A stretch of 64,000 nt of DNA from Planctomycetota bacterium (GTDB taxonomy: Bacteria; Planctomycetota; SZUA-567; H5-PLA8). The stretch covers positions 56,559 to 120,558 of the forward strand of contig JBBRPR010000024.1 in the NCBI GenBank assembly GCA_038227875.1, written 5' to 3'. Positions 1-64,000 of this stretch are shown here, piece by piece; positions within the stretch are counted from its first letter, which is position 1; each line of letters opens with the position of its first letter. Under the pieces are notes generated by a model, which worked only from the letters and a program-made list of their open reading frames with translations, was not told the origin of the DNA and ran no database searches. A program made the position numbers and the translations under genes.

Positions 1-1
1 T

Positions 2-889
2 CCCACGAAAAAAGAGGGCCACGACGGACTCGTCACCAGCAAAGATCCGTCCGCCGATTACGCGCATCTGATGCAGGTCGCGTACACCGCCGTCAAAGCC
101 GCGCAGCCGGAGATCAAGATCGTCGGCATCAACACCTCGACGGAAGAGAACGGCAGCAACTGGACGCGCGGCGTGCTCAAGCACGACGGCCTGAACAACT
201 GCGACATCATCAGCTACCACGATTACACCAACGGCTTCGCCGGCGGCCCCAAGGACGTCGCCGAACAAGGCTACCAGGCCGCGATCGGCCCGATCCTCGC
301 GCAAGCACCCGGCGGCAAGCTGCCCAAACCCGTCTGGATGAGCGAAGGCTCGTCGACCGCCAGCTCCATCGGCTCGGGCTTCTACCACTACACTGTCCCG
401 TACCTCAACGAAGAGGACGTGACGTCGACCTCCGACCGGCTCTGCCGTTTCGTGATTGCCATCCTCGCGCAGGGCCCCGAAAAAGTGTTTTTGTACTCGA
501 TGCACAGCCACGATTATTTCGGCGCGCGCGATGAATGGCGCACGCTGGTCACCGAAGACGGCTACCTTCACCCCTGCGCCGCCGCGCATTCCGCGATGGC
601 CTGGTACCTGGAAGACACCAAATTCAAGCAACAACAAACGCTCGCCCGCGGCGTCACCGCCTACATCTTCGAAGGCAAAGACCGTGCCGTGCTCGTGCTC
701 TCACCGGCCGCCGACCACGACAACTATTTCCTCCCGACCAGCAAAGAGGTGGAAACCGTCGACCTCTTCGGCAACCCCCTGACCGCCGGCACGCCGCTCG
801 GATCGACGCTGATCTACATCACCGCCAAATCCGCCGCCGACCTGCAAACCGCGCTGAAGCTCGTCCCGTCCGACGCCCCGCGGAAATGA
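2..889 (+). CDS. Glycoside hydrolase, clan GH-A (GH39/GH5-like), 5'-truncated by the window edge
   Basis: Frame is open from position 2. Motifs ISYHDY and PVWMSEG (nucleophile-like), then a beta-rich C-terminal domain. Confidence 0.6.
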   Translation, partial: PTKKEGHDGLVTSKDPSADYAHLMQVAYTAVKAAQPEIKIVGINTSTEENGSNWTRGVLKHDGLNNCDIISYHDYTNGFAGGPKDVAEQGYQAAIGPILAQAPGGKLPKPVWMSEGSSTASSIGSGFYHYTVPYLNEEDVTSTSDRLCRFVIAILAQGPEKVFLYSMHSHDYFGARDEWRTLVTEDGYLHPCAAAHSAMAWYLEDTKFKQQQTLARGVTAYIFEGKDRAVLVLSPAADHDNYFLPTSKEVETVDLFGNPLTAGTPLGSTLIYITAKSAADLQTALKLVPSDAPRK

Positions 890-1335
890 CGTCGCACGGA
901 ATGAACCGATCAGGAGCGCATCCGTCCCACACCCGCTCACACCGAACTCAAATCGCCAGCCTGAAACGCAACGCGTTTGCAATTAAGGCCCGTCACGCCC
1001 GTCTTGGAATTTTGGCCTCGCTGTTGTGTGCCACGGGTGGCTCGTCCACCAGTGCCGACCTCGCGAACAAATTCGCCCGTCCATGATCCCACGATCACGA
1101 CTAAATGGTACGACCTCGCGAGAGAAGACGGATCGCTCCTACGGAGTGAACTCGCGGGAGCGCACGCCGCTGCCGTTCGCGCCGTTGCTCGGCCTGAAAG
1201 GCCGACCGTAAATAGCCATGGGCGGCAGCCCTTGGTACAGGTGTGGCCTTGGTTCTCCTGAGCCCTGCCAGGGCGACCGAGGCAGCGCCGAACACCGGCA
1301 TTGCAGAAGCCTCGCCCGCGAAATAAAATCACCGC

Positions 1336-1854
1336 ATGACGATTCGAACGCTGCTCTCCGAACTCCAATCCGCCTACGTCGACAACGGCTACACGCATAA
1401 CGCGGGACTGTTGCCGCCCGCAACCAAGACCGAGATCGACGCGATCACGACTGCGCTGAAATTCCCCGTGCCCAAACAACTCCGAGAGGTCTTAAAAATT
1501 CACGGCGGCCAGCGGTCGTTGAGCAAAGGAGGCACTGAAGGCCTGTTCGGATCCCATCGCCTGCACACGCCAGCCCAGGTGATTCGAAACCATAAAATGT
1601 TTTTCGAACACTGTCTGCTCGACCCAGTCCCCGACTACCCGCCCGCAAAAGGCGAGCAGGGATATTGGGTGCCGGAACTCCTGCCGTTTGCCTCGTGGGA
1701 CTCCTATAACTTATGTGTGCATTGCATCACCGGCGATGTATGGGATTTCGATCCCCACCGCGGCTTGATGCGGCCTCGCAAAAACATCGCCGCAGTGCTC
1801 TCCGAATTTCTGGAAGCCCTCCGCGCCGGAAAAGAACCCGAGATGGCGTGGTGA
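1336..1854 (+). CDS. SMI1/KNR4 (SUKH) family protein
   Basis: LLPPATKTEID...FPVPKQLREVLKIHGG...LLPFASWD...LCVHCITGDVW pattern. Confidence 0.7.
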   Translation: MTIRTLLSELQSAYVDNGYTHNAGLLPPATKTEIDAITTALKFPVPKQLREVLKIHGGQRSLSKGGTEGLFGSHRLHTPAQVIRNHKMFFEHCLLDPVPDYPPAKGEQGYWVPELLPFASWDSYNLCVHCITGDVWDFDPHRGLMRPRKNIAAVLSEFLEALRAGKEPEMAW

Positions 1855-1882
1855 GTCAGTTCGCCGTGCCGCACCGGCCGTC

Positions 1883-1970
1883 AGCCGCGGAGCGGCGACA
1901 TAAAGTAGCCCACGGCGTAAGCCGTGGGTCCCTGACGCCCGCAGACTCAAAGCCCCGGCAGGGGCGACAT
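1883..1970. repeat. GTAG-type REP-like palindromic element (half copy)
   Basis: gtagCCCACGGCgtaaGCCGTGGG with flanking small palindromes; closely matches 4645-4731. Confidence 0.75.
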
Positions 1971-2045
1971 CGCGATTCCCGTTGACCTCCCAGCGTCCGC
2001 CCCGCTATCATTATTTTCTGCTCCCAGCGCGCGGAGGCCGATTTT

Positions 2046-2399
2046 ATGTTCGCCTGGTTAAAGCGTTGGGTGAAGAAGCCCTCCCCGGATACCGATGGCA
2101 TAGCTTGTATCGCGACACCCGGTGAGATTTTCCCCTGGCCGAAGGGCGGCGTGATCACCGCCGTCGAAGAACTCGTAATCGCTTTGCCGTTAGCGCTCTT
2201 CGACAAGGATCGTCCGATGGGCGAGTACGTATTCGGACCGAACGACATGCAAATCAACATCCCTCCGGATGGCGATAAATTTTTCATTCGCATGCTGCCC
2301 GGAATGTCGGTCAGTCTCGCAAAATCGTGCGACGCCTACGTCGTTGCGGATGACAAATCTCCGAGGCGAATGAAGGTCAGGCGCCCGCAGGCAAAGTGA
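2046..2399 (+). CDS. Hypothetical protein
   Basis: 117-aa ORF with upstream GGAGG and protein-like composition. Confidence 0.6.
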   Translation: MFAWLKRWVKKPSPDTDGIACIATPGEIFPWPKGGVITAVEELVIALPLALFDKDRPMGEYVFGPNDMQINIPPDGDKFFIRMLPGMSVSLAKSCDAYVVADDKSPRRMKVRRPQAK

Positions 2400-2498
2400 A
2401 TGATGAGCTCGAGGCCTGAAAGCCCGAACTATCGATCCGCAGGTGCTCCTTCAAATAGGGTATAATGTCCCCGGCGATCACCGACGAAAGGACCCCGC

Positions 2499-4640
2499 GT
2501 GCCGGCCGATATTAATACGCTGATCCAGCGACTCTCGCACCGCGACTGTCGATTTCGCAGTAACATTGCGCAACAGCTCGTGGAGTTGGGAGCCGACGCG
2601 GAGCCCGCTTACGATACGATTGTCGCGATGCTCGAAGGCAAGCATCCGGACAATTTCTACGACTGGCACGAACTTACTTTCGTCCTCAAAAACGTCGACA
2701 CCGCCAAGAAGCGGCCTGCGCCGCCGCGAACCCGCGCCGCCCTGGTTCACGCTATGAAGGAACTCAGCACGTGGATTAAGTTGAAGGACCTGGTTCACGA
2801 GATATCAACGTTGGGCTCCTATATTCTTCCGGCGGTGCTCGACGCGTTGCCTGGCAATCCGTATTACTACCTGACTGTATTGTTCGTCATGGGCCCCGAC
2901 GCCATTCCGGCCCTTCCGGTCCTGTTGGAATACAGCCGAAGCCAAGGTAAAAATCGCCTTCAGGGGTTGGCCTGTCTGACAATGCTGGGCATTTACACGC
3001 CCGAGGTCGAAAGCGCTTTTCGACAGGCTTTTGCAGAAATACCGGATCCGGAAAACCTGATCAACGGTGTTGGGCGCATGGGACCCTTGGCCGGCAATCT
3101 CGTCCCGCTGCTGCATCACTATCTCAAGGACGCCAATCCCGGCGGCATTGCATCCACCGAAACCATCAGCGAAATGCGGTTCCGGCTGAGAATTTCCACC
3201 GAACGCAAAACGGCCGCGGCCCGGTCACTTGCCTCGATGGGTCCGCGCGCCCGGATTGCAGTTCCGGAGTTGATGACCTGCGCCAGGAGTAGCGACAAGG
3301 ACTTGCGCCAGGCCGCGATGAACGCGTTCGCTCTTATGGGCGTCGAAGCGCGGAGCGCCGTGCCTTTATTGGAAGCACTCGGCAAACGCGAACGCTTTCC
3401 AGAAGTGCTCGCGTCGCTGCGCAGTACATTGAACCTTCTGAAATGGACGGCTCCCATCGGGCGTTCTGCAGGGTCTCCGGTTGAGCTGGGAGAATTCATA
3501 GATGCCAAGCCTGACCCGGAAGCGTTGAAGTTGGCGCTTCAGCGGTGCCCCGACTTGATTTCCGAAAACCATGATACGCGAGTCTTCGCCGCACGAGACC
3601 TGCTAAGTTTCATCGGTCAACAAAAGCCGTTCGCGGACGCGATCGTTCCAGCCGTGGTTAAGGCTCTCGAAAGTCCCATTTGGGAGAATGACCGTTGGCC
3701 GCTGCCCATTGAAATTTTGCATGAACTGGGTCCGCATGCCGTCGGTGCCGCACCGGCCGTCCTGCGCTGGCTGGCACAGAACCCGCAGACAGATAAGTTC
3801 TGGATCTTGCGAGATCTACAATTCAATTGCCAGGAGGTGCTGCCGGACTTGATTCGCATACTCGAATCCAAAGACCGCAGTCAAGTCGGCTGGATATTTT
3901 CAATCCTCGAAATCCTCGGCTCGCGCGCGCAGGCTGCAGTTCCTGAGGTCAGCACGTGGCTGGACGACGCCGTTCTGGGTCTGGCCGCCGCCAATACGCT
4001 GGCCAGTCTGGATCCGAATCAGGAACACGCTGACCGCGCGCTCCGCGTCGCTCACTCGTGGCCCGCTGAATACGATGGCGAGAGGGCCTTGCGCGTGGCT
4101 CGCATCGCCGCGCGGCTGGGCCCGAAGGCCGCCGCCGCCGTGCCCGAACTTACCGGCTACGTCTCCGCCGAATACTTGATCTTCAATCCCTTTAAAAACT
4201 ACAAGCACTGGAATCTCACCTCCGCTTCCATCACCGCGCTGGGAAGCATCGGTCCCGCCGCGTCCGCCGCCGTGCCCAATCTCATCGGCGCGCTGGTTGC
4301 CGAGGTGGGTTCAGCTTTCGACGCATTGGTTCTCATCGGTCCCGCCGCCGCCCCGCACCTCCTACCCATGTTCGATCACCCCAACAGCCAGATGCGCATG
4401 AACAGCATCTGGATCTGCGCCCTGATCCAGCCCGACTCCACCGCATACGTCAGCGCCTTGCGCGCGGCCTTAAACGATGTCGAACCGGTAGTCCGCTGGT
4501 TCGCCGCCTGGGCGCTCAAATGCGCCGGCCCAAAAGCTCAGAGCACCGCCGCAGCCCTGCACGCCCTCTCAACCCGCGACACAGACAGCGAAGTCCGCGC
4601 CATCGCCGCGGAAGCGCACGCTGTCGTCACTCGCAACTGA
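2499..4640 (+). CDS. HEAT-repeat protein
   Basis: Repeated 'LG.MGP.A..AVP.L' helical units over 713 aa. Confidence 0.8.
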   Translation: MPADINTLIQRLSHRDCRFRSNIAQQLVELGADAEPAYDTIVAMLEGKHPDNFYDWHELTFVLKNVDTAKKRPAPPRTRAALVHAMKELSTWIKLKDLVHEISTLGSYILPAVLDALPGNPYYYLTVLFVMGPDAIPALPVLLEYSRSQGKNRLQGLACLTMLGIYTPEVESAFRQAFAEIPDPENLINGVGRMGPLAGNLVPLLHHYLKDANPGGIASTETISEMRFRLRISTERKTAAARSLASMGPRARIAVPELMTCARSSDKDLRQAAMNAFALMGVEARSAVPLLEALGKRERFPEVLASLRSTLNLLKWTAPIGRSAGSPVELGEFIDAKPDPEALKLALQRCPDLISENHDTRVFAARDLLSFIGQQKPFADAIVPAVVKALESPIWENDRWPLPIEILHELGPHAVGAAPAVLRWLAQNPQTDKFWILRDLQFNCQEVLPDLIRILESKDRSQVGWIFSILEILGSRAQAAVPEVSTWLDDAVLGLAAANTLASLDPNQEHADRALRVAHSWPAEYDGERALRVARIAARLGPKAAAAVPELTGYVSAEYLIFNPFKNYKHWNLTSASITALGSIGPAASAAVPNLIGALVAEVGSAFDALVLIGPAAAPHLLPMFDHPNSQMRMNSIWICALIQPDSTAYVSALRAALNDVEPVVRWFAAWALKCAGPKAQSTAAALHALSTRDTDSEVRAIAAEAHAVVTRN

Positions 4641-4644
4641 TTTC

Positions 4645-4850
4645 AGCCACGGAGTGGCGACATATAGTAGCCCACGGCGTAAGCCGTGGGTTATCGACGC
4701 GCGAATCCAAAAGCCCCGGCAGGGGCGACATCCAACGTTTGCCGCCCCGCTGGGGCTCCTCAATTTTCACGGTCCGCGCACCCATGGCCCATTCGATTTA
4801 CTCAGGGCAAGCTCACGCCATGGGCTACTGCATGCCGCCACTCCGTGGCT
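4645..4850. repeat. REPIN-like inverted doublet of GTAG REP palindromes
   Basis: Terminal inverted repeats agccacggagtggcg / cgccactccgtggct with two inverted REP units inside. Confidence 0.75.
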
Positions 4851-5094
4851 AACGGCGAGCGCCGGGCCTTCGGCCCTTAAATAACGCCATGATGGCGCGA
4901 AAAATGGATTGCCAAGCCGTCGGACCCAACGGGTCCATTTATGTCAGCGAAGGGCAAGGAGCATGGACGCGCATGCGTCCACGCTCCGCAGCCCTGGAAA
5001 AATGCGCGCCGTTTCAAAATTGTCCTGAAGGGACAACTTAGAACGCGCCGCCAATCCGCGAAAACGCCGCGCGCGCAATCATGAAACGAAAAAA

Positions 5095-6220
5095 CTACGG
5101 CGTACCGCCCGCAGGCATTACCACCCGAAAACCGACGTAGCTGCCGCGGGCAAGGGGAAAAAAGAGCCACTCGCGGCCAGCCGACCGACAGTCCACGGAG
5201 GGATTGCCGCTCCACCCACCGCCACGCAACAAACGTCCGGTACCTTGATCCGGACCTTGCGGATTCTCTACCGGAGATTTGGAGTAATAGTCTTCACCGT
5301 ACCAGTCCTGACACCATTGCCACACATTGCCATGCATATCGTAAAGCCCAAAGGCATTCGCTTCCTTCTGGCCAACAGGATGCGTTGTATTTGTACTGTT
5401 CACGCCATACCAGGCCACGCGTCCGAGATCGGCTTCAGCATCGCCGGAATAGTATGTCGTCGTCGTTCCGGCCCGGCAGGAATATTCCCATTCCGCTTCG
5501 GTGGGCAGGCGAACCGACTGCCTTGTCCGCTCTGTTAACGTCTTGCAGAATTCCTGCGCATCGTCCGATGAAACCGTCTCAACCGGGTTGTCCTTACCCT
5601 TGAACTTGCTGGGATTCGTCCCGATCAATTGCTGATATTGCTCCTGCGTCACATCGTATTTCCCCATGTAAAACGGCTGAGCCAGCGACACCGGGTGCGC
5701 CGGCTTCTCGTTCTTGAATGCACATTTGAAACGCGCTTCCGCAGCCGCATATTCTAACCGCGCCACCCGTAGCCCATCCATCGATCGCCGCCAATGCAAC
5801 CCGCTCAGCACACCCGCCCGTCGCGAGCGTAACCAACAGCAGCAGCCCCAGCGATACCTGCGGTCGGCGGCGCCCGCGGATCCCTTGCACAAGCACGAAC
5901 CCCAGCAAAATCCCCAACGCACCCCCGCTCGCCGCCAGACACGCTATCCCCGTGACGATCTTCCGATTGAATCCGGCCTCATCCACCGGCGTGGGCGAAG
6001 GCGTCCCCATCACAAATTTTCCAGCGGGGATCAGCACGAGTTCCAGCTTGACGTTGTCGCCCAACTCGAGCGTCTTCATGGCCGGAAGGTTGGCGCGCTT
6101 GGCGTAATCGGCGACCGACTCCACGCCATCCCAAAGCGGCCAAAGCGGATAGTCGCGCGCGGATTCAGCCGCCGCCAGCGAGCTCGCGAGCAGAAGGAGA
6201 AGTAACATCAACAGACGCAT
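5095..6220 (-). pseudogene. FGE-sulfatase (SUMF1/EgtB/PvdO-like) domain protein, frameshifted near 5810
   Basis: Signal peptide and LVLIPAGKFVMG in one frame; PAHPV...RLPTEAEWEY...NAFGLYDMHGNVWQWC...GFRVV in another. Confidence 0.75.
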
Positions 6221-6329
6221 GCGTGAAGCGTAGTAAATTGGCCGCGCGCATGCCATGTAGTTGTCCCGATCTCCACCGCGTGCTACCCCATAAAGAATTC
6301 GTGCCACGCGCCCATCCAGCACAAAAGCT

Positions 6330-6440
6330 GCTCATTCACGCTCATTCGTGCTCGTTTACGCTCATTCCTGCTCAAACACGCTCATTTAAGCTCATTTGCT
6401 ATCATTCGCTCTCATTTCAGCTCAAATGTGCTCATTCACC
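6330..6440. repeat. Tandem array of eleven 10-bp units, core GCTCATT
   Basis: Units repeat every 10 nt from 6330 to 6430 (gctcattcac, gctcattcgt, gctcgtttac, gctcattcct, ...). Confidence 0.85.
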
Positions 6441-6522
6441 AGATTTCCCTTGATTTTCGGGGTCGAGAGTTGCTTATTATATATGGACATTCTTCATTGC
6501 CGCAACGCACGCCACCCCCATG

Positions 6523-6562
6523 GGAAATCGAAAATTGAAAATCAAAAATCGAAAATGGAAAT
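6523..6562. repeat. Heptamer tandem repeat (GAAAATY-like)
   Basis: gaaatcgaaaattgaaaatcaaaaatcgaaaatggaaat. Confidence 0.65.
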
Positions 6563-7135
6563 AGACCTGCACCATGAAAACCCCGCCACACTCACTTCTA
6601 CAACTCCTTAACCGTCGAAATATAGTTAAGATTTATACATGAATTTTAAAGATTTTACTTGACTTTTGCGTTTCTCGACCGCATGGATATTATAGGAAAT
6701 CCACGTATTGCACCGCGCTGGGTCGCCAGATGCGTCTTCACCGTGCAAAATCTAACCGGACCGCGACCGTACGCTGCTTTCAGGACTGCCCATAAATCGC
6801 GCCCCAGAAGCCTGTGCGAGCCTCCGCAACCCATACCTGATGAAATGCCCAGATGATTGCCAGACCGTTTCACAGGCGCCTGGAACGTAAAAGAAAGGAC
6901 ACGCCAATCACCACGAAGTCCGCATACCCACCCACTATAAGGAGACCCCAATACAGCGCCCAGCGCCCACCATTCTAATCCGCAATCCGCAATGACGTTC
7001 CCCCACCTCGGGCACCTGCGCCAGAGACCCCATACCCTGTAACATTTTGTAACATTCGGTCACATCCACCTTGTGCACGACCCGGAATTTGACCCATGAA
7101 TCCCGTACAATGCCCCATGACCAATGACTCTGTTC

Positions 7136-7163
7136 TTGACGCACCCCGCACACTCTTTATAAC
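7136..7163 (+). promoter_or_regulatory. Putative sigma70 promoter of tig-clpP-clpX
   Basis: TTGACG-N16-TATAAC. Confidence 0.45.
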
Positions 7164-7293
7164 CACTTCGGACGTAAGATGCCCCGTGGTTTGCGGGGCT
7201 TCGTTTTTCTAGTGGATGGTCATACAGCCGCGCGGCGTTGGCCGCATCCTGGCTCACGATCCCATTTACGCTTTCAGAGAAGGAACACGACTG

Positions 7294-8754
7294 GTGAGTA
7301 AACTGATGCCGGACACCGACCGGGCCGACGAGCCCATCGCAGTAAACACCAACGTCAAGGACTCGGGCACCTGGGCCAAGTCGCTGGGCGTCACCATCAC
7401 CAAGGACCTCGTGGACAAGGAGTTCGGCGCCGTCGCCGGTGAGCTCGCCGGCGCCGTCAACCTGCCCGGCTTCCGCCCCGGCAAGGTCCCCCGCAACGTG
7501 ATCGAAAAGAAGTACGGGGACGACATCAAGAAACAGGTCACCTCCAACCTGATCACCCGCGGCCTCCGCTCCGCCATCGAGAAGGAAAAGCTCGACGTCG
7601 TCGGCGAACCCCGCATCGATGTCGAGAAGTACAAGGCCACCCGCGGCGAAGACCTCGTCTTCGATATCGAAGTCGAAATCAAGCCGACCTTCGAACTGGG
7701 TGCCTACAAGGGCATCTCCATCGAACAGGAAGAGATTGAACTCCTCCCCGACGAAATCGACAAGGCTCTCGACCGCGTCCGCGACCGCTTCGCCGAACAA
7801 GTCGACGCCCCGGCCGACCACGTCGTCAAGGAAGGCGACACCGCTCACGGCGTCCTGCGCGTCCTCGTCGACGGCGCGGAAGTCCACAAGGAAGAAGACG
7901 CCGCCCTGCTGATCATGAACGGCCACGTCCTGGGCGCCTACGCGCACCTCGGCTCGCCCTTCCTCGAAGGCATGAAGTTCGGCGAAAAGCGCACGGTCGA
8001 AGAGACCCTCGCCGGCAACTTCCCGGTCGAAGCGCACCGCAACAAGAAAGCCACGCTGGAATTCGAAGCGAAATCCGCCAAGTCGCGCGTCCTTCCTCCA
8101 GTGGACGACAAGCTGGCCGAAAAGGTCGGCATGAAGAACATCGATGAGCTGAAAGAGAAGATCCGCTCCTCGCTGCTCGAGCAGGTCCGCACGGAAATCG
8201 AGAAGCACACCCGCGAGACGCTGATGGACAAGATCGTCGCGGCGACGCCCTTCGAACTGCCCGTGCGCCTGGCCGAACTGATGACCGCCCGCATGACCGA
8301 AGGCAAGCTCCAGGAACTGGCCCGCATGGGCATGACGCCGGAGATGCTGGGCAACAACGTCCAGGAACTGATGGGCGGAGCCAAAGAGTCGTCGATGCAG
8401 GAAATGCGCCGCTACTTCATCCTCGACTCCATCGCCGCCAAGGAGAACATCGGCGTCGATGAAGACGACGTCGACCAGGAAATCGTCAAGGAAGCCCGCC
8501 AGCGCGGCATGAAGGCTTCGGAGCTCTACGACAAGCTGGTGGAATCCGAACAGCTCCGCGATCTGGAACACCAGATCAAGACCCGAAAGGTGTTGGATTA
8601 TCTGGTTGAGAACGCGGATATTAAGATCGTGCCGCGCAAGCCGGTGGAAGAGGCCAAGCACGACCACTCCGCGCACGCGCCCAAGGCAGAGGCAGGCCAC
8701 GACCACGGGCATGAACATGGCCACGAACACGGTCATGAGCACGGCCATCAGTAA
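7294..8754 (+). CDS. tig: Trigger factor with His-rich C-terminal tail
   Basis: Ribosome-binding signature LPGFRPGKVP; directly upstream of clpP-clpX; GTG start after gagaagga (alternative ATG at 7306). Confidence 0.92.
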   Translation: MSKLMPDTDRADEPIAVNTNVKDSGTWAKSLGVTITKDLVDKEFGAVAGELAGAVNLPGFRPGKVPRNVIEKKYGDDIKKQVTSNLITRGLRSAIEKEKLDVVGEPRIDVEKYKATRGEDLVFDIEVEIKPTFELGAYKGISIEQEEIELLPDEIDKALDRVRDRFAEQVDAPADHVVKEGDTAHGVLRVLVDGAEVHKEEDAALLIMNGHVLGAYAHLGSPFLEGMKFGEKRTVEETLAGNFPVEAHRNKKATLEFEAKSAKSRVLPPVDDKLAEKVGMKNIDELKEKIRSSLLEQVRTEIEKHTRETLMDKIVAATPFELPVRLAELMTARMTEGKLQELARMGMTPEMLGNNVQELMGGAKESSMQEMRRYFILDSIAAKENIGVDEDDVDQEIVKEARQRGMKASELYDKLVESEQLRDLEHQIKTRKVLDYLVENADIKIVPRKPVEEAKHDHSAHAPKAEAGHDHGHEHGHEHGHEHGHQ

Positions 8755-8778
8755 TCCGGCAACCCACAACCGAGGACG

Positions 8779-9465
8779 ATGGACATGGAACTCAACGATC
8801 TCATTCAACGCGCGGAAGACCAGGCGGGGAACATCACCGGCATCCATCCCAGCCTGACACCCCGCATCCCGACTCAAAACACGATCATTCCGTCGGTCGT
8901 GGAACGGACCGGCCGCGGCGAAAAAAGCTGGGACATCTACAGCCGTCTGCTCAACGACCGCATCATTTTCCTGGGCAGCGCCATTGACGATTTCACCGCC
9001 GCGACCATCGTCGCCCAGATGCTCTTCCTGCAGCTGGTCAACAAGGAAGCGGACATCGAAATGTACATCATGTCGCCGGGAGGCTCGGTCAACGCCGGCT
9101 TCGCGATCTACGACACGATGCAGCACGTCAGTAACGACGTGGCGACTTACTGCATCGGGCAGGCGGCGAGCATGGGTGCGTTCCTGCTCACAGCCGGCTC
9201 GAAGGGCAAGCGCTACGCGCTCAGCAACTCGCGCATCATGATCCATCAGCCCTGGGGCGGCGCGCAGGGCACGGCGGCGGACATCGTCATCCAGGCCGAG
9301 GAAATCCTGCGGCTGAAGAAGACGCTCAACGTCCTCTACGCCAAGCACACCGGCCAGACCGAAGAACGCATCGCCAAGGACAGCGACCGCGACTTCTTCA
9401 TGTCCGCCGATCAGGCCAAGGCCTACGGCATCATCGACGACATCCTGGGACCGCACGGCGAGTAA
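8779..9465 (+). CDS. clpP: ATP-dependent Clp protease proteolytic subunit
   Basis: [34 protein letters not shown]. Confidence 0.97.
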
Positions 9466-9570
9466 TCAAAAGCACTCTCGCTCCCGGGCCAGCCATCAGG
9501 CCCGGGAGCACCTAAAAATAGCGACACCTGTGAATGTAGTTTGAGTTGGGTACTGGCAGAGGCATTAATC

Positions 9571-10890
9571 ATGGCGCGGCGAACGAGTGGCGCGGGTTCC
9601 TCGGGTGGAATGAGCAGGGTGCCCGAGCTGTGCAGTTTCTGCAACCGCTCCGCCGACCAGGTGGAACGGCTAATCCAGGGCCCGCCCGAAATCTACATCT
9701 GCAACGAATGCGTTGAACTCTGCAACTCCATCCTGCAGCGCGATGCCCCCGAACGCGGTCGCAACCCGCTCAAACTCAAGCGCGTCCCGACCCCGCAGGA
9801 ACTCAAAGCGGACCTGGACCTCCACGTCATCGGCCAGGAACGCAGCAAGAAGATCCTCTCCGTCGCCGTCCACAATCACTACCAGCGCATTTTAAGCCGC
9901 GAGAAGAACCGCGGCGACGACGTCGAGCTCGAAAAGAGCAACGTCCTCATGATCGGACCGACCGGCTGCGGCAAAACGCTGATGGCCCGCACGCTCGCGC
10001 GCACGCTGCAGGTGCCCTTCGCCATCGGCGACGCCACGACTCTGACGGAAGCCGGCTACGTCGGCGAAGACGTCGAAAACATTCTCCTCCGCCTGCTCCA
10101 GGCCGCCGACCACGATCTCGACGCCGCCGAACGCGGCATCATCTACATCGATGAAATCGACAAGATCGGCCGCAAGAGCGAGAATCCGTCGATCACCCGC
10201 GACGTCTCCGGCGAAGGCGTGCAGCAGGCGCTGCTTAAGATTCTCGAAGGCACCACCGCCAACATCCCCCCGCAGGGCGGCCGCAAGCATCCCGAACAGA
10301 AATACATTCAGATGGACACCAGCAACATCCTGTTCATCGCCGGCGGCACGTTCGAAGGGATCGAAGAACACATCGCCAGCCGCATTGGCAAGAAGCGCCT
10401 TGGTTTCGGCGGCGAAGGCCGCGACGAGAACTACATGAAGGATCGCGCCAAGCTCCTGAAGTTCGTCGAGACCGACGACATCCTGAAGTTCGGCATGATT
10501 CCCGAACTGATCGGCCGCTTCCCCATCTGCGCGCCGCTGGAGCCGCTCGACGAAGCCGCGTACATCAACATCCTGACGCAGCCCAAGAACGCGCTGACCA
10601 AGCAGTACAAGAAGTTCCTCGAGCTGGCCGGCGCGCGCCTGGAATTCGAACCCGATGCGCTGAAAGCGATCGCCAAAAAAGCCGCCTCCAAAGGCACCGG
10701 CGCCCGCGGCCTGCGCAGCGTGATCGAAGAAGTGATGCTGGAGATCATGTACGAAATCCCGTCGCGCAAGGACATCACCGAAGTGGTGATCACGCGCGAG
10801 ATGGTAGAGAAGGGCGCGCGAGCCTTCGAAAAAAGCACCCCCGACATGATCCCCGCCAGAACCGAAAACCCCAAACGCGAAAGCGCGTGA
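9571..10890 (+). CDS. clpX: ATP-dependent Clp protease ATP-binding subunit
   Basis: C4 zinc finger CSFC..ICNEC, Walker [28 protein letters not shown]. Confidence 0.97.
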
Positions 10891-10988
10891 GCCCTTTGTA
10901 GTCCGGGCGGCTCGCCCGGAAATTTTAAACAGAACTCAATACGAACACGATATTTCGCAGCGACAAATCTATCGCGACAGCAAGAACC

Positions 10989-11939
10989 CTACTGCTGCTT
11001 CTTCGGATCCAACGCATCCCGCAATCCATCACCGAGGAGATTGAACGCTAGCACGGTCAGCACGATCGCCAGCCCCGGAAAGACAGCCAGCCACCACGCC
11101 TCACGGTAATTCTCTCGCGCTTCCGCCAGCATCGCGCCCCAACTCGGATAAGGCTCCTGAACTCCCAGCCCGAGGAACGACAGCCCCGCTTCGCCAAGAA
11201 TATTTCCGCCCACAGACAGAGTCGCGACAATAATCACAGGACCCAGGCAATTCGGAAGGATATGACGAAACAGGATGCGCACCGTTCCCGTGCCCAGCGC
11301 CCGTGCCGCTGAGATGTAATCGCGCGTTTTCAGCGATAAGACCTGCGACCGCACGACGCGCGCCATGCCGGTCCAACCCACCAAACCCAACGCGAGGAAC
11401 ACCACCCAAAGACTCGGCTTGTCGAAAATCGCCGTGATCGCCACCGCCAGTAGCACGCTCGGAAACGCAAATACCGTATCGGTGAAACGCATGCAGACGG
11501 AATCGATCCATCCGCCGTAGAAACCGCTGACCAACCCCATGCCCACGCCGACAAGGAGTCCAATGAACGTGGCCGAGATACCCACGGCCAGACTAACGCG
11601 CGTTCCATATATAATTCTGGAGAGCGTGTCGCGGGCGTTGGAGTCTGTTCCCAGGGGGAAAAATTGCAACCCGGCTTGCGACTCATTCTCGGGGTATTCA
11701 ATGGTCATCCGCGTCCACGGCGGCTGATTTTCCGCGCCGCGAAATTGCTCGTCGTAGCCGTGCGGCGCCAGCCACGGCCCAAAGGCCACAACCAACATCA
11801 GGAAAGCAATGAAAATCACCGCGACCAATGCAGCTCGATTGGCGGCCACCCGGCCCAGCAATGCCCACCAAGGACCCGCGGCGGTGCGGGGTTGGAGCGC
11901 ATTTTCGGCGGTGGCAAGTACATCGGCAGTGTTACTCAT
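10989..11939 (-). CDS. Peptide ABC transporter permease (DppC/OppC type)
   Basis: PLGTD..ARD, EAA-loop AARALG, EAGLSFLGLG, NLLGDGLRDALDP. Confidence 0.92.
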   Translation of the reverse strand: MSNTADVLATAENALQPRTAAGPWWALLGRVAANRAALVAVIFIAFLMLVVAFGPWLAPHGYDEQFRGAENQPPWTRMTIEYPENESQAGLQFFPLGTDSNARDTLSRIIYGTRVSLAVGISATFIGLLVGVGMGLVSGFYGGWIDSVCMRFTDTVFAFPSVLLAVAITAIFDKPSLWVVFLALGLVGWTGMARVVRSQVLSLKTRDYISAARALGTGTVRILFRHILPNCLGPVIIVATLSVGGNILGEAGLSFLGLGVQEPYPSWGAMLAEARENYREAWWLAVFPGLAIVLTVLAFNLLGDGLRDALDPKKQQ

Positions 11940-12843
11940 TGTGCCGGATCCGAGGGTCGAGAACGCCGTAGAACAAATCGACGACGAGATTGGCGGTGAC
12001 GAAGATCACGGCGAAGAACAGGCAGCCGCCAATGATTACGGGATGGTCACGTTCGCTGATGGCCTGAAACACCACTCGCCCAAGACCCGGAATGGAGCAG
12101 GCAGTTTCAGTCAGCACCGCGCCCCCCAGCAGCGCGGCCAGATCGGTTCCGATGACCGTGGTGATCGGCACCAGCACATTGGGGAACGCATGGGTCAGCA
12201 TCGTGCGCAGTGGTCCCCGGCCCTTCGCTCGCGCGGTGCGCACGTAGCCTTCGGACATTTCGGCCAGCATGCAGTTGCGCGTGAGGCGCGCGAGCATCGC
12301 GGTGTTCAACAGGCCCAGCGTGGCAATGGGAATGATCAGGTATTTCCAGTCGGCATCGGGCCGCGGAATCGGCAGCCAGTTCAGGTGGACCGCGAAGATC
12401 AGGGTCAGGATCATGGCCAGAAAAAATGCGGGGACCGATACGCCGAAGCTGGAAATTGCCGCAGACGAATAGTCAATCATCGTGCGGGGGCGGTAGGCGG
12501 AAAGGAGTCCTGAAAACAAGCCGAGACACACGGCGATGCACATGGCCGATACGGCCACGCGCGCGGTGACTGCCGCGCCTTCCATGATCATGGAAAAGAC
12601 AGGGCGGTGATGACGGTAGCTGTCACCGAGGTCGCCGCGAAAATAGCGGCCCAGCTGCTCGTACCAGGGCCTGTTGAGCCCCAGGCTTTCGCGGATTTTC
12701 GCGCGCTCCGCGGCCGTGGCGCGTGGACTGGCGATGATGTTCGTCGGATCGCCCGACAATTTCAGCAGCGCGAAACAGATGAGAATGATGCCGATGAACA
12801 CCGGAATCGATTGCAACAGCCGCCGCAGAAGAAATGTCGCCAT
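11932..12843 (-). CDS. Peptide ABC transporter permease (DppB/OppB type)
   Basis: GDLGDS, YVRTARAKG, NLVVDLFYGVLDPRIR. Confidence 0.92.
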   Translation of the reverse strand: MATFLLRRLLQSIPVFIGIILICFALLKLSGDPTNIIASPRATAAERAKIRESLGLNRPWYEQLGRYFRGDLGDSYRHHRPVFSMIMEGAAVTARVAVSAMCIAVCLGLFSGLLSAYRPRTMIDYSSAAISSFGVSVPAFFLAMILTLIFAVHLNWLPIPRPDADWKYLIIPIATLGLLNTAMLARLTRNCMLAEMSEGYVRTARAKGRGPLRTMLTHAFPNVLVPITTVIGTDLAALLGGAVLTETACSIPGLGRVVFQAISERDHPVIIGGCLFFAVIFVTANLVVDLFYGVLDPRIRHNE

Positions 12844-12865
12844 GGATCTGTCGCCTGAGCAGCCC

Positions 12866-14482
12866 CTACTTTTCCAGATCGACCGTCGAGAACTCGATCT
12901 GGTTCAGGTAGTGACCGACATCGAGCGGACAGAGTTTTCCCTTCACGTTTTTGACGTAGGGCTGGAGCAGGATCACATTGATGCGATTGTCCATGAGAGC
13001 CCACGGCAGTTCGCCGAGAATGATTTTTTCGGCCTTCTGGTAGAGCTCTATGCGCTTGGCCTGATCCATCGTCTTGCGCGCATTGTCAAGGAGCGTGTCG
13101 ACTTCCGGGTTCTTATAGCGCGTCTCGTTACCAGCTTCGCCCCACTGGCGGGAATGGAAAAGATAGTACAGGAAGTTGTCAGGATCGTTGTAGTCCGCAA
13201 CCCACCCCAGGTAGAACATGTCCGGCGGTTCCTTGCCAACGCGTTCCAGAAACGCGCCCCAGTCGAGCGCCTGAAGATCGACCTTCAACCCAATGGCCTG
13301 CAGATCGTGGTGAATCGATACGACGATCTTCTTGATGTCGGGATCGTTCTTGTAGAGAAACGTCAGCGGCCGCAGACCTTCGCCCTTCGGATACCCAGCC
13401 TCCGCCAGCAACGTGCGCGCTTTGGCCGGATCGTATTTCGAAGCGATGAGGTCGTTGCTGTGTGCCATCATGCCTTCAGGCAGAATGCTGTTGGCGGGTT
13501 TGCCGCGGCCTTCGAGAATGACTTCGCAGATGTATTTGCGGTTCACGGCCAGATTGATGGCCTCGCGCAGTTTCGGGTTGGTACCGACCGGATCGGCGGG
13601 AATCGATTTTCCGTCCGCGATTGTGTTCATCGCCATGCCGAGGTAATTGGTGCGGAAGGTCGAGTTCTCCGAAATCCATTCCGGATGGCCTTCTCGCATT
13701 TTCTTCACGCTACCCAGCGGAATGTCGCAGACTTCGAATTCGCCCTGCTGAAACAAGTCGAGGCGGGCCTGCGGCGCGGGAATCACTTCAAACGTTACGC
13801 CGTCAAGCTTCGGCGCTCCAAGGAAGTAGTCGGCGTTCCGTTCGAGCACAATTTTGGCGTTCTCTTTCCATTCCACCAGTTTGAACGGTCCCGTGCCGCA
13901 CGGTTTTCGGGAGAACGCGCCAGCGGCTTTGTCCACTTCCTCTTTCGGAATGATCGAGGCGTTCACCATGCCGATTTCGAGCAAGAAAGTCGGCGACGGT
14001 CCGGTCAGCGTGATTTTGACGGTGTAGTCGTCGACGATTGCGATTCCCGGCACGTCCTTGGCCTTGCCGTCGATCTTGTCTTTCGCGCCAACGACCGGTT
14101 CCAGAATCTGCGTGCGCTGCGAGACATTCGGATCGAGCAGACGTTCCCACGAGTATTTCACATCGGCGGCTTTGACTTCGCGGCCGTTGTGGAACTTCAC
14201 CCCTTTGCGCAATTTGAACGTATAGCTGTTGTCCGCCGTGTTCCATTCCGGGACGGCTTCGGCCAGATCTGGCGCCGGCTTCATTTCTGCATTAAAGCGG
14301 ACCAGACCATTGAAGATCTTTCGGGCGACGCCATCGGAAGTCACATCTTGAATTTGTACCGGGTCGAGGGAAGGAGGATTCTCGGAGAGCGGAATGCGGA
14401 AGATCTTCTTGCCTTCGGCGGCCCGGGTAACGGAGCTCACCGCGAGGACAACCACCAGTGCCGCGAAAATGCGTCGTGTCAT
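12866..14482 (-). CDS. Peptide ABC transporter substrate-binding protein (family 5)
   Basis: Signal peptide, SLDP, FKLRKGVKFHNG, GTGPFKLVEW, WVADYNDPDNFL. Confidence 0.92.
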   Translation of the reverse strand: MTRRIFAALVVVLAVSSVTRAAEGKKIFRIPLSENPPSLDPVQIQDVTSDGVARKIFNGLVRFNAEMKPAPDLAEAVPEWNTADNSYTFKLRKGVKFHNGREVKAADVKYSWERLLDPNVSQRTQILEPVVGAKDKIDGKAKDVPGIAIVDDYTVKITLTGPSPTFLLEIGMVNASIIPKEEVDKAAGAFSRKPCGTGPFKLVEWKENAKIVLERNADYFLGAPKLDGVTFEVIPAPQARLDLFQQGEFEVCDIPLGSVKKMREGHPEWISENSTFRTNYLGMAMNTIADGKSIPADPVGTNPKLREAINLAVNRKYICEVILEGRGKPANSILPEGMMAHSNDLIASKYDPAKARTLLAEAGYPKGEGLRPLTFLYKNDPDIKKIVVSIHHDLQAIGLKVDLQALDWGAFLERVGKEPPDMFYLGWVADYNDPDNFLYYLFHSRQWGEAGNETRYKNPEVDTLLDNARKTMDQAKRIELYQKAEKIILGELPWALMDNRINVILLQPYVKNVKGKLCPLDVGHYLNQIEFSTVDLEK

Positions 14483-14593
14483 TGAAAGTCCTTCTCCTGT
14501 GAAATGGACGATGTATCCGAGAGAAGATTCAATTCTTTTGGATCTGCGGTGGGCAGTATAACCACCGGTTTGCAGTTTGCTTCGCCAGAACGG

Positions 14594-14846
14594 GAACGAA
14601 CAGCCGAACGGATGGCATCGGAGACCGGGGACCGGGCATCAGGCATCGGTCTGCGGGTAAGTGCGAAGAAGGGTCGTGAACGTTTCGCAATGGTTGTAGT
14701 TCTTTGACAACTCATATAGAAGGTGGTCGGCGGGGTAAGGGGGGCTGGGCCGTGCGCCTGCACCCATTGACCGATGCCCGGTGCCCGATCCCCGATGCCA
14801 TTTGTTCGGCCGTTCGCCCGATCCCCGGTGCCATCCGTTCGTTCGC
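14594..14846. repeat. Inverted heptamer-repeat hairpin element (GGCATCG family)
   Basis: Left arm gatggcatcgg...ggcatcggt; right arm accgatgcc...ccatcc; ~120-nt spacer; related to 53868-54041. Confidence 0.7.
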
Positions 14847-15000
14847 CTCGGGCGAATAAAACTTGACGACGCCCCATCCCTCTATAAGCTTTACGTCCCT
14901 CATGGATTGGCGGCCGTTTGGCCGCCGCTTTTGTTGGAAGTCTGTTCGTCTTCCGGCCTTGCGCCGGACGTACGGGTGTAAAGAAAAGGTAGAGAACGTC

Positions 15001-15216
15001 ATGGCAAATCCGAAACGAAGGCATTCAGTCTCCCGCAAGCGCATGCGCCGCGCGCATGATGCGCTGGTTTCCCCGCGTCTGGGCGTCTGTTCCAAGTGTG
15101 GCCAGCAGAACCGTTCGCACCAGATCTGCGGCTACTGCGGCTACTACCGTGGCGTGGAAGTGATCAAGGTCGATGCCGGCGAACCGGAAGCTCCGGCCGC
15201 TGACAAGAAGGCTTAG
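15001..15216 (+). CDS. rpmF: 50S ribosomal protein L32
   Basis: MANPKRRHSVSRKRMRRAH...CSKC...CGYCGYYRG. Confidence 0.95.
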   Translation: MANPKRRHSVSRKRMRRAHDALVSPRLGVCSKCGQQNRSHQICGYCGYYRGVEVIKVDAGEPEAPAADKKA

Positions 15217-15420
15217 CAGCCCGTGATAAACCCTAGGCCGACGCCGCGAAACGCCTTTACTGCCAGGCGTTTCACTGTGAAACTCGGTGGAATTGACCTT
15301 TTTCAACGGGCTGTCGCTGTTCGCGTCGTCACTTCCATTTTCTATCCGTCCTGTAAAATGTGAGGGGTCGGGCGGCCGAATGCGGTCGCCCGCGAAAACG
15401 CGCAACCGGGCTTTCGTGGT

Positions 15421-16440
15421 ATGACTGCACCGCAATCACAGTCCCTGCTGACGTCCGCCATCTACGGCACCGGTTCCTACGCGCCGCCGAAGGTGATGAC
15501 CAATCACGACTTCAGCAAGATGATCGACACCAGTGACGAGTGGATCACGTCCCGCACCGGAATCAAAGAACGCCGCATCGCCGCGGCCGGCGAAGTCACC
15601 AGCGACATCTGCCTTCATTCGGCCCGCGCCGCGCTTGAAAACGCCGGCGTCAAAGCCGAAGAACTCGACCTGATCATGGTCGCGACCGTCACCCCCGATT
15701 ACCAGATGCCGTCCACGGCCTGTATCCTGCAGCAGAAGCTGGGCATCGCCGCGCTGAATGTTCCGGCGTTTGATCTTTCGGCAGCCTGCTCGGGATTTGT
15801 GTACGGAATGTCGATTGCCGACGCGTACATTCGCTGCGGCACCTACAAGCGCATCCTGGTTGTCGGCGCGGAAGTGCTGTCGCGCATCATGGATTACAAA
15901 GACCGCACGTCCTGCATTTTGTTCGGCGACGGTGGCGGCGCGGTGGTCATGGGTCCGGCCCGCGAGAACGGACCGAGCCACGAATTGATGTCCACGCGGA
16001 TGCTGGCTGACGGAAGCGGCGCGATGTCGCTGTTGATTCCCGGCGGCGGCAATCAGAATCCCGCGTCCCCGGCAACCGTCTCGGAAAATTCCCATGTCGT
16101 GCGGCTGGATGGCAAGGAAGTCTTTCGCTTCGGAATTACCGTCGCGGTGGAATTGATCAAAGACGCGATGACGCGGCACAATCTCAAGGCTGAAGACATC
16201 GGCTGTATCATTCCGCATCAGGCCAACATCCGGATCATCGAATCGGCCGCCGAACGGCTGAATCTTCCGCTGAGCCTCTTCTTCACCAATCTCGACCGCT
16301 ACGGCAACACCTCCGCCGGATCCGTCCCTCTCGCGCTCGACGAAGCCAACCGCTCCAACCGTATGCCCAAAGGCAAGCCGGTGATCATGGTGGCATTTGG
16401 CGCGGGGTTGACGTGGACCAGCGCGGTGGTTCAGTGGTAA
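15421..16440 (+). CDS. fabH: 3-oxoacyl-ACP synthase III
   Basis: DTSDEWITSRTGI, AACSGF, PHQAN, YGNTSAGS, FGAGLTW. Confidence 0.95.
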   Translation: MTAPQSQSLLTSAIYGTGSYAPPKVMTNHDFSKMIDTSDEWITSRTGIKERRIAAAGEVTSDICLHSARAALENAGVKAEELDLIMVATVTPDYQMPSTACILQQKLGIAALNVPAFDLSAACSGFVYGMSIADAYIRCGTYKRILVVGAEVLSRIMDYKDRTSCILFGDGGGAVVMGPARENGPSHELMSTRMLADGSGAMSLLIPGGGNQNPASPATVSENSHVVRLDGKEVFRFGITVAVELIKDAMTRHNLKAEDIGCIIPHQANIRIIESAAERLNLPLSLFFTNLDRYGNTSAGSVPLALDEANRSNRMPKGKPVIMVAFGAGLTWTSAVVQW

Positions 16441-16450
16441 AGAACGGATC

Positions 16451-16575
16451 ATTTTCCATTTTCCATTTGTGATTTTCCATTTTCCATCGGAACGACCAGC
16501 GCGTGTCCTTGCGCGATGTTTCCGCTTGCGAAATGGAAAATGGAATATGACCGATGGAAAATGGAAAATGAAAAA
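16451..16575. repeat. Inverted heptamer-repeat hairpin (CATTTTC/GAAAATG) between fabH and fabD
   Basis: attttccattttccat... facing ...atggaaaatggaaaatg. Confidence 0.75.
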
Positions 16576-16592
16576 CGAAAGAGGACTCTGCC

Positions 16593-17540
16593 ATGCCTGA
16601 CACCCAACCTCTCGTTCTCGTCTTCCCCGGCCAGGGCGCGCAAGTCGTCGGGATGGGCAAGGATCTCGCGGCGGCGTTGCCTGAGGTCCGCGCGATGTTT
16701 GAGCAGGCGGATGCGCTGCTGGGAATTCCGCTCTCGAAGACGATGTTCGACGGGCCTGACACGGCGCTGGTCGATACGGCGGTGCAGCAGCCGGCGCTGG
16801 TGCTGATCGGGCTGGCGATCAAGAAGGCGCTGGAAATTCGGCACGGCATCACGCTGCCGGTTGTCGCGGCGGCGGGGTTGTCGCTGGGTGAATACGCGGC
16901 GCTCTCCGCGGTCGGCGCGCTGAAGTTTGAAGACGCGCTGATGCTGGTCCGCAAGCGTGGCGAACTGATGCGCATGGCGTCAGAGAAAGTGCCCTGCGGC
17001 ATGGCGGTGGTGATGAACCTCGCGCCGGAAAAAGTCCAGGCGGCGTGCGAGCAGGCGGCGAAAGAAACCGGCGGCATAGTCTCCGCGTCGAATTTCAACG
17101 GCGGCGGCCAGATCGTGATCGGCGGCGCGCTTGATCCGCTCGCGAAAGCCAGTGAGCTCTGCAAAGCGGCGGGCGCAAAGCGCGTCTTGAAACTCGCGGT
17201 GGCCGGCGCGTTTCACACGGCGCTGATGCAGCCGGCGTCGGATGGCTTCAACCCGGTGCTCGACGCGGCGGCCATTCAGCCCGCGGGAGCGCCGGTCTAC
17301 GCGAATGTCTCGGCCTCGCCGGTGCGAACGCCCGATGAAATCCGCGACGCGCTGAAGCGCCAGATCACCAGCCCGGTGCGCTGGGAGCAGACGATCCAGA
17401 ATATCGTCGCGGCCGGCCACACGAAGTTTTTGGAGCTCGGACCGGGCAGCACCGTCAGCAACATGATCAAGCGCATCGCACCGAACGCGGAATGCGCCGC
17501 GGTGTCGACGTGGGAACAGGTCGAGCAGTTTAAGTTGTAA
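16593..17540 (+). CDS. fabD: Malonyl-CoA-ACP transacylase
   Basis: FPGQGAQ, GLSLGEY, GAFHT, SPVRW, ELGPG. Confidence 0.93.
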   Translation: MPDTQPLVLVFPGQGAQVVGMGKDLAAALPEVRAMFEQADALLGIPLSKTMFDGPDTALVDTAVQQPALVLIGLAIKKALEIRHGITLPVVAAAGLSLGEYAALSAVGALKFEDALMLVRKRGELMRMASEKVPCGMAVVMNLAPEKVQAACEQAAKETGGIVSASNFNGGGQIVIGGALDPLAKASELCKAAGAKRVLKLAVAGAFHTALMQPASDGFNPVLDAAAIQPAGAPVYANVSASPVRTPDEIRDALKRQITSPVRWEQTIQNIVAAGHTKFLELGPGSTVSNMIKRIAPNAECAAVSTWEQVEQFKL

Positions 17541-17557
17541 GAGGCTGTTGCGATAAA

Positions 17558-18078
17558 CTAGCGCGTGAGGAAACCCCAGCCGCCTTTCTTCAACTTGAAG
17601 GCGCTGATCGCGCTGTCCAAGTCGTCCTTGATCTCGATCATCTTATCCAACTGCGTGATTTTAAAGACGTCGCGCACGGCCGGGCAGACTTTGCAGAGCT
17701 TCAGGTCGCCCTTTTCTTCCTTGATCGCCTTGTAGAGCGCAATGAACTGCCGCAGCACGGCCGACGACAAATATTGGACGTTGCCCATGTCGATGACCAT
17801 CTGATCATGTACTGCTTCTTCACCAGGTCCATCAGCTGGCGGCCGAGCTCGTTGATGTTGGTTTCGTCGAGGATCCGGCTTTCCAGCAAGGTCACGACCG
17901 CGACATTGTCCGGCCCGACGATGGCCGAAAGCTTCGGCGGCGCTTTGCCGGGAATGAATTTCGAAGCCGGCTTCAACAGTGGCGGATGCAACGCGGGTTG
18001 TGCCGGCTGAGCCGGTTGACCGGGCTGAGGATTGGATCCCGGCGCTGGCGACGACGGTGGCACTGGATTGGTCGACAT
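17558..18078 (-). pseudogene. STAS-domain anti-sigma factor antagonist with Pro-rich N-terminus, frameshifted near 17800
   Basis: RILDETNINELGRQL in one frame; VIDMGNVQYLSSAVL...VFKITQLD in the next. One added A would restore the frame. Confidence 0.75.
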
Positions 18079-18190
18079 AATTCTCCCTCGCGTGCGTGCT
18101 ATTCTGGACTAACCGTTATACTAATTGACAACAACCTTGCATCTCCACTTTAATCCAACATAATCCACAACGTTTCCAGTTTATAAGGGA

Positions 18191-19810
18191 GTGTGCGTGC
18201 GAACCCCTTCTTCCTGCAGCGAATCTAAATCATGGGTTACACCGGTGCTGGTCTCAGCGCTGCTGTTTTCCATGGCTGGATGCAGCAGCGAAGACGACCG
18301 CCGCTACGAGCCGCCGCCGACCGTACCGCCTGTCACCCACACGCCGATCACCGCGCCGGGCGTTGCCGGAGCGGCGTCGGCCTCCGCGGCGCAACTGGTT
18401 CCGCCGCTGCGCCGCACCGCGCAAACATCCGTCGGGGAGAACGAGGGCTTCGGCGGACTTGAACTCGACGCGAAGCAGGACGTGATCGGTTTTCAGGCCA
18501 CGAAGACGCCGGCCGGCACCGTCGTTCACGCCCACGGGCTGGTCGCTTCCGATGAACAATTGAAACCGGCGCTGGCGAAGCTGGCGGATCTCGGCTTCAA
18601 GGCCGATGGCGCGGCCGGTTCGCCGATTTGGACGATGACGATTACAGCTGACGGCCGGCCTGCGTTCGACGTGCGGCTGGGCACCGAACTGCAGGCGAAC
18701 GCCGGCCGCATCGACGCGACCGCCAACCGACTGCGCCGCAACCAGCCGGGACGGCTGCTGAAGAACGATGACGCCACGGGTGGATTTCTGCCGCGCCGGC
18801 TCGTCTACACCGGCCAGTCCCTGGACATCGCCTTCGCTGACACCACCGGCGATCCGCATTGGTTCATCGCCGTCAAGGGCGGCTATCTACGCGGCGGGCG
18901 TTTGTTCGTGGGAGAAGACGGCGCGTTGCGCATCGAAAAGTACGAACTTGCGGCGCAACTTCCGGCGATTCCGAAGAACACCGAGCAGCTCAAAGTGAGC
19001 GCCGACGGCCGCGTGATCGCGCTGCGCACCGATGGCATCGCCGAAGCGCTGGGCCGGCTGCCGCTGATCAATATTCAGAACGAAAAGCTGACGCTTAACG
19101 AAGACGGCTTGGCGGTGCTCGACGGCGAACGCGCGCTCTCCTCCGATCTGGCGGCCAGCGAAGCGCCGGTGCGTGCCGGGCATCTCGAGTACCCCGCGCC
19201 CGATCGCAGCCTGGAACTAAAGAAACTCGGCGCGGAGCTCAGCGTCCGCCGCGCGCTCGAAGCGCTCTCGGTGACGCTGGCGAACCCGGCTGCCTCCGCC
19301 AAAGCCGGCGATGAACCGGTCGTGATCTACGCCGACCTGCCGTGGTCGGAACGCCATCTCAAAGCGCTGGGCATCCCCGTCGAACACAGCACGGGCCACA
19401 CCACGCTGATGATGGACGGCGACCCGCGCAAACTCGCCGCCGCTCTGGCCAAGGTGCTGCAGGTCCTGCGCGTGCGCATGTCCCTCCACGATCAGAACCT
19501 GCGCAACGCCGATCGTCTCCGCGACGCCGACAACCGTCTCAATCCCTACCGGCGCAAGACGCTGACCATCGACGCGCAGGGCGAAGCCGTCGAAGGCGAC
19601 GACCCCGCGCCGTTTCCGAAAACGTTCAAGCCCGGCGATCCCAACGCCGACGGCGAAGGATTCATCAGCCTGCCCAACGTCAACCGCGCCGTCGAGACCG
19701 CCGAATTCCAGGCCGCGCGCGAAGAATATAAACTCGTCCGCGCCGCCGCCGAACGCCTTGAGCCCCACAGCATTTTCCCGGACCCGCCAGCGATACCGCA
19801 GAAGGAATAG
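18191..19810 (+). CDS. Lipoprotein with degenerate FlgG/FlgF-like and FlgC-like flagellar rod domains
   Basis: Lipobox-like SMAGC; TGQSLDIA..YLRGG..IPKNTEQLKVSADG..GHLE (FlgG-like); RVRM..NLRNAD..PYRRK..PGDPNADGEGFISLPNVN (FlgC-like). Confidence 0.65.
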   Translation: MCVRTPSSCSESKSWVTPVLVSALLFSMAGCSSEDDRRYEPPPTVPPVTHTPITAPGVAGAASASAAQLVPPLRRTAQTSVGENEGFGGLELDAKQDVIGFQATKTPAGTVVHAHGLVASDEQLKPALAKLADLGFKADGAAGSPIWTMTITADGRPAFDVRLGTELQANAGRIDATANRLRRNQPGRLLKNDDATGGFLPRRLVYTGQSLDIAFADTTGDPHWFIAVKGGYLRGGRLFVGEDGALRIEKYELAAQLPAIPKNTEQLKVSADGRVIALRTDGIAEALGRLPLINIQNEKLTLNEDGLAVLDGERALSSDLAASEAPVRAGHLEYPAPDRSLELKKLGAELSVRRALEALSVTLANPAASAKAGDEPVVIYADLPWSERHLKALGIPVEHSTGHTTLMMDGDPRKLAAALAKVLQVLRVRMSLHDQNLRNADRLRDADNRLNPYRRKTLTIDAQGEAVEGDDPAPFPKTFKPGDPNADGEGFISLPNVNRAVETAEFQAAREEYKLVRAAAERLEPHSIFPDPPAIPQKE

Positions 19811-19818
19811 CGGCCTTG

Positions 19819-20031
19819 CGGCCGAGGGGTCAGGGGTCAGAGGTGGGCGGGAGCAGGCGACATTCAGGCAGTTGCAGCGCGGTCGTGAAAAGTAGGCAGA
19901 CGGCACCAGGCACCAGTCAGAAAGCAGAACGACCCTTAACTCACACAGTACTCAACCGGGCGGAACGCATATTCATCAGGAGGACATCCCCACGTCTGAC
20001 CCCTGGCCCCTGACCCCTGACCCCTCGGCCG
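19819..20031. repeat. Inverted heptamer-repeat hairpin element (GGGGTCA/TGACCCC)
   Basis: cggccgaggggtcaggggtcag ... ctgacccctgacccctcggccg with ~140-nt spacer; same family as 55964-56203. Confidence 0.8.
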
Positions 20032-20074
20032 TCAGGCCGCGCCACCTGCCCCCTGGCCTCTGGGCCGCAAGGCC

Positions 20075-21493
20075 ATGAGTCTACGCACGCAGATCTTCGT
20101 CTACGTCGTCGCGGTCATGGCCATTGTCTTCACGCTGGTCACCGCGACGCTGTTGCCGGATCGCGTGCTGGCGCAGAAATTCAACATGGCGTTGGGGCGT
20201 GAGGCGGCTGTTTCGCTGCAATCGACGCTGGAGCAACTCAGCGCCGAACAGCGCGATGCGATGATCCGCCTGCATCCGCAACTGTTCCTCAAGGAAAACA
20301 TTCTTGAAGGCTGGGTGCTGGCGAAAGAGACCGGGGAAGTGCGCGTCTGGTTTTTCCCGCAGGAAATCCGCGACCGCATCAGCGACGATTTTCTAAAAAA
20401 TGCGAATGTCGACTACATCGGCCACTTCACCGCCAAGGATGGTGAAGCGCTGGTGCTCTACGCGCGGATCAACAGCCATCTGCTCGGGCCGTCGGTGGAT
20501 CTCTGGCGCATTTTTCTGGTCATGACAGTGGGGACGATCCTGATGCTGGTCGTGCTCTACTCGCTGCTGCTGCGGTTGATCGTCAAGCCCGTCGAACGGC
20601 TGGCGGCGGTCAGCAACTCACCGGCGGTCGCGCGCGGCTTGATCCTGCAGGTGCCGCACACCGATCGCCGCGATGAAATCGGCGCGCTGGTCCGCGCGTA
20701 CAACAAGATGGCGGGCGAAGTCAACGACCTGCGCCTGAACCTGGAGAAGCGCGTCACCGAAGCGACCAACAAGCTCGAAGCCGCGCAGCAGCAGATCGTC
20801 GTCAGCGAACGGCTCTCAGCCGCCGGGCGCATTGCGGCGGGCGTCGCGCACGAAGTCAACAACCCACTCGGCGGCATGATCAACGCGGCGCGCGCGCTCC
20901 GTGCCCGCGCCGCGCCGGGGCGGGACAGCGAGTACCTCGACCTGATCGTCGAAGGCCTCTCGCGCGTGCAGGCGATCGTGGCCTCGATGCTCCAGTTCTC
21001 GCGGCCGGTGCAGCAGTCCGGATCGGTGGACATCCGCGAAGTGCTCGACGGCGCATTGATGTTCTGCCGCTACCGAGTGACCGACATGAGCGTGACCGTG
21101 GTCAAAAATTACGATGCGCCGGGCACGCCAAGCTTCACTGTCGTCGCCAACCGCACCGAACTCGGCCAGGTCTTCCTGAACCTGATGGTCAACGCGCTCG
21201 ATGCGATGGACGCCAAGGGAAAAGGCGCGGACGCGCACACGCTGACCTTGAACCTCAGCCGCGCGGACAAATCGATCGTCGTGAGCGTCTCCGACACCGG
21301 CATCGGTATGAAGCCTGAAGTAAAAGAGCGCGCGGGCGAATTCTTCTACACGACGAAGGGAGAAGGGAAGGGGACGGGGCTGGGGCTGGCGGTGGTGCAG
21401 CATATTGTGCTGCGACACAGCGGCACGCTGTCGATTGAGTCGACGGAAGGCCAGGGGACGAAGGTGGTGGTGACGCTGCCGGCGGAGTTGTAA
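20075..21493 (+). CDS. Membrane sensor histidine kinase (HAMP-HisKA-HATPase)
   Basis: Two TM segments, HAMP DEIGAL, H-box AHEVNNPL, N-box NLMVNALDA, DTGIG, GTGLGL. Confidence 0.93.
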   Translation: MSLRTQIFVYVVAVMAIVFTLVTATLLPDRVLAQKFNMALGREAAVSLQSTLEQLSAEQRDAMIRLHPQLFLKENILEGWVLAKETGEVRVWFFPQEIRDRISDDFLKNANVDYIGHFTAKDGEALVLYARINSHLLGPSVDLWRIFLVMTVGTILMLVVLYSLLLRLIVKPVERLAAVSNSPAVARGLILQVPHTDRRDEIGALVRAYNKMAGEVNDLRLNLEKRVTEATNKLEAAQQQIVVSERLSAAGRIAAGVAHEVNNPLGGMINAARALRARAAPGRDSEYLDLIVEGLSRVQAIVASMLQFSRPVQQSGSVDIREVLDGALMFCRYRVTDMSVTVVKNYDAPGTPSFTVVANRTELGQVFLNLMVNALDAMDAKGKGADAHTLTLNLSRADKSIVVSVSDTGIGMKPEVKERAGEFFYTTKGEGKGTGLGLAVVQHIVLRHSGTLSIESTEGQGTKVVVTLPAEL

Positions 21494-21540
21494 CGGGTAG
21501 TTTTGAATTGCGCTTTAATCCTTCTCGACAAGGTCCACCT

Positions 21541-21969
21541 ATGTCAACAAACGCATGGGTTTGCTATGAGTGCTCGGTTGGTGGTAAGCCAGCGTCGGTC
21601 CTGATCGATACATCCCTAAGATATAAAAACCCTGTTAGAGAACTTCCCTGGCTATTGTGGCTTGGCATTTGGTGTAATCTGCCGTCGCCAAATTCATGGT
21701 GGCATCCGGATGAAAGTACGCGGTTGGACGGTATCGAGGACGATCTAATCGCAAGCGTTAAGACTCTTAAGCCGGGTTTGGCGGTATATGTTTTGCGCAT
21801 TTGTACGCCGGGTATGAGAGAACTTTACACCTACGTTGATTCTGCAAAAGGCCAGCAGGAAATTCTCGCAGCACTGAAACGTAAGTATGCTAACTATCGG
21901 ATCGAAATTGATAGTACGGAAGACCCTGCCTGGAAGATATACGACACCTATCTCCCGCCGAAGTACTAG
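21541..21969 (+). CDS. DUF695-like protein
   Basis: GKPASVLID...ESTRLDGIEDDL...GMRELYTY...DPAWKIY..YL; visibly lower GC. Confidence 0.55.
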   Translation: MSTNAWVCYECSVGGKPASVLIDTSLRYKNPVRELPWLLWLGIWCNLPSPNSWWHPDESTRLDGIEDDLIASVKTLKPGLAVYVLRICTPGMRELYTYVDSAKGQQEILAALKRKYANYRIEIDSTEDPAWKIYDTYLPPKY

Positions 21970-22053
21970 TAATCGACGAAAATTTATAGTTGGATACGTT
22001 CGCTCTATCACGCCACAAGGTTTGTGCTTGAAATATTACAGCTAAAGAAATGC

Positions 22054-22833
22054 TCAGGTTCCGGTCAAAAGCCGCTCGGCAAACCGTTTCTCCAACTGCG
22101 GAATAGCGAGGATCTTGTTCTTCGTCGTTTCCACGTCGTAGGGGACGCGGCGGTAGCGGATCTTTTCGCCGTCGAAGAGGACGTAACAGGAATCCTTGAT
22201 GCGGTCGCGGGGCTGGCCGACGGCGCCGATGTTGATCAGCGTCTTTTTGTCCTTGGGGAGAACGTAGCTCATGTTCTCCAGCTCGGCGGGCTTGATCCAT
22301 TTGAAATCGTGCGTGGCGACGCCTGGGCGGTGGGAATGCCCGACGAAGCAGAGCCAGTCGAAGCGCTCAAAGATTTCCACGGCCTTCTGGGAGGGGCCAA
22401 AACCGATGTCCTGGAAGTCTTCCTCCAGCACGTATTCCATGATCGGATCGCGCGGCGAGGCGTGAACGTACATCACACCGTCTTCGGTGCGCTGAGCGGG
22501 GAGGTTCTCCAGCCAGCACCAGCGGGCGACGGTGCCGGGCCAACTCCAGAACTTCGGCCGCATCAGGTTGCGTTGCCAGGCGACGGCAGCAGCGGCGGAT
22601 TCGCGGAATCCGACGGCGTGAGTCATGAAGATCGCCGCGTCGTGGTTGCCGCAGAGACTCCAGCGGCAGACGCGGCGGATGATTTTGACACAGGGGACCG
22701 GGTCCGGGCCATAACCCACGACGTCGCCGAGGCACACAATTTCGTCCGCGCCCTGGCTCTTGATGTCCGCCAGGACGGCACGGAGCGCCTCAAGGTTGCC
22801 GTGGATATCGCTGATGATGGCCCGTAAAGCCAT
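22054..22833 (-). CDS. Metallophosphoesterase (calcineurin-like)
   Basis: SDIHGN, GDVVGYG, GNHD, HASP, GHSH, QPRD. Confidence 0.9.
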   Translation of the reverse strand: MALRAIISDIHGNLEALRAVLADIKSQGADEIVCLGDVVGYGPDPVPCVKIIRRVCRWSLCGNHDAAIFMTHAVGFRESAAAAVAWQRNLMRPKFWSWPGTVARWCWLENLPAQRTEDGVMYVHASPRDPIMEYVLEEDFQDIGFGPSQKAVEIFERFDWLCFVGHSHRPGVATHDFKWIKPAELENMSYVLPKDKKTLINIGAVGQPRDRIKDSCYVLFDGEKIRYRRVPYDVETTKNKILAIPQLEKRFAERLLTGT

Positions 22834-22848
22834 TGTCTGGGTTCCGCG

Positions 22849-22992
22849 TTATTGAGCGGCTTTGACGAAGCGGACCTTCCGGCGGCCGCCTTCGCGTACG
22901 ATGACCTTCTTGAAACCCTGTTCCACCTTCCGCTTCGCGCGCTTCTTGCGCTTGATGCGGATTTCCATGCGGCGTTTTCTCTTATCGGCCAA
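22849..22992 (-). CDS. Small highly basic protein (47 aa)
   Basis: AAGGAG RBS then TTG start; MADKRKRRMEIRIKRKKRAKRKVEQGFKK... Confidence 0.6.
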   Translation of the reverse strand: MADKRKRRMEIRIKRKKRAKRKVEQGFKKVIVREGGRRKVRFVKAAQ

Positions 22993-23056
22993 GTTCCACT
23001 CCTTATTTAACTGTGAGCTGAAAAACTCTTTCAGCTTTTTGCTTTTCGAACGCGTT

Positions 23057-23422
23057 TCAACCGCCCAGAGCGTGGGTGATGGCCTTGACGGCCGCTTCCC
23101 GCGCGACGCGCAGACGCGCATCCACTTCCCGCCGGACGATCGCTTCAATCTCGCTCAAGCCCGCCGCGGCAACAGTGCGCGGTCCGGTCTTGCCCTTCTT
23201 CTTACCCTTGCTCTTACCTTTGCTCGCACCCGCGGCCTTTTTCGTTTTGTTGCTCGAACCCTTCGGCCGTCCGCGCTTGCCCTTCTTTTTCTTCGGTTCA
23301 CCTGCATGAAACTCGCCGGCTTCGTCGAGATAACCGTTTTCGAATTCCGGATGAGGCCGTCCGCGCTTGCGCGCTTCCACGTCACCGGACTTCACATTAC
23401 GGCGGACCAGTTTCAAGGCCAC
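23057..23422 (-). CDS. Lys-rich protein with two AT-hook-like motifs (putative nucleoid-associated protein)
   Basis: AGGAGG RBS then GTG start; RKRGRP and KRGRPKGS; Lys/Gly-rich linker; C-terminal amphipathic helix. Confidence 0.65.
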   Translation of the reverse strand: MALKLVRRNVKSGDVEARKRGRPHPEFENGYLDEAGEFHAGEPKKKKGKRGRPKGSSNKTKKAAGASKGKSKGKKKGKTGPRTVAAAGLSEIEAIVRREVDARLRVAREAAVKAITHALGG

Positions 23423-23778
23423 GGTTCCCCTCCTGTGTTTCCCGTTGAAGCCATCCCGAAACGGCAGAAAACATCATTCTGCTGCCGCTCCAAATTAGAT
23501 CAACAGGACAAGGGGTTAGATTATTTCCGAGAGGTGACGATTATTCAACCTTCTTTTCATCTAACAGCCCGTAGAAAAACACAATTCCGCGGCGCTTCTC
23601 CGTAAAACGCCGGGCAGTTACGGCGTTTTGCGGCGTCGGAAAAGGGTATATCAACGGGCTGCGAAGCCGGAGTTCATCAATTCCAGTTGCACCCGCCGGA
23701 GGTGTCTGATAAGACTTGGCCCTTTCCCTGTGGTCCAAATTGAGACCGCATCTGTAGTGAGACGAAAGGATTTGAGTC

Positions 23779-24072
23779 ATGCCGGGTCGTTGCGAATACT
23801 GTGATAAGTCGCCGCAAACAGGTTTCAAGTATGTGACCAGCGGTGTTCCCAAGTACAAGGGTGGAATCGGCGTCAAGATCCGCGGCAAGACGCGCCGCTG
23901 GTTCAAACCCAACCTGCAGCACATGAAGGTCGTGGAAAAGAACGGCCACGTCCACCGCGTGTGGGTCTGCAGCAAGTGCCTGAAGAACGGTGCGGTCACC
24001 AAGGCGCCCAACCAGAAGCAGATGGCTGCGTTGCGTGCTGAAAAGAAGGTCGCCGCCGCCGCTGCCAAATAA
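23779..24072 (+). CDS. rpmB: 50S ribosomal protein L28
   Basis: MPGRCEYC...KGGIG...TRRWFKPNLQ...VCSKCLK. Confidence 0.93.
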   Translation: MPGRCEYCDKSPQTGFKYVTSGVPKYKGGIGVKIRGKTRRWFKPNLQHMKVVEKNGHVHRVWVCSKCLKNGAVTKAPNQKQMAALRAEKKVAAAAAK

Positions 24073-24096
24073 ACGCGGTGCGTCTGAAATGGCCTC

Positions 24097-26163
24097 ATGA
24101 AAAAAGATTCAGTCGATGCCTCGCGGGAAATCCTCCCGCGCCACGGTCCGTCGTCCGTGCCGGCTGACTCCAATCTGATCCCGGCCGAATCCGAGTTCTC
24201 GCATACGCTCTACCATAACGACCTCAGTGCGCTGGCCGCCGGCCCGCTCACGGGGTCGGATTTGCATTTGCCCGTGCTTCATCCCTCCTGGGGAGCCGGC
24301 ACCTTTCGCGTGATCGAACGCGGCATGGGCAAGTACATCGAGACCGTCGGCGGCAGCTCGCAATGCACCGACCGCCTGCTGGTCACCGGCGATACGGCCT
24401 GGCGCGATTACCGCCTGCGCGCCGTGATTACGCCCATCTCATTCGAAGAAGGCAGTCCCGGCGGAAGCCTCTGCGGGATCGTCGCACGCTACAAAAATCC
24501 CCACGATTACATCGCGCTGATTCTCGATGCCGACGGCCAGGTGAAATTGCTGCTGCGCCGCCGCCACGGGTTTGATGTACTCGACGCCCGGCCGCTGGAA
24601 TTCTGCCTCGGCCAGTCGCTTTCGCTGACCTTGCGCGTCCACGGCGGGCGCGTGCACGGCACGGCCGGTCCGTACACGGGCGCGACGCATGTGTACGGCA
24701 ACATTAATCACGGTTCAGTGAGTGGCTGCGGCCGGGTCGGCATGATCGCCGATGTGCCCGCGCGCTTTGGTCCGTTCACGGTCGAATGCACGCCTGCTGA
24801 AGCCGAGCGGATAGCCGAAGAGAAGAAGCAAGCGGCCGCCGCGATCGTGATCAAGCGCAAACGCGTTCCCGGCATGAAGCTGGAACGCACCGTACCGTTG
24901 CAGGGCCTGGTGAGCGGAAAAAATCTGCGCATCGCCGATGTCAACGGCGACGGCAAGCCCGAGATCATTCTCGGCCAGCATTCCGATTCAGTAGCGTCGC
25001 GCTACAGCATGACGCGGCTGACCTGCCTGTCCGTGCTGGATCTGGAGGGCAAGCTGCTCTGGCAATCGGGGATTCCCGATGCGGCCGCGCCGCGCCACAA
25101 GTCTGATCTCCCGTTTCAGATTCACGATCTGTTCGGCGACGGCGGCAACGTGGTCGTCTGCGTACACGGCTACGATGTCCAGATCCGCGACGGGCGCAGC
25201 GGTAAACTGCTCTTCAGCGGTGAGACACCGGAGACGGCGGCCGTCGGATTGGACTTCCGCGAACTGACCTCGAACTTCGGCAAGCCGTGGGGCGATGAGA
25301 CGCTGAACATGGACGTCGCGTCGCTGGCCTTCTGCAACACGCTGGGAAATTCAGGCGCTCGGGAAATCCTGGTGAAGGACGATTTTCACCATCTCGCCGT
25401 GCTCGATCTCGGCTTTCAGCAGCTCTTCAAGCACCGCGGCAATCACGGCCACACGGTCTGGGCCTGCGATCTCGACGGCGACGGCAAGGACGAAATCGCC
25501 GCCGGCTTCTCGCTGCTCGACGACGACGGCAAGCGCCTCTGGTCGCTGCCGCGCGGCGGTTTTCCGGCGTGCGTCGCGATCGCCGATCTGCTCAACCCGA
25601 GCGGTGAAAAGCGCCGCCTGTTTGCTGCCGCCGGCGACGCGGGACTCTACGCCGTCTATGCCACGCCGCAGCGCCCAGCCGGCGATGATCCGGCGCGCAT
25701 CGGCAACAGTCCGGCGTCGCACATCAGTATCGCCAAATTCCGCGCCGATCTTCCCGGCCTGCAACTGGCGACCGTCGGCGAAGGCGGCTTGGTCGCCCTT
25801 TACGACGCGACGCTCAAGCGGCTCTGGTCGAAGGACATCGCGGGAATCGACACGTCCAGCGTGCCGGTCAATTGGGTGGGCGGCAGTGAAGAACTGCTCC
25901 ATTGCGACGGCGCCTTGTTCGACGGTCACGGCGATCGCGTGGGGGAAATTCCCGGCGCGTCGGCGACGCCGTTCACAGACGTGACGCCGGCGTTCGGCAC
26001 CGATGGCCGCGACGCCATCGCGGCATGGAACGAACAGACGCTCTCGATATATGTGCCTGACGACACGCTGGCTGCAGCCGCATATAAACCATCGCGACCG
26101 ACGATCCGTTGTAGCTCGCACCACGCCGCGCGCATCAGTTTGCCGCCGGAATGGACCTCGTAA
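24097..26163 (+). CDS. Lectin-like beta-sandwich plus FG-GAP/PL11-like beta-propeller protein
   Basis: Ca-loop motifs DVNGDGKPEI and DLDGDGKDEI; N-terminal beta-rich domain; no obvious signal peptide. Confidence 0.55.
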   Translation: MKKDSVDASREILPRHGPSSVPADSNLIPAESEFSHTLYHNDLSALAAGPLTGSDLHLPVLHPSWGAGTFRVIERGMGKYIETVGGSSQCTDRLLVTGDTAWRDYRLRAVITPISFEEGSPGGSLCGIVARYKNPHDYIALILDADGQVKLLLRRRHGFDVLDARPLEFCLGQSLSLTLRVHGGRVHGTAGPYTGATHVYGNINHGSVSGCGRVGMIADVPARFGPFTVECTPAEAERIAEEKKQAAAAIVIKRKRVPGMKLERTVPLQGLVSGKNLRIADVNGDGKPEIILGQHSDSVASRYSMTRLTCLSVLDLEGKLLWQSGIPDAAAPRHKSDLPFQIHDLFGDGGNVVVCVHGYDVQIRDGRSGKLLFSGETPETAAVGLDFRELTSNFGKPWGDETLNMDVASLAFCNTLGNSGAREILVKDDFHHLAVLDLGFQQLFKHRGNHGHTVWACDLDGDGKDEIAAGFSLLDDDGKRLWSLPRGGFPACVAIADLLNPSGEKRRLFAAAGDAGLYAVYATPQRPAGDDPARIGNSPASHISIAKFRADLPGLQLATVGEGGLVALYDATLKRLWSKDIAGIDTSSVPVNWVGGSEELLHCDGALFDGHGDRVGEIPGASATPFTDVTPAFGTDGRDAIAAWNEQTLSIYVPDDTLAAAAYKPSRPTIRCSSHHAARISLPPEWTS

Positions 26164-26541
26164 AAAATCACACCGGTGCGTCGTCGCACCCTATGAAAAT
26201 GCGATAAAACCCGCCGCTTGAAATTCCCAGAAGTGACACGCGAACGCTTTCGCGTCGCACGGTTTTTCGTGCGCTAAAAACAATCTGCTTTGGCCCGTGT
26301 TTCGTATCGTGTTTATTCGTCGAAAACAGACTCGCATCGTTTCAGCAAGAGCTTCCCAACCTTCACGAGTGCAACTGCAGATGAGTGACAAAACAGAGTA
26401 CTCCTGCCGTGAATTGGAAGCACCAACTGATACGTCTGTTCGAAAAACGAACGCAACCTTTTTCCGCAGCTCCGCGGAGATGAATAGCGGAGCACTCCGT
26501 TCCGTCCGTGTTGGACCCGCAGTCACAAATATGGAATTTGA

Positions 26542-28863
<2,322 letters not shown>

Positions 28864-28900
28864 GAACGTTCGATGAATTAGGAGTGATGAATACCGACGT

Positions 28901-28934
28901 GCGAAAGTCCTGAGCGTGTGCTCAGGACTTTCGC
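28901..28934. terminator. Hairpin between convergent genes
   Basis: gcgaaagtcctgagc-gtgt-gctcaggactttcgc. Confidence 0.6.
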
Positions 28935-28997
28935 GTTAGTAACACAATTTCGTGTGTCTCTCGCACTCCCAAGAGCTAACAGCCAAGAGCCCCGCCA

Positions 28998-29822
28998 TTA
29001 TCTTCCGATGGCTTGTTCGGCGAAGGCCAGCAGGTTGCGGTAAATCTGATTCGTGTGTTCCCAGCCGTGCAGGGACGCGTCGCGCACCGCGGCCCAACTG
29101 GCCTGCGGATGGCCATCCCAGAGGAATCCGGCCATGGCCATGAAGACCGCGACATTCGCCAGGTAAATCAGGACCAGCGAGAAGAGCCAGCCATCGGGTT
29201 TCAGGTCCGGCTGATCGCGGCGCAGACTCCAGAGCGTAAAGCCGAGGTGGAAAGCGTAGAAGAATCCCAGTACCGCACCGAGAATGTGAAAGTAGCTTCG
29301 CAACGGAAACCACCACGCGTCGACGGCCAGGTACGCGCCCGCGGCGATCAGCACGTAGAACGGCACGCAGTACGGCGCGAGCCGGATGAAGGTGTTTGAT
29401 TTGGTCGTGGTGACCTGGCCACCCGAGGCCGATGCGGAAAGATTCGAGACTTTGCCCAGGCACATCCAGGTCGCGAAGGCGTGGATCAGTTCGTGGCCGA
29501 AAACGTAGAGTACCACGGGCCGCCAGAGCAGAATGGCGAACGCGGCGAAAGCGATGATGCCGCCGCTGAACCATTTCAGCATTGTACCGGGGCCGAAGAC
29601 CGCGAAGTTCACGCGCGTCCACATGGTTGAAAAATGGTCGTGAGCGCCGAGCGTAAACCCGATGCAGGCGGGAATGAGCGCCAGCGCGAGCACAAACTTG
29701 ATCACGCGCAGGATCAGGCTGCTGCTGCCGGCCGACGCGGCGGCGGGTGCTCCGGCGTTCGGACGTTGAGCTGGCGCACCCGCATTGAGCGGACGCATGG
29801 CTGTTTCGGTGGCTGCCCCCAT
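28998..29822 (-). CDS. Membrane metallopeptidase (M50B-like)
   Basis: Multiple TM segments, HELIH motif, LAPY, downstream Q.D. Confidence 0.6.
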   Translation of the reverse strand: MGAATETAMRPLNAGAPAQRPNAGAPAAASAGSSSLILRVIKFVLALALIPACIGFTLGAHDHFSTMWTRVNFAVFGPGTMLKWFSGGIIAFAAFAILLWRPVVLYVFGHELIHAFATWMCLGKVSNLSASASGGQVTTTKSNTFIRLAPYCVPFYVLIAAGAYLAVDAWWFPLRSYFHILGAVLGFFYAFHLGFTLWSLRRDQPDLKPDGWLFSLVLIYLANVAVFMAMAGFLWDGHPQASWAAVRDASLHGWEHTNQIYRNLLAFAEQAIGR

Positions 29823-29933
29823 GTTACGGGTATCGGCTATTTGCCGCTTGCGCTTGAGGCGAACAGAGTATTGTAAGCAATCATTTTGCCGCGTACCGAC
29901 ATCGTTGATAGATGCCTGGAGCTAAATCATCCT

Positions 29934-31133
29934 ATGCGCGTCCTGATCTATTCTGTCTCCGCCGGCGCTGGCCACATTCGAGCCGCTGAAGCCATCGCCA
30001 CCGCCTTCAAACGCTTTCATCCGGATGTCGAAGTCGAGCACGTCGACGTGATGAAGCTGGTCCCCGACGCGTTCAAAAAGGCGTACGCCGATACCTACCT
30101 TAAAGTGGTGAACTCGCTGCCGAACGTCTGGGGCTGGCTCTACGCCAAGGCCGACAAAGTCCCGCCGACGTCGGCGCTGGTCAGCGTCCGCAAGTACGTG
30201 CAGCGGCTGAACACGAGGGACATTCTGGCGCACGCTGCCGAACGCCAGCCCGACGTGATTCTGGCGACGCATTTTCTGCCCGCAGAGATTTTCTCCGACC
30301 TGACCAAGCGCAAGCGTGCCTTCAAAGCCGAATCCGTGCCACCGCCGAAGCTCGCCGTCGTCATCACCGACCACGACGTCCACCAGCTCTGGATTCATCC
30401 CAACGTCGACCGTTACTACACGGCCTCCGACGAGATCACTCATCTTCTCGCCGAACGGACCGAGCCCGGACAGCCGATCCTCACGACCGGAATTCCGTGC
30501 AGCCCGGAATTCGGAGAACTGATCGACCAGCCCGCACGCGAACGGCTGCGCAAGATGATGGGCCTGGCCGATGCGCCGTCCCCGACACTGCTGTTGAACG
30601 CGCACGGTTGCGGCGTCAACGGCGCCGGAGCCGCCAAGTCACTGGGCGGCGTCGTCTCCAGCGTGCTGAAACAGGGCGGCCCCAAGACGGTCCTGGTGAT
30701 CTGCGGCCGCAACGCGAATATTCAAGAAGCGCTCACCGCCGCGATCCAGGTTCCGCCCGGCTGCGTGGTGAAGATGTATGGCTTCGTCAACAACATGCAT
30801 GAGCTGATGGGCATCGCCGATCTCATCACGACCAAGCCCGGTGGACTGACGACCAGCGAATGCCTGGCGCGCTGCCTGCCGATGGTGCTGGTCTCGCCGA
30901 TTCCCGGACAGGAAGAACGGAACGCGGAAATGCTGCTCGAACAGGGCTGCGCGGTCCTCGCGCGCACGCCCTCGGCGCTGGCCTACAAGCTCGGCGCGCT
31001 GCTCAACGATCCTACGCGCCTCAACCGCATGCGCGAAAACTGCCGCCGCACCGGCCACCCCACGGCCGCCGCGGACATCGCCGCGGATGTCGTCCATTTC
31101 TTCAAGAAAAACGGGACTGCGGTGAAGGTGTAA
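29934..31133 (+). CDS. MGDG synthase/UgtP-like GT28 glycosyltransferase
   Basis: SAGAGHIRAA, VITDH, TGIP, ICGRN, KPGGLTTSE, PIPGQEERNA. Confidence 0.88.
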   Translation: MRVLIYSVSAGAGHIRAAEAIATAFKRFHPDVEVEHVDVMKLVPDAFKKAYADTYLKVVNSLPNVWGWLYAKADKVPPTSALVSVRKYVQRLNTRDILAHAAERQPDVILATHFLPAEIFSDLTKRKRAFKAESVPPPKLAVVITDHDVHQLWIHPNVDRYYTASDEITHLLAERTEPGQPILTTGIPCSPEFGELIDQPARERLRKMMGLADAPSPTLLLNAHGCGVNGAGAAKSLGGVVSSVLKQGGPKTVLVICGRNANIQEALTAAIQVPPGCVVKMYGFVNNMHELMGIADLITTKPGGLTTSECLARCLPMVLVSPIPGQEERNAEMLLEQGCAVLARTPSALAYKLGALLNDPTRLNRMRENCRRTGHPTAAADIAADVVHFFKKNGTAVKV

Positions 31134-31141
31134 AACGCGAT

Positions 31142-31300
31142 TGTGTGTCAAGGAGCAAGCGGCCGTATGCTTGCTCCTTGCTCAGCGCTTGTCCTTGCAA
31201 GAAACCATGATGGTTCGATTAACAATTCAAGCCGCTTGCGCGTGAGTGGCGATCGTCTCAGCAAGGAGCAAGCATACAGCCGCTTGCTCCTTGACACACA
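31142..31300. repeat. REP-like inverted doublet with 41-bp, internally palindromic arms
   Basis: 31142-31182 and 31260-31300 are reverse complements with one mismatch. Confidence 0.8.
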
Positions 31301-31332
31301 GACACGCAAACGGGACGCGCGCGATTCGGCGT

Positions 31333-33357
31333 CTATCGATTATTAAACGCGGGAATCGCGAGCGTCGTCAGCGTGGTCATCGACTGTGCGGGCAGATCGA
31401 GTTCGACTTTGCCGTCGTGAACCTCCAGCGGCGTCAGCTCCTTGAATAAATCCTCGCGCGTGGTGTGCACGATATTCAGCTTTTGAATCTGCGCCGGAAT
31501 TCCCGTGATCACAAGTTTTCGCGCCCAGAGCTGGTTGCCGAGATGGAGCGTGTAACCGCGCGCATCGTCGCCGTGCTTCGGATGCCGGAAGGCGCTGACG
31601 GCGATGCCCTGCCGATCGCTGGAAAACGAAACCGCATCGCTGCCCGCTGGAGTCAGGTCGCAGAACTGCTTCTGAAAACAGAGCCGAGGCGTGATCAGCC
31701 AGCGGCCGCCTTTTTCCGGCTCGCGTTCCTTGTCGTGGATCAACAGTGAGTAATCGTCGGTGAACTCCCAGAATAAAATCGCCTGCGGCTTGGCGTACTG
31801 GAGCAGCCGCTGATACTGCACCATCTCGCGGACGCCGTAGTCGAAATTCTGAAAGCGCCCGTCCTTCCACGCGAACGGATCGACGCCGGCTTCGGTGACG
31901 TAAAGCGGCAGCTTCAGTTTATCGGCGAGCGCCGGCCAGGCGCTGTAATCGGCCGGTGACGCGTTGCCCCACGAATGAACCGCCAGCGCGGCCGTGGCCT
32001 TCACGGCGTCGGATTCATGCGCGACGGAGTCGGCAAAATCGAGCGTCTGCTGCCGCGGGTTGGAGAGATCGCCGAGCAGTAACTTCGTCTTTAGACCCAG
32101 GCGGTGAATTTCATCGTTGAGTTTTTTGAGCAGCGTCGCGTGCTCGCTGGGACTGAATTTCACTTTGATGCCGAGGTCCGGCTCGTTGAACGAAAAGTAA
32201 TCCGGTTCCGCCTGGTACTTCTCTTTCGCGTAGAGCAGGTAGGTTGTGATGCACTCCAGCACCTCCGGCAGCATCTCCGGCTTGAAGTGATTGCCATCGC
32301 CATCGGCGTTCTTCTTCGGCGCGTCGTACATCCACCCGGGCAGCGACCAGACTGAGGCCACATACGGAATCTTGCGCTGAGACAGCTCCCGCATCAGCGC
32401 GAACTCGCGGCGCAGGCGGGTCTCGGGTTGGTCGCGGTCCATCAACGCTTTCCAATCGGTCTTGGCCGGATCGTCGTTGTCGTTCACCGGCTCCCATTCG
32501 TTGAGCGACGCGCAGGTGCGGGCCATGGCGAGGTTCAGATTCTCCAGCGTGTAGCGCGCCACGGGCGATTCGATCTGGAACGCATAGTTGCCACCGAAGC
32601 CGATGAACGGGTAGCGGACATCGTCGGCCTTCAACGCGGCGTGCGCGGTATCGTCGGTGACGCCGGCGGGCTCAATCGTGATCTGCATGCTGGTGCTGTC
32701 GGTTTTGTCGAGCGTCCCGGGATGGAGCATCACGAACGCCGAAAAGTTTTCGCCATACTGGCGCTGATCCTTGATCAGGATCCACGTGGGCCGGCTGAGC
32801 GTCACGGTGGCCCACATTTTCGAGGCGCTGTCGACGAACATGAAATGGCTGGAGTAAACCTGCGCCAGTTGCGTGTTCAACGGCGTTCCCACGGGCAGTT
32901 CGCCCTCGCGCCGTCCGACGGTGTAGGCTCCGCCGGCGAACTGATCTTCGGGGACGTCGATCCAGAAAAAGACACCTTCAATATCGGTGAGCGTCCGCGA
33001 CGTGACCTTCACGTCGAACGTGAGCTTGTCCTTGGCCGAGGTGATTTTCTGTTCGACGTCGTAATTCAAACCGGTGGCATTGGATAAACTGGGTTTCCAC
33101 GTGCGCTCACCGGTCGACAGTTTTTCGCCGAGTTTCGAGCTGTTGGCGAGCGAGACGTAATCCTTCCAATCGACGCTGGGGATGCGCAGGTCGGTCTGGA
33201 TATCCAGCCAACCCTGGCCCAGGCCAATGCGCTTGAGGCGGCCGTAGGCGTCGATATCGGTCTCTTCCGCGCGACTGGAGACAGAGGAGGCGGCGAGCAA
33301 CCCGAGAACGATCAGCGCCTGGAATCCGAGATGTGAGAATCGATAATGTGGTGCCAT
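31333..33357 (-). CDS. Secreted glycoside hydrolase, GH30-like (clan A)
   Basis: Signal peptide; ASVWS.P.WM; FNEPD acid/base; LYVTEAG nucleophile; C-terminal ...LPAQSMTTL. Confidence 0.65.
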   Translation of the reverse strand: MAPHYRFSHLGFQALIVLGLLAASSVSSRAEETDIDAYGRLKRIGLGQGWLDIQTDLRIPSVDWKDYVSLANSSKLGEKLSTGERTWKPSLSNATGLNYDVEQKITSAKDKLTFDVKVTSRTLTDIEGVFFWIDVPEDQFAGGAYTVGRREGELPVGTPLNTQLAQVYSSHFMFVDSASKMWATVTLSRPTWILIKDQRQYGENFSAFVMLHPGTLDKTDSTSMQITIEPAGVTDDTAHAALKADDVRYPFIGFGGNYAFQIESPVARYTLENLNLAMARTCASLNEWEPVNDNDDPAKTDWKALMDRDQPETRLRREFALMRELSQRKIPYVASVWSLPGWMYDAPKKNADGDGNHFKPEMLPEVLECITTYLLYAKEKYQAEPDYFSFNEPDLGIKVKFSPSEHATLLKKLNDEIHRLGLKTKLLLGDLSNPRQQTLDFADSVAHESDAVKATAALAVHSWGNASPADYSAWPALADKLKLPLYVTEAGVDPFAWKDGRFQNFDYGVREMVQYQRLLQYAKPQAILFWEFTDDYSLLIHDKEREPEKGGRWLITPRLCFQKQFCDLTPAGSDAVSFSSDRQGIAVSAFRHPKHGDDARGYTLHLGNQLWARKLVITGIPAQIQKLNIVHTTREDLFKELTPLEVHDGKVELDLPAQSMTTLTTLAIPAFNNR

Positions 33358-33538
33358 GAGTTCCGCGCGAGTCCGAGCTCCCTCTATTGAATACTAACCG
33401 TTAGCTGCACGGTGAGGCGTAGAGATTTCAGCAAAATTCGGCCAAAATGGAGCTCTTCTCCGTAGAATTCGAGAAGCAGCGGCGTCCTTATGGTATAACG
33501 GTGACGTGGATTGCTGTTGAGTGAAGTGCTGACGAGGC

Positions 33539-35047
33539 ATGGACATGCGGCGGTTTGGACTGGGGATCTTGATACTCGCGGCGCTCTGCGCGCGGATGGC
33601 GCCAGCCCACGCGATGCTCGCGATGTCCGATCCCGATGACGAAACGTTGAAGAAGCCCGCGCCGCTGCCGGAAGGCGCGTCGTTCGAGACCGGCCCCGAT
33701 CCGAAACTCGTCCGCGTTGTCGTCTCGCCCGACGCCAAAACCATCGCGACGCTGACGATCCTGGGCAAAGTCACGCTCTGGAATGCGGCCAGCGGCAAGG
33801 AAGTCTCGAACTTCAACGCCGCCGATATTGAAACCCACGGCATCGACTTCGCCCCCGACGGCAAAACGCTGTTCACGGGAAGTTCGGACCTGATCATCAA
33901 GCAATGGGATGTTGAGACCGGCAAGTCGATCAAGGAATTCAAAGGCCACGACGGCGAAATCAAAACCGTCGTCGCCTCACCCGACGGCGCGCACATTGCC
34001 AGCGCCGACAACGCGGGCACGATCAAGATCTGGGACATCAAGACCGGTGACATCGTTCACTCGATGACCGGCCACGGCGACAATCTTCCCGCGGGTATGG
34101 CAACGCCGACGATCGACTGCATGAACTGGTCGCCCGACGGCCGCGTGCTGGTGACGGAAGCCAACGACGAAACCGCGCGACTGTGGGATGCCATCGGCGG
34201 GAAGGAACTCCACGTGCTGCCGCAGCACGACGGATCCGTGGCGGCCGTCGCGATATCGCCGAACAACCGCGTCGGCGTGTCGACGCGCGGGCGGCAGACT
34301 TCCGGAACCTCGCACTTGAGAGTCTGGGACGTGGCGACAGGAAAAATCCTGCGCATCATCAACGGACATCAGGACGACATCACCTGCCTTGGCTTCGCGC
34401 CCGACGGCCGGACGGTCTTCTCCGGCGCGCGCGATCGCACGGTGCGGCAGTGGGATGTCGATTCCGGCGTCGAAATCCGCCGCTTCCGCCTGACCAGCAT
34501 TCCCGCGAATCTCGCCGCGTCGGCCGACGGCCAGTACCTGGCCGTGGTTGCGCCGCGCGAAGGCCTGATGAGTTTCAGTCTCTCCGTGGCGCCGGTGACA
34601 CAGAGCAAGGATCCCTGCAAGACCACCGACGAAGCGTGGAACAAACTCGCCAATCCGGATTACGACGTGCGCAGTGTGGGATTCAATTATTTTCTGAAAG
34701 CGCTGCCGCCGCAGCAGGCCGTGACGGAACTCCTGCGTCGCGCGCATGCCATTCCGGCGGCCAATGGCGTCGACGAAAATGCTCAACATAGGGAACTGAT
34801 CGCGCGCCTGGATGACGATAACTATTCCGTACGCCTGAACGCGTTTGACGAATTGCGGGAGCTCGGCGGTGCGGTGCGCGCGGAGCTCTCCGAAGCGGTC
34901 AAGAGCCCCTCGACGGAAGTCCGGGCGCGCGCGGCGGAACTGCTGAGCGCCATCGGCGGTCCGTTTGATGCGCGGGAAGTGCTGGTGACGGAGTTGCTCC
35001 GCACGCTGGGCACGCCGGAAGCCAGAGCGGCGCTGGAAAAGAGATAA
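33539..35047 (+). CDS. Secreted WD40-repeat protein with C-terminal HEAT-like domain
   Basis: GH...SPDG...D.T..WD repeats and a signal peptide. Confidence 0.88.
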   Translation: MDMRRFGLGILILAALCARMAPAHAMLAMSDPDDETLKKPAPLPEGASFETGPDPKLVRVVVSPDAKTIATLTILGKVTLWNAASGKEVSNFNAADIETHGIDFAPDGKTLFTGSSDLIIKQWDVETGKSIKEFKGHDGEIKTVVASPDGAHIASADNAGTIKIWDIKTGDIVHSMTGHGDNLPAGMATPTIDCMNWSPDGRVLVTEANDETARLWDAIGGKELHVLPQHDGSVAAVAISPNNRVGVSTRGRQTSGTSHLRVWDVATGKILRIINGHQDDITCLGFAPDGRTVFSGARDRTVRQWDVDSGVEIRRFRLTSIPANLAASADGQYLAVVAPREGLMSFSLSVAPVTQSKDPCKTTDEAWNKLANPDYDVRSVGFNYFLKALPPQQAVTELLRRAHAIPAANGVDENAQHRELIARLDDDNYSVRLNAFDELRELGGAVRAELSEAVKSPSTEVRARAAELLSAIGGPFDAREVLVTELLRTLGTPEARAALEKR

Positions 35048-35055
35048 CCTTCAAC

Positions 35056-35964
35056 ATGCCGCGCAAGCTCAGCATTCTGATTCCCGTCTTCAACGAAGAG
35101 AGCAATCTCCCGGCCTGCCTGGAATCGGTCCGCGAGATCGCCGACGAGATTTTCGTCGTCGACAGTTTCTCCACCGACAAGACCGTGGAGATTGCGAAGC
35201 AGGCCGGCGCGCGGGTGGTTCAGCACGAGTACGTGAATTCCGCCGCTCAGAAAAATTGGGCGATCCCGCAGTGCGTCAACGAGTGGGTCTTCATCATCGA
35301 CGCCGACGAACGGATGCGCGATGACCTGCGCGCGGAAATCCGCGCGCTGCTGGCGCTCCCCGACGGTCCGCCGCTCGACGGTTACTTCGTAGTGCGCCGA
35401 AATTTCTTCCTCGGCGGCGAGATCAAGCACGGCGGTTGGGAGACCAACGACGTCCAGCGCCTCTTCCGCCGCGACATGGGTCGCTATGCCGAGCGCGATG
35501 TCCATGCCGACGTCGCCGTCCGCAACGCCGATGGCTCGCCCGCGCGCTCTGGACGTTTGAAGACCAAGCTCGATCACATCACCTGCGCGCCGGACGGCTT
35601 GAACCGCTACTTCCAGCGCTTCAACCGCTACACGACGCAGGCGGCCGAACGTTACCACCGCGAAGGGCGCAAGCCGTACCTCTGGAATTTCTTCCTCCAT
35701 CCCGGCTGGGAATTTTTCAAGATGTACATTCTCAAGCTCGGCTTTCTCGACGGCATTCCGGGCCTCGCCGTCTGCAGCTTCTGCGCTTTCACGCGCTTCG
35801 TCCGCTACATGAAATTGTTTGCGCGACTGCAACAGGGTCTGCCGCCGCCGAAGGCGTTCGATCAAGGCACCACGACGTCCCGCGAGATTGATGGTGAAAA
35901 AGACACGCGCAACCGCAAGGACGACAGCGGCACGTCCCGCTCAAGCATGGGAGCGACGATTTGA
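35056..35964 (+). CDS. GT2 glycosyltransferase (WaaE/KdtX-like)
   Basis: FNEE, VDSFSTDKT, QKNWA, DADE, LKLGFLDG. Confidence 0.85.
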   Translation: MPRKLSILIPVFNEESNLPACLESVREIADEIFVVDSFSTDKTVEIAKQAGARVVQHEYVNSAAQKNWAIPQCVNEWVFIIDADERMRDDLRAEIRALLALPDGPPLDGYFVVRRNFFLGGEIKHGGWETNDVQRLFRRDMGRYAERDVHADVAVRNADGSPARSGRLKTKLDHITCAPDGLNRYFQRFNRYTTQAAERYHREGRKPYLWNFFLHPGWEFFKMYILKLGFLDGIPGLAVCSFCAFTRFVRYMKLFARLQQGLPPPKAFDQGTTTSREIDGEKDTRNRKDDSGTSRSSMGATI

Positions 35965-37769
35965 AGAACCTGTGGCGTGCCTTCAAGCTCGTCCTGCCCC
36001 ATAAAGGGATGCTGGCGCTGTACCTGTTTTCGGCCGTTGGGCTGGCGGTCTTCAACAGCTCGTACATCGTGGTCGTAAAAACCTATCTCGACATGCTCGG
36101 CGGAAAAATCTCCGAGCACGACAAGATGGGCACGGCCATGCACACGGCGCTGGCCTACTTTTTCGGCGGCGATCTGCGCGACAACGTCCGCGGACTGTGC
36201 ATTCTTTTCTTCGTGCTGATGTTGATGAACGCGATCTTCGATTTCGTCAACACCTACGTCGCTTCGTGGCTGGCGCAGCGCCTGCGCATGGAAGCGATGG
36301 AACGCATGATGAGCAAGCTGCTCACGCTCGATCATCCGTATTTCGACAAGCAGAACACCGGCGATCTCGTCAGCCGCATGGTCAGCGACGGCGACAACAT
36401 GCGCAAGACGATCAAGATCTTCCTCGACTTTCTGCAGCAGCCGTTCATGGTAATTGGCCTCGTCGCCGTGGCGCTCTACTACGATAGTTTCCTCTTCTGC
36501 GTCGGCGCCGTCGGTGTGCCGCTGGTGATCTGGCCGCTGCAGAAGATCATCCGCAACATCACGCGCCAGACGAAAAAGTATCAGGAGAAGACCGGCGACC
36601 TCGCGCAGGCGATGCTGCAGAATCTCGCAGGCATCCGCATCATCCACGCGTACGAAGCTTCCGAGGAAGCGTCGCAGAGTTTCTCCGAGATGGCGATGAG
36701 CCTTTTCAAGACCGGCATGCGCCGCAACCGCAGCCGCTCGCTTCAGGATCCGATGACGAAAGTAATGCTCGGCGTCGGGCTGCTGGCGGTGATGCTCGTC
36801 GGCGCGGCGCGTTACGCCAACAACCCGACCGCGGATGCGACCTCGTTTCTTGCCTTCGCCGGAGCGCTCGGCATGCTCTACAACCCCGTGCGCTCGATGA
36901 TCGGCACAATGGGTGAGCTCGCGGAATTCCTGCCGTCGGCGCAGCGTACGTTTGAGATTCTTGACATCGTTCCGTCGATTCAAGACGCGCCCAACGCCGT
37001 CGCCTGCCCTAAGTTCTCGCGCGAAATTGTCTTTGAGAACGTCGACTTCGACTACGGCCGCGGCAGCGTGCTCAAAAATCTCAATCTCACCATCAAGGCC
37101 GGTGAGAAGATCGGCATCGTCGGCCGCACCGGCGTGGGCAAGTCGACGCTGCTGTCGTTGTTGCTACGTTTTTACGATCCGACCGGCGGACGTATTTTGA
37201 TCGACGGCGTCGAATTACGTTCCGCGAAGATGGCCAGCATCCGCTCGCAGATGGCGCTGGTGACTCAGAAGACGTTCCTCTTTCACACCACCGTCGCCGA
37301 GAATATCCGCCTGGGCCGGCCGGGAGCTTCCGATGAAGAAGTGATCAACGCTGCGAAGACGGCGATGGTTCACGACGAGATCATGCGGCAACCGCTGGGC
37401 TACCAGACGCTCTGCGGAGAACGCGGCGGCGAGTTGTTCTCCGGCGGCCAGGGGCAGCGCATCACGGTGGCGCGCGCGATCCTGCGCAACCCGACGATCC
37501 TGCTGCTCGACGAAGCCACCAGCAATCTCGATTCGTTCAGCGAGCGGCGGGTACAGGAAGCGATCGACAAGCTGCTGAGCAACCGCACGAGCATCATCGT
37601 GGCCCATCGGCTCGCCACGCTGCGCAACGTCGACCGCATCCTGGTCTTCGCGGAGAGCGGCGGCGTGGAAGCGATTGGCACGCACGACGAACTGCTCAAG
37701 CAGTCGGCGACGTACCGCCGATTGTGGAGCAACGAACAGAGCGGCGCGGCGCAGGTGGCCGGAGAGTAA
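35961..37769 (+). CDS. MsbA-like ABC exporter (TMD plus NBD)
   Basis: GRTGVGKST, FSGGQGQR, LLLDEATS, AHRL; multi-TM N-terminus. Confidence 0.88.
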   Translation: MKNLWRAFKLVLPHKGMLALYLFSAVGLAVFNSSYIVVVKTYLDMLGGKISEHDKMGTAMHTALAYFFGGDLRDNVRGLCILFFVLMLMNAIFDFVNTYVASWLAQRLRMEAMERMMSKLLTLDHPYFDKQNTGDLVSRMVSDGDNMRKTIKIFLDFLQQPFMVIGLVAVALYYDSFLFCVGAVGVPLVIWPLQKIIRNITRQTKKYQEKTGDLAQAMLQNLAGIRIIHAYEASEEASQSFSEMAMSLFKTGMRRNRSRSLQDPMTKVMLGVGLLAVMLVGAARYANNPTADATSFLAFAGALGMLYNPVRSMIGTMGELAEFLPSAQRTFEILDIVPSIQDAPNAVACPKFSREIVFENVDFDYGRGSVLKNLNLTIKAGEKIGIVGRTGVGKSTLLSLLLRFYDPTGGRILIDGVELRSAKMASIRSQMALVTQKTFLFHTTVAENIRLGRPGASDEEVINAAKTAMVHDEIMRQPLGYQTLCGERGGELFSGGQGQRITVARAILRNPTILLLDEATSNLDSFSERRVQEAIDKLLSNRTSIIVAHRLATLRNVDRILVFAESGGVEAIGTHDELLKQSATYRRLWSNEQSGAAQVAGE

Positions 37770-37772
37770 CGT

Positions 37773-37848
37773 TGCAGGCGGGACGCCTGCTCCACAATAA
37801 CCGCGACGCGCGGCGTCGAAAAATTGTGGTGCGGGCGTCCCGCCTGCA
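37773..37848. repeat. REP-like inverted doublet
   Basis: tgcaggcgggacgcctgctccacaat ... attgtggtgcgggcgtcccgcctgca. Confidence 0.7.
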
Positions 37849-37931
37849 TTCCTCGGTGTTGAATTTTTGAAAGAAATTGGCACTCTATCACGCTGATTTC
37901 AGCGGGCAGTGAAAGACAGGGAGGTTGTGGC

Positions 37932-39056
37932 GTGGCGGAAGACGAAGTCAAGGATCAGCGGTTCTGGGCGCGCGTGGCGCACCGGTTCTCCGGGCGCGGG
38001 CGTATCCGTTCGGTCTTCTTTCTCGCTTCCATGATCTTCGCGAAGTGGAACCCGATCTGCGCCGGCATCGGCCTGGGCGTCTTCATCGTCGGCATGATCA
38101 TCCACGGCGTCTCGAAGGGCAATCTCGTCCGCAACAAGCAGCTCTGCACACAGGGCCCGTACCTGTGGGTGCGCCATCCGTTTTACGTCGCGAATTTCAT
38201 CATCGATATCTCGCTGTGCCTGATGGCCGGCGTGCCGATTCTCGCCGCGATCTACGCCATCGCTTTCCCGCTCGCCTACCTGCCGCGCATCTTCGCCGAA
38301 GAAGAGGCGCTGCGCGGTTACTTCGGGACCGCGTTCGATGAGTACTGCAAGACCACGCCGCGGCTCTTTCCGCGCTCGATTCCGCGCCTGATCTCCTGGT
38401 CGCGGAGTTCCACGTTTGAACTGCTGCGCTTGGAAAACGAGCTTTCGCGCCTGATGCGCCTGGCCGCGTACCCATTCTTTATCGCCGCCGTGATCATCGG
38501 CAAACGGTACTGGGTCGACCGCAACGAACACAACGAATCGCTTTTCGCGTTCTGCCTGGCCGTCGCGCTGGCGCAGTGGGCCGCGGGGCAGCTCGTGCAT
38601 CGCTACCTGGAAGACGGCGATCCGGTGCGCCACCCGGGACTGTGCCGCGCCTTGATATACGGCTGGATCGTCGTGCCGTTTCTCCCGCTGCTGCAGGACC
38701 GTGTGCCCTACGCACGGCTGCCGCAACTGCAGAGCGCAGAGCAGATCGCCGGGTTGGTGCTGCTGGTGCTGGGCGCGATTCTCGTGTTGAGTTCCCGCGG
38801 CTTGAAATTTTCGGGTCGCGAAGGATTTGCGCTGACGATCCTGGCGCTGAGCTGCGGGCTGATCTCCGGCCAGATCGTACTGGCGCCGCTGGTTGCGCTG
38901 CTGATCTGGTCGGGCTGGTTCCTCTCCGCACAGGCCGCGCGCCCCACGGAAGCCGTCGCCACCACGCCGACCGGCTACCCGCGCGTGATCGCGGGGTTGG
39001 CGGTGATGGCGTGCGTGGTTTCAGCGGTTGTGATTGAGAAGCACCTGCTGCCGTGA
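37932..39056 (+). CDS. ICMT/PEMT-family membrane methyltransferase with C-terminal TM extension
   Basis: L...GPY..VRHPFY, EEEAL...FG..FDEYC..TPR.FP. Confidence 0.75.
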   Translation: MAEDEVKDQRFWARVAHRFSGRGRIRSVFFLASMIFAKWNPICAGIGLGVFIVGMIIHGVSKGNLVRNKQLCTQGPYLWVRHPFYVANFIIDISLCLMAGVPILAAIYAIAFPLAYLPRIFAEEEALRGYFGTAFDEYCKTTPRLFPRSIPRLISWSRSSTFELLRLENELSRLMRLAAYPFFIAAVIIGKRYWVDRNEHNESLFAFCLAVALAQWAAGQLVHRYLEDGDPVRHPGLCRALIYGWIVVPFLPLLQDRVPYARLPQLQSAEQIAGLVLLVLGAILVLSSRGLKFSGREGFALTILALSCGLISGQIVLAPLVALLIWSGWFLSAQAARPTEAVATTPTGYPRVIAGLAVMACVVSAVVIEKHLLP

Positions 39057-39089
39057 TTTGCAAAATCCGCGCGGGCGGCAGTTAAAGAT

Positions 39090-39173
39090 AATTTTGAATT
39101 CTTAATTCTTAATTTTGAATTGTTGTCGCCGCGAAGCACTCAATTCAAAATTAAGAATTCAAAATTAAAAATT
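39090..39173. repeat. AT-rich inverted heptamer hairpin (AATTCAA/TTGAATT)
   Basis: aattttgaattcttaatt... / ...aattcaaaattaagaattcaaaatt; shorter copy at 48997-49030. Confidence 0.75.
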
Positions 39174-39180
39174 GCAATAC

Positions 39181-40722
39181 TTATTCCCACTCAATGGTCG
39201 CGGGCGGTTTCTGCGAGATGTCGTAGACGACGCGGTTGACGCCGCGGACTTCGTTGACCACGCGGCTGGAAATTTTGCCCAGCACTTCATAGGGCAGATG
39301 CGCCCAGTCGGCGGTCATGCCGTCCTTGGATTCCACCGCGCGCAGGCAGATCGTTTCGCCATAGGCGCGTTCGTCGCCGAGCACGCCGACGCTGCGCACC
39401 GGCAGCAGCACCGCGAACGATTGCCAGAGCTCGCGGCTCAAGCCCGCCGACTGAATTTCTTCCTGCACGATATCGTCGGCATCCTGGAGCAGCTTCACGC
39501 GCTCGCGGTCGACGGGTCCGACGATGCGCACGCCCAGGCCGGGGCCGGGGAAGGGCTGGCGCCAGACGATCTCTTCGGGCACGCCCATTTCGGTGCCGAT
39601 CAGGCGGACTTCATCCTTGAACAGTTCGCGGAACGGTTCGATCAGCGAGAGTCCCAGGTCCGCCGGCAGGCCGCCGACGTTGTGATGGCTCTTGATCGTC
39701 GCCGTCGGGCCGCCGTGCGCGGAGACCGATTCGATCACGTCGGGATAGAGCGTGCCCTGCGCCAGGAAGCGCGCGTCCTTGACTTCGCGCGCTTTCGCTT
39801 CGAAGACGCGGACGAATTCGCGGCCGATGATCTTGCGCTTCTGTTCGGGATCGGTGACGCCGGCCAGCGCGTTGAGGAACTGGTCCGCGGCATCGACACA
39901 CCAGAGCGGAATCTTGAAGTGCCCGCGGAAGGTTGTCTCGACGCGGCGCGATTCGTTTTTGCGGCACAATCCATTGTCGACGAAAATGCACTGCAGCTTG
40001 TCGCCGATCGCCTGGTGGATTAGCACCGCTGCGACGGAAGAGTCCACGCCGCCGCTTAAGCCCAGGATCACGCGCGATTCGCCGACGCGTTCGCGGATCG
40101 TCTTCACCTGCTCGTCGATAAAGTTGGCCATCTTCCAGTCGCCCTTGCAGCCGGCGATCTGGTAGAGGAAGTTGCGCAGAATCTGGCGGCCCTTGGGCGT
40201 GTGCGTGACTTCCGGGTGGAACTGCACGCCGTAAAACTTGCGCGCCGGGTCGCCAATGGCGGCCAGCGGGCAACTGGGCGTGCGCGCGAGAATTTTGAAT
40301 CCCGGCGGCGGCGCCGTCAGCGCGTCCCCGTGGCTCATCCAGACATCTGTGCGGTCGCCGAGCCCCGCGAGCAGATCGTTGTTCTCGACGACTTCGATCA
40401 CTGCGCTGCCGTATTCGCGGCGCTCCTGCTTCTCGACTTTACCTCCCAGCGTAAAAGCCGTGAGCTGGATGCCGTAACAGATGCCGAGGATCGGGATGCC
40501 GAGCTCGAAGATTTCTTTTTCGATGCGCGGGGCCTTGTCGGCGTACACGGAGGCCGGGCCGCCGGAGAAGATCATCGCCTTGGGCCGCTCGGCCTTGGCC
40601 ATCTCATACGCGCGGTGGAAGGGGACGATCTTGGAAAAGACTTTCGCTTCGCGCACGCGGCGGGCAATGAGCTGCGCGTACTGGGCACCGAAGTCGATTA
40701 CGAAAACAGTTTCATGCGTCAT
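39181..40722 (-). CDS. guaA: GMP synthase (glutamine-hydrolysing)
   Basis: [42 protein letters not shown]. Confidence 0.97.
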
Positions 40723-40974
40723 GGTTCTGCCTTAAAGCTCCGCCTTCGAGGTCTGGCTCGAAAGGCAATTGGGAAACAGACCATGCTATTGAGCGGTGGG
40801 GAAAATTAAAGTGCGGGTTGTAGAGGTTCGGAGAGTTGAGGAGCGAAGGTTGGGCGCGGAGCACGTCGGTATAAATTTATCCGATGATCAAAAGCAGACA
40901 CCCTGTTGCAAATTTGCAACAGGGTATCCTTTTACGCTCCCTTAGTGACAGCTGTCACTAAGGGAGAATTGCAA

Positions 40975-41724
40975 TTAGTGCAGCCCGCCGCTGGCATGCA
41001 ACTGGTCGCCGGTCAGCCACGCGGAGTCATCGGACGCCAGGAAGACGGCGATGGACGCGATGTCCGACGGCTGGCCGGCGCGGCCGAGGGGCGTCTGCGC
41101 GACGAAATTCTTCTCCATGTCCGACCCGACGATGCCCTGCGCGCTGGTACCTTCGGTCACCACCAGGCCGGGGTTGATCGAGTTGACGCGGATTTTCTTC
41201 GGGCCGAATTCCTTCGAGAAGACCTTGGTCAGCATGTCGACGGCGCCCTTGCTGGCGGTGTAGACGCCAGAGTTCGGCGGCGTCAGAGCGGTGATGCTCG
41301 ACCCGATGTTGATGATGCTGCCGCCAACGCCAAGGTGCTTCATCGCCGCCTGCGTGGTGAGGATCAGGCCGAGCACGTTGACGTTGAAAATCTTGTGGAA
41401 ATGCTCTTCGCCGATGGCTTCGATCGGCGCGAATTCATAGACGCCGGAGTTGTTGACGAGAATGTCGAGGCGTCCGAACTTCTTGATCGCCGCGCTGATG
41501 ATGCCTTCTGCTTCGATTTTCTTTGAGACGTCGCCGCCGGCCGCAACGGCCTCACCGCCAGCGCGTTCGATCTCGGCGACGACCGCGTCCGCGCCCGCTT
41601 TGCTCGAGGCGTAATTCACGACGACCGACGCGCCTGCTGCGGCCAGGGACTTGGCGATGGCGGCTCCGATGCCCTTGGAAGCTCCAGTAACGATGGCGAC
41701 TTTTCCTGTGAGTTTCTGAGACAT
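40975..41724 (-). CDS. Short-chain dehydrogenase/reductase
   Basis: TGASKGIG, NNSG, YTASK, RVNSINPG. Confidence 0.92.
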   Translation of the reverse strand: MSQKLTGKVAIVTGASKGIGAAIAKSLAAAGASVVVNYASSKAGADAVVAEIERAGGEAVAAGGDVSKKIEAEGIISAAIKKFGRLDILVNNSGVYEFAPIEAIGEEHFHKIFNVNVLGLILTTQAAMKHLGVGGSIINIGSSITALTPPNSGVYTASKGAVDMLTKVFSKEFGPKKIRVNSINPGLVVTEGTSAQGIVGSDMEKNFVAQTPLGRAGQPSDIASIAVFLASDDSAWLTGDQLHASGGLH

Positions 41725-41778
41725 GATTCTGATCCAATCTGCCCATTCGGGCGCTACGTGTCGTTTTGGTGTTATCTG

Positions 41779-41845
41779 TACTGTTCGGTATTGAAAGTAC
41801 GCCATTTGACATTCGAAGTCAAATCGAATATTATACTGACAGGTA
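41779..41845. promoter_or_regulatory. Divergent promoter region with two putative TetR operators
   Basis: tactgttcggta (41779) and tactgacaggta (41834); TTGACA-N17-TATTAT at 41806-41834. Confidence 0.5.
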
Positions 41846-41864
41846 AGAAATAGAGGATTCACCT

Positions 41865-42464
41865 ATGAAACTTAAAACGAAAATTGGGCGTCCGCGGGCG
41901 TTCGACACGGATGAGGCCTTGGAAAGCGCGCTGCAGGTCTTCTGGCGCAAGGGCTACGAAGGGACGTCGCTGACGGACCTGACCGAGGCGATGGGCATCA
42001 ACCGGCCGAGCTTGTACTCCGCGTTCGGCAACAAGGAAGACCTGTTCCGCAAGGCGCTGACGCGCTACGCCGAAGGTTCCGTCTCGTTTGTGCGCAACGC
42101 GCTGGAAGCACCGACCGCGCGCGGCGTCGCGGAAAAATTATTGTACGGCGCGACGGAGATGATGAACGACCCGCGCAACCCGCCGGGCTGCCTGATGGTC
42201 CAGGGCGCGTTGTCGTGCAGCGAAACGGCCGAACCGATCCGCCAGGAGCTCGCCGCGCGCCGCGCCGCCGGCCAGGCCAAAATCCGCGAACGCTTCGAGC
42301 GCGCGAAAAAAGAAGGCGACCTCCCCGCCGACGCCAACCCCGCCGACCTGGCGCGCTTCGTCTCGACGGTGATGCAGGGCATGTCAGTGCAAGCCAGCGG
42401 CGGCGCCACGCACGCAGAATTGCGGCGGGTGGTGCAGTTGGCGTTAAGGGTGTTTCCGGGGTAG
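41865..42464 (+). CDS. TetR/AcrR family regulator
   Basis: GRPRAFD...FWRKGYEGTS..DL...MGINRPSLYSAFGNKEDLF; PGCL. Confidence 0.93.
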   Translation: MKLKTKIGRPRAFDTDEALESALQVFWRKGYEGTSLTDLTEAMGINRPSLYSAFGNKEDLFRKALTRYAEGSVSFVRNALEAPTARGVAEKLLYGATEMMNDPRNPPGCLMVQGALSCSETAEPIRQELAARRAAGQAKIRERFERAKKEGDLPADANPADLARFVSTVMQGMSVQASGGATHAELRRVVQLALRVFPG

Positions 42465-42477
42465 GGGCGTGGCTTGA

Positions 42478-43866
42478 CTATTTGCCATTAAAGTAGCAGT
42501 GCCATTTCGTTACTGATTCGCCGGATTGGGCAATAAACGTTTCAATGAATTCACCGCTGCTCTGATTACTCACGAGAACAACATTTCCATTTTGGCGAAG
42601 GAGATGCGATCGTTGTTCGTATTCAGAGTGGCTAACAGAAATTCCCGTTGGTTTAGCTTTCCAGGCGATCTCGCCATTCAATTTCAGGCATTTCAATCCT
42701 ACGTCGCAGGCCATGGAATCGTATTCACAAAGAAACAACCGACTATCCTCAATCAGCAAATCAATGCCGTCCTTTTCATATTTACATGACCATTCTGCAT
42801 TCCATCCAACAGGATTTAATGCTAACAGGTCTCCTCCTTGAAAGGAGCCATTACCCTTTGCCAGGAATAATGTGTGTGCTGAGCCAACGGCAGCCGCGGC
42901 AAGGCATCCTACCGTACCAAATAATTTCGAGCCCGAATCTTGATCAAAAACTTCAATGTGACCCAGTTCCGGAGTCCACCCGCCTATTATGACATACGGA
43001 TTCGCCACCATCAGAGACATGCGATCCGGGCTATCGACGGGGCGCACGGTCCAAAGCACCTTTCCGTCGGCCGGTCGAAGGCGCGAAAGCCCTTTGTCAG
43101 ACAGGATGAGAATATCTCCACCAGCAAGCTGGCTGGCTTGGAAGCATCCGCCTCCAATATCCCATCGCTTCTTGCCATTCGAAAGTTCGTAGTAGTTGCA
43201 CTTTTTCCGATCGTACACGAACAAACCGTCTTCAGCCGCGAGGACGGTGGGGTATTCACAACCGTCCTCGTGCAAAGTTGCCGTCCACACCTCTTTTCCT
43301 GAAGTCAAATTGTACGCACGGATGTTTGTCGCTGAAATTGTGAAGCATTGCTGCGACGTTGCACACAGGGCCCGAGTCCCCTTGACGGATTCGGGCGTCT
43401 CCGGTGCATTGGCCTTCCAGATGACATTTCCGTCCTTGAGTGTCAGTCTTTCTATTTTTCCATCTGCATCCAGTACGATGACATCGTGGCCCACGACCAC
43501 CGATGTAACGGTCCAGTAATCATTGAGAGTCTTATAGGTCCAATTTGTCTGGCCCGTGAGCGTGTTTACGGAAGATTTTCCAGACCAGACCACCCAATCC
43601 CACCAGCGAATTCGCGTGATTACCGAAGTGAGGCGTTGTTGAATTTCAGGATCTTTTGAATTCGCCCGTGCCATTTCAAGACTGGGCAAATTCGCCTCGC
43701 CCGCAACAATCAATTTATCTTCAGCCTGTTTTCGATGGTCCATGTCCTCATCGCCAAGCTGCTGAACTAAATCGGCAAGCGCGTGAGGATCAAACAGCGA
43801 CTCCGCGCGAGCGGTTAGTGGCGCCACGCACTAGCCGCAAAGGAGAAGGAAAGTTGTGGGCTTCAC
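42478..43866 (-). pseudogene. PQQ-like beta-propeller protein with N-terminal HEAT-like domain; in-frame TAG in the signal peptide
   Basis: G...W blade repeats; upstream frame reads MKPTTFLLLCG*CVAPLTARA; lower GC. Confidence 0.6.
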
Positions 43867-44084
43867 AGGAATATTGCTCCGTGTGGCAGATGACTCAAAC
43901 TATTTAAAGATAACCGATCTGAGTCATGGGTCACGATGAATCGTGTAATGTTGCCCTAGTTCTTTTGGTGGATTGATTCGCGCCTAAAACATGCGCTAGA
44001 GCCATCCGTCATAGGCTTGGATTGTAACTGGATTGGAACATTATCATGAGGCCCATGCGCCGCTTCCAGACCGGGACAAGTTCT

Positions 44085-45146
44085 TTACGGCGCCACCGCG
44101 CTCGCCGCCGGTTTGCGCCGTTCGCTGGGGATGATCCAGCGCAGGTTTTCGGGGACGCGGCTTTTCAGGGTGCTGCCCAGGGTGTCCACGCGCTTCTGTA
44201 ACTTGATGCCGATGAAGATCACCGCAATGCCGATGAACGACAACGCAAACGGAAAGAGCAGCGAGCCCTCGAAGACGCTCCACGCCAGATGCCCGAGGTA
44301 GCCCATCACGCCAAACGAACCGAAGACCAGAAAGATGCGGCGGCTGAGCAGCACGGCGCAGAAGATCAGGCCGAGGTTGATCAGCAGGTAAAAGAATTTG
44401 TTCAATTCGCTGTTGGAATTCATCAGCGTCAGGCCGAACCAGAACGCGAGCATGCCGAAAAAGTAGCCCCAGAAACTGTAGTCCTCATCGGTGCGGCAAT
44501 CGACCAGGTAGGAGCCCAGCAGCATCAGCAGGCCAACGAGCACCGAGACCCAGAGACGCTGTTCGTATTCGAAGGTGCCGCCGGTGAGCAGCGGGGCGAG
44601 GTCCATCGACAGGTACCAGCACGAAAAGGCGATCGGCGCGGTGAGAAATGGAAAGCGAATGTAGAGCAGCATGCCCAGCCCCGCGGCGATCGTGGCGGCT
44701 TCCATCAGGATCCACGCACCGTTGACGTAGCGGTGAAAATCCTGGTAGGAGCCGGGCGAGCCTTCCGGCCACAACCCCGTGGCGCGTTCCAGGCCGTAGA
44801 TGATCAGCGGCGTCATCGAGACGGCGATGGTGTAGAGCAGTCCGCCGGGGATGCGCTGCTTGTCTTTAAACCAGAGCTTCGCGCCGGCAAGAATGAAGGC
44901 GATGGCGTAGGCGAGAGCCACGGTGAAAATGCCCCAGCCACCGAGCGTTTCGATGGCCAGCGTCATGAACCAGCCCATCGACGAGATCACCAGCATCGCG
45001 CCGAAGTAGTAGGCGATGTGGACGGCGGTGAAGTGGGGCTTGTCCTTGAAGCGCACTTCCAGCGCGTTCCAAAGCTGAGCGGACTGCTCGGTCGTGATGA
45101 CGCCCTTCTCAGCGGCCCAGTCGAGGTCGGACTTGGAGATATCCAT
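44085..45146 (-). CDS. Multi-pass membrane protein (DUF2157-like)
   Basis: N-terminal W...GVIT.EQ...L motif followed by ~10 TM helices. Confidence 0.65.
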   Translation of the reverse strand: MDISKSDLDWAAEKGVITTEQSAQLWNALEVRFKDKPHFTAVHIAYYFGAMLVISSMGWFMTLAIETLGGWGIFTVALAYAIAFILAGAKLWFKDKQRIPGGLLYTIAVSMTPLIIYGLERATGLWPEGSPGSYQDFHRYVNGAWILMEAATIAAGLGMLLYIRFPFLTAPIAFSCWYLSMDLAPLLTGGTFEYEQRLWVSVLVGLLMLLGSYLVDCRTDEDYSFWGYFFGMLAFWFGLTLMNSNSELNKFFYLLINLGLIFCAVLLSRRIFLVFGSFGVMGYLGHLAWSVFEGSLLFPFALSFIGIAVIFIGIKLQKRVDTLGSTLKSRVPENLRWIIPSERRKPAASAVAP

Positions 45147-45325
45147 AGAAGCGGCTCCGAATCAATTTGGATGTTCCTATCATAACGGAATTCGGATGGA
45201 GAAAATGGTGTTCCCGGTTAATTCTGCTATTGGTGGAATCAATAGTTAAAAAATCCTGCCTGCGCATTTTGTTTTCCCGCATTCGCAGGTTAAATTGACA
45301 CTAAGTACAGGGGAGAAGAATCGAC

Positions 45326-46270
45326 ATGCCGACCACACTTGCGCAGGACCTGGCGCTCTACGAAGAGATCGCGGAGCTGAAAAAACAGCGGCAGGCTGTG
45401 CTGCTGGCGCACTATTACCAGGAGGGCGTGATCCAGGAGATGGCCGACATCACCGGCGATTCCCTGAAGCTCGCGCGCGAAGCGGTCAAGGTGACGGCTC
45501 CGGTCATCGTTTTCTGCGGCGTCCACTTCATGGCGGAGACGGCGAAGATTTTGAATCCCGAAAAAACCGTGCTGCTCCCGGACATGACGGCCGGCTGCAG
45601 TCTCGCCGATTCCTGCCCCGCGCCGGCGCTGAAAAAATTCCAGGATGAACTCCGCGCCAAGGGCATCAAGTTTCAGACGGTGACCTACATCAATTCCACG
45701 GCGGCGGTGAAGGCGCTCTCCGACTGGATCGTCACCAGCGGCAACGCGCGCGAGATCATCGACCGCGTGCCGAAGGACTACCAGATCCTCTTCACGCCCG
45801 ACGAGCACCTCGGCCGCTACCTGATGGAAGAGACCAAGCGCCCCTTCATTCTCTGGAAGGGTTCGTGCATGGTCCACGAACAGTTTTCGATTCTCGATCT
45901 CGTGAAAATGCAGAAGCAGTACCCGCAGTCGATCACCATCGCGCACCCCGAATGCCCGCAGAACATGCTGGCGCACGCGCAGTTCACCGGCGGCACGGAA
46001 GGCATGCTGAAATTCGTCGGCGGCAAACCGCAACCGACGACGTTCCTCGTCGCGACGGAAGTGAACATGATCTGGCAGTTCCAGCACCGCTTCCCGCAGC
46101 ACACATTTTTGCCGGTGCCTGGCGTTGCGTGCGCGTGCAACGCGTGTCCGCACATGGCCAAGAACACCGTCCAGAAAATTCGCGATTGTCTGCGCGACAT
46201 GAAGCCGGAGATCCAGTGGGCGCCGGAGTTCGACGCCGCTCGCGATGTCATCCGCAAGAGTCTCCTCTAA
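45326..46270 (+). CDS. nadA: Quinolinate synthase
   Basis: [41 protein letters not shown]. Confidence 0.95.
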
Positions 46271-46303
46271 ATAAGGAAGCACTTTACCCACACACCCGCG
46301 ACC

Positions 46304-47332
46304 ATGGCACTCGTTGACATCTGGGATTACGTCCGCGCTTCCGGCGACCGCCGCTTGCGCAAGCAGGGGTACGTTGGCGCGGGCATGGGCCTGCTCGAAC
46401 GCTACCGCAGCGTGCCCGGATTCTGGGGTCCGCACCTCGAACGCAACCGCGCGAACTTGAAGCATATTGCCCATCAGCTGGGCGAAACGCGCGCGGGCAC
46501 GCTGCTGATTCTCGGCGCCGGGCGACTGCTGGACGTGCCCTGGGAGGAGCTCTTTCCGCGCTTTGTACGCGTGGTCCTCGCCGACGCCGACTTCGGTCTC
46601 GTCCCGTACGTCGAACGGATCGTCGCCGCCGCGAAACTTCCCGCAATCCCGCAGCTAGAATTTGCCATCGGCGACCTGACCGACACGGTCGTCGACGTCG
46701 CTGCGTGGGCCGAACACACGATTAGCTCCGCGCAGACGCCGGCCAGTGCGGCTCAAGCGCTGGGAACCGGCTTCGATTCGGTCATTCCGCATCAGGCCAA
46801 GTGGACGCGCGCGTACGCGGACCTGCGCGCGGTGGTCTCGACGAACTTGATCAGCCAACTCGGGTATTTTCCGCGCCTGCACGTCCAGACGGAATTCCGC
46901 AAGCGTTTCAATTCCAAATTTCAGGACCATCCAGCCGCCGCGCAGTGTTTCGAAAACTATTTCAACCGGGTCCGCGCGCGCCACATGCTCGACATGGCGC
47001 AGCAGAAAAAAGCGTGGATCTACGTGGCGTCGGACATCAACGTCCAGGTCTACCAGCTCAACCCCGACCGCAAAATCCTCACCGAACCCGTCCCGCCCGA
47101 CGCCGGCGTGAAGCTCGACGAGACCGGCAAGCTCCAGTTCCATTGGCCCGTCGACATCTTAGATGTGAGCGACCCGATCAACGGTCAGAAGATCCGGGAA
47201 CTCTGGCCCAGCGGCGAGAAGCTACTGCCGCGGCAAAGCTGGGTCTGGCACATCGTCCCGCAGGGGGCGGAGAAGAAGTATTTGGATCGCGGGCGGGTGC
47301 ATGTGGTGGAGGCGTGGACGCGGGGCGTATAA
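46304..47332 (+). CDS. Hypothetical protein, possible SAM-dependent methyltransferase fold
   Basis: LLILGAGRLLDVP...VVLAD...GDLT...STNLISQL. Confidence 0.5.
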   Translation: MALVDIWDYVRASGDRRLRKQGYVGAGMGLLERYRSVPGFWGPHLERNRANLKHIAHQLGETRAGTLLILGAGRLLDVPWEELFPRFVRVVLADADFGLVPYVERIVAAAKLPAIPQLEFAIGDLTDTVVDVAAWAEHTISSAQTPASAAQALGTGFDSVIPHQAKWTRAYADLRAVVSTNLISQLGYFPRLHVQTEFRKRFNSKFQDHPAAAQCFENYFNRVRARHMLDMAQQKKAWIYVASDINVQVYQLNPDRKILTEPVPPDAGVKLDETGKLQFHWPVDILDVSDPINGQKIRELWPSGEKLLPRQSWVWHIVPQGAEKKYLDRGRVHVVEAWTRGV

Positions 47333-47352
47333 AGCTTCTCGCAAAGACGGCG

Positions 47353-47520
47353 GTTTCTAATCTCACGCAAAGCCGCAAAGTCGCAAAGAACGGAAAACAG
47401 CAAACGGCTTTGAAAGAGAGTTGAATGCGATTTTCCGCCCGCAAAACATCCCGCTGTCACAAAACTCTCAGCAGTTGCCGTTCTTTGCGTCTTTGCGGCT
47501 TTGCGTGAGATTTAGAAAAC
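47353..47520. repeat. Inverted nonamer-repeat hairpin element
   Basis: tctcacgcaaagccgcaaagtcgcaaagaacgg / ccgttctttgcgtctttgcggctttgcgtgaga; half copy at ~53184-53220. Confidence 0.8.
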
Positions 47521-48945
47521 TCACTCGTCCCAGGAACCGTGGTAAGGCTCGCCGAGCAACTGCAGGATGTCGTGCAGATCGTTCTTCACCTGCACAGGCT
47601 TGTTCGCGTAGGCGTTGGTTTTGACGCCGAACTCGCGGTATTCGTGGCGGAGGTCGGCGGCGTCGAGACTGTGGTAGTCGACGGTCTGCTGCGGTGCCTT
47701 GAGCTGATGGCCGGTGATGATGCAGACGACGCGGTCTGACTTTCCGATCGTGCCGTCTTCGATCAGCTTTTTCGTGCCGGCGACGCTCGCGGCGCTGGCG
47801 GGTTCGCAGCCAAGTCCGCCGCGGCCGATCACGGCTTTGGCGTCCATAATCTCCTGGTCGGTGACTTCGCGCACGACGCCGTTGAGCCAATCGAGCGCGC
47901 GGAGCGCCTTGGTCAGGTTGACGGGACGGTTGATTTCAATCGCGCTGGCGATCGTGTTCGCGTCGCGGTGGTCGGCGTCCATCTGCTGATAGAAGGTGTC
48001 GATCTTCTGCTGATCGTACTTGCCGCCGTTCCAGCGCAGGTTTTGGCCGTTGTAGAGCTGATGCAGCGTATTCGCTCCGGCCGCGTTAATCACCGCCAGG
48101 CGCGGCAGCTTGGAGATCAGGCCGAGATTTTTGAGCTCGAAAAACGCTTTGCCGAAGGCCGACGAGTTGCCGAGATTGCCGCCGGGCACGACGATCCAGT
48201 CGGGAACTTCCCAACTGAGCGCCTCAAGGATGCGCAGCATGATCGTCTTCTGGCCTTCGAGACGGAACGGGTTGACGGAGTTGAGCAGGTAGACGCCGAG
48301 CTTCTTGCTGACTTCGCGGACCTGTTTCATCGCGTCGTCGAAGTGGCCCATGATCTGGATGGTGCGCGAACCGTAATCGAGCCCCTGCGACAATTTGCCC
48401 ATGGCGATGCGGCCGGAGCCGACGAAGACGATCGCTTCCATGCGGTGGCCGACGTCGTCGTAGGAAGACGCCGCGTACGCCGCGAGACTCGACGAGGTAT
48501 TTCCCGTGCTCGCGCAGGCGACTTTTTTCGCGCCGACCATGCGCGCGTGAGTAAAGCCGGCAGTCATCCCGTTGTCTTTAAACGAGCCGGACGGATTCAA
48601 GCCCTCGTACTGCAGGTGGACCTGCTTCAATCCCGTATAGCGTGCGACTTCCGGTTCGGAACGGAGCAGCGTCTGGCCTTCGCCGATGGTCAGGACTTTT
48701 GCGTCGGGGGCGTAGTTCAAGAGTTCCTTGAAGCGCCAGACGCCGGAGAAGTGGAGCGGATTGCGCCGCGTGGCCCACTTCTTTTCAAATTCGGCAAGCG
48801 ACTTGGGCACCGCGACGCGGTTCCAGTCGTAGGAGATATCCAGCAAGCTGCCGCACTTTTTACACGCCGTGAGGATCTCCTCAACGCCGAAAGTCGCCGC
48901 GCAGGTTGGGTTGATGCACTGTTGGAAGGCCAGTTCTGAGCTCAT
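47521..48945 (-). CDS. thrC: Threonine synthase
   Basis: [13 protein letters not shown] (PLP lysine), [26 protein letters not shown]. Confidence 0.92.
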
Positions 48946-49308
48946 GCGGCGCATTGTAATGGAGGGGCGCGGAGTTTCGAGTGACGACGGGGGGTGAATT
49001 CAAAATTCAAAATTATGAATTTTGAATTCCGCACCACATTGCGCGGCGCTCGGACGCCCGGCGTATAACACTTCCCGCACAATTCCGTCTTCAGGGTCAA
49101 ATTTTGACTCGTGTTTCACCTTGCGCAGGACGATACAAAACCGATGATGGGCTCTTCGGCTCGTGCAGCGCTGACGACATAACATTGCACCTTTGTCTGT
49201 ATCGGGTGCTTAGAGTGTCGTCGGTAGCATTTGTCGATGGATTGCCTTAGTCGTACGTGACTAGGGTTCCGCGGGTTGGGGGGGAGCCCATACCGGGGAA
49301 TACGGGGG

Positions 49309-52300
49309 ATGCATTTAAAGCGGTTGGAGGCTTTCGGCTTCAAGTCGTTTGCCGATAAAGTCGTATTTGATTTCGAACCAGGCGTCACGGGACTCGTCGG
49401 GCCCAACGGCTGCGGCAAGTCCAATGTCGTCGACGCGGTCAAGTGGGTGCTCGGCGAGCAGTCCGCCAAGTCGCTGCGCGGCGGCGAGATGCTCGACGTT
49501 ATCTTCAATGGTTCCGGCCATCGCAAGCCGCTGAACTTCTGCGAAGTCTCGCTGACGTTCGACAACGCCTCCAACAAACTCCCGCTCAATTCGCCGGAAG
49601 TGTCCGTCACGCGACGCCTCTACCGCACTGGCGAAAGCGAATACCTGATCAACAAGGCGCTCTGCCGCCTGCGCGATATCCGTGAGCTGTTCTGGGACAC
49701 GGGCATCGGCACCTCCAGCTACTCAATCATCGAACAGGGGCGCATCTCCGCGCTGCTGGAAGCCAACAGCAAAGACCGCCGCATCCTCTTTGAAGAAGCG
49801 GCCGGCATTCACAAATACAAGGAACGAAAGCGCATCGCGCTGCGCAAGTTGGAGCGCGTCGAACAGAATCTCGCGCGCCTCAACGACCTGCTCGGCGAAG
49901 TCGAACGCAATTTGAAGAGCGTCACGCGCCAGGCGGAAAAAGCACGCAAGGCGAAGGAAGTCACCGACGCGCTGCGCCAGGCGAAGCTCGATATTCTCCT
50001 GCATGATGCGTTCGCGAGCGAAGCGGCGCTGCGGGAAGCGGCGGCGAGCCTGGAGATGGCGTCCAGCCGCGTCGCACAGTTGAGCGTGGAACTCTCGGAA
50101 GCGCAAGTCTTCACCGCGCAGCAGCAGCACACGCTGGAACAGCTCGACATCCGGCTCTCGGACGCGCAGCACCAGTTGTCGGAAGCGCGCGGACGCGTGC
50201 AACGGTTGGAAGCAGAGATCGAAGCGGATCGCCGCACGATCGACGAACTCGGTACGGAAATCGATCGCGCTAACGGAGCAGGCGCGGCGGCGGGCGACCG
50301 GGCGGCGGCGATTTCGGCCGAGCGCGAGCGCGCGGAATTGGATGCGCAGCGCGCGGAGACGAACTTCACCGAACGGACCGCGCAGGTCGCGGAGCTTTCC
50401 AAGTCGGTTTCCGACGAGCAGGAAGCGCGCGAAGTGGCTGCGCGGGCGCTGGAAGAAGCGCGCAAGGCGGCGCTCAACGCGCTGGGCCGGCGCACGCAGT
50501 TGCAGGACACGCTGACGCGCAGCGAAGCGGAGCTCAGCAGTCTGGAGTACCGCGTCCGCCGCAGTCACGCGCAGATGACCAAGGCCGAAGACCAGTTGCG
50601 CTTTGCTCAGGAAGAATCCGACGAAGTGAAGCGGCGCATGGCGCACGTTCAGCGCCGCCGCGAAACGCTCGAAACCGAACGCATGGGACTGCACGCGCTG
50701 CAGTCGCGGACGGACGAGGAAATTCAGCGGCTCTCGCGCACGGCGCAGGAACTGCACCGTGAAATGGAAAACCGGCGCTCGCGGTTGACGGCGCTGGAAG
50801 GGCTGCGCGAAAGCGGTGAAGGCCTCTCGGCCGGCGCGCGGGCAGTGCTAACGACGTTGCGCGTCGAGATGGATCTGAGCGCCGACGTGCACGGCCTCGC
50901 GGCCGATTGCCTCAGCGTCGATCCGCGGCTGGAAAAAGCGATCGAAGCGGCGCTCGGCACGCACATCGAAACGATTATCGTCGACTCGGCGCGCGCGGCG
51001 AAGATGCTCGCGGCACGGCTGGCCGAACAGGAACTGGGCCGCGCGATGTTCCTCCCGCTGGACCGCGCGGAGGCGGCGATGATGTCGCGGCTGCCGCAGC
51101 CGATCCCGGGCGGCGAGAACTCCGGCTGCCTGGGTTGCGCGGCGGATCTGATCTCGTGCGACGACCGCTACCGCTCCGTGGCGCAGGCGCTGCTGGGCAA
51201 CGTGCTGGTTTACGACAACGAACAGAACGCGGCCGATGCGTTTGCGGCCGATAAGGGCTCCAGCGGCTGGACGCGCGTGAGCTTGAATGGCGATCTGTAC
51301 GAGAACAACGGCGCGATCGGCGGCGGACGGCACAAGCCGCAGCGGCTGGGCCTGATCGGCCGGAAGAACGAAATTGCGCGACTGGGCGTCCAGATGGACG
51401 AGCTGCGCATGCAGATCGAAGCGCTCGCCGAACGGACGGGCTTCATGGAAAAGCGCGCGCAGAAGATCGCGCGCGACGAAGAGCGGCTGTCGGGCGACAT
51501 CTCGGCGCTGGCGATCACGTTCACCGAACTGAAGGGCATGCTGGCGGCGATCGAACGCGAAGAATCGCGCAGCACCGAAGAGAAGAACCTCGCCGTCCAG
51601 GAAATTCACGAACTGGAAGCGGAGCGGACGGCGCATCTCAACCGCGTCACCGAACTGCGCACGCAGCTGGACGAATGCAAGCACCGCGAAAGCGAATCGG
51701 CGGCGCTGGCGCAGAACTTGGAAGCCAATCACGCCAAGCACGAAGTTGTGCTCTCGCAGTTGCGCGAGGAACTGGCGGAGCTCGAACGGGATGCGGCGAC
51801 GTGGCGCGAACGCGTCAACGCGCTGACGCGCGAAGCGCAGTCGCTGTCGGCGCAATGGGCCGAAAAGCGCGACGAAGCCGAACGCGAACGCAGCCGCGCT
51901 CAGGCGCTGGAAGAACGCCGCGGCATTGCGGCCGGAACGCTGGCGGAGAAGGACCGCTCACGCGCGGAGCACGGCGAATTGATCGGCGTGCTGGCCGCGC
52001 AGACCGACGCGTTGCTGCAGCAGAAGGAAGAAGCGCGGACGGCGTGCGATCAGGCGCGCGGCCGCGAACGGGAAATCGCGACCGAGCAGGAAAAGTGCCG
52101 CGAGGAACTGTCTCAAGTGCGCGAGCGCGAAGTGAATCTGCGCGTGCGTCTCGAGAGCAAGCTCGAGCAGGCGCGCAGCGAATTCCAGCTCGACGCGCTG
52201 GCCGAACTGGCCTTGCGCGGCGGCCCGCCGGAAGTCGCACCGGAAGCGCAGGAGGCCGTCCGGCAGCTCGAGGAAAAACTCGCGCGGCTGGGACCGGTCA

Positions 52301-53055
52301 ACATGTACGCGCTGGAAGAGCAGCAGGAACTGGAGAAGCGCCACAGCTTCCTCAAGGTTCAGTCGGAAGACTTGGAATCGGCGCGCGCCAGCTTGCGCGA
52401 CGTGATTGCGCGCATCAACCGGCGCAGCCGCGGCTTGTTCCAGGAAACGTTCGACGCGGTCAAGACGCACTTCAACGAAATCTTCCGCAAGCTCTTCGGC
52501 GGCGGCAAGGCCGACCTGGTGCTGGAGCAGGGCGAAGACATCCTCGAGGCCGGCATCGAAATCCTGGCGCGCCCTCCGGGCAAGGAGCCGCGCAACATTT
52601 CGCTGCTCAGCGGCGGTGAAAAGACGATGACGATGATCGCGCTGCTCTTCGCGGTTTTCCGCTCACGCCCCGCGCCGTTCTGTATCCTGGACGAAGTCGA
52701 CGCGCCGCTGGACGAAGCCAACGTCGATCGCTTCAACATGATCGTGCGCGAGTTCATGGACTTGAGCCAGTTCGTGATCGTCACGCACAACAAGAAGACG
52801 ATGAGCTACGCGCATGTTCTTTACGGCGTGACAATGCCGGAACAGGGCGTGAGCAAGCGCATCGCGATCAAGTTCGAGGAAATCGAACGGCACCTGCCGA
52901 TGGACGAGATCGAAAAGCAGGCCGCCGCCGCGCGCCGCGAAGCGCAGTTGCACGCCAACGACGCGAAGCCGGTGGAAGAAGTCAAACCCACGGAAGAAGC
53001 GCCGGCGGAGCTGCCTCAGCCCGTGGAACAACCGAAGCAGGAAGCGGACGCGTAA
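49309..53055 (+). CDS. smc: Chromosome partition protein SMC
   Basis: GFKSF, GPNGCGKSN, coiled coils, hinge GRAMFLPL, LSGGEK, LDEVDAPLD. Confidence 0.96.
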   Translation: MHLKRLEAFGFKSFADKVVFDFEPGVTGLVGPNGCGKSNVVDAVKWVLGEQSAKSLRGGEMLDVIFNGSGHRKPLNFCEVSLTFDNASNKLPLNSPEVSVTRRLYRTGESEYLINKALCRLRDIRELFWDTGIGTSSYSIIEQGRISALLEANSKDRRILFEEAAGIHKYKERKRIALRKLERVEQNLARLNDLLGEVERNLKSVTRQAEKARKAKEVTDALRQAKLDILLHDAFASEAALREAAASLEMASSRVAQLSVELSEAQVFTAQQQHTLEQLDIRLSDAQHQLSEARGRVQRLEAEIEADRRTIDELGTEIDRANGAGAAAGDRAAAISAERERAELDAQRAETNFTERTAQVAELSKSVSDEQEAREVAARALEEARKAALNALGRRTQLQDTLTRSEAELSSLEYRVRRSHAQMTKAEDQLRFAQEESDEVKRRMAHVQRRRETLETERMGLHALQSRTDEEIQRLSRTAQELHREMENRRSRLTALEGLRESGEGLSAGARAVLTTLRVEMDLSADVHGLAADCLSVDPRLEKAIEAALGTHIETIIVDSARAAKMLAARLAEQELGRAMFLPLDRAEAAMMSRLPQPIPGGENSGCLGCAADLISCDDRYRSVAQALLGNVLVYDNEQNAADAFAADKGSSGWTRVSLNGDLYENNGAIGGGRHKPQRLGLIGRKNEIARLGVQMDELRMQIEALAERTGFMEKRAQKIARDEERLSGDISALAITFTELKGMLAAIEREESRSTEEKNLAVQEIHELEAERTAHLNRVTELRTQLDECKHRESESAALAQNLEANHAKHEVVLSQLREELAELERDAATWRERVNALTREAQSLSAQWAEKRDEAERERSRAQALEERRGIAAGTLAEKDRSRAEHGELIGVLAAQTDALLQQKEEARTACDQARGREREIATEQEKCREELSQVREREVNLRVRLESKLEQARSEFQLDALAELALRGGPPEVAPEAQEAVRQLEEKLARLGPVNMYALEEQQELEKRHSFLKVQSEDLESARASLRDVIARINRRSRGLFQETFDAVKTHFNEIFRKLFGGGKADLVLEQGEDILEAGIEILARPPGKEPRNISLLSGGEKTMTMIALLFAVFRSRPAPFCILDEVDAPLDEANVDRFNMIVREFMDLSQFVIVTHNKKTMSYAHVLYGVTMPEQGVSKRIAIKFEEIERHLPMDEIEKQAAAARREAQLHANDAKPVEEVKPTEEAPAELPQPVEQPKQEADA

Positions 53056-53078
53056 AGCACCGCGGGAATCGGAAATCC

Positions 53079-53116
53079 AAGAAGGGCGACATCCAAAAGA
53101 TGTCGCCCTTCTTTAT
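53079..53116 (+). terminator. Intrinsic terminator after smc
   Basis: aagaagggcgacatc-caaaa-gatgtcgcccttcttt. Confidence 0.65.
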
Positions 53117-53262
53117 ATCCAACTGACCTGGTATTAAATTTAATACGAGGTTACGTCGATAGACGAAGTGGGCAATTCCCGAGCCGTTCTTAGCGGCTTC
53201 GCGGCTTTGCGTGAGATCAGAACCCACTCGACTTTACCCGCGTCATCCCTTTCAATACGTCC

Positions 53263-53832
53263 ATGCCATCCAAAAAACGCAAAACAAACGGCCGGCGCAT
53301 CGGGGTGTACGCGGGATCGTTTGATCCGGTCACCAACGGGCATATGTACATGATCCGCGAAGGCGCGAAGCTCTTCGACGAGCTGATCGTCGCCATCGGC
53401 ATCAATCCCGATAAGAAGTACACGTTCACCCTTAAGCAGCGCCTCGAATTTCTGAAGGACTCCACCCGCGGCATCGCCAGCATCAAGCTCGAACACTTCA
53501 GCAACATGTTTCTGGTCGACTACGCGCGGACCATCGGCGCCGGATATATTCTGCGCGGCATCCGCAATCCCAACGACTACGAGTACGAACGGGCGATGCG
53601 CTACGTCAACGCCGACATGAATCCTGACGTGACCACCGTCTTCCTCGTCCCGCCCCGCGAGATCAGCGAAGTGTCGTCGAGCTTCGTGAAAGCCCTGGTC
53701 GGCCCTCAAGGCTGGGAGCGCATGGTCAAAGACTACCTCCCGCCATCGATCTATCCTCCCTTTATCAGCCACTTCAAGGCCGCGAAGGAGAGTACGAGCG
53801 GTGGGTTGAAGGATATGACCGACCGCGGCTGA
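53263..53832 (+). CDS. coaD: Phosphopantetheine adenylyltransferase
   Basis: YAGSFDPVTNGH, RGIR...DYEYE, VSSSFVK. Confidence 0.95.
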   Translation: MPSKKRKTNGRRIGVYAGSFDPVTNGHMYMIREGAKLFDELIVAIGINPDKKYTFTLKQRLEFLKDSTRGIASIKLEHFSNMFLVDYARTIGAGYILRGIRNPNDYEYERAMRYVNADMNPDVTTVFLVPPREISEVSSSFVKALVGPQGWERMVKDYLPPSIYPPFISHFKAAKESTSGGLKDMTDRG

Positions 53833-53867
53833 AGGATCATGCGCCGTTACGGTTGGAGTGAAAACAG

Positions 53868-54041
53868 ATGGCATCGGGGATCGGGCATCAGACATCGGAT
53901 AATGGGAATAGGTGGCCGTCAAAACACGATCCAGTACAAGTTGAGTTTGACTTTCCGATGCTTTGAAGCGCGAGGCCGATTCCCAGCGGGTTTCAGTTCG
54001 GTAACCGGTAGCGCCGATTAACTGATGCCCGATGCCATCCG
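53868..54041. repeat. Inverted heptamer-repeat hairpin element (GGCATCG family)
   Basis: gatggcatcggggatcgggcatcag ... ctgatgcccgatgccatcc. Confidence 0.7.
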
Positions 54042-54205
54042 TCCCTACCTCTGCACCTTGATATCTCAATACGACGAAAATTGTCACTTTCCGGAATTCT
54101 CCCATGAAATCATCACCAAACGCTCAAGGAAAACCTGTTGCGTGCATCTCGTGCGCATGCTATTACGGTGCGAAACCAAAATTAGATCCCAGCGAGGTGT
54201 TCTGA

Positions 54206-55948
54206 ATGGTCATCGCAGAACTTCATAAGATCCAGCACGACCACGGTTACATCCCGGAAAAGTCGCTCTACGAACTCTCCGCCAAGATGAATATCCCGGT
54301 CTACGAGCTCCATGGCGTAGCCTCTTTCTACCCGGGATTCCGCATGACTCCGCCGCCCAAGGTGGATGTCCTCGTCTGCGGCGACTTTCCGTGTCACCTC
54401 AATGGATGCGCCAAGCTCAAGGGCCAGCTTCAGGAATTGGCGTCCGGCCACGATGACGTTCACGTCGGCCACGTCTCCTGCTTGGGCCAGTGCGACCGCT
54501 CGCCGGCCTTCGTGATCAACGACCACGTCTTCGGCGGCAAGACCACTGAAGAGACCCTGGCGCTGGTCAAGTCGGCGATGGACGGGAAGAAAGTGGAAGG
54601 CATGCACTTCCACGGACTGAAAGGCCCGTTCCTCTGCGATCCGTACCCGACGAAAGAAGACCATTACGGCGCGGTCAAGGAACTCGCCAAATCCGGCGAT
54701 GCGGCCGGCGTGATCAAGAAGCTGAAAGACGGCGGCCTGCGCGGAATGGGCGGCGCCGGATTCCCCACGGGTATGAAGTGGGAAGCGGTCAAGAATTGCC
54801 CGGGCGATCAGAAGTACATCGTCTGCAACGCCGACGAGTGCGAAGTCGGAACGTTCAAAGACCGTGAAATCATGAAGAACACCCCGCACCTGCTCTGCGA
54901 AGGCATGGTGCTGGCCGGCTTGGTGACCGGAGCCAACAAGGGCTACATTTATATCCGCCACGAATACCATGATCAGATCCACATCATGGACGAAGAGATT
55001 GAGCGCGCCCGCAAGCTGGGCATCGTCGGCGAAAACGCCGCGGGCTCGGGTAAGAAGTTTGAGCTCCAGACGTTCACCAGCCCCGGCGGTTACATCCAGG
55101 GTGAAGAAAGCGCGCTGCTGGAAGCGATCGAAGGCAAGCGCGGCCAGCCCCGCATCAAGCCGCCGTTCCCGGTGTTCGTGGGTCTGTGGGGCAAGCCGAC
55201 GGTGATCAACAACGTCGAAACGCTGGCCTACACGCCGATGATCATCTCCAAAGGCGCCGACGCCTGGAAGGCGCTGGGCAAGCAGACGACGACGGTCATC
55301 GACTACGAGAAGGACGAAAAAGGCAACCCCAACACACAGAAGTGGACACTAAAGCCTGGTGGACCGGTCGCCGGCGTAAAGTGGATCGGCGTCAGCGGCC
55401 ACGTCAACAAGCCCGGCGTCTTCGAAGTGCCAATGGGGACGACCTACGAAGAAGCGATTTACACGCTCGCCGGCGGCATCTCCGGCGGACGCAAGCTCAA
55501 GGCGTTCGCGCCGTCCGGCCCGTCTGGCGGCTTCCTGCCGGCCTCGATGGTGGGGCTGTCGATGGATTTCGGAATCATGGGCAACGTCAAGTTCCGCGGC
55601 GGGTTCGGCTCCATGCTCGGCTCCGGCGCGATCGTGGCCATCGCCGAAGGCACCGACATGGTCGATCTCGCTTTGAACGCAACCCGTTTCTTCCGCAACG
55701 AATCCTGCGGAAAGTGCGTGCCTTGCCGCGTCGGTTCGCAGAAGATGGTCGACACGATCTTCTCGATCATGGACGGCCGCGGCACCAAGGAAGACATCGC
55801 CCACATCGACGAACTTGCCGACACGCTGCTGATGACCTCGATCTGCGGACTGGGCCAGGTCGTCCCCGCGCCGATCCTGTCGACACTGGAGTTCTTCCGC
55901 GACGAAATCAGCGCGCGCATCGACAAGACGCAGCTCAGCAAGAAGTAA
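54206..55948 (+). CDS. Fused NuoE/NuoF-like NAD(P)H-FMN diaphorase subunit
   Basis: NuoE-like GVASFY..C-x4-C..CLGQC; NuoF-like GLRGMGGAGFPTG, NADECEVGTFKDR, GEESAL, ESCGKCVPCR, SICGLG. Confidence 0.9.
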   Translation: MVIAELHKIQHDHGYIPEKSLYELSAKMNIPVYELHGVASFYPGFRMTPPPKVDVLVCGDFPCHLNGCAKLKGQLQELASGHDDVHVGHVSCLGQCDRSPAFVINDHVFGGKTTEETLALVKSAMDGKKVEGMHFHGLKGPFLCDPYPTKEDHYGAVKELAKSGDAAGVIKKLKDGGLRGMGGAGFPTGMKWEAVKNCPGDQKYIVCNADECEVGTFKDREIMKNTPHLLCEGMVLAGLVTGANKGYIYIRHEYHDQIHIMDEEIERARKLGIVGENAAGSGKKFELQTFTSPGGYIQGEESALLEAIEGKRGQPRIKPPFPVFVGLWGKPTVINNVETLAYTPMIISKGADAWKALGKQTTTVIDYEKDEKGNPNTQKWTLKPGGPVAGVKWIGVSGHVNKPGVFEVPMGTTYEEAIYTLAGGISGGRKLKAFAPSGPSGGFLPASMVGLSMDFGIMGNVKFRGGFGSMLGSGAIVAIAEGTDMVDLALNATRFFRNESCGKCVPCRVGSQKMVDTIFSIMDGRGTKEDIAHIDELADTLLMTSICGLGQVVPAPILSTLEFFRDEISARIDKTQLSKK

Positions 55949-55963
55949 GCGCGCTGACGCGCG

Positions 55964-56203
55964 AGGGGCCAGGGGTCAGGGGTCAGAATAGAGTCAGGTT
56001 ACTGCGAGTTGCTTAGCGCGGTGAGTTTGAGAGAGTAGAAGGCAGAATGCAGTGGCAGTAGGCAGGCAGGTTCGCAAGGCAATTGAGCAAGTCGGGAGCA
56101 GACGTTCGACAAGCGGTAAGGAGTGATCGGCCAAAGAAATGGGATCGTCGTAGAGTGGGAAGGCAACTCTATTCTGACCCCTGGCCCCTGACCCCTGACC
56201 CCT
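55964..56203. repeat. Inverted heptamer-repeat hairpin element (GGGGTCA family) inside the redox operon
   Basis: aggggccaggggtcaggggtcagaatagagt ... actctattctgacccctggcccctgacccctgacccct; ~170-nt spacer. Confidence 0.8.
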
Positions 56204-56237
56204 TGGCGTTTACGCCACACGCCACGAGGATAAGACG

Positions 56238-58466
56238 ATGAGCACAGCGGCAACCACGAAGACGGTAACTCTGACCATCGACGGCAAGCAGATCACCGTT
56301 CCGGAAGGGACGTCGATCTGGGATGCTTCGCGCGACAACGGGATCAACATCCCCGTGCTCTGTCACAAGCCCGGCTTGAATCCCGTCGGTGTCTGCCGCG
56401 CCTGCGTCGTTGAGGTTAAAGGCGCGCGCGTCTTCGCGGCCTCCTGCGTCCGCGCGTGCGAAAAGGACATGGTCGTCACGACCACCAACGAACGCCTCGA
56501 GCGCTCCCGCAAGACGCTGGTCAACCTGCTCCTGGCCGACCATCCGACGCCCTGCGAAAAGCACAAGGAAACCAAGAGCTGCGAACTGGAACTGCTGGCC
56601 GAAAAGCTCGGCATCAAGGCGTCGCCGTTCATCCATCGCGCGCCGACCAAGGACGCGGTGACCAAGGACGAGCACCTGCCGCACGACATCAGCTCGTGGC
56701 TGTTCACCAAGGGCAGCGACAAGTCCAATCCCTCCATCTTCATCGACCACGCCGCGTGCATCGTCTGCGACCGCTGCGTCCGCGCCTGCACGGAAGTCAA
56801 ACACAACAACGTCATCGGCCGCATGAACAAGGGCTATGGCACGAGCATCTCCTTCGACACGAACAAGCCGATGGGCTCGTCGAGTTGCGTGAACTGCGGC
56901 GAGTGCATGGTCTCCTGCCCGACCGGCGCGATCACCAGCCACGAAGCGGTGCACACGTCGCTGCCCGAAGGCCAGCCGCTGACCGTGCAGGAAATGATGG
57001 CGCTGCCGATCTTCCAGGGCATCTCGTCGGAATTCCTGAAGCGCAACGTCGGCGGCGTGGTGCTGCGGCGCTACAAGAAGGGCGAGATCATCTGCCGCGA
57101 AGGCGAATTCGGCTCGACCGCGTTTTACATCCTCAGCGGCAAGTCCGACGTCTACATCAACGCGCCGATGGGCCACGTCACCAGCAACAAAAAGGAAGCG
57201 AACACCGGCGGCCTGTTCGGCATCTTCCGCAAGTTCTCTCACAGCCTCGCCGGACGCAAGGAAGCGCCGCGTGAGGGCGAGAACCAGAATCGCTTCATCC
57301 GCATCGACGCGCCGATCGACCTGCCCTACGACAACCCGATCGCCAAGCTCCAGCCGACCGACCTCTTCGGCGAAATGACCTGCTTGAACTTCCTGCCGCG
57401 CTCGGCCACCGTCCGCGCCGCGGAAGACTGCGAAATGCTGGAAATGCTCCGCAACGTCCTCCAGATGCTGCAGAAGAACAAGGATTTCAAGAAGCAGCTC
57501 GACAAGAATTACCGCGAACGCGCGTTGACCCAGCATCTGCGCAGCGTGCCGATTCTCTCGGGCCTCGACGACAAGTTCATCGATCAGCTCCGCCACCGCG
57601 TGGAACTCGAACACTACGACGCCGGCGAACAGATCGTAAAGCAAAACGATCCGGCCGACGCCTTCTACCTCATCCGCGTCGGCTGCGTGCGCGTCTCGCA
57701 GAAGCATCCGGGCGGCGAAATGGTGCTCACGTACCTGGGACGTGGCGAGTTCTTCGGCGAAATGGGCTTGTTGAAGGGCGGCAAGCGTACCGCCTCCTGT
57801 ACGGCGCTCGACCACTGCGAAGTGGTGAAGATCAAGAAGGCCGACTTCGACTTCATGCTCAGCTGGTATGAAGACCTGCGCGCGAAGTTCACCGCGGAAG
57901 CCGAACGCCGCGAACGGGCCGCGAAGCTGATGGTGGAACACGCGCCCAGCGTCCCGCTCGACGACTTCCTCGGACAGGGCCTGATGCATGCCCAGAGCCT
58001 CCTGCTGCTGGATTTGGAAAAGTGCACGCGCTGCGACGAATGCGTCCGCGCCTGCGCCGATGCTCACGACGGCGTGACGCGCCTGGTCCGCGAAGGACTG
58101 CGCTTCGACAAGTACCTCGTGCCGACGTCCTGCCGTTCCTGCATGGACCCGCTGTGTATGATCGGTTGTCCGGTCGGTTCGATCCGGCGCAAGGAATCGC
58201 TGGAAATCATCATCGAAGACTGGTGCATCGGCTGCGGCCTGTGTTCGCAACAGTGCCCGTACGGCAACATCAGCATGCACGCCTTTGAGGTGAAGATCGA
58301 CGATCCCGATCACCCGGGCCAGAAGCGCGCGTCGGTCAAGGAAAAGGCCGTCACCTGCGACCTCTGTACGGAACTGCAGGAACCCAGCTGCGTCTACTCC
58401 TGCCCGCACGACGCCGCGCACCGCGTCAATGCGCGCGAGTTCTTCATGGCGAAGAAGACGGAGTAA
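56238..58466 (+). CDS. NuoG-N-like Fe-S wire + two cNMP-binding domains + 4x[4Fe-4S] ferredoxin domain
   Basis: LCH..GVCRAC..ASC; CIVCDRCVRAC; CVNCGECMVSCP; FGEM..PRSATV; FGEM..KRTASC; CTRCDEC, CRSC..C...CP, CIGCGLC, CDLC. Confidence 0.88.
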   Translation: MSTAATTKTVTLTIDGKQITVPEGTSIWDASRDNGINIPVLCHKPGLNPVGVCRACVVEVKGARVFAASCVRACEKDMVVTTTNERLERSRKTLVNLLLADHPTPCEKHKETKSCELELLAEKLGIKASPFIHRAPTKDAVTKDEHLPHDISSWLFTKGSDKSNPSIFIDHAACIVCDRCVRACTEVKHNNVIGRMNKGYGTSISFDTNKPMGSSSCVNCGECMVSCPTGAITSHEAVHTSLPEGQPLTVQEMMALPIFQGISSEFLKRNVGGVVLRRYKKGEIICREGEFGSTAFYILSGKSDVYINAPMGHVTSNKKEANTGGLFGIFRKFSHSLAGRKEAPREGENQNRFIRIDAPIDLPYDNPIAKLQPTDLFGEMTCLNFLPRSATVRAAEDCEMLEMLRNVLQMLQKNKDFKKQLDKNYRERALTQHLRSVPILSGLDDKFIDQLRHRVELEHYDAGEQIVKQNDPADAFYLIRVGCVRVSQKHPGGEMVLTYLGRGEFFGEMGLLKGGKRTASCTALDHCEVVKIKKADFDFMLSWYEDLRAKFTAEAERRERAAKLMVEHAPSVPLDDFLGQGLMHAQSLLLLDLEKCTRCDECVRACADAHDGVTRLVREGLRFDKYLVPTSCRSCMDPLCMIGCPVGSIRRKESLEIIIEDWCIGCGLCSQQCPYGNISMHAFEVKIDDPDHPGQKRASVKEKAVTCDLCTELQEPSCVYSCPHDAAHRVNAREFFMAKKTE

Positions 58467-58517
58467 GGAAGTACCGCAGGCTTCCCCCCTGCGTGAAAAT
58501 AAACCTGTTCACCAAAT

Positions 58518-58548
58518 AAAGCGCGCCGGCGGTTGCCGGCGCGCTTTC
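58518..58548. terminator. Bidirectional intrinsic terminator
   Basis: aaagcgcgccggc-ggtt-gccggcgcgcttt between convergent genes. Confidence 0.7.
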
Positions 58549-58598
58549 ATTATCGGAACTTGGACATCAAGCCGCAGGATGCCGGCGGTACATGCGGG

Positions 58599-59696
58599 TT
58601 ATCGGATCGCTTCAACTTCCAGCCGGGTGATCTTGAAGCAGGAGTTGTAAGCGCCGACGAAGATCTGATCTTTCTGGGTGATGGTCCAGTCGCCCGAGAG
58701 CGAGAGCTTTTCCGGTTCCGGCTTCCAACTCGTGAGCTTGCGGCCGTTCACGTTTACTTCAATCAAAGTCCGGCGCACGATCACCTGGACTTGCGTCGAC
58801 TTGACGCCGATTACCTGCTTGCCTTGGTACTTGGTAAGGTTGTCGCTGGCGCGCTTGCCGGAGATCATCTCAATGCCCGAGATCTTCGATTCCCAGCCGT
58901 CGATCAGCGCCACACACTGTTTGCCGCCGACGACCAGTCCGATCGCAAACGCCTCGTTGCCGTTCACGCGTTCGACGTTGGCCGTGATCGTGTATTCTTC
59001 GGGCGTCGCGTATTTGAAGGGCAGCTTCGTGGCTCCGGCCGCCGGGCAGATCAGTTCGCCGTTCTTCAATTCCCATTCGCCATTGATGCTGTCTTTGACG
59101 TTGGCGATCTTCAGCAGATCCACCGGTCCGTACTGCGGAACGACGGCCTTCTTTGCAGCCTTCTTCGGCTTTTCGGCCGAGAAGTCGATCGCGATCTTTT
59201 CCTTGCTCTCCTTGACGTCGACGGACTTGACCATCGGCTCGAAGCCATCCTTGGTCAGCGAGATCTCGTGCTTGCCTTCGATCAGATCAACGGTCGCCGG
59301 CGCGGTCACGGGCTTTTCATCGACCAGCTTGGGCGTCTTGTCGACGGTGATGTTCCAGCCTTCGTCGAGCAGGATGACGTCGACCGGATAAGTCGTCACT
59401 TCCAGTTTGTAGGGGTCAGGCTTGACGATGCCAGTACCCGTGATGTCGAGTTGCGCCTGCGTGTCCTTGTACTTGGCCAACCGCATCACGATCATGTGGC
59501 GGCCTTCGGGAAGCCGCATCAGGCCCGGCGTTTTGCCGAGCGATTTGAGATCATGCTTGGTGGGGTCGCTGGGATTGACGACATCCAACAGGACTTCGGC
59601 GCCGTTGGGGTCGGAGCGCAGAAAAACCTGACCCTCTGCGGCAGCGAGAGTACCTGTTATAGTAAGTACAACAATAGAACAGAGCGCTAGTCGCAT
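58599..59696 (-). CDS. Secreted PEGA-domain protein with C-terminal lectin-like beta-sandwich
   Basis: Signal peptide; SDPNGAEVLLD...GKTP....LPEGRH; second PEGA-like unit GKHEISLTKDGF. Confidence 0.65.
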   Translation of the reverse strand: MRLALCSIVVLTITGTLAAAEGQVFLRSDPNGAEVLLDVVNPSDPTKHDLKSLGKTPGLMRLPEGRHMIVMRLAKYKDTQAQLDITGTGIVKPDPYKLEVTTYPVDVILLDEGWNITVDKTPKLVDEKPVTAPATVDLIEGKHEISLTKDGFEPMVKSVDVKESKEKIAIDFSAEKPKKAAKKAVVPQYGPVDLLKIANVKDSINGEWELKNGELICPAAGATKLPFKYATPEEYTITANVERVNGNEAFAIGLVVGGKQCVALIDGWESKISGIEMISGKRASDNLTKYQGKQVIGVKSTQVQVIVRRTLIEVNVNGRKLTSWKPEPEKLSLSGDWTITQKDQIFVGAYNSCFKITRLEVEAIR

Positions 59697-59791
59697 GGGC
59701 TGTTTACTCCTTTTTACCTTATCTAGCAGGGTTTTTCGTCGAAGCTACGGTCTGGCTCGGGACTGTCCCGTTAGCAGTACTACAGCCAACG

Positions 59792-60361
59792 TTATTTCTC
59801 GTTGTCGTAAAGATTCGGTGCGCCTTTGTTGACGTCCGGGCGGCTGCGGTTGGCGTCGGCTGTTTCCTGCTTGTTCTGCTCGCGCGCGGTCTTCATCGGA
59901 TTGGGATCCATGCCTGCATCCTTGCGCAATTCCGCGAGCTTCTTGAGCTGCGTGGAGTTGAGAATGCGCGCGACATCCGTGACCACGTTCTCCAATTTCA
60001 AGCCGCCCTTTTTCTCCATGGCCGTGCGCAGATTTTTGCGGGCGGAGTGAATCGCTTCCTGATCGCCGCTTTGCTGGGCTTCGTACTGAGCTTTAAAAAG
60101 CTCCTTCATATCCGGGTCATCTTTGAGCTTTTCGCGTTCCTGCGTCACCTTGGTGTTGAGATCATCAAGCTGCTTGACCTGCGCGGCGGTGAGATCGAGT
60201 TCCTTCTCGTGGCCAATAATGAACTCCAAGCCATCCTTGGGACCGCCTGCCGGTTTGTTTTTGCCCTTACCTTTATTCGGGGCGTCGGCCGCGAAGAGGC
60301 TGGAACCCAAGACCAGAAGAGTGGTCAGAAAGGCGAAGGTGCGCAGCGATTTCAAGCACAT
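59792..60361 (-). CDS. Secreted helical protein, Spy/CpxP-like (LTxxQ)
   Basis: Signal peptide; LDLTAAQ and LNSTQ motifs. Confidence 0.5.
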   Translation of the reverse strand: MCLKSLRTFAFLTTLLVLGSSLFAADAPNKGKGKNKPAGGPKDGLEFIIGHEKELDLTAAQVKQLDDLNTKVTQEREKLKDDPDMKELFKAQYEAQQSGDQEAIHSARKNLRTAMEKKGGLKLENVVTDVARILNSTQLKKLAELRKDAGMDPNPMKTAREQNKQETADANRSRPDVNKGAPNLYDNEK

Positions 60362-60656
60362 GGCGGTAAATCCCCCACTTCCGTGTGTGGAAACCCTACA
60401 TTTGGGGTGACCACTAATGGACAGGGCTCAATTATGCATACCCCAGGCCAGTGAAGTCCAGACAATAAATGCACATGTTTTTAAAAACCATAGGTCATTA
60501 GAATGCTAAAATAGCACGCGTTTTTTGGTTTGCGATAGGTGATCAAGGTTCGACTTATGTTTCGTGCGATAGAGGCATAGAAATGCGAAGTCTGCTTGAA
60601 ATATCGGAAGTGCTCGGTGATAACGTTCGCTCCACGACGCAAGCACTACTGCGCGA

Positions 60657-60739
60657 GGGCAGGTGGCCGAGCGGTCAAAGGCAACAGACTGTAAATCTGT
60701 CAGCGAAAGCTTACGGGGGTTCAAATCCCTCCCTGCCCA
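60657..60739 (+). tRNA. tRNA-Tyr (GTA), CCA not encoded
   Basis: Acceptor stem GGGCAGG/CCTGCCC; anticodon arm acaga-ctGTAaa-tctgt; long variable arm; GTTCAAATC T-loop. Confidence 0.95.
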
Positions 60740-61617
60740 TTTTGATTGGTACCAATGACTTACGGGTCATAAAGAACCCGTAAGTCATTGGATTTTTTAG
60801 GCGGTTCAGATCGTCAAAATACCTCCTTTGTACCCCCGGCAGTACCCCCGCGTCTTATGTCTCCAGTAATCCAGCGTTGTCGTCAGACGCCACGACGAAG
60901 TTCGATGTACCCGCTGCCCGTGCTAATGCAGTGGTGGAGCGCCGACGGGCCGATGCCCGTGGTCTCGCGGCGCACTGAGGGGCGGTAGTGCAAGACCGCG
61001 GGATCCGAAATGGCGGCATTGCGCGGGGACGGCAATGGGGCACGCCGGGGTCTCTGGTCTGCGCATCTCACAAATGGCTGGGCAATAGCGAGGCGATCTG
61101 TCGCCGGCACTACATTGCCGACGTCGGTGCGGAGGATTGGCCGTTGAGCTGGGGCATTGAATCATAGCGAATTCGGCTTGCCTCCAAGGGCTTGGAAGTT
61201 GAGGATTTCGCTGTGAAAGGACTGGGTTCAAATCCCAGAGATGGCTTTAGTTCTCATAGGTGATTTGTTCCCGCCGAACTCATTTGTTATACCCGATTGT
61301 TACACCCACGTCGGCCCGTCGTTCGATCTGCAGCCATCCAACGCGGTATGCCTAGCGCCGAAGGCTCACTTCACCAGGTTGATCAGTCGGCATTCACGCA
61401 TAAAATTGCTTGGTCGAAATTTTAAGGGTGTCAAACGGTATGCCCCATATCGTGCCAATTTCGCGGCCCGGCAGGTCTTATTTTTCGACCCGGTTTAACC
61501 CTCCTGTCACGGGCAGTCCATCCGTGCCGATCTCCACTACGCCCGCGAGCTCGGTGGCACGGCGACTGAGGCTTGGACTACCGAGCGCCGCGGAGATGGA
61601 TTGAGCGCTCAGCTCCT

Positions 61618-62001
61618 TCAACCGCAGAGCGAAAAAGCCGCTAGAGTGGTTATCAGCACCAGTGGCAGCGATGGAGTGTTTGGTGGACTTTGTCGGAGGC
61701 GTGACCGAAGCACGGAGTTGTTTTCGATTTGCTGCATGATGGCGAGCTTCAGCGCATGCTGGTAGTTTTTCTTCGGCTTGTAACCAGGAATGTATTTCAG
61801 GCCGGCTTCATCAAGGATGGCACTAATGTTCTGGTGTTTGAGCTCGACAGAGGATTGGGTGCGTTGATTCAGCAACAACCGCAGACGCCGGTTATGCGCC
61901 GCTTTGTTGTAGTCACCGCCATCGAGTTCTATTAATAGCATTTCGAAGTAATCGTGGACGACTGCTTCAATCTCAGCGTTGCTCCATCCATTATTCGGCA
62001 T
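61618..62001 (-). CDS. Stand-alone or truncated N-terminal domain of DUF3883/HNH-type endonucleases
   Basis: WSNAEIEAVVHDYFEML...YNKAAH...RTQSSVELKHQNISAIL...GYKP..NYQ; no nuclease motif follows. Confidence 0.55.
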   Translation of the reverse strand: MPNNGWSNAEIEAVVHDYFEMLLIELDGGDYNKAAHNRRLRLLLNQRTQSSVELKHQNISAILDEAGLKYIPGYKPKKNYQHALKLAIMQQIENNSVLRSRLRQSPPNTPSLPLVLITTLAAFSLCG

Positions 62002-62090
62002 TTCACCAGGCTATTCCCGTTTGCAATGCTCTGCAAGGATGTGTTCGATCTTTACCGTGGACGATCGCAGACCCGCGTCATACGCAAGGA

Positions 62091-63863
62091 TTAGACTTTG
62101 GTGAATGCCAGTGCTCGCTGAACATAGCCTAGTAATTCCCCATCGTTTATGGCTGCGGTTTCCCACGCTGGATTCGTATCGTGGTGGAAACGATTCGCGT
62201 ACTCTGTTAAATCCTGAAGTTCTTGAGTCTGGGATGAGTTCAAGATTTCTTGTTGCGTACCGAGTCGTCGACGAGCCATTTCCCGAAACGGGCCGAGAAG
62301 GGTGCTCGGTTTGAAGTGCTCCGAACATGCAACTCGTAAGTACCCTTCCAGAACTGGACGGATCGCCTGCGCTACCGACCTTTGTTCCCGCACCATTGGC
62401 CGCATATTCTCTCAACTCCGCGTGTCTGCGGTCATATTCTGTAATGCAATCGGCAGAGACATTCCAAACTGCGATATTCGAGCCGGTGTTGTCGCGTAAT
62501 ACCTGAACCGCGCAGCGTGTGGAGGTTTCTGAGTTTTCCCACATGCGGCATAAGAAGGGCTTGGAGTGCGAAAGTACGATGACTTGGCGAGCGCGCTGCG
62601 AGAGCCTTCGGATTTCCTGGACAGTAGTTAACGTTCGATGTTCATCAAGACTCGTCATGGGGTCGTCAATGACGACGATCTTATTCGACAATGCGGAATC
62701 CTGATCGAGTGAAGCGAAGAAAAAGGCCAAGGCAAGCGTGTTGCGATCCCCTGCACTGAGAGTATTGCGAAACGATGGCTCTCCCGCCGTGGCCTGCCCG
62801 CCCGATATGGGTACTGTGGTGTTGTTGATGAGGACGTTGTAGGTACAGGCGGGCCCGCCCCGCGTGTTCGCAGACGTCACGCTGGCGAGGCGAAATCCCG
62901 CATTGAACTTTTGAAGGTACAGATTTATTGCCGTTTGATAGGCGGGAAACACGGTCGAGCGGTATAGATCAAGTGCTGCACGAGCTTCCTCACGACGCTG
63001 CTCAGTTGTGGCCTTTGCTAATTTCTCACCCAGGTAATCAATGCACAATAACAGTGTAACGGGGTTCTGGCGCGCCTTGATGGCGTTCAACCGTACGAGA
63101 TCGGCGGCGAGCACTGCGGGATTGCCGGTTGCAGCCTGCTCTTTCACCACCCGGATTGCTTCGTTTGCCTGGTGGAGCTCTTGGCTGAGCCTGGCAACGG
63201 ATTGGCGATGAAGTTCATACGAAACAATAGCGGCTTTTGCTTCACTGCTTAGAACTGTCGGATCTAGCGGCGCTGCCTGCTTTTTCGTCAATGCTGCGGC
63301 GATGATTTCCCGCGCGGCTCGCCAATCCCTGGCGATCTCAGCAGTATCGATTGCGACAGTGGGCACATCGCAAAATGAAGACCAGAATTGCCGTCGTTCT
63401 CCCACTACGCGCACGGCGCGCTCGAACGCAGCAGGCACTTCGAGGCCGTGTAAGCGATTGATGGTTGCGATGGCATCCGAAATGGTCTGTTTAAGTTGCG
63501 CATATTCCGCACTGAAGTAAGCACGATAATTGTCCATCACGGGCGATCCAGTGAGAGCTTGTGCGCAGAACGGGCACGTACTTGTTCCCGCAGTCGCGTC
63601 AGACTCTGGTAAACGCCGTATCCCATCTGCTATCCAGGATTCACCCCCCGGACCTATCTCTGTGAAGTGGGTTTGTACACGGGCGACAGCAGCACTATCG
63701 AGTGCGGGTAGGTCTCGCCGCAAAATCCCATCGATGGCGTCTACATCGAAAGCGGGCAGGCTGAATGGGTCAAAGAGCGACGCAGCCCTGATTGCCTCTT
63801 GATCTCGGGCGGCAGCGAGATTGCGGACCGATGTTTGAATTGCTACATCAATGTCATCTCGGC
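62091..63863 (-). pseudogene. RloC-like ABC-ATPase (AAA_13) with zinc hook and HEPN-like C-terminus; 5' interrupted and frameshifted near 62385
   Basis: CPFC hook, coiled coil, TLSAGD signature, VVIDDPMTSLD Walker B/D-loop, VLSH; second frame ends ...LTEYANRFHHD; no Walker A in the window. Confidence 0.7.
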
Positions 63864-64000
63864 GGATGTCCCATCCGTTGTTGAAATTGGTTGAACGTCC
63901 GTAGCCGAAACCGAAACGTACCTTCCTTTCACGGCCTCGTCAAGGGGCTCGCTTCGTACTGACCGCTTTGTCTACAGGACAGACGCGGTTTACAATCCAG
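63864..64000. mobile_element. Possible IS end interrupting the ATPase gene
   Basis: Protein-like sequence stops at ~63863 and is replaced by ggatgtcccatccgttgttgaaatt..., with an in-frame stop ~75 nt further on. Confidence 0.35.

Follow-up and report, generated by a model that had tools for sequence, protein, structure and literature searches.

A predicted lipoprotein composed of two flagellar rod-protein folds is encoded upstream of a sensor kinase in a planctomycete

The window analysed here, a 64,000-nucleotide stretch of DNA from a bacterium of an uncultured Planctomycetota lineage, carries an open reading frame at 18191-19810 on the forward strand. Its 539-amino acid product is organized as a signal peptide with a lipobox, a tether, and then two consecutive units, each consisting of a small alpha/beta domain followed by a rod-protein fold (Table 1). 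Because a Shine-Dalgarno-like AAGGGAG (read by eye) occupies positions 18185-18191, a GTG at 18197 is a likelier start than 18191. A sensor histidine kinase gene follows after a gap of 265 nucleotides, which is accounted for by a repeated palindromic element. The element has 34-nucleotide arms of GGGGTCA heptamers that are 91% complementary and 163 nucleotides apart; nine matches were found where none was expected, a second copy lies at 55963-56204, and the element is not part of the protein system.

Table 1. Features of the lipoprotein-kinase locus, in positions of the window
Feature	Positions	Strand	Residues	Basis
Signal peptide and lipobox, Cys31	18191..18283	+		alignment, AF2 model
Proline-rich disordered tether	18284..18472	+	32-94	pLDDT, alignment
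Small alpha/beta domain 1	18473..18655	+	95-155	AF2 secondary structure
FlgF/FlgG-like module	18656..19312	+	156-374	profiles, fold comparison, Foldseek
Small alpha/beta domain 2	19313..19420	+	375-410	AF2 model, alignment
FlgC-like module	19421..19771	+	411-527	profiles, fold comparison, Foldseek, alignment
Proline-rich C-terminal tail and stop codon	19772..19810	+		F529, P530 and P532 invariant in alignment
Repeated palindromic element between the lipoprotein and kinase genes	19810..20040	.		repeat and palindrome search
Sensor histidine kinase, 472 aa	20075..21493	+		Pfam; spans by eye
Kinase periplasmic sensor stretch	20162..20509	+	30-145	between spans, no known family

Lipoprotein signals combine a positively charged N-terminal region, a hydrophobic stretch and a lipobox with its cysteine. 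The product of this reading frame presents R4 and K13, hydrophobic residues from 15 to 30 and then SMAG/C, and the AF2 model places a helix at 16-28. Cys31 is invariant in all 25 aligned homologues and Gly30 is kept in at least 90% of them, while a simple pattern scan recovers a lipobox-like motif at 16 of 17 loci. From these sequence features, the protein is predicted to be lipidated and anchored to a membrane. Values of pLDDT remain below 50 across residues 29-87, and the tether columns of the 25-sequence alignment vary in length and sequence around a conserved PPLRR motif. Both the lipobox and the proline-rich tether that had been noticed in an earlier, sequence-only reading of this DNA are present.

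The first rod-like module has the D0-type terminal helices (156-182 and 339-364) and the beta-rich D1-type domain (202-335) of FlgF and FlgG. A profile of the family matches PDB sequences of FlgF (7bin_b, E=2e-13) and FlgG (6jzr_A, E=1.9e-6), and Foldseek matches 7cbm_b with an E of 1.4e-9. By fold comparison, model residues 156-374 superimpose on residues 1-248 of the FlgF chain 8z5s_m over 210 residues (Z 14.9, rmsd 4.9 Å), and the FlgG fragment 6jf2_A is matched over 134 residues (Z 14.3, rmsd 2.9 Å). The FlgG/FlgF-like block proposed in the sequence-only reading is thus upheld by profiles and by fold. The core motifs TG.PLD, RGG, DG and G.LE are also common to the module and to FlgF/FlgG, and the invariant positions are Y206, T207, G208, D212, A214, G235, G236 and the run G330, H331, L332 and E333.

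Differences from FlgF and FlgG are nonetheless substantial. Identity is only 17-21%, and NCBIfam scores of 14-32 bits stand against cut-offs of 178-253: FlgF NF009280 gives 32.4 bits (E=6.7e-8, residues 199-319; cut-off 210), TIGR02490 gives 17.0 bits (cut-off 178.5) and TIGR02488 gives 14.2 bits (cut-off 252.75). FlgF and FlgG are free subunits that pass through the flagellar gate, whereas the module resides within a Sec/lipobox protein and occurs in genomes that lack a flagellar export apparatus. Rod proteins of this type carry an ANNLAN-type motif near the N terminus and an LE.SNV motif near the C terminus. In the module, the N-terminal helix is weakly conserved, with no residue reaching a majority at its columns in the alignment of 25 sequences, and it is capped by a folded domain; the invariant GHLE is followed by YPAPD or by variable residues instead of SNV.

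The second module retains the FlgC fold of two terminal helices (412-440, with QNLRNA, and 499-523) and a small beta domain (GDPNAD..GF..LPNVN), with PYRRK between the first helix and the beta part. TIGR01395, the FlgC family, is matched at residues 422-514 with an E of 2.7e-9 and 37.4 bits, which is short of its cut-off of 102.1; the Pfam scan of the lipoprotein returned no match. The family profile identifies FlgC 7bin_V among PDB sequences with an E of 5.4e-7, and Foldseek identifies FlgC 7cg0_i with an E of 5.4e-5. Model residues 411-527 align with residues 2-126 of FlgC 7cg0_h at Z 9.4 and rmsd 3.6 Å (115 of 128 residues), and in a single-module relative, P0027, FlgC 7bin_V is the best match among 48,161 chains (Z 10.6, rmsd 2.3 Å). 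The module and the FlgC of its own genome are 28% identical (E=1e-7). These matches bear out the FlgC-like block of the sequence-only reading.

Conservation across the family is highest in this module, which keeps N-L-R-N-A, PYRRK and PNVN invariant and shares with FlgC (TIGR01395; 7bin chain V, 7cg0) the motifs N.L.NA, PYR(R/A)K and PG.P.AD..G.V..PNV. The earlier suggestion that polymerization motifs had been eroded holds only in part, for the FlgF-like module but not for the FlgC-like one. Likewise, to call the blocks degenerate is misleading, since the alignment of 25 sequences has 50 invariant columns and each module is a complete fold that retains its N- and C-terminal helices. Unlike FlgC, which is a free subunit of ∼135-150 amino acids that has no Sec signal and uses the type III gate, the module is internal to a signal-peptide lipoprotein of 539 residues, is fused behind a small alpha/beta domain, ends in a proline-rich tail rather than in the last turns of a C-terminal helix, and is independent of the flagellum. 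Among the anchored modules, likeness to the FlgC profile ends 9-22 positions short of the profile start and, in 51 of 52, 12-29 positions short of its end; the remaining one, P0053, matches profile positions 12-54 only. True FlgC proteins span the profile fully in eight of eight cases, although the profile was built from the same eight. In a quick tree, eight true FlgC proteins are grouped by a single split (SH-aLRT 100) that excludes all 51 anchored modules.

Each module is preceded by a segment that the sequence-only reading had described as loosely similar to its counterpart. The AF2 model folds each segment into a genuine small alpha/beta domain, but hhalign detects no significant likeness between the two (P=0.014, probability 3%). 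Domain 1 is modeled with a pLDDT of ∼80-90 and comprises strands at 99-106, 109-116 and 146-151 and a helix at 125-133 that holds LAKLADLGF. Structure comparison gave no specific fold match for it, and the protein atlas gave no usable one. Domain 2 comprises a strand at 377-379, a helix at 384-392 that holds HLKALGI, and strands at 397-400 and 403-406. It is strongly conserved, with D382 and L393 invariant and H389, L390, K391 and G394 kept in at least 90% of sequences, and it also precedes the FlgC-like module in single-module lipoproteins.

The lipoprotein is found in 18 of the 20 genomes of the order. Fifteen further genomes of the same family (f1) have the full-length architecture, and two genomes of a second family (f2) give partial matches from profile position ∼234 onward. 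Among 1.84 billion proteins, 39 representative clusters are matched at E≤1e-30, and 26 homologues of similar length were found; JGI assigns homologues the automatic names FlgC and FlgF. Metagenomes hold a broader collection of Sec/lipobox proteins (170-250 amino acids) that carry this alpha/beta plus FlgC-like unit, and further fusions include HEAT repeats and a reversed module order, such that FlgF-like and FlgC-like modules are joined in either order in different lipoproteins. In the published literature, we found nothing resembling a lipoprotein made of rod folds. A parallel is provided by non-flagellar proteins with FlgE/F/G D1-type domains (Pfam PF22692, precomputed on two homologues), in which the core of rod and hook proteins, rich in beta structure, likewise serves outside flagella; P0083, for example, has 3219 amino acids with 12 FlgG-core repeats and a T9SS sorting tail. 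Those proteins repeat the D1 core alone, whereas the lipoprotein keeps two whole axial folds with their terminal helices.

Family scores far under curated cut-offs, together with the empty Pfam scan, could suggest a chimeric assembly, a pseudogene in decay or a likeness due to chance. We regard this explanation as refuted and its probability as negligible, given the invariant motifs and the recurrence of the architecture in the f1 and f2 genomes, the specific, whole-chain profile and fold matches, and the assembly support. Positions 18100-20024, and with them the whole reading frame, are spanned by a single uninterrupted contig of the probable source run that shows no differences; the module junction at 19117-19443 is also found, with two differences, on small contigs from other studies. 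This is a conserved family, and the gene is real and under constraint. The palindromic element interrupts independent contigs of the probable source run, so the support for adjacency of lipoprotein and kinase genes in this genome comes from the original assembly and from conserved gene order in relatives.

The sequence-only reading had regarded the gene as an orphan with no other flagellar gene in the window. A Pfam scan of 45 open reading frames of the window indeed found none that is flagellar, and the gene lies outside any flagellar locus; but the genome is flagellated, and the check for normal flagellar genes that had been called for located a normal set on another contig, with canonical FlgC (143.8 bits on TIGR01395) and FlhA on contig 22. 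Across the order, FlhA and above-cut-off FlgC co-occur in the same 7 of 20 genomes. Searches of the order's genomes found neither FlhA nor canonical FlgC in 11 of the 18 carriers, among them G004 (95% complete), G011 (93%) and G007 (88%, six contigs); the sole FlgC-family match in these 11 is the lipoprotein, or there is none. FlgG and FliP are also absent from the four checked further (G004, G005, G007 and G011), and both are present in G006, a congener of G007. The lipoprotein is not a flagellar part, and it has been kept after flagellum loss in relatives.

This distribution largely refutes the idea that the lipoprotein is a flagellar accessory, whether a rod cap, an adaptor or an assembly checkpoint signaling to the kinase and a sigma54 regulator that the rod is complete, part of which had been raised in the sequence-only reading. 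Such a role would fit the homology to rod proteins, the flagellated state of this genome, the automatic names given to homologues and the sigma54-dependence of the partner regulator, since flagellar hierarchies in other bacteria use sigma54 regulators. We nonetheless judge it very improbable. Not only do most carriers lack FlhA and canonical FlgC, but so do six of the eight genomes that have the lipoprotein-kinase pair. Conversely, all 37 genomes of families f6 and f7 of the class match the FlgC family (35 above cut-off) and none has the lipoprotein, and at the loci examined the gene is never in a flagellar cluster.

The protein is therefore very probably a Sec-exported, lipid-anchored periplasmic protein that descends from flagellar axial proteins and is no longer flagellar. 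The core of the sequence-only reading, a Sec/lipobox protein of FlgF/G-like and FlgC-like folds, located outside a flagellar locus and repurposed, is accordingly supported. Because the N termini of the modules are joined to folded domains and entry is through Sec rather than the flagellar gate, we infer that canonical rod packing is impossible for it. Its folded state is probably compact, either monomeric or a small oligomer, with the two modules in contact as are the FlgC and FlgF layers of the rod.

Could the tandem modules still polymerize, as a short, lipid-anchored, rod-like stub in the periplasm that is part of a non-flagellar machine without type III export? The terminal helices are retained at both ends of each module, the FlgC-like one still has N-L-R-N-A, PYRRK and PNVN, which are the most conserved motifs of axial proteins, and the modules are fused in either order; moreover, FlgC and FlgF form neighboring layers in Salmonella rod structures. 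Yet the N-terminal helices are capped, likeness to the FlgC profile stops short of both ends, the C-terminal helix runs into a conserved proline-rich tail, and no conserved machine genes are found nearby at the loci examined, all of which make a polymer improbable. We give similarly little credence to a bolder proposal, in which the FlgF-like/FlgC-like tandem would mimic the contact between rod layers and copies would stack, without type III secretion, into a lipid-hung periplasmic strut whose assembly or strain is read by the kinase, as a flagellum-derived sensor of mechanical state or envelope integrity that was kept after flagellum loss.

The downstream kinase has two hydrophobic spans (by eye) that flank a periplasmic stretch of ∼115 residues, followed by HAMP (164-217), HisKA (251-311) and HATPase (360-471) domains assigned by Pfam; its best NCBIfam matches are AtoS/ZraS-type kinases, all under cut-off. 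Pfam gives no match in the periplasmic stretch, which is weakly conserved among nine orthologs and is the putative contact site for the lipoprotein. Orthologs of the sensor half occur in 9 of the 20 genomes of the order. The synteny check that the sequence-only reading had called for shows that the link between the two genes is conserved: the kinase lies immediately downstream of the lipoprotein on the same strand in all eight genomes that have both. A sigma54-type response regulator with receiver, sigma54-interaction and HTH_8 domains comes next in seven of the eight, and the ortholog in the present genome is unlinked (contig 4:125582-127105, 70% identity). The triad of lipoprotein, kinase and regulator spans families f1 and f2.

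We tentatively propose, by analogy, that the recycled rod fold is an accessory lipoprotein of this kinase, acting in the periplasm much as QseG does. The lipoprotein would be the periplasmic partner of the kinase encoded directly downstream, which in turn would pair with the sigma54-dependent, NtrC-type response regulator that is adjacent in relatives and on contig 4 here. In response to a cue from the cell envelope, the anchored lipoprotein might bind or release the periplasmic loop of the kinase, and this binding or release would set kinase activity. The domain composition, the conservation, the independence from the flagellum and the gene linkage are established; lipidation, lack of polymerization, kinase binding and the nature of the cue are all presumptive elements of this scheme, which is modeled on the action of QseG on QseE/QseF in E. 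coli. Two reports describe QseG as a lipoprotein of the outer membrane that binds QseE at its periplasmic part; QseE in turn is partnered with QseF, which depends on sigma54 (PMC6075780, PMC12691602). The QseG-QseE-QseF (GlrK/GlrR) system of Enterobacteriaceae resembles the planctomycete triad in that genes for a lipoprotein, for a membrane kinase that has a periplasmic loop and for a sigma54 activator of the NtrC type are united in one locus. The gene order differs, since qseG sits between qseE and qseF whereas the lipoprotein gene comes first here, and the linkage is lost in about half of the carriers of the planctomycete lipoprotein. QseG is not among the matches listed from the PDB profile, Foldseek and fold comparisons, lists that are filled by rod proteins.

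Gene adjacency is equally compatible with a two-component system that merely regulates the lipoprotein. The latter might be a stand-alone envelope protein, a structural element or adaptor that tethers wall or outer membrane and uses the rod folds as a rigid scaffold, its gene being only co-transcribed with or regulated by the kinase and regulator. Eight of the 18 carriers (G003, G006-G008 and G012-G015) have the lipoprotein without an ortholog of the kinase sensor half, and in these its neighbors are unrelated housekeeping genes such as RlmN, LexA and IGPD. Conversely, lexA, the kinase and the regulator are all retained in G009 in the absence of the lipoprotein; no kinase adjoins the genes of single-module relatives in family f5, and the existence of the shorter metagenomic lipoproteins and other fusions is also in keeping with independence. 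However, where both genes exist they are always adjacent, in two families, and no conserved genes for structural partners lie nearby. Regulation by the sigma54 regulator is also unsupported, given that a narrow scan of ∼100 nucleotides upstream of the open frame at 17 loci revealed no conserved -24/-12 element, with one weak match. On balance, we consider a stand-alone function somewhat less likely than an accessory role.

Flagellar axial proteins, which form rod, hook and filament, are generally regarded as substrates of the type III export gate that fold only on assembly. In the family described here, a pair of entire axial-protein folds has switched to the Sec/lipoprotein pathway, with new leader domains fused to them. 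That these anchored rod folds persist under selection in lineages without a flagellum makes them a clean natural case of a motor part that has been co-opted, in which an old component seems to have acquired a new, probably sensory, function. They offer soluble, presumably non-polymerizing rod folds for structural study. Automatic FlgC/FlgF naming, in turn, can give the impression that an aflagellate genome retains part of a flagellum. Should the kinase link prove functional, a new fold would be added to the few known accessory lipoproteins through which two-component kinases are controlled. To our knowledge, few envelope-signaling systems have been characterized in Planctomycetota, and a functional link would also provide a handle on such signaling in this phylum.

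The lipoprotein gene occupies positions 18191-19810 on the plus strand as an open frame of 539 codons, and its codon-position GC content (0.71/0.49/0.79) resembles that of the adjoining genes. A Shine-Dalgarno-like sequence, AAGGGAG, is present at 18185-18191, and therefore the second GTG (18197) is the likelier start. One gene caller placed the start at Met28 (database protein P0001, 512 aa), which lies within the signal peptide; the hydrophobic stretch N-terminal to Met28 is retained among homologues in the alignment. The N-terminus proceeds from two basic residues through a hydrophobic run to SMAG|C, and Cys31 is invariant in all 25 aligned homologues. Scans of 17900-21700 revealed no sigma70-type promoter-like sites and only a chance level of terminator-like sites (five found, 4.2 expected). 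The sequence TTGACA-N18-TTTAAT at 18125-18154, noticed by eye, fails the scan rule and is not claimed as a promoter. In a narrow scan of 17 loci, covering ∼100 nt before the open frame plus the first codons, the sigma54 pattern TGG-N9-[TC]GC[AT] gave no conserved -24/-12 site; its matches fall within coding sequence, except for one weak match in locus L117.

The sequence-only reading named an assembly chimera as a possible source of this fused gene. A contig from the probable source run spans 18100-20024 with zero differences, and runs from other studies yield contigs over parts of the gene, including 19117-19443 (two differences), which runs from the last part of the FlgF-like module through domain 2 into the beginning of the FlgC-like one. 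Thus, both the gene and its module junction are covered independently, and a chimera is ruled out.

The independent contigs end in the 265-nt spacer that separates the lipoprotein and kinase genes, where a repeated palindromic element resides, such that support for the local adjacency of the two genes comes from the original assembly and from relatives. Two copies of the element are found in the window, at 19810-20040 and 55963-56204 (nine pattern matches, with none expected). GGGGTCA heptamers build up their 34-nt arms, which are 91% complementary and lie ∼160 nt apart. Word depth in the probable source run is very high over 19924-20037 and contigs break there, and therefore the element is probably MITE/REP-like and multi-copy in this genome. 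A second palindrome type, at 16449-16585 between fabH-like and fabD-like genes, has 39-nt arms of ATTTTCC heptamers that are 90% complementary and 45 nt apart.

Small domains of the lipoprotein and the neighboring kinase gene
Feature	Position	Context	Basis
Domain 1, small alpha/beta	aa 95-155	before FlgF/G-like module	AlphaFold2 model
Domain 2, small alpha/beta	aa 375-410	before FlgC-like module	AlphaFold2 model
Histidine kinase, HAMP + HisKA + HATPase, membrane	20075-21493	downstream of lipoprotein gene	domain scan

The lipoprotein has no matches in Pfam. Sub-threshold NCBIfam matches are obtained to FlgC (E=2.7e-9, 37.4 bits versus a cut-off of 102.1, aa 422-514) and to FlgF (E=6.7e-8, aa 199-319). 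When the family profile is compared with all PDB sequences, FlgF (2e-13), FlgC (5.4e-7) and FlgG (1.9e-6) are recovered, and every other match at E<=0.053 is a rod or hook protein. An AlphaFold2 model of the lipoprotein (mean pLDDT 78.5, pTM 0.51) is disordered over aa 29-87, with pLDDT mostly >80 from aa 100 onward. Foldseek searches with this model retrieve FlgF (7cbm_b, 1.4e-9, 244 columns) and FlgC (7cg0_i, 5.4e-5). VIA-align places model residues 156-374 on residues 1-248 of FlgF (8z5s_m; Z 14.9, rmsd 4.9 A, 210 residues) and residues 411-527 on residues 2-126 of FlgC (7cg0_h; Z 9.4, rmsd 3.6 A), and also matches the FlgG core (6jf2_A; Z 14.3, rmsd 2.9 A). Together, the profile and fold matches indicate that both modules are whole axial-protein folds, including the terminal helices. 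Profile and structure searches agree with the original proposal of fused FlgG-like and FlgC-like rod domains.

The loosely similar segments that had been noted before each module correspond to the two small alpha/beta domains, but their mutual likeness is not significant (hhalign P=0.014). An internal duplication of these domains is likewise unsupported (hhalign P=0.014 and 0.045). Fold comparison of the small domains gives weak matches only (Z 4-5), to unrelated chains, and no usable match to the fold of domain 1 (aa 92-156) was found in the protein atlas. The alignment reveals strong constraint on the lipoprotein, above all in domain 2 and the FlgC-like module.

Searches of 5.8 billion proteins identified 26 homologues of similar length that are 39-83% identical to the lipoprotein. 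All of them come from metagenomes or from MAGs of Planctomycetota, and automatic naming labels several as FlgC or FlgF. Searching 1.84 billion representatives exhaustively with a profile gave 39 matches at E<=1e-30. Across the GTDB-based set of genomes, the window's family (f1) has the full-length protein in 15 of its 16 other members, and in the two f2 genomes the match begins at about profile position 234. Carriers make up 18 of the 20 genomes of the order, the window's own included; G019, one of the two genomes lacking a match, is unpublished and is counted in denominators only. Among 401 sampled Planctomycetota genomes, full-length matches occur in f1 alone, and the alpha/beta plus FlgC-like unit occurs in f1 and f5 only. 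All four f5 genomes encode a single-module lipoprotein of 215-225 aa comprising a lipobox, an alpha/beta domain and a FlgC-like module. In a comparison of its model (pLDDT 88.9) with 48,161 chains, FlgC ranks first (Z 10.6, rmsd 2.3 A). A quick tree built from FlgC-like parts places eight true FlgC proteins on one side of a split (SH-aLRT 100) and all 51 modules of anchored proteins on the other, and groups 17 long forms in a clade (99). The tree backbone is unresolved and would thus allow a single origin of the anchored modules.

Related architectures are also evident. Diverse metagenome Sec/lipobox proteins of 170-250 aa carry one alpha/beta domain and one FlgC-like module, some auto-named FlgC (P0066, P0069, P0070, P0089, P0094, P0098, P0160 and others; alignment A3). 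A genome scan with P0160 gave matches that reach its FlgC-like part only, and a cluster look-up of the short proteins returned no taxa. In the metagenome lipobox protein P0064 (567 aa) the module order is reversed, with the FlgG-like module following the FlgC-like one. Another such protein, P0093 (1005 aa), has the window's module order followed by ∼400 aa of C-terminal HEAT repeats; P0105, P0121 and P0161 (978-1025 aa), in which both modules are matched over a similar span, may resemble it in build. Tandem FlgG-core (D1-type) repeats are found in P0083 (3219 aa, 12 repeats, with a T9SS sorting domain at the end) and P0076 (1246 aa, three repeats), both of which employ the rod/hook beta core outside flagella. 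Genome G020 (f4) encodes a divergent two-module lipoprotein of 491 aa with LLAG|C (L130:1885-3360). Its gene overlaps the next one, which encodes a 987-aa GGDEF + AAA_16 protein (L130:3312-6272), another signalling neighbor in this single case. In G032 (f7), which is flagellated and belongs to the class of the window's genome, a 253-aa protein (L132:1641-2402) combines a FlgC-like C-terminal part with a membrane span at its N-terminus and has no lipobox.

A role as a rod cap or adaptor had been considered, with a check for a normal flagellar set. Contig 22 of the window's genome indeed encodes FlhA and a canonical FlgC (143.8 bits), and FlhA co-occurs with an above-cut-off FlgC in seven of the 20 genomes of the order (G000, the window's genome, and G003, G006, G008, G010, G014 and G017). 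However, neither marker is found in the 11 other carriers of the order (completeness 95, 93, 89, 89, 88, 86, 86, 83, 80, 79 and 61%). In ten of these the lipoprotein itself is the sole FlgC-family match, and in G007 there is none. FlgG and FliP are also missing in G004, G005, G007 and G011, and both are present in G006, a congener of G007. Absence from incomplete MAGs is never proof, yet the case for flagellar loss is strong because four markers are jointly missing at 88-95% completeness and close relatives are positive. Conversely, all 37 f6 and f7 genomes match the FlgC family, 35 above the cut-off, and none has the lipoprotein. These distributions contradict a flagellar part: the lipoprotein is independent of the flagellum, and a function as a flagellar checkpoint is highly improbable. 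In the flagellar cluster of the window's genome, flgC directly adjoins a sigma54-type activator gene on the minus strand (contig 22:62940-64016). Its product is a candidate flagellar class regulator and differs from the regulator that accompanies the lipoprotein's kinase.

The proposed link to the kinase holds in relatives: in all eight genomes with both genes (G000, G001, G002, G004, G005, G010, G011 and G016), the kinase is directly downstream on the same strand. A receiver/sigma54-interaction/HTH_8 regulator comes next in seven of the eight; its ortholog in the window's genome lies on contig 4 (70% identity). Six of the eight are aflagellate by the tested markers. Orthologs of the kinase sensor half occur in nine of the 20 genomes of the order. 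Eight genomes (genera g2, g5 and g8) have the lipoprotein amid unrelated housekeeping genes without a kinase ortholog, and G009 has lexA, kinase and regulator without the lipoprotein, so the partnership is not obligatory; two further loci stop at a contig edge and are uninformative on linkage. Gene order thus defines a conserved but dispensable operon of lipoprotein, kinase and sigma54 regulator.

At four loci in the closest relatives (L108 in G005, L110 in G004, L107 in G017 and L129 in G016), a gene for a Ser/Thr protein kinase is located upstream of that for the lipoprotein. A periplasmic PD40 beta-propeller/PDZ gene intervenes in G004 and G005, and the histidine kinase and regulator then follow the lipoprotein in G004, G005 and G016. 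Given these kinases and the regulator, the locus looks like an envelope-signalling island. In the window, fabH, fabD and a STAS gene of the anti-sigma-factor antagonist type (17558-18078, minus strand) take the place of the Ser/Thr kinase. The STAS gene is apparently split over two overlapping minus-strand frames: 17701-18078 encodes a Pro-rich start and seemingly the first half of the domain, and 17558-17800 matches Pfam STAS at profile positions 43-106 only. A frameshift, a sequencing error or a pseudogene could account for this split.

The gene order suggests, tentatively, that the lipoprotein would act as a periplasmic accessory partner of the kinase. A precedent is QseG-QseE-QseF (PMC6075780, PMC12691602). 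The domain scan assigned no family to the ∼115-aa periplasmic stretch of the kinase. Co-folding of lipoprotein aa 88-539 with kinase aa 28-148, using alignments for both and no control runs, gave ipSAE values of 0.01 and 0.00 (mark 0.32), which speak neither for nor against an interaction. The main rival to an accessory partner, a stand-alone envelope protein that merely has an operon in common with the kinase, seems somewhat less likely; it would accommodate the carriers that lack the kinase.

The protein consists of a Sec/lipobox leader, a flexible tether and two capped rod folds. In axial proteins, the chain ends are packed tightly within the inner tube. Here, the N-terminal helices carry a folded domain, the C-terminal helix runs into a conserved Pro-rich tail, and in none of the 52 anchored modules does sequence likeness to a FlgC profile extend to either end, so canonical axial polymerisation is unlikely. 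Because the helices are nearly full length in the model by fold comparison, the mismatch at the ends reflects divergence and not simple truncation. A self-assembling stub, which these helices might permit and the capped ends disfavor, is improbable. In the portions of the literature returned by a full-text search, we found no published account of a rod-protein homologue that is exported by Sec or anchored by lipid. Built from known folds, the lipoprotein represents an offshoot of the axial-protein superfamily that is independent of the flagellum and is predicted to follow the Sec route and to be anchored by lipid.

Follow-up and report, generated by a model that had tools for sequence, protein, structure and literature searches.

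We propose that two neighbouring genes of a planctomycete genome encode the arm by which electrons from NADH enter a transmembrane conduit, an NADH-fed variant of the ptd/PCC4 clusters that is probably regulated by cyclic nucleotide (cNMP). As a whole, we give this reading about an even chance of being correct. The genes lie in a window of 64,000 nt, by which we mean the whole stretch of DNA that was analysed. The genome of the window is called G000 (assembly 88% complete; C-numbers are its contigs), G-numbers denote the genomes of its class set (n = 62) and L-numbers related GTDB loci.

Domain composition of the gene pair

Both open reading frames called in the first-pass annotation were confirmed on the + strand: gene 1 at 54206..55948 (580 aa) and gene 2 at 56238..58466 (742 aa). 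Gene 1 had been described as a fusion of NuoE- and NuoF-like domains, and the Pfam scan agreed: a thioredoxin-like 2Fe-2S domain (aa 2-122, E 3e-24) is followed by Complex1_51K (aa 174-341, 1e-41) and, on the C-terminal side, by SLBB and NADH_4Fe-4S (487-570), both over cut-off. The cysteine motifs place [2Fe-2S] ligands at C58/63/92/96 and [4Fe-4S] ligands at C501/504/507/547, with the FMN/NAD(H) domain between them. From profiles and motifs together, the NuoE [2Fe-2S] site, the FMN/NAD(H) Rossmann domain and the N3 [4Fe-4S] site are all present. In a PDB search, the fused W-FDH beta subunit (7e5z_B) aligned over aa 2-360 of gene 1, a diaphorase-type protein like the MeFDH1 beta subunit, and W-FDH alpha was the top match of the gene 2 N-terminus. 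All NCBIfam equivalog models for NuoE, NuoF and NuoG scored below cut-off on the pair.

Gene 2 begins with a NuoG/FdhA/HydA-type domain (56259..56936, + strand), continues with two cNMP domains (cNMP_binding, E 4e-40) and ends in a HycB/DmsB/WorS-like four-[4Fe-4S] domain (58023..58403, + strand) with 16 Cys at aa 596-722, an order that had been read correctly from the sequence at first pass. In the N-terminal domain, Fer2_4 matched aa 8-84 ([2Fe-2S], C42/53/56/70) and a 2x[4Fe-4S] domain matched aa 165-233 (C174-C227); these 12 Cys of the NuoG-type [2Fe-2S] and ferredoxin-like [4Fe-4S] sites are kept in 120-121 of 121 aligned sequences. These clusters had been assigned as such, but the His-ligated site assigned along with them did not stand. 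It reads H102-x3-C106-x2-H109-x5-C115, with the third Cys of HxxxCxxCx5C replaced; that column holds Gln in 85, His in 20, Glu in 15 and a gap in one of the 121 aligned sequences, and Cys in 0 of the 120 that cover it. NADH-G_4Fe-4S_3 matched here (aa 91-129) only weakly, below cut-off, and the true NuoG of the relative G007 retains the motif. In complex I this site holds cluster N5, from which electrons leave toward NuoI. As had been noted, domain profile searches reported no molybdopterin or H-cluster domain in either protein. By its domains, gene 2 is a PtdE-like protein with an added NuoG-type N-terminus.

Gene 1 lacks the C-terminal 2x[4Fe-4S] domain of bifurcating HydB, its last Cys being 547 and the alignment stopping at HydB residue 528 of 599. 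It also lacks the extra N-terminal [2Fe-2S] domain, and we rejected membership of the bifurcating BfuABC group (HydABC, WorABC). Gene 1 and gene 2 very probably form an NADH diaphorase: a non-bifurcating NADH dehydrogenase heterodimer that would resemble the diaphorase half of M. extorquens FDH1 and serve as the cytoplasmic arm of the conduit.

The two genes are separated by 289 bp (55949..56237) occupied by a dispersed repeat element with terminal inverted repeats of ~28 bp, which lies outside the conserved module. A terminator had been placed directly after gene 2; a GC-rich hairpin of 13 bp is indeed present between convergent genes (58518..58547, z -6.9 vs shuffles), starting ~50 nt 3' of the stop rather than directly behind it. 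The terminator scan of the window gave no entry for this hairpin, which is probably a (bidirectional) terminator.

Conservation of the cNMP pockets

The phosphate-binding cassettes had been judged intact-looking, and the alignment upheld this. Among 121 NuoG-type sequences that are 56-95% identical, the cassette of domain A, FGEMTCLNFLPRSA (57366..57407, + strand; aa 377-390), keeps G378, E379 and R388 in 121/121 each. That of domain B, FGEMGLLKGGKRTA (57753..57794, + strand; aa 506-519), keeps G507 in 121/121, E508 in 119/121 and R517 in 121/121. Gly-Glu...Arg is thus retained in both pockets of 119/121, and, aligned to PKA-R, both domains carry the canonical G-E...R-(S/T/A)-A cassette in 119/121. 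Both pockets of gene 2 are strongly conserved in sequence, and we predict with good confidence that they bind cyclic nucleotide.

In the AlphaFold model of gene 2 (mean pLDDT 63, pTM 0.45) the Fe-S domains are poor, the two Fe-S blocks are undocked, and domain A bears a 55-aa low-confidence insertion (aa 309-363). The tandem cNMP domains are placed between the two Fe-S blocks; binding of cAMP or cGMP would probably shift the four-cluster domain, and this proposed repositioning would open or close the wire. That cNMP binding regulates electron flow through the module is, in our estimate, somewhat favoured.

The same conduit with the same partners might instead use the cNMP domains as spacers, as dimerisation or docking units, or for ligand binding without gating. 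Both pocket arginines are replaced in 8/8 proteins of an input-less ptd-like clade, which retains the cNMP fold and at most of its loci still stands ahead of the genes for the membrane protein and the decahaem cytochrome; the conduit can thus do without a canonical pocket. Degenerate cNMP pockets were seen in three loci with ptd-like gene content. Most of the best 80 loci, from at least 589 matches, have no linked cyclase: a class III cyclase occurs in 11 and is missing from 69, and the 11 are mostly two CHASE2-cyclase families from related genomes (in two of these genomes the linked enzyme is the only cyclase found). However, retention of G, E and R in both pockets over the identity range above is unexpected for a mere spacer, and the pocket Arg is also kept in 6/6 proteins of a distant, flavin-fed clade with a fused Pyr_redox domain. 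We regard ungated cNMP domains as unlikely and favour the cNMP-regulated conduit.

Gene neighbourhood in relatives

The survey covered the best 80 of at least 589 GTDB matches; these are mostly Acidobacteriota from the top of the match list, so the loci are not independent. We observed NuoEF in 79 of these 80, a di-haem-b-type membrane protein in 74, a decahaem cytochrome in 68 and a tetrahaem cytochrome in 62, with the cNMP/Fe-S gene upstream of the inner-membrane-protein gene. A 9-10-haem LVIVD protein, an HbpS-like protein and a possible barrel also recur among them. The first-pass annotation had left the acceptor unknown and suggested a search for recurrent acceptor or cyclase genes. Acceptor genes do recur, whereas the cyclase does so in the 11 loci above only, and the acceptor now has a strong candidate by gene linkage: the di-haem-b-type inner-membrane protein together with the decahaem cytochrome c.

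The annotation's further claim that no catalytic subunit belongs to the module held up. A Mo enzyme occurs in 4 of these best 80 loci (at least 589 matches), on the opposite strand, and NiFe or H-cluster motifs in none. As no catalytic Mo/W, H-cluster or NiFe subunit accompanies the module, we rejected an Fdh/Hyd enzyme (FdsABG, MeFDH1, HydABC, HoxEFUYH), and the pair is not an ordinary fragment of one. No FeFe hydrogenase was found in G000, and its NiFe enzyme comes with beta/gamma-like genes of its own.

In Sphingobium and five acidobacterial loci, an FAD/NAD(P) Pyr_redox domain is fused to the cNMP-cNMP-ferredoxin unit, and this form precedes the same membrane and decahaem genes; by domain architecture, the input of the unit is interchangeable. 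A single-sequence Pyr_redox profile (PtdC itself not being the query) matched in 0 of the best 80 loci from at least 589 matches, and an unrelated flavoprotein disulfide reductase family occurs in 14 of them.

The membrane protein and its probable link to gene 2

Across 68 membrane-protein sequences, W82/H86/H100, G127/G130 and W301/H305/H319 are invariant and S126 is nearly so. These columns are the two WX3HX13H motifs and the SGXXG motif given for PCC4 membrane proteins. The model of the membrane protein is confident (pLDDT 89), and a fold search gave no clear match to NOX or cytochrome b; the Sphingobium homologue matches Ni_hydr_CYTB, below cut-off.

G000 encodes the membrane protein (E 3e-100), the decahaem, the tetrahaem-type and a ten-haem LVIVD protein in a single copy each, on contigs other than that of the gene pair. 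The membrane-protein gene (C42:30322-31305) is followed by that of a membrane-anchored cytochrome with 10 CxxCH; the C39 homologue has 3 CxxCH and a conserved CxxxxCH, most relatives counting 4 CxxCH, and the LVIVD protein is on C32. A near-full match to the gene 2 C-terminal part was found in 10 of the 62 class genomes and only a partial one in 2; 50 have neither gene. The membrane protein occurs in the same 10, and the LVIVD cytochrome in 9 of these 10 vs 0 of the other 52.

Complex prediction with gene 2 aa 432-742 and the G000 membrane protein scored 0.60 (best of three controls 0.00); the runs agreed in at least 55% of contacts, and the pLDDT of the partner was 74 or more. In calibration, 116 of 157 solved pairs and 2 of 215 mismatched pairs came up to the mark, but just 18 of the 157 solved pairs, and both of the mismatched ones, did so with a score of 0.60 or under. 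The model thus lends weak support to docking of the gene 2 C-terminal part on this protein. Taking linkage and co-occurrence into account, we think it fairly likely that a di-haem-b-type membrane protein is the partner of gene 2.

If, following a duplication, the long form of this planctomycete lineage had lost its connection to the membrane arm, it would be a soluble, cNMP-regulated oxidoreductase from NADH to ferredoxin, flavodoxin or another carrier. In G000, in both named Planctomycetota loci (L007, L008) and in G006, G007 and G015, the pair does not lie with the membrane genes; in the last three genomes the NuoG form stands apart together with nuoEF. Six relatives have two copies, and a short, NuoG-less form precedes the membrane gene at the inspected loci of G004, G007, G011, G013, G014 and G015; thus the membrane arm does not depend on NuoEFG-type input, and in these genomes the long form may pass its electrons to a different acceptor. 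In the tree, the short forms of planctomycetes are nested within long ones, and a single long-form clade was rejected (p-AU 0.0025; 25 rows, LG+G4) in a topology test that was chosen after a quick tree had been viewed. Against decoupling, docking of the G000 pair has weak support from the complex prediction, G000 has one such gene only and none before its membrane gene, within an 88% complete assembly, and no long form was found in any of the 62 class genomes that lacks the membrane protein. Moreover, gene 1 is without the HydB-type 2x[4Fe-4S] domain, and therefore NADH could not easily reduce low-potential ferredoxin. We consider decoupling rather improbable and retain the transmembrane conduit.

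Direction of electron flow

For this conduit, electrons would pass from NADH via FMN and the gene 1 [4Fe-4S] cluster to the gene 2 [2Fe-2S] and its two N-terminal [4Fe-4S] clusters, then through the fused four-cluster ferredoxin to two b haems of the C42 membrane protein. From there they would reach the C42 decahaem cytochrome c and further multihaem proteins (C39 tetrahaem-type, C32 LVIVD). By textbook potentials, transfer from NADH to c haems is downhill, and from c haem to NAD+ it is uphill by the usual potentials, which argues against a conduit running inward from an external reductant, whether Fe(II), humics or an LVIVD-cytochrome substrate, to NAD+ or quinone. Nor is there a recurrent proton-pumping subunit among the annotated families of the best 80 loci (at least 589 matches). 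Two points favour inward flow: donor-to-quinone flow was proposed for PCC4 by He et al. (PMC5566968), and diaphorase modules are reversible, as MeFDH1 (PMC10869683) and WorABCSL (PMC12318220) are described to reduce NAD+. We judge it quite improbable here and keep to outward flow.

Relation to complex I

The G000 complex I operon might borrow the pair as a stand-in N-module: the sole G000 nuoD lies in an A-B-C-D-H-I operon without E, F and G, and no NuoE/F/G-like set other than the pair was found in G000. This is very improbable, since nuoD lies within ~3 kb of a nuoF in 13/16 family relatives, so that a full operon is probably just missing from the 88% complete assembly; G007 has a full A-B-C-D-E-F-G-H-I operon; a second nuoD type, scoring like that of G000, is also carried by relatives that lack the module (G005, G009, G010, G018); the His site is degenerate across the whole family; and five other genomes have 2-3 NuoF genes (at least four carriers; locus match by contig). 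Three antiporter-type subunits are found on contig C52. A true complex I NuoEFG was rejected: the N5 motif is absent, the C-terminus is cNMP plus ferredoxin and not molybdopterin-fold, scores are below the equivalog cut-offs and the pair is not in a nuo operon.

Comparison with known systems

The downstream part of the conduit corresponds, by gene content, order and motifs, to the published, uncharacterised ptdEFG and PCC4 clusters. The ptdABCDEFG cluster (bioRxiv 10.1101/2023.11.21.568154), whose function is there called completely unknown, shares a cNMP and 4Fe-4S PtdE, a ferric-reductase-like PtdF, a decahaem PtdG and a tetrahaem PtdD in the same order; gene 2 adds the NuoG-type N-terminus, and a NuoEF partner seems to take the place of PtdC. 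The available text of that preprint does not discuss cNMP regulation. Pentahaem PtdA-like and porin PtdB-like genes were found neither in G000 (88% complete) nor in the best 80 loci of at least 589 matches, with profiles built from three ptd-like loci assigned by gene content rather than published accession. PCC4 subgroup II (He et al. 2017, PMC5566968), which includes Planctomycetes, has an Fe-S gene upstream of the inner-membrane protein, as in our relatives, and 4- and 10-haem cytochromes. It differs in the inward flow proposed, and the available text mentions neither an NADH dehydrogenase module nor a cyclic-nucleotide domain ('cyclic' and 'cAMP' 0 occurrences each). The PCC4 5-haem cytochrome and porin were likewise not found in G000 or in the best 80 loci (at least 589 matches).

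For the input arm, MeFDH1 (7VW6, 7E5Z; PMC10869683) has a fused NuoE-NuoF beta subunit of 572 aa and, like gene 2, an alpha N-terminus with [2Fe-2S] and 2x[4Fe-4S] and no side-branch cluster. With one cluster fewer than RcFDH, it nonetheless passes electrons along FMN-B1-A4-A3-A2, but its W-bis-MGD catalytic domain is replaced in gene 2 by the two cNMP domains and the four-cluster ferredoxin. In WorABCSL (9MQX; PMC12318220), a NuoG-type subunit without catalytic domain or A3 is wired to a four-cluster subunit (route S4-A4-A2-A1), as we propose for gene 2. There, however, WorS is a separate subunit tied to a W enzyme and WorABC bifurcates, whereas in gene 2 the four-cluster domain is fused via the cNMP domains, and gene 1 has no bifurcating extra domains. 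The tandem cNMP domains share fold and cassette with PKA-R/PKG, CRP and SthK (Foldseek E 1e-18 to PKA-R; phmmer E 1e-21 to 1e-11), but gene 2 has no kinase, DNA-binding or channel domain.

More broadly, we suggest tentatively, and with somewhat less than an even chance, a widespread bacterial electron-export chain in which the Fe-S wire is switched directly by cyclic nucleotide, with interchangeable NAD(P)H inputs (NuoEFG-type, TrxR-like) and the switch lost in the input-less clade. In the NOX/ferric reductase family, for example Ca2+-gated NOX5, cytoplasmic NAD(P)H feeds two membrane haems and an outside acceptor under second-messenger control; the present module would use an Fe-S wire and FMN in place of the FAD domain, and a multihaem c acceptor. 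If our reading is true, a second messenger may control the export of electrons across the membrane, and the module would be a prokaryotic counterpart, in logic, to the Ca2+-gated NADPH oxidases.

Domain make-up and immediate surroundings of the two genes

The two open reading frames, gene 1 (54206-55948, plus strand, 580 aa) and gene 2 (56238-58466, plus strand, 742 aa), were found as the first-pass annotation had described them. Gene 1 carries NuoE-type 2Fe-2S, Complex1_51K, SLBB and NADH_4Fe-4S domains, and gene 2 has Fer2_4, a weak match to the NADH-G His site, a dicluster domain, cNMP_binding (E 4e-40) and a further Fe-S block, so that the Pfam searches bore out the NuoE/NuoF domains and the Fe-S, cNMP and ferredoxin make-up proposed earlier. 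The equivalog models for NuoE/F/G, Hox and Hyd all fell below cut-off for the pair. The C-terminal block of gene 2 contains 16 Cys and matches the four-cluster subunits of HycB/WorS type.

The complete architecture of gene 2 is common. The best 120 matches are 56-95% identical, all but one with 98-100% length coverage, and where a taxon is named it is Planctomycetota or Acidobacteriota. The G, E and R of both cNMP cassettes are kept in 119 of 121 sequences, which agrees with the intact appearance noted for these cassettes, and the Fe-S ligands in 118-121, with the exception of the third Cys of the His site. At that position we observed Gln (85), His (20), Glu (15) or a gap (1). The His-ligated site noted for gene 2 has thus lost its third Cys (His109 in gene 2). 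We take the His-ligated cluster to be the A3 cluster of WorABCSL-type subunits.

The terminator said to follow gene 2 directly was seen as a 13-bp hairpin (z -6.9), but about 50 nt downstream; it is absent from the list of the terminator scan, and a sigma-70 promoter scan found none at the locus. The 289-bp gap between the genes is filled by a dispersed repeat element. This MITE/REP-like element (55949-56237) has terminal inverted repeats of ~28 bp, another arm lies near 19995-20042, and 68 copies of its 15-nt arm motif were counted genome-wide. The flanking genes, smc and a coaD-like gene upstream and a PEGA protein gene on the opposite strand downstream, look unrelated to the module. The nadA-, threonine synthase-, smc- and coaD-like genes of 45326-53832 (coaD assigned by Pfam, the rest read from sequence) gave no sign of membership in it.

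Neighbourhoods of related loci

Of at least 589 matching GTDB loci, we surveyed the 80 best; these are mostly Acidobacteriota and hence not independent. The typical gene order is a divergent tetrahaem gene, nuoEF, gene 2, a membrane protein of ~300 aa and a decahaem cytochrome. By profile, NuoEF was present in 79/80, the membrane protein in 74/80, the decahaem in 68/80 and the tetrahaem in 62/80 loci; the accessory HbpS-like protein, the family 'F14' and a 9-10-haem LVIVD protein were present in 31/80, 33/80 and 35/80, respectively. The membrane gene is lacking in six loci: three of them stop at gene 2 or within it, and L007 and L008, both from Planctomycetota, account for two more. In one genome (G075; L129/L019), NuoEF and gene 2 form a single ORF of 1309 aa, as judged from length and position. 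A molybdenum enzyme was seen in only 4/80 loci, on the opposite strand, and NiFe or H-cluster motifs in none of the 80; homologues thus do not always lie beside an Fdh/Hyd subunit, and the proposal that the pair has no such catalytic partner held.

Partners in this genome and their co-occurrence

The genome of the window (88% complete) has a single copy of each partner. The membrane protein gene (C42:30322-31305) and the decahaem gene are adjacent on contig C42, the tetrahaem-type gene is on C39, and the HbpS-like, 'F14' and LVIVD cytochrome genes are at C32:3579-17396 (L097). L097 comprises a gene for an HbpS-like haem-binding protein, one for a 760-aa protein that lacks annotation and is a weak porin lead, and one for a ten-haem LVIVD protein of 1487 aa, all recurrent with the module; these possibly provide a terminal enzyme or outer arm. 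The 'F14' protein of this genome had no Pfam match, and in the Atlas search unnamed clusters came top and a family of alginate-export porins appeared at rank 28 (0.95), which makes a predicted barrel a lead only.

Two WX3HX13H motifs, which hold four invariant His, and an SGXXG motif are present in the membrane protein. He et al. (PMC5566968) interpret this signature in proteins of the PCC4 gene clusters as a pair of b haems. The membrane protein of this genome was modelled with confidence (pLDDT 89), and fold searches against the PDB gave no clear match, which does not demonstrate a new fold.

A near-full match to the C-terminal 502 aa of gene 2 was found in 10 of the 62 class genomes surveyed, and exactly the same 10 have the membrane protein; two others have a partial match without it, and 50 have neither. 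The LVIVD cytochrome follows the same distribution (9/10 carriers, 0/52 others). As all 10 carriers belong to one family, this co-occurrence represents few events and not ten. Complex prediction lent weak support to a pairing of gene 2 residues 432-742 and the C42 membrane protein: the score was 0.60, and the highest of three controls scored 0.00 (contact agreement between runs at least 55%, partner pLDDT at least 74). Of the solved pairs, 116/157 reached the mark used, as did 2/215 of the mismatched pairs; among those scoring 0.60 or less were just 18 of the solved pairs and the two mismatched ones.

Possible decoupling, duplicates and complex I

Two copies are present in six relatives from the planctomycete family. 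The long form with nuoEF is sited apart from the membrane genes in the three inspected (G006, G007, G015), and a short form whose N-terminus is FHA-like or of low complexity lies upstream of the membrane gene in G004, G007, G011, G013, G014 and G015, being the only copy found in G004, G011 and G013. In both a quick tree and a careful 25-row tree, short forms were nested among planctomycete long forms; a single long-form clade was rejected (p-AU 0.0025) in a test chosen after the quick tree, with long outgroup branches. From the siting and this nesting, the pair in the window could have been decoupled from the membrane arm; however, this genome shows the long form only.

In the short paralogues (L099, L101, L106-L109), the NuoG N-terminus is replaced by an FHA-like or small domain and a long Pro/Ala linker; the G007 copy is split into ORFs of 490 and 236 aa. 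In G016/G017, the homologues contain long Ala/Glu repeats and only part of the ferredoxin; a membrane partner for them was not found.

We also seriously considered the pair as a stand-in head of complex I, as no other NuoE/F/G was found in this genome and E, F and G are missing from its nuo operon. This reading was later down-weighted: nuoD adjoins nuoF in 13/16 relatives, G007 has a complete operon with the canonical N5 motif, and a second nuoD type is present in relatives without the module. That no nuoEFG operon was seen is more likely due to a gap in the assembly. The complex I-like operon at C30:59856-65488 (L087) reads nuoA-B-C-D-H-I, with antiporter-type subunits on C52, and 15/16 relatives have a second nuoD scoring like that of L087.

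An ordinary Fdh/Hyd fragment was rejected, the Mo enzymes of this genome lying in their own operons (from ORF starts) and the NiFe enzyme having its own beta/cNMP/gamma/delta genes, as was a bifurcating module, the extra domains being absent.

Interchangeable inputs and loss of the pocket arginines

For distant forms we used 20 carriers among 251 Acidobacteriota genomes (18 loci fetched) and a Sphingobium plasmid locus. The cNMP-cNMP-ferredoxin unit upstream of the membrane and decahaem genes has one of three arrangements: it is joined to the NuoG N-terminus and accompanied by nuoEF, it is fused to an FAD/NAD(P) Pyr_redox domain (6 loci), or it is short and has no input. The Pyr_redox forms retain both pocket Arg (6/6; R388 and R517 in gene 2). 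In a clade of eight short acidobacterial forms (L114-L117, L119-L122), the Arg of pocket A is Gln or Ile and that of pocket B is Trp (8/8); this Trp might be a built-in ligand filling the pocket. Three of these loci resemble the ptd cluster in carrying a pentahaem gene and one of porin size. The pattern, based on three clades, fits a cNMP switch of importance in systems that spend cytoplasmic NAD(P)H, and the Arg-less clade offers a natural negative control. The plasmid locus (L113:10537-15712, Sphingobium herbicidovorans pMSHV) has a TrxR-fused variant, the membrane protein, a decahaem with an FHA-like N-terminus and the LVIVD trio; this species is a cultured carrier tractable for genetics.

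A CHASE2-type or related class III cyclase was found in 11/80 loci (7.6 per Mb), compared with 18 matches in 23.9 Mb of five carrier genomes. It is the sole cyclase found in 2/5 of these, both picked for having a locus cyclase. The genome of the window has seven cyclase matches, none on the contig of the module.

Proposed electron path and comparison with known systems

By the specificity rule for the GEE motif, the kept motif suggests NADH over NADPH. Electrons would pass from NADH to FMN, the Fe-S clusters, the four-cluster domain, two b haems and the decahaem. We infer this path because the beta/alpha diaphorase of MeFDH1 has its counterpart in gene 1 together with the N-terminus of gene 2, and because in WorABCSL a NuoG-type subunit without A3 is wired to a four-cluster domain via S4-A4-A2-A1 (PMC12318220). 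The tandem, PKA-R-like cNMP domains would form a hinge between the two Fe-S blocks; in the AlphaFold model of gene 2 the Fe-S domains were not placed and this arrangement was not resolved, and the fold search gave PKA/PKG only. Direct gating of electron flow by cNMP is a tentative proposal, which we hold to be somewhat less probable than its converse. The R-S/T-A residues would not tell cAMP from cGMP. A second cNMP/redox link in this genome is a group 3b-like NiFe hydrogenase operon (C14:77137-81691, L132) whose subunit genes are interrupted by a stand-alone gene for a cNMP domain.

We know of no respiratory-type Fe-S wire demonstrated to be allosterically switched by cAMP/cGMP, and the literature search for such switching returned only two descriptive ptd/PCC4 papers. 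If the proposed gating is true, soil Acidobacteriota and Planctomycetota would dispose of NADH across the membrane under second-messenger control without transcription, and the soluble pair in the window is a directly testable unit.

The downstream part of the module matches ptdDEFG, of a cluster whose function is described as completely unknown in the available text (bioRxiv 10.1101/2023.11.21.568154), and subgroup II of PCC4 in that of PMC5566968. In contrast, neither NADH dehydrogenase input nor cNMP control was found in these portions of the two accounts, though the ptd supplements may list NuoG-type members. A profile search detected no PtdA/PtdB-like genes in this genome or the 80 loci. 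The module would work like the ptd/PCC4 inner arm and stands outside full membership. For clusters of this type, the NuoEF input points to an electron source in the cytoplasm and to flow that is likely outward.
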